From: Candidatus Oleincola secundus
Lineage (GTDB): Bacteria > Atribacterota > Phoenicimicrobiia > Phoenicimicrobiales > Stramentimicrobiaceae
Assembly: GCA_018400815.1 (NCBI GenBank)
Contig: JAGYLS010000041.1
Span: 1 to 16,121 of the forward strand
Direction: 5' to 3'
DNA length: 16,121 bases
Shown here: positions 1-16,121 of the stretch, one piece after another
Layout: every line of letters starts with the position of its first letter
Numbering within the stretch: position 1 is the stretch's first letter
Program-made: the position numbers and the translations under genes
The notes under the pieces: generated by a model
Told to the model about the DNA's origin: nothing
The model's input: only the letters and a program-made list of their open reading frames with translations
The model's database searches: none

Positions 1-457
1 AGCTATGACCTAACAGCTCCATTTGTAAGCAAGCTTCTTCAGGAGACATTGGTTTGATAACAAATTTCTTTGTTTTAACAATTCTAACATCTTCATAATC
101 CTGGGCATCTATTTCATTTTCCCTGTTTTCGACAAGACTCGCTTCTTTCATCCTATTTTGTTCACCAAAAGATTTACTGTAAAGCTTTTCTTTGTATTTA
201 ATAATTTGCCTTTCCAGTTTTTCAACAACTCTATCAATCGAGGTATAGATACTGTCGCTTTCTTCCTCTGCTCTAATTATTGCCCTTTTTGCCTGAAGGG
301 TTACTTCAAATATTTGTCTATTCTTTTCTGCACTTACGGTAGCCGTTGCATCCATAATCTGGTCAAAATATTTGTCTAATTTTTCCATCTTCTTTCTGAT
401 ATAGCCTTCTACGGAATCTGTTACATCGATCCGCTTGCCTTTTATGATTAATTTCAT
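1..457 (-). CDS. hpf: Ribosome hibernation promoting factor, long form (HPF/YvyD/RaiA family); 3' end runs off the window
   Basis: Not in the ORF track; translated by hand from ATG at 457: MKLIIKGKRIDVTDSVEGYIRKKMEKLDKYF...IRAEEESDSIYTSIDRVVEKLERQIIKYKEK, later RIVKTKKFVIKPMSPEEACLQMELLGHS, which matches the C-terminal domain of long HPF. Strong RBS AGGAGGTG at 465-472 (minus). Confidence 0.95.
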   Translation of the reverse strand, partial: MKLIIKGKRIDVTDSVEGYIRKKMEKLDKYFDQIMDATATVSAEKNRQIFEVTLQAKRAIIRAEEESDSIYTSIDRVVEKLERQIIKYKEKLYSKSFGEQNRMKEASLVENRENEIDAQDYEDVRIVKTKKFVIKPMSPEEACLQMELLGHS

Positions 458-490
458 TTCTGAACACCTCCTATGGCTAATTCATTATAG

Positions 491-509
491 TCAGGGAAAA
501 TAACCCTGA
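491..509. other. Small hairpin TCAGGG-N7-CCCTGA just upstream of the hpf RBS
   Basis: Perfect 6-bp inverted repeat seen directly; function unknown. Confidence 0.4.
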
Positions 510-688
510 AACCCTTCTTTAATTAAATAACATTACCTTATTTATGTCTTTACTTTTCATACTTATTATAACCTACAAAGCCCTATCTAAAGCTATATTT
601 ATTATAATATATATAATAACACTGTTAGGTGTAATTTTTCCAATATATTCTTCAATAAATAATAGTTAATCAATTCTTTCCAGGATAT

Positions 689-711
689 TCAAGGGGAATT
701 CTTCCCCTTGA
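689..711. other. Hairpin TCAAGGGGAA-TTC-TTCCCCTTGA (possible terminator or repeat remnant)
   Basis: Perfect 10-bp stem with 3-nt loop; no immediate U-tract on either strand. Confidence 0.55.
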
Positions 712-856
712 GAACCCCTGAGATACTTTTTTGCTTAAGTTATAAAAATAATTAGAATGTATGCTCTATTTTAAAACCTAACTTAACATATCTTTGGGCC
801 TTATTTAATAAACTATTAGCTTATAGTATCGAATTAATCAAAATTCTGATACGATA

Positions 857-988
857 AGCAATATTGCTTCTATTATAGGATTATAGGTAAAAATTATTTC
901 AGTTAGCTCACCTATATCTTTATGGTAAAACCAATTTATTTAACCATTACCACCTTCAAAGAAGGTGGTTTTTTATGGTTAAATAAAA
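857..988. repeat. Palindromic intergenic repeat, copy 1
   Basis: Outer stem TTTATTTAACCAT (935-947) / ATGGTTAAATAAA (975-987); inner stem ACCACCTTC-AAA-GAAGGTGGT (949-969). 921-988 is nearly identical to 8901-8966; weaker similarity extends back to about 857 versus 8836. Confidence 0.9.
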
Positions 989-996
989 GTAGACAT

Positions 997-2037
997 TTAC
1001 TGACTTTCTTCAAAAGAAGCGACTATATCATCCAAGTTACCATCAAGCATCTCTTCCAGATTATGAAAATTTTTGTTAATCCGATGGTCTGTAACGCGGT
1101 TTTGGGGGAAGTTATAAGTTCTGATTCGTTCACTGCGATCACCTGTACCTACTTGCTTTTTCCTTTGTTTGTCAATTTTTTGATTTTGCTCTCTCTGTAA
1201 TCGATCAAGCAAACGTGCCCTCAATACTTTTAAAGCTTTATCTTTATTTTTATGTTGTGATTTCTCGTCCTGGCATGTTACCACAATACCTGTTGGTAAA
1301 TGGGTTACCCTTACCGCAGAGTCTGTAGTGTTTACGCTTTGACCTCCGGGTCCGGTTGAGCGAAAACGATCTATTTTTATATCATTAGAATTAATTTCCA
1401 TTTCGATTTCTTCGGCTTCCGGAAGAATAGCAACAGTAACTGTAGAAGTATGAATCCTACCCCCTGATTCAGTTACAGGGATCCGTTGAACCCGATGAAC
1501 GCCACTTTCTTGTTTTAATGTTCCAAAAACATTTTGCCCTGAAATACCAAAAATTATTTCTTTGAATCCTCCAATTTCAGTAATATTAGAGTTTATAATT
1601 TCAACTTTCCAATGGTTCCTCTCCGCAAAACGAGAATACATACGAAACATATCGCCTACGAAGAGAGCTGCTTCGTCTCCTCCGGCTCCTGCTCTTATCT
1701 CTACAATTATATCTTTCTTATTTCGGGGGTCTTCAGGGTATAGTAATTCATTTAATTCTTTTTTAATCTTTTCTCTCTGCGGGGTGAGTGAGTTAATTTC
1801 TTCCTCAATCATTTCTGTCATTTCAGAATTATTTTCACCCTTTTTTAATTGGCTGCTCTCTTCAATTTCTTTTTCTATGTCTTTATATTTATGATAGAGC
1901 TGTACAGTTTTAGCAATTTCGCTGTGCCTCTTTGCTAATTTTTGAAATCTTTCCTGGTCAGCAATAACTTTCGGATTTGAAAGCTGTTGATTTAAATCTT
2001 GATATTCTTTTTCTATTTCTTCTAATTCTTTAAACAT
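997..2037 (-). CDS. prfA: Peptide chain release factor 1
   Basis: EIRAGAGGDEA, ESGVHRVQRIPVTESGGRIHTST (PxT motif specific to RF1), GPGGQSVN (GGQ), GDRSERIRTYNFPQNRVTDHRI. Start moved from 2091 to ATG 2037 (MFKELEEIEKEY) to fit a typical RF1 N-terminus; the RBS is weak, so the start is uncertain. Confidence 0.97.
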   Translation of the reverse strand: MFKELEEIEKEYQDLNQQLSNPKVIADQERFQKLAKRHSEIAKTVQLYHKYKDIEKEIEESSQLKKGENNSEMTEMIEEEINSLTPQREKIKKELNELLYPEDPRNKKDIIVEIRAGAGGDEAALFVGDMFRMYSRFAERNHWKVEIINSNITEIGGFKEIIFGISGQNVFGTLKQESGVHRVQRIPVTESGGRIHTSTVTVAILPEAEEIEMEINSNDIKIDRFRSTGPGGQSVNTTDSAVRVTHLPTGIVVTCQDEKSQHKNKDKALKVLRARLLDRLQREQNQKIDKQRKKQVGTGDRSERIRTYNFPQNRVTDHRINKNFHNLEEMLDGNLDDIVASFEESQ

Positions 2038-2143
2038 ATTTTTTACTACTTTCTCGTTCTCTATAAAAATCTTCAGGTGATACTGATACATTTAGGTCGT
2101 CACTTGTGTTATTCTTATCTTTAACTTTAACTAGCAGTGTCTT

Positions 2144-2830
2144 TTATTTATTTAATGGATTATTTTTCCTCCAGGGATGACCACAGGACATTTCTCCTTC
2201 AGGGCATGGACCTATTACACAAGGAGGTCCGGCATCTTTAAAAATAGTAGGGGCTTCTTTTTTTACCAACCGTAACATCTCAATCGCTAATTCTCTTATT
2301 TCCCACTGTGCCCTGTTACAGCATCTTAATCTAAAAAAATGATTCAATTCTCTTGCATTAGCGGTAAAAATAATACTGGTGCTAATTGCTTGTGGTAAAA
2401 TATATCGTGCATCTTCAGCAGGAATACCTTTTTCCAGCATTTCCTGATATAAATTATAGCTTTTAGTGGTAAGGTTTTTAAATTTTAGTATAAGACTTTT
2501 ATCATCTTGTATTTTTTTCGGTATAACGTATTGCTGCTCCTTACCAACTTTAACATATCTCTGACTTCTCTGTGAAAAAGAAGCTATGCGGTGTCGGACT
2601 AGTTGATGTGAGCAAGTCCTGGAAATATTTTCTATGCCAAAAGTAAAACATATATGTTCCAAAACGGAATAATGACCTAACTTCATAATTTTTTCAATTA
2701 ATTTAGTCTGCTTATCCATATCAAAGGACTCTGCTATTTCTTGTATACTCTTTGAAGAGTAACATAGCCTTGCTGATTGAGCTACCGTTTTTTCAGGATT
2801 TTTAGAAAAGTTTATAAGCCGTACTTTCAT
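2144..2830 (-). CDS. thyX: FAD-dependent thymidylate synthase ThyX
   Basis: GHYSVLEH, ThyX signature SHQLVRHRIASFSQRSQRY, EDARYILP, LRCCNRAQWEIR. Confidence 0.96.
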   Translation of the reverse strand: MKVRLINFSKNPEKTVAQSARLCYSSKSIQEIAESFDMDKQTKLIEKIMKLGHYSVLEHICFTFGIENISRTCSHQLVRHRIASFSQRSQRYVKVGKEQQYVIPKKIQDDKSLILKFKNLTTKSYNLYQEMLEKGIPAEDARYILPQAISTSIIFTANARELNHFFRLRCCNRAQWEIRELAIEMLRLVKKEAPTIFKDAGPPCVIGPCPEGEMSCGHPWRKNNPLNK

Positions 2831-2854
2831 ATTTATTCGAATTCCTTGTTTTTT

Positions 2855-3448
2855 CTAAATTATGTCTTTCTTTTTATTTGTAACTTGATGATGCTGTCGG
2901 CATCTTGCTTCATAGCTTTCCTTGGCACCAATAAGTATAGTTGGGTCATTATAATCTGCCGGTTTACCGTTCACTAACCGCTGGGTACGCGTAGCAGGTT
3001 TCCCACATACCATACATATTGCATGAAGTTTATCTACATATTCGGCAATTGCAAGCAACTTTGGCATAGGACCAAAAGGGTCACCTCGAAAATCCTGGTC
3101 AAGGCCGGCAATAATAACTCGCTTTCCCCTATCGGCCAACAACTGACAAACTTGAATGATTCCTTCATCAAAAAATTGTGCTTCATCAATCGCAATCACA
3201 TCACTATCCTGGTTTATTTTTTTTAGGATTTCTTTAGAATTTTCAATACAATTAGCCTCGACTTTGCTACCATTGTGAGAGTAGATATACTGGACATGAT
3301 AGCGGTTATCAATTATTGGTTTAAATATTTCTACCTTTTTCCGGGCAATCTGGACACGCCTGACCCTTCTTATTAGTTCTTCACTTTTTCCGCTGAACAT
3401 GCTCCCACAGATTACTTCAATACTTCCACCTTCACAGGTTTCATGCAT
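2855..3448 (-). CDS. tdk: Thymidine kinase (TK1-like)
   Basis: [12 protein letters not shown]-loop, [25 protein letters not shown]...YEARCRQH zinc site. Start set at ATG 3448, 8 nt from GGAGG (3457-3461), rather than 3466. Confidence 0.97.
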
Positions 3449-3486
3449 CTTGATTTCCTCCATCAATGTCTACTCTTAGCAAGTTT

Positions 3487-3550
3487 GTTAAAATCATTTT
3501 ATTTAACCATTACCACTTTTAAAGAAGTGATTTTTATTGTTAAATAAAAA
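3487..3550. repeat. Palindromic intergenic repeat, degenerate copy 3
   Basis: TTTTATTTAACCATTACCACTTTTAAAGAAGTGATTTTTATTGTTAAATAAAAA aligns with the copies at 935-988 and 8914-8966 with several substitutions that weaken both stems. Confidence 0.8.
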
Positions 3551-3577
3551 ACAGAGCTTTTGCCCTGTTTTTATTTA
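3541..3577 (-). terminator. Intrinsic terminator downstream of rpmE
   Basis: Minus strand reads AAAAA-CAGGGC-AAAA-GCTCTG-TTTTTTATTTA: a 6-bp stem with one G-U pair followed by a U-tract. The opposite side also has a T-tract, so it may be bidirectional. Confidence 0.8.
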
Positions 3578-3626
3578 TTCTAAATATGTATTTCAAAAAT
3601 TGTTCATTATTAATTTAACCCTTATC

Positions 3627-3872
3627 TTATTCCTCTTTTTGATTCTTTTCGTCATCTGCCTCATCGGACTCCTGCTCGAGGTTGTATCTTCGGTTAAATT
3701 TTTCCACTCTCCCTGCAGAATCAAATATTTTTTGTTTCCCGGTAAAAAATGGATGGCAGGCAGAACAAACTTCTACATGAATTTCCTTTTTTGTTGAACG
3801 TGTCTCAAAAGTATTTCCACATGCGCAGATTACTGTTGCTTTATCGTATTTAGGATGAATTCCTTTTTTCAT
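3627..3872 (-). CDS. rpmE: 50S ribosomal protein L31, Zn-binding (C+) type
   Basis: MKKGIHPKY...CACG...[14 protein letters not shown]...[21 protein letters not shown] at 3878-3885; directly downstream of rho. Confidence 0.98.
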
Positions 3873-3918
3873 ATTTTCTCACCTTCATTCTTAATTAATG
3901 CCCTAAAATTTCGAAAAA

Positions 3919-3947
3919 ATTATATCACAACTGACTCTAACCGTCAA
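3919..3947 (-). promoter_or_regulatory. Sigma70/SigA promoter for rpmE
   Basis: Minus strand TTGACG (3947-3942), 17-nt spacer, TATAAT (3924-3919), with extended -10 TGTGATATAAT. Confidence 0.85.
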
Positions 3948-3958
3948 AGACAATTTTT

Positions 3959-5218
3959 TTATCTATTGTTATTCTCTTCCTTGATGGTGTTTAGAAAATC
4001 AATATTACTTTTAGTCTTTTTTAGCTTATTCAGCAGTAAGCTTATTGCATCAATGGTACTTTGGTTGGATAAAGCACGTCTCATTAACCAAGTTTTACTC
4101 AATTTTTCAGCATCTAACAATAACTCTTCTTTTCTAGTACCTGAACGTTTGATGTCAATTGCCGGAAAAATCCTACTGTCAGAGATCTCACGATCAAGAC
4201 GTAACTCCATATTCCCTGTTCCTTTAAATTCTTCAAAAATAACATCATCCATACGACTGCCGGTTTCAACAAGTGCAGTAGCAAGTATAGTCAAGCTACC
4301 ACCTTCTTCAATATTTCTTGCAGCTCCAAAGAAACGCTTGGGATAATAGAGTGCAGTGGAATCTAATCCTCCTGATAATGTTTTACCACTGGTTGGTATG
4401 TTAAGATTATAGGCTCTAGCCAACCTGGTAATACTATCCAGCAAAATCACTACATCATGCTTCAGCTCAACCAGTCTCTTGGCCCTCTCCAGTACGATCT
4501 CGGCAACTTTAATATGATGATTAATCGGTTGGTCAAAAGTAGAACTGATAACTTCAGCATTGTTAACAGAACGTCTCATACCGGTAACTTCTTCTGGCCT
4601 TTCATCTATTAGCAATATCATTAGGGTAACTTCCGGATGGTTTGAAGTAATTCCATTGGCTATTTTCTCTAATAATATTGTTTTACCTGCCTTTGGTGGT
4701 GATACAATAAGACCTCTTTGTCCTTTTCCAATAGGAGAAAACAAATCAATCACCCTGGTAGATAATTCATATGGTTTGGTTTCCAATGAAAATTTCTCAA
4801 CAGGGAAAAGTGGTGTCAGGTTTTCGAAATCAATCCGATCTTTAGAAAGCTCGGGGTCCTCGTGGTTTACTGCTTCAACTTTTAGTAAGGCAAAGTAACG
4901 CTCTCCCTCTTTGGGATAGCGGACTTGTCCGGAAACCACATCACCATTGCTTAAATTAAATCTTTTAATTTGTGATGGTGAAATATAGATATCATTAGTA
5001 CTGGGCAAGTATCCTCCTGTACGAAGAAAGCCAAATCCCTCTTTCATAATATCCAATATTCCCTCAGAAAACATATATCCCTTCTTCTCAGTCTGTGCCT
5101 TTAGAATGTTAAAAATTAAGTCAGTTTTTTTCATGCGGGCACAATTATTAATCTCATATCCATTAGCAATTTTACATAATTCGCTAATTTTCATTTCTTT
5201 TAATTCATTTAGTTCCAA
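3959..5218 (-). CDS. rho: Transcription termination factor Rho
   Basis: GFGFLR and [12 protein letters not shown]-binding motifs, PPKAGKT P-loop, [38 protein letters not shown] start with GAGGGG RBS at about 5227-5232. Confidence 0.98.
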
Positions 5219-5536
5219 AATTAAAACCCCCTCGAGCTTTTGGTAATTTATAATGTCAAAAAAATAATGTAGTTATATTATCTTTCTATTATTTCTTGTT
5301 TTTTATTCTTATATAATAATCTTCTTAGTAATTTTATGAATATTTATTCATTCTTATGGGAAAAAACCTTTTACCACCAAATTTTATTTAATATTCAGGT
5401 GCCACAAGATAAACAATGAAAGTACTCCTTATTAATCCAGTAACCTTTAAATATTAACAAACAAAATATTACCTGTTAAAGAAATATAGTGGGACAAAAT
5501 TCATGAAGAATAACCCTGGAGTTATTATTATATTTA

Positions 5537-5564
5537 ATTATATCACTTCCTTTAAAAAAGACAA
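5537..5564 (-). promoter_or_regulatory. Candidate sigma70/SigA promoter for rho
   Basis: Minus strand TTGTCT (5564-5559), 16-nt spacer, extended -10 TGATATAAT (TATAAT at 5542-5537). Confidence 0.6.
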
Positions 5565-5641
5565 TAGGCTCTCGTATATTTTTTTATACTTCATATAAGC
5601 ATATAATTAATTCTTATATGTTATATTTCGATTTTATAAAT

Positions 5642-6403
5642 TTATGAATTTTTTGATTTATTCAATACTTGCAAAATTAACTCATAATCACTTAATTTAT
5701 CCAAATCAATCATCATTTCCGGATCACTCACCATAATACCCTTTACCGGGTAGCCAACTAGTTTAGCAGCTCTATCTTCAATTTCTTTTATAGTAAGACA
5801 CTTAAATAAATATTTTACAATAAATTTTAAACCTAACAAGGTAGCATATTTTTTGACATCTTTACGTTTTTGAAAAACTTCATCCAACAGTGATTTATTC
5901 TGATTAAACAACGAGCTGGATAATATAACCATATTCCCGCCACAAAAAGCACCTTCTTTCAAACTAGCATAAGACCGAATTGTATTGGGATATCTTTTCA
6001 GGATAATTTCTTTTGAAATATAGGGATAATATAAAAAAGCTTCGTGTTCCTGGCATTTTATAATAAAATCATCAATCATTTTCCCGGTAACCAGGGGTAC
6101 ATCTGAAGTCAAAACCATAATTCTTCGATTATTCTCCATATAATCAATGCCAATTTTTATATTTTCGACAATCGAATCAGTTGAATCGATTATTTTACTT
6201 ACTTTTCCACCAATATGGGGCATCAATTCAAACTGCGGACCAACCACAACAATGTTTTCTATTTCCCTTGCCTGATTCAATGCATCAACTACATATTCAA
6301 TCATAGGGACATGATTAATCATCAATAAAGCTTTGTTGCTTAATTTATGATGATTTTCCAATGAGTTAGTATCTTTGCCGCCTGCCAGAATCAAAGCATC
6401 CAT
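5642..6403 (-). CDS. MobA-like nucleotidyltransferase (GT-A/NTP transferase fold), substrate unknown
   Basis: MDALILAGG...NKALLMIN..PMIEYVVDAL, LTSDVPLV and C-terminal IDLDKLSD motifs; GGAGA RBS; 24 nt downstream of pyrG. Confidence 0.85.
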   Translation of the reverse strand: MDALILAGGKDTNSLENHHKLSNKALLMINHVPMIEYVVDALNQAREIENIVVVGPQFELMPHIGGKVSKIIDSTDSIVENIKIGIDYMENNRRIMVLTSDVPLVTGKMIDDFIIKCQEHEAFLYYPYISKEIILKRYPNTIRSYASLKEGAFCGGNMVILSSSLFNQNKSLLDEVFQKRKDVKKYATLLGLKFIVKYLFKCLTIKEIEDRAAKLVGYPVKGIMVSDPEMMIDLDKLSDYELILQVLNKSKNS

Positions 6404-6427
6404 CTATTTCTCCAATAATAGTCTTTC

Positions 6428-8065
<1,638 letters not shown>

Positions 8066-8086
8066 TCATATTGTGCCAAATAAATA

Positions 8087-8629
8087 CAATTTACCAATTG
8101 GCCAGTTTACCAGTTTACCAATTATTCTTGGTCTGCCAGTCAAAACGTATCGAGCCTAAAGACAATCCCCAATCACTAATCTCCAGTCTCCAATCGAGGT
8201 ATTTAACCAATTAAGACCAGTTTTCAGTTCTTAGTTCAATACAAAATATACTTTACCTATTTAGCAAATAATTCGTATTACGTCCAATATCAGTATCGAG
8301 TATGTAGTATCGAGTCCTAAATACAGTAATAAGTGAATAGTAATGAGTAATCAGTAAGAAAATAATATCCGAGCTACCAATTATAACAGCATAACAATAA
8401 AAACAAAAAATTTGAAATCTTATCTGGATCTAAAAACTAAAAACCATAAACTAGAAACTAGAAACAGTTTTTCAATTGACTAGATACTAAATACCAACAA
8501 ACAACGAACGTATTATTATTTCCAATTCTTCCATTTTTAAATCATTACATTTATGCATACATTTTTTACTGTAGCATTTCACGGTATACTCTGTCTTAAC
8601 TCGATACTCGATACTACATACACGATACT
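8087..8629. repeat. Cluster of short tandem repeat arrays (one 8-bp period, the rest 7-bp period, each with a different unit)
   Basis: CARTTTAC-type octamer 8087-8123; CAATCHC-type 8163-8195; CAGTTYT-type 8218-8238; AGTATCG-type 8292-8315; NAGTAAT-type 8324-8358; CTARAAA-type 8430-8465; ACTARAT and CAACRAA 8479-8510; ACTCGAT-type 8599-8629. Confidence 0.9.
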
Positions 8630-8725
8630 TTTGTTAGATACGCTACTAATTAATAAATACTTTCATATTATAATAGGAAATAGAAAAAAAGATAAGGCTT
8701 TAGATAAAATTTTTTTGATTTTCAG

Positions 8726-8776
8726 TAAATATCGCACCCGCTCAGCGGGTGGCTTTAAGAACCTCTAAAAGAGGTT
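8726..8776 (-). mobile_element. Tandem hairpins resembling an IS200-family right end (no transposase present)
   Basis: Minus strand AACCTCT-TTT-AGAGGTT-CTTAAAGC-CACCCGC-TGA-GCGGGTG-CGATATTTA. The hairpins are seen directly. The resemblance to the IS200 3' terminus (subterminal hairpin then GATATTTA) is recalled and not verified by search. Confidence 0.5.
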
Positions 8777-8835
8777 TAACCTTTTAGCTCTTTTTCATTC
8801 GATTTTTTACTTAACCTTTAGCCATAATATTTCTT

Positions 8836-8966
8836 AGCAATGGTACTTCCAACTTTGGACTTCAGGTGAAAAATTGTCATCTAGCTTATCTTAATCTTTT
8901 TATGGTAAAACCATTTATTTAACCATTACCACCTTCTTAGAAGGTGGTTTTTATGGTTAAATAAAA
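8836..8966. repeat. Palindromic intergenic repeat, copy 2
   Basis: Outer stem 8914-8926 / 8953-8965; inner stem ACCACCTTC-TTA-GAAGGTGGT at 8928-8948; 8901-8966 is nearly identical to 921-988. Confidence 0.9.
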
Positions 8967-8978
8967 ATATTAAATAAA

Positions 8979-9614
8979 TTAATAATTCAACACATAAATA
9001 GTGGTTTTCTCAGGAAGAGTTGATGAATTAACCTCAAAAAAATTCTCACCGACCATTTTTATATTTTGTTTTTCATTAAGAAATACAGACAATGGATCGA
9101 TTGACCACTTAATCGCCTCAGTTTTATAATGCATAGGAATAACTATTTTTGCTTTAATCTGATTAATTACCTGTTCTGCCTGAATATGGTTAATTGTAAA
9201 ATATCCACCTACTGGTATAAATAAAATATCAACATTATTTATTTGTTCTAATTGCTCATTATACAGTAAATGGCCTAAATCACCGAGATGACACAATGTT
9301 AATTCATCTGTTTTTGTTACAAAAATCGTGTTCTCTCCTCTATGCTTGCCATAAACGCTATCATGATAGGATGAAATTCCTTTGAAAACTATCTTATGGG
9401 TATCTCGGTTAACAGGTCCTTTTAAGACAACTGGTTTTCCCTTTATGCCCATTGTGTTATTATGGTCATAATGTTCATGGCTAATAGTAATAATATTAAT
9501 TTTTTCTTTGGTCATACGGTAGCCCAATGTCTCATCAAAAGGGTCTGTTAAAATATTAATTCCTCGTTCATTGGTTATTAAAAAACAGGAATGTCCTAAC
9601 CACCTTATTTTCAT
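8979..9614 (-). CDS. MBL-fold metallo-hydrolase (substrate unknown)
   Basis: WLGHSCFLI, ILTDPF, SHEHYDH (HxHxDH), HLGDLG, IPVGG, IPMHY. Confidence 0.92.
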   Translation of the reverse strand: MKIRWLGHSCFLITNERGINILTDPFDETLGYRMTKEKINIITISHEHYDHNNTMGIKGKPVVLKGPVNRDTHKIVFKGISSYHDSVYGKHRGENTIFVTKTDELTLCHLGDLGHLLYNEQLEQINNVDILFIPVGGYFTINHIQAEQVINQIKAKIVIPMHYKTEAIKWSIDPLSVFLNEKQNIKMVGENFFEVNSSTLPEKTTIYVLNY

Positions 9615-9644
9615 AGCTTATCATTTTCTCCATTATTTATAATA

Positions 9645-11147
9645 CTATAATTTTCCATTCATAAAAAACTGGAAAAGAAAATTAATTTTCTTTTGGGCAA
9701 TAGAGCCAGGATAAGCCAATATAATATTACCCGATTCTGATAATTCGATTATATTGAACGGCTCTTGAGTCAATTGTTTAATAATACTTTTCACTAGTCC
9801 TTCTTCAATACTATTAATTTCATTAGAATTTTTTGAAATACCAATTTCCTTAAAAAGTAAATTGATATCCATATAATTATTTTTTTCCCTTGCAATTTGT
9901 AAAATTTTCATTATCTCTCTTATTAAAATCCATTGGTCCCATTGTTTTTCTCTTATTCCCATTAATTTATCACTATTATTGCTGGGATGATGCATAGGAC
10001 TGAAAGCAATTTGTAATTCAAACAACGAAAAAGGCATGCGTTGATGCTCTCTGATAATATTATATAACATAGAAATTTCGTATAGTTGAATCCCCTCTTC
10101 GCTAGACCTATCAATCAATTCTTTAACAGAAAATATTTCTGAAAATAATATTACCGAATTTACACCTATATCCTCTTTTATTTTTTTGATACCAGGCCAA
10201 TCGATTGACCGTATCATGTTAATATTATAATTCTTAGGTAAACCGGTAATCAATAAAGAATAAGATTTGTAATCTAAATCAGCTCTGGCAACCAATAACC
10301 TATGCCTGTAATTATCAAGATATTCAACCTTATACCCTAGAAATTCAAAGCACTGTTTGAGAAAAACATGGAAATCCTTAACACTATCGGCATGCAAGAG
10401 GTTTCGGTAAATTTGTTCTATTTCGTTTAACCACTCAATTAAGCCCCAATGATCTTTCGATATTTCTACATAGCGGGAGTCACTATTTAATATACTTTTA
10501 ATATATTCTGCAAATAAACCCCTATTATCCGGTTCCTGCTTGATAATTTCCGCATAAATCCGGGAATAACTCAATGGTTGTCCTTCTTCTTTTAAAACCT
10601 GATAAATAGTATCACCAATATCTTTTTTTGTATCTGGCCTGATATCCTTCTCCGCAATGATGAAATATTTCTTCTTACTATCGTCAATCAAGCCAATTAA
10701 AAGTGTATCATTTACATCTAATTTTCTCTTTCGATACCATTCTTTTAAGCCGAAGATAAGCTTTTTGCGATAATTAACCAGTGCATTAATCTCTTCTCCA
10801 TCAATATCTACAAAGATAATCTCAATATTACGGTCATCACGGCTCCAGCTAAAATGTGGTTTTAAGTAACTGGTTAAAAAAATAGTGCCATTACGTAGAC
10901 AATAGGAAGTCAATGTGTAAGGTAAATGGGCTTCCCGGTATTTCCATTTAACCAAACCCCATATTCCGCGTTGATACCTTATAAACCTCTGGTCTACACC
11001 CATAGAAGCATTAACATCATGATGAGGATTTTCTGCTTTTAAATCTTTAACTTTTATTACCTCTTCAGTGATTTGGCGATAATGCATTGGTCGATGGTTT
11101 TCTTCCAGAATGTCATAAGCCAAATCAGCAATTGATTTTTTATGCAT
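9645..11147 (-). CDS. Multidomain protein: two HARE-HTH (RNA polymerase delta N-terminal-like) domains, putative B3-like domain, degenerate restriction-endonuclease-like domain
   Basis: 500-aa ORF with GGAGG RBS (11154-11158). Internal repeat aa 4-68 (SIADLAYDILEENHRPMHYRQI...DQRFIRYQRGIWGLVKW) and aa 175-239 (DIGDTIYQVLKEEGQPLSYSRI...DSRYVEISKDHWGLIEW); both end in the D-x-R-F/Y...WGLxxW pattern of the RpoE N-domain. The CDS is near certain; the other domain calls are tentative. Confidence 0.75.
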   Translation of the reverse strand: MHKKSIADLAYDILEENHRPMHYRQITEEVIKVKDLKAENPHHDVNASMGVDQRFIRYQRGIWGLVKWKYREAHLPYTLTSYCLRNGTIFLTSYLKPHFSWSRDDRNIEIIFVDIDGEEINALVNYRKKLIFGLKEWYRKRKLDVNDTLLIGLIDDSKKKYFIIAEKDIRPDTKKDIGDTIYQVLKEEGQPLSYSRIYAEIIKQEPDNRGLFAEYIKSILNSDSRYVEISKDHWGLIEWLNEIEQIYRNLLHADSVKDFHVFLKQCFEFLGYKVEYLDNYRHRLLVARADLDYKSYSLLITGLPKNYNINMIRSIDWPGIKKIKEDIGVNSVILFSEIFSVKELIDRSSEEGIQLYEISMLYNIIREHQRMPFSLFELQIAFSPMHHPSNNSDKLMGIREKQWDQWILIREIMKILQIAREKNNYMDINLLFKEIGISKNSNEINSIEEGLVKSIIKQLTQEPFNIIELSESGNIILAYPGSIAQKKINFLFQFFMNGKL

Positions 11148-11175
11148 TCACTACCTCCGACAGATAATCCAAAAC

Positions 11176-11679
11176 CTATTTCTTATAGTTTTTCATTAAC
11201 TTGACATATCCATCTGCGTGTTCTCGTAACATATCATGTTCTTTTTTAGAAATTTGTCTAACCACTTTACCGGGAATCCCCATGACCATTGAATTGGCAG
11301 GAATAACTGTTTTGGGTGTTACCACTGTTCCGGCAGCAATAATTACATTTTCCTCAATTACTGCTTCATCTAATATATTAGCCCCTGAACCAATTAAGGA
11401 ATAGTCTTTAACAGTACAACCATGCAGAATTGCACCATGTCCAATTGTAACATAGTTTCCGATTTTAGTGGGCACATTTTTTGCCACATGTATCAATACG
11501 CCGTCCTGAACACTAGTATGATGACCTATAGAAATAAAATCCAAATCACCACGCAAAACCGAATAAAACCAAATACTACTCAATTTTCCGATATACACCT
11601 GCCCGACGATACTAGCGTTTTCTACTACCAAAGATGTTTCGTCAATGCTGGGAGTTTTATTATTGTACTTCAAAATCAT
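11176..11679 (-). CDS. Gamma-carbonic-anhydrase family protein (YrdA/CaiE/PaaY-like hexapeptide repeat)
   Basis: SVLRGD, SVQDGVLIH, TIGHGAILHGC (three His ligands), MGIPGKVVR. Start set at ATG 11679 with GGAGG at 11686-11690; overlaps the uvrC end by 20 nt. Confidence 0.93.
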   Translation of the reverse strand: MILKYNNKTPSIDETSLVVENASIVGQVYIGKLSSIWFYSVLRGDLDFISIGHHTSVQDGVLIHVAKNVPTKIGNYVTIGHGAILHGCTVKDYSLIGSGANILDEAVIEENVIIAAGTVVTPKTVIPANSMVMGIPGKVVRQISKKEHDMLREHADGYVKLMKNYKK

Positions 11680-13153
11680 ATCTAACCTCCAAAATATCCT
11701 TAATTTTACAGGCGGTTTTTTCGCCAATCCCTGGTATTTCTTTTAATTCTCTTATTTCAGCTTTTCTGATATGTTCTATGCTTTTAAATTTGGACAAAAG
11801 TTGTTTTTTTCTTTTTTCTCCAATTCCCGGAATAAAATCAATTACCGAATTTCTTATGAGTTTACTGCGAAGTTTTTTATGATAACTAATTGCAAAGCGA
11901 TGGGCTTCATCTCTAATTCTCTGAATAAGAAAAAACACTTCTGAATTCCTGGGTAGCAAAATTGGCTCCTTTTTTCCAGGCCGAAACAGCTCTTCTTCTC
12001 TTTTAGCCAATGATGCTAGCTCTAATTGCACGTCCAATTCTTGTAGTGCTCCAAGAGTTATATTCAGTTGTCCTTTTCCACCATCTAACAATACTAAATC
12101 AGGCAAATTCTCCTTTTTTAATTTACTATCCCGAAATCGTCTATATATAACTTCTCTCATCATGGCAAAATCATTAATACCTTTTACATCTTTTATCTTA
12201 AAATGACGATACTTTTTCTTATCCGGTATTCCTGATTTAAAAGCAACCAAAGAACCGACCGATATTTGTCCATGAATATTAGAGATATCGAAGGCCTCAA
12301 TATTTAATGGAACTACTTTTAATTCTAAATATCTCTGTAAATCCTGAAGCGCTTTGATGAGCGAATTATGATTCTTTTTTTCAGTTAAATAAAAATTCTG
12401 TTTTCTCCGATAATATCTACTGATTTTCTCCTGACTGATTACTTTCTCTATCATACTGATTGTATCTCTAAGTTTAGCAGCTCTTTCGTATAACATTAAT
12501 TGAGAAGCAATTTTCATTTCTTCTTTTAACCTTTTTAGCAGTATATTATGTTGGCCGGATAACAAAAGACAGCATTCCTTTACATTTTTAGAATAATCAT
12601 CTTGACCTATTTTGCCGGCACAGGGAGCAGAACACAAGCCAATCTGGTAATCAAGACAGGTATTTCTATAATTGAATTTCCTTTGGCTGCAATTTCTTAA
12701 TTTAAATATTTCCCTTAATTTTTTAACAGCTTTCCTGGTTATCTCCACATCTATAAAAGGACCAAAATAACGTGCTTTCTTGTCCCTAATTTTCCTGTTT
12801 TTTCTAATCAGGTGTATAGCGGGAAAAGAGTCTTTCGTGGTAATTTGAATATAAGGATAACTCTTATCGTCCTTTAACTGGGTATTAAAGTGAGGCCTAT
12901 TTTTTTTAACCAGATTGCTCTCTAAAAGTAATGCCTCCATTTCCGAAGCAGTAGTAATGTACTCTATATCATAAATCCTACCAATCATTTGACTTACTTT
13001 TGCTGAATGAGCATACGATTTATTGAAATAGGAACTTACTCTGTTTCTTAAAGAAATTGCCTTACCAATATATATGATATTGCCGGTTTGATCTTTAAAA
13101 AGATAAACACCGCTTTTCTGAGGCAGCTGTTTAACTTTTTCTAAAATGTTCAT
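11660..13153 (-). CDS. uvrC: Excinuclease ABC subunit C (short form, about 497 aa)
   Basis: GIY-YIG domain (GVYLFKD...IIYIGKAISLRNRVSSYF), LKDDKSYPY, Cys cluster, UVR helix pair (YERAAKLRD), IEAFDISN, LDGGKGQ, RDEAHRFA, tandem HhH (IPGIGEK twice). Start set at ATG 13153 with AGGAGA RBS. Confidence 0.96.
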   Translation of the reverse strand: MNILEKVKQLPQKSGVYLFKDQTGNIIYIGKAISLRNRVSSYFNKSYAHSAKVSQMIGRIYDIEYITTASEMEALLLESNLVKKNRPHFNTQLKDDKSYPYIQITTKDSFPAIHLIRKNRKIRDKKARYFGPFIDVEITRKAVKKLREIFKLRNCSQRKFNYRNTCLDYQIGLCSAPCAGKIGQDDYSKNVKECCLLLSGQHNILLKRLKEEMKIASQLMLYERAAKLRDTISMIEKVISQEKISRYYRRKQNFYLTEKKNHNSLIKALQDLQRYLELKVVPLNIEAFDISNIHGQISVGSLVAFKSGIPDKKKYRHFKIKDVKGINDFAMMREVIYRRFRDSKLKKENLPDLVLLDGGKGQLNITLGALQELDVQLELASLAKREEELFRPGKKEPILLPRNSEVFFLIQRIRDEAHRFAISYHKKLRSKLIRNSVIDFIPGIGEKRKKQLLSKFKSIEHIRKAEIRELKEIPGIGEKTACKIKDILEVRYDFEVQ

Positions 13154-13188
13154 AGCGTCTCCTAAATTAAATCCTCTCAACAATACTA

Positions 13189-16026
13189 TTACCGATACAG
13201 TTCCGGTTTCATAATATTTTTTAGAAATTGTCCGGTAAAAGAAGCAGGGTGTTGGATAAGTTTTTCTGGTGTACCTTCAAATACTATTTGACCTCCTTCT
13301 TCACCACCACCAGGACCCAAGTCTATAATATGATCAGCCGATTTAATCACTTCAAGATTATGTTCAATAACCAATACAGTATTCCCCTGTTCAACAAGCC
13401 TGTTTAACACCTCCAATAGTTTTCTGACATCATCGAAATGTAACCCTGTCGTAGGTTCGTCTAATAGATACAATGTTCGGCCGGTATTTTTTTTACTTAA
13501 TTCTTTCGAAAGTTTAATTCTTTGTGCTTCTCCTCCTGATAAGGTACTGGCAGACTGCCCTAATTTGATATAACCCAGGCCTACATCGGTAAGAGTTTGC
13601 AAACTTCTTTTTATTTTAGGAATATTTTCAAAAAATTGACTGGCTTCTTCTACCGTCATATCCAAGACTTCAGCAATATTCTTATTCTTATATTTAATCT
13701 CCAGAGTTTCCCTGTTGAATCTTTTTCCTTTACAAACCTCACAGGGAATATATATATCCGGCAAAAAAAACATTTCTATCTTGACTATTCCAGCACCCTC
13801 GCAAGCTTCACACCTTCCACCTTTAACATTGAAACTAAACCTTCCCGGCAGATATCCTCTCATTTTGGCAGATTTGGTCATGGCAAACAATTCTCTGATA
13901 GGAGTAAATGCACCTGTATAGGTGGCCGGATTTGAACGAGATGTCCTGCCAATAGGAGACTGATCAATGGTAATTACTTTATCAATATTTTCTATTCCCT
14001 GCAAACACTCATGGGCCCCCGGCCTAACCCGGCTATGATATAAATTCTTGATAAGGGACTTATATAATATTTCTTCAATTAAAGTACTTTTACCTGAACC
14101 GGAAACCCCGGTAACACAATTCAATTTTCCCAAAGGTATCGTAACATCAATATTTTTTAAATTAAACTGGCTGGCACCAATTATTTTTATGTTTTTATTA
14201 TTGCCAATCCTCCTGTTTTGTGGAATTGGTATATGCCTTTTTCTGCTTAAATATTGGCCGGTTATGGAGTTCTTTTTAAGTTGGATATTCTTTTCATTAC
14301 CCTGTGCTACAAGATATCCTCCGTGTATTCCTGCCCCCGGTCCCAGGTCAACAATAAAATCAGCGGAACGAATAGTTGCCTCATCATGCTCTATTACAAT
14401 AACCGTATTCCCCTGATCTCTTAGCTGAAGCAAAGTCTGCAATAATTTATCATTATCCCGTTGATGTAACCCAATAGATGGTTCATCCAGAATATACAGG
14501 ACACCGGTTAAACTGGAGCCAATTTGAGTAGCTAATCTGATTCTCTGGTTTTCCCCTCCTGCCAGAGTCGAGGAAGAGCGGGAAAGAGTAATATAATCCA
14601 GGCCAACATTCATTAAAAAACTTAACCGATTGGTTATTTCCTTCCTAACCTGTTTTGATATCTCTGCCTCTCTTCTATCAATGCTGAGACTACTAAAAAA
14701 GTCAACTAATTTCCTGATTGTCATATCTGATAAATCAGCGATAGAATAATCAGCAATCTTTACCATTAAACTTTCCGGTCGAAGTCTCTTTCCATTACAG
14801 ACAGAACAATTATTGACAGTCATATATTTTTGAATTTCAGAACGTATATACTCTGATTTAGTTTCCCTGTATCTTCTCTTCAAATTATTAATAACACCTT
14901 CAAATTCATTTTTGTGCACCCATCTATGATCATCTTCTTGCTGCTGATACTCAAAGGTTATTTTATCTTTTCCGGAACCATAAAGCAAAACAACCTGTTG
15001 TTCCCGGGTTAATTTATTAAATGGGGTAGCAAGATTAAAGCCATAATGTTTAGCAACTCCAGATAAAATATGATATAAGTACCGTCCTTTTACATTCCCC
15101 CATGGTAACAGGGCACCTTCTAAAACTGAAATATTTTTATCCGGCACTACTAAATCAGGGTCAAATTCCATTTTATATCCTAACCCGCCACAATTGGGAC
15201 AGGCGCCATATGGACTGTTGAATGAGAATATTCTGGGGGTTATTTCCGGTAAACTAATTCCGCAATGGGGGCAGGAAAACTTTTCACTGAAAATATGTTC
15301 TTTTTCCTGTTCATCTAAAATAACAACCAATCCATCACTTAATTGCAATGCTGTCTCTATAGAGCTGCTTACTCTACTCTTTATTTCCGCTTTTATTATC
15401 AATCGGTCAACAACAATATCAATGTTGTGCATTTTGTACCGGGCTAAATTTATTTCATCATCCACTTCAACCATTTGTCCATCAACCCTTAGCCGTATAA
15501 ATCCTTTTTTTCTAATATCTTCAATAACTTGCCGGTGTTCGCCCTTCTTAGCTTTAATAACAGGAGACAATATTTTTATTCTACTGTTTTGAGGCATTTT
15601 CATTACCCGATCAACGATTTGATCTATCGTCTGTCTACTTATCTTCCTACCACACTTTGGACAGTGGGGGATGCCAATCCTGGCATAGAGCAGGCGCAAA
15701 TAATCGTATATCTCGGTAACTGTTCCCACAGTAGAACGGGGATTCTTACTTGACTTTCTTTGGTCTATTGAAATGGATGGCGATAATCCTTCAATATAGT
15801 CCACATCCGGTTTATCCATCTTTTCCATAAATTGTCTGGCATAAGAAGATAAAGATTCAATATAACGTCGCTGACTTTCTGCATAAATAGTATCAAAAGC
15901 CAGAGACGATTTTCCCGAACCACTTAAGCCGGTAATGACAATGAGTTTATTTCGGGGTATGTTTAGGGAAATATTTTTTAAATTATGCTCCCTTGCCCCT
16001 TTTATGCTTATTTTATTATGTGCCAT
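13189..16026 (-). CDS. uvrA: Excinuclease ABC subunit A
   Basis: GAREHNLKN, two Walker A motifs ([18 protein letters not shown]), several CxxC zinc modules, LDEPSIGLH and LDEPTTGLH, 945 aa; GGGAG RBS. Confidence 0.99.
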
Positions 16027-16091
16027 TTTTTAACTCCCAATTATTTCCATGCACTTTACAATTGCCTTAAAATATCATCTTTCGTTCATAA

Positions 16092-16120
16092 ATCAGTATC
16101 GAGTATCGAGTATGTAGTAT
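16092..16120. repeat. AGTATCG-type heptamer array, same family as 8292-8315 and 8599-8629, at the window edge
   Basis: ATC-AGTATCG-AGTATCG-AGTATGT-AGTAT versus ATC-AGTATCG-AGTATGT-AGTATCG-AGT at 8289-8315. Confidence 0.9.
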
Positions 16121-16121
16121 T

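Follow-up and report, generated by a model that had tools for sequence, protein, structure and literature searches.

The window analysed here, the whole stretch of 16,121 nucleotides, carries a gene for a 500-aa protein that is very probably a disarmed restriction enzyme turned host DNA-binding factor; a role in repair or genome maintenance in particular is a more tentative matter, to which we give slightly less than an even chance. We propose that an Mrr-like, FokI-fold modification-dependent restriction enzyme lost its catalytic site and became a domesticated chromosomal gene, whose product would now serve as a non-cutting DNA-binding adaptor, most likely in genome maintenance.

Five modules at a housekeeping locus

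A sequence-only reading of this DNA had picked out two related segments of about 65 aa and proposed the order HARE-HTH, B3-like domain, HARE-HTH, dead restriction endonuclease and winged helix, and our analysis bears out both claims. The segments (aa 4-68 and 175-239) can be aligned gap-free, with 18/65 identities, and end in D52-x-R-F-x7-WGLxxW68 and D223-x-R-Y-x7-WGLxxW239, respectively. Both are HARE-HTH domains, as Pfam PF05066 matches the protein in two stretches (48.5 bits, E 1.1e-12; gathering cut-off 25.9). Every module is backed by an AlphaFold2 model (built on 43 sequences; mean pLDDT 85.1) and by two fold searches with it, VIA-align and Foldseek. VIA-align found winged helices at 1-68, 170-249 and 401-498 (Z 8.4-10.3), with several winged-helix matches to the last of these (Z 8.4-9.2); a B3 barrel at 72-169 (FUS3-DNA, Z 12.0, rmsd 2.6 over 97); and a nuclease fold at 241-403 (N.BspD6I, Z 14.4, rmsd 2.9 over 156; FokI, Z 12.1; HindIII, Z 11.0). 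HTH2 matched the delta structure 8x6g_E (Z 9.3, rmsd 3.0 over 74). Foldseek agreed with these module calls, with B3 matches at E 8e-4. Model and fold searches thus show the seven-stranded pseudo-barrel of a B3 domain, which lies below detection by the Pfam B3 model (best E 0.055, in one homolog).

Table 1. Features of the 500-aa gene and its neighbours (window coordinates)
Feature	Coordinates	Strand	Remarks
HARE-HTH / B3 / HARE-HTH / inactive Mrr-FokI-type nuclease fold / winged helix gene	9645..11147	-	500 aa; ATG start
Shine-Dalgarno GGAGGT	11153..11158	-	5 nt before the ATG of the 500-aa gene; read from sequence
HTH1, HARE-HTH (aa 4-68)	10944..11138	-	most conserved module (at least 90% conserved in 33/67 columns); absent from Deinococcota homologs
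B3 pseudo-barrel (aa 73-168)	10644..10931	-	conserved Y-x-L-T-x-x-C-L-x-x-G start, common to Deinococcota homologs
HTH2, HARE-HTH (aa 175-240)	10428..10625	-	degenerate form retained in Trueperaceae homologs
Inactive PD-(D/E)xK fold (aa 243-400)	9948..10421	-	structure comparison and residue counts
Long helix and C-terminal winged helix (aa 401-498)	9654..9947	-	inherited with the nuclease fold from an Mrr-like family
Gamma carbonic anhydrase-like gene	11176..11679	-	upstream neighbour, 28-nt gap
uvrA and uvrC, abutting or overlapping	11660..16026	-	head of the same gene run; names by sequence recognition
MBL-fold hydrolase gene	8979..9614	-	downstream neighbour, 30-nt gap
pyrG	6428..8053	-	second gene downstream of the 500-aa gene

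In the window, uvrA, uvrC and the gamma carbonic anhydrase-like gene form one run with the 500-aa gene, and its GC3 (0.29) lies within the range of its neighbours (0.25-0.34). Downstream follow pyrG, an NTP transferase gene, rho, rpmE, tdk, thyX and prfA (rho, rpmE, tdk and prfA recognised from sequence), thyX standing directly after tdk (window 2144-3466). The gene had been placed two genes upstream of pyrG in a pyrG-rho-rpmE-tdk-prfA backbone, and this is correct, with the MBL-fold gene and a 925-bp gap in between and thyX as a further member of the run. Among the 29 best related loci, surveyed with 1.5-kb flanks, uvrC lies upstream in 29/29, the carbonic anhydrase-like gene upstream in 27 and the MBL gene downstream in 27 (the two misses are contig edges), while pyrG is visible in 21. 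In family f7 the order gene-MBL-pyrG-NTP transferase-rho is retained and the upstream gene is pseudopilin-like, not uvrC; the most constant Atribacterota neighbours are MBL and pyrG rather than repair genes. In the f3, f4 and f6 genomes, an arginyl-tRNA synthetase-like gene (by motif) abuts pyrG in 4/4 checked.

Scans of the region for promoters and terminators gave hits at chance level (28 promoter-like sites against 36.6 expected), and Rfam and ARAGORN had no match in the window. In RNA libraries, contigs from relatives overlap parts of the gene (9 low-share libraries), from which transcription, strand and level cannot be read. These libraries' contig depth is dominated by a MITE-like repeat of about 245 bp with hairpin ends, which lies at window 8722-8965, also at 857-991 and 3486-3550, and has 37 near-full copies on 28 contigs of genome G000. 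The long gap before pyrG (window 8060-8630) holds further short repeats without an Rfam match, among them GTATCGAGTA-like units near 8270-8330 with up to 17 genome matches.

The close homologs are named Atribacterota, of a class that we take to be JS1. In a survey of 86 Atribacterota genomes (counts exclude G000), the gene was present in 20/21 genomes of family f1, 25/30 of f2 and 2/2 of f7 (together 47/53) and in 0/32 of f3-f6; a profile search gave 20/21, 26/30 and 2/2, plus one unrelated 24-aa match in f3. It is single-copy, two double matches being partial pieces on separate contigs. G073 and G035 (98% completeness) have the flanking genes joined with the gene cleanly missing, and these two clean losses mark it as dispensable. 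As the sequence-only reading required, the homologs are not sporadic, being single-copy and syntenic in three Atribacterota families, and they occupy a fixed housekeeping locus rather than defence islands; the sporadic, mobile or defence-island occurrence typical of restriction enzymes is not that of the Atribacterota gene. PADLOC, PHROG and phage searches gave no match for the 500-aa protein, and a profile search that included distant members found no new full-length relatives. One full five-module member at 27% identity, P0051 (L109:3522-4130), carries the remnant D-A-E where D-x-K would stand; its gene comes after a shikimate dehydrogenase-like one on a metagenome locus at a contig end.

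The C-terminal half descends from an Mrr-like nuclease family

The PD-(D/E)xK fold is present and its catalytic E...D...D-x-K residues are absent: the E, D and D-x-K positions are occupied by H260, L284 and T301-G-L303. The D...D-x-K site occurs in 0/45 family proteins, against 26/27 relatives, and the D-G-K half alone is retained in three of the 45. An exhaustive search found many proteins matching aa 243-490; these relatives carry Mrr_cat and align across the nuclease fold, the long helix and the winged helix. The C-terminal half thus descends from an Mrr-like family of nuclease plus winged helix that keeps its site. One relative, P0057, combines a HARE-HTH and the same type of B3 with an intact nuclease and a winged helix, and is a plausible image of the ancestor. 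Its plasmid relatives are sporadic (7 records); five are annotated as restriction endonucleases, one of them in an archaeon. One plasmid relative lies beside a recombinase and its listing holds no methyltransferase, which fits the expectation for a modification-dependent enzyme.

Two weak matches, P0180 and P0181, led to a second family, in Deinococcota (alignment A4; P0181, P0327, P0333). Its profile aligns collinearly with that of the Atribacterota family over aa 74-482 (HHalign 99.6%, E 9.7e-25) and matches 296/299 Deinococcota genomes (295/298 without the unpublished genome G354), with one gene per genome in 31/32 checked. Identical proteins in the sources are named only 'hypothetical protein', and Pfam gave no match above cut-off in the five members scanned. 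The model of a Deinococcota member shows, in order, B3, a small winged helix, a disordered linker (pLDDT under 50 at 157-221), the nuclease fold and a winged helix; in a Trueperaceae homolog these folds matched B3 at Z 12.4, BspD6I at Z 11.0 and the DpnI winged helix at Z 8.8. The B3 start motif is shared by 108/119 members, the B3 arm is nearly fixed within each of the two groups, and the N-terminal part of a Deinococcus-type member has the window's B3 as its only match in G000 (E 7e-7). The catalytic motif is absent in 118/119 members, the single match being off-register, and a degenerate HTH2 is retained only in Trueperaceae-type members. Searches with this family found nothing significant among PDB sequences and no match among plasmids. 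HTH1 is absent from the Deinococcota homologs and is the best-conserved module in Atribacterota, so function may not be the same in the two groups.

In a tree of the nuclease part, the Atribacterota and Deinococcota groups each form a strong clade (100/99 and 100/100). The two dead clades are not joined (1% of bootstraps) and may represent two separate inactivations, but a tree that joins them is not rejected (AU p 0.26); the HTH2 insertion and the B3 start motif common to both point rather to a single origin.

As all modules come from restriction systems, the protein could still belong to defence, as a sensor that would recognise foreign or modified DNA without cutting it and trigger an effector encoded elsewhere. 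In PMC12065111, dead nuclease and B3 modules of Menshen are proposed DNA sensors, NsnA combining them with a winged helix. We consider this the least probable of the alternatives, given the single copy at a fixed housekeeping locus, neighbours among which no methyltransferase or effector was seen, near-universal occurrence in Deinococcota, a recognition arm that is conserved rather than variable, and the lack of a PADLOC match.

HTH1 and RNA polymerase's delta subunit

In Bacillus, rpoE lies directly upstream of pyrG, and the sequence-only reading had suggested that the present gene could replace the delta subunit that rpoE encodes. Aravind and Iyer reportedly published a link between the HARE-HTHs of delta and of restriction enzymes in 2012. 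That the domain is common to both is, at any rate, known from PMC3417536 and from the Pfam name. As described in PMC7749165, PMC11156646 and bioRxiv 2021.06.06.447298, delta has a folded domain lodged between shelf and jaw of beta-prime and a disordered, acidic tail by which nucleic acid is displaced, and it is the tail that does delta's work (PMC7749165).

The replacement proposal is not supported: the acidic tail and the delta helix motif are absent, HTH1 falls outside the delta clade, the C-terminal half is Mrr-like, and the Deinococcota counterpart lacks HTH1 and sits far from pyrG. The lack of an acidic tail had itself been read correctly from the sequence. The last 60 aa are 10% D/E and the C-terminus is folded; the protein reaches at most 9 D/E per 40 aa, compared with 14-26 in 5/5 delta proteins examined. 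The delta helix motif [IL]-[YH]-T-x-[IL]-N-x-D, drawn from search matches and PDB alignments, occurs in 12/207 proteins, none of them from the Atribacterota family, and HTH1 instead carries the K-x-x-P...V-N-A pattern of small stand-alone and nuclease-linked non-delta HARE-HTHs. The 500-aa protein is thus probably not a member of the delta family.

A weaker version is that the protein is an analogue of delta, in which HTH1 would dock on beta-prime at the delta site and the rest would form a tethered DNA-binding arm, possibly coupling transcription to UvrABC. The NCBIfam delta model TIGR04567 matches the whole protein in two stretches (63.7 bits; cut-off 42), and HTH1 alone passes at 46.9 bits, which speaks for such an analogue; however, among 44 proteins, four that are not delta also pass (45-63 bits, with five deltas at 64-108). 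On a delta profile, 7/10 HTH1 domains score above all 84 non-delta HARE-HTHs, yet HTH1 (56-76) stays below left-out deltas (82-111), and on a non-delta profile it scores above deltas (88-107 against 53-76); these profiles are partly circular, 14 proteins having been labelled delta by motif (2 added by hand) and all rows having been retrieved by likeness to the query. Delta forms a 99/96 clade without HTH1 in a tree of 71 columns and 54 rows (HTH2 rows excluded, and 30 non-delta rows drawn at random from the 77 left once 7 long ones had been removed), and a quick HTH tree also places HTH1 outside, although forcing HTH1 together with the delta clade, as its sister, is not rejected (AU p 0.33).

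Further points for an analogue are the conservation of HTH1, which exceeds that of every other module (its identity to the far family is 63%, where the others reach 26-53%), and a PDB sequence search in which all six matches under E 0.06 are delta. As the sequence-only reading expected, PF05066 searches of 86 genomes and TIGR04567 searches of five turned up no separate canonical rpoE; apart from the family itself, PF05066 matched four proteins in those 86 genomes, all sporadic and in surroundings of a nuclease or defence-like kind. Against this, Atribacterota without the 500-aa gene proved to be without delta as well. The linkage to MBL and pyrG, with the gene second upstream of pyrG in three Atribacterota families, is also on the side of an analogue; the Deinococcota homologs, which lack HTH1, lie elsewhere. 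Co-folding of HTH1 (aa 1-78) with the shelf/jaw segment of the genome's own beta-prime (719 aa) weighs neither way (score 0.01, mark 0.32). On balance, we hold a delta analogue to be improbable.

In RpoC of this genome (G000:C162:3325-8460 (-), locus L167), about 333 aa are inserted where B. subtilis beta-prime has residue 1110, within the shelf/jaw span, and a second insert lies in the N-terminal clamp region. The former insertion is also found in 4/4 other Atribacterota families checked and is absent in one Thermus-like genome; being phylum-wide, it is not tied to the 500-aa gene. Several proteins (P0079 and P0157; also P0112, P0163, P0149 and P0091) combine a HARE-HTH with a B3-like domain without the nuclease fold. 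In a small tree, P0079 and P0157 group as sisters of delta (93/91); in P0091, B3 and HARE-HTH are fused with alpha-CTD and sigma-4 repeats. For the Atribacterota proteins of the present family, automatic labelling as 'RNA polymerase delta' (6 of 46 matches) is unsafe.

A possible role in genome maintenance and comparison with known systems

The linkages to repair genes are suggestive, but they differ by lineage and are not universal, and the loci of kin are not independent. In Thermus-like loci, a gene for a DnaQ-like DEDDh exonuclease abuts upstream in 28/30. The N-terminus of this exonuclease is itself a HARE-HTH (HHalign 96% to delta and non-delta profiles, 17% to HTH1), so that where the counterpart lost its HARE-HTHs, the neighbouring gene carries one. 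This domain (L128:440-1183, L200-L227) is unannotated and missed by Pfam; neither G000 nor G034 yielded an HTH-DEDDh gene. mutY lies directly downstream in 10/30 Deinococcus-like loci and is missing from the other 20, and RNase R lies upstream in 41/71 Trueperaceae loci, 280-1041 bp away.

Judging from the families involved, the B3, HARE-HTH and winged-helix modules would bind duplex DNA, the conserved B3 arm would imply a fixed target, and the dead nuclease fold with its long helix may supply an extra DNA contact or oligomerisation. The weakest step, which draws on the neighbouring genes, is that the adaptor might mark modified, damaged or unusual DNA and pass it to processing enzymes; candidates are UvrABC here, the HARE-HTH-DEDDh exonuclease in Thermus-like genomes and MutY in some Deinococcus-like genomes. 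HARE-HTH has been proposed as a reader of modified bases, and that of ASXL1 binds 6mA DNA (PMC6591016, PMC11037411, PMC10853773; for the candidate reader also PMC3417536).

The same disarmed enzyme could instead have become a sequence-specific transcription regulator or a nucleoid-associated protein, the bacterial counterpart of plant B3 factors and not linked to repair in any particular way. Its B3 domain matches DNA-bound plant factors best, its B3 arm is nearly fixed in each group, it has three or four DNA-binding modules, the Deinococcota forms have a long disordered linker and the neighbours vary by lineage, all of which would suit a regulator. Repeated tight, same-strand linkage to DNA-processing genes, the lack of a ligand-binding domain and the chance-level count of promoter-like sites in the region argue otherwise, and we think a regulator unlikely, though it deserves to be taken seriously.

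Returning to the adaptor, its boldest form is that a type IV restriction enzyme gave rise to a previously unrecognised family of B3, nuclease-dead chromosomal factors, present across Deinococcota with few exceptions and in some Atribacterota. Its members would recognise DNA that is modified or damaged and bring in repair nucleases (UvrC, the HARE-HTH-DEDDh exonuclease, MutY), while HTH1 may tie the Atribacterota form to RNA polymerase. Taken whole, this is rather doubtful; if true, the family would supply a core component missing so far from the picture of genome maintenance in Deinococcus and Thermus.

All the domains are individually known; the architecture, the domestication and the phylum-wide Deinococcota counterpart appear to be new as far as open-access text goes. 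In the main text of that literature, we found no description of any of the three; knockout or proteomics data may exist. A locus-tag search around putative D. radiodurans tags for RNase R and mutY returned other genes, and DR_2286 had no occurrence. Our results give a fold-level identity to a gene that occurs in 296/299 Deinococcota genomes, has no Pfam match and goes by the name 'hypothetical protein'; two species of this phylum are genetically tractable and serve as models of DNA repair and transcription. The results also offer a clear case in which a disarmed restriction enzyme was retained as a host gene; one relative, P0057, is intact, and half-decayed intermediates can be seen as well.

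RpoE of Bacillota (TIGR04567; PDB 2KRC, 6ZCA, 8X6G) shares the N-terminal HARE-HTH fold with its D-x-R-F...WGL-x-x-W pattern, a place near pyrG and a model whose NCBIfam cut-off HTH1 just exceeds. It differs in being about 100-170 aa long with an acidic disordered tail, where the present protein has 500 aa, no tail and four extra modules; in its [IL]-[YH]-T-x-[IL]-N-x-D helix, absent here; in its clade, which leaves HTH1 outside; and in gene order, an MBL gene and 925 bp separating the present gene from pyrG. In Mrr-like or FokI-fold enzymes (Mrr_cat PF04471; P0057, P0078 and the plasmid matches), the nuclease fold, long helix and winged helix are collinear with those of the present protein; some of these enzymes also carry a HARE-HTH, and P0057 carries a HARE-HTH plus B3. 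Unlike them, our protein has lost the catalytic E, D and D-x-K and gained a second, inserted HARE-HTH, and its gene is inherited vertically as part of the core, while active relatives occur sporadically. Menshen NsnA (inactive REase, B3, winged helix) draws on the same toolkit of non-cutting restriction-derived modules; by comparison with what PMC12065111 describes, the present system lacks a ParB-DUF262 core, a linked ATPase or effector gene and domain shuffling, and its context is housekeeping. The Deinococcota core protein keeps the module order B3, (degenerate HTH2), dead nuclease, winged helix and has the same B3 start motif, but no HTH1, an HTH2 only in the Trueperaceae type, a long disordered linker and other neighbours. 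The B3 domains of plant FUS3, VAL1, ARF and RAV1 and of EcoRII, BfiI, NgoAVII and LlaJI.R1 form the same seven-stranded pseudo-barrel (Z 10-12); unlike those proteins, the one described here is bacterial and chromosomal, without an active nuclease and below Pfam B3 detection. For the plant B3 factors, the route usually proposed leads from restriction enzymes, and the same route is mirrored here in bacteria.
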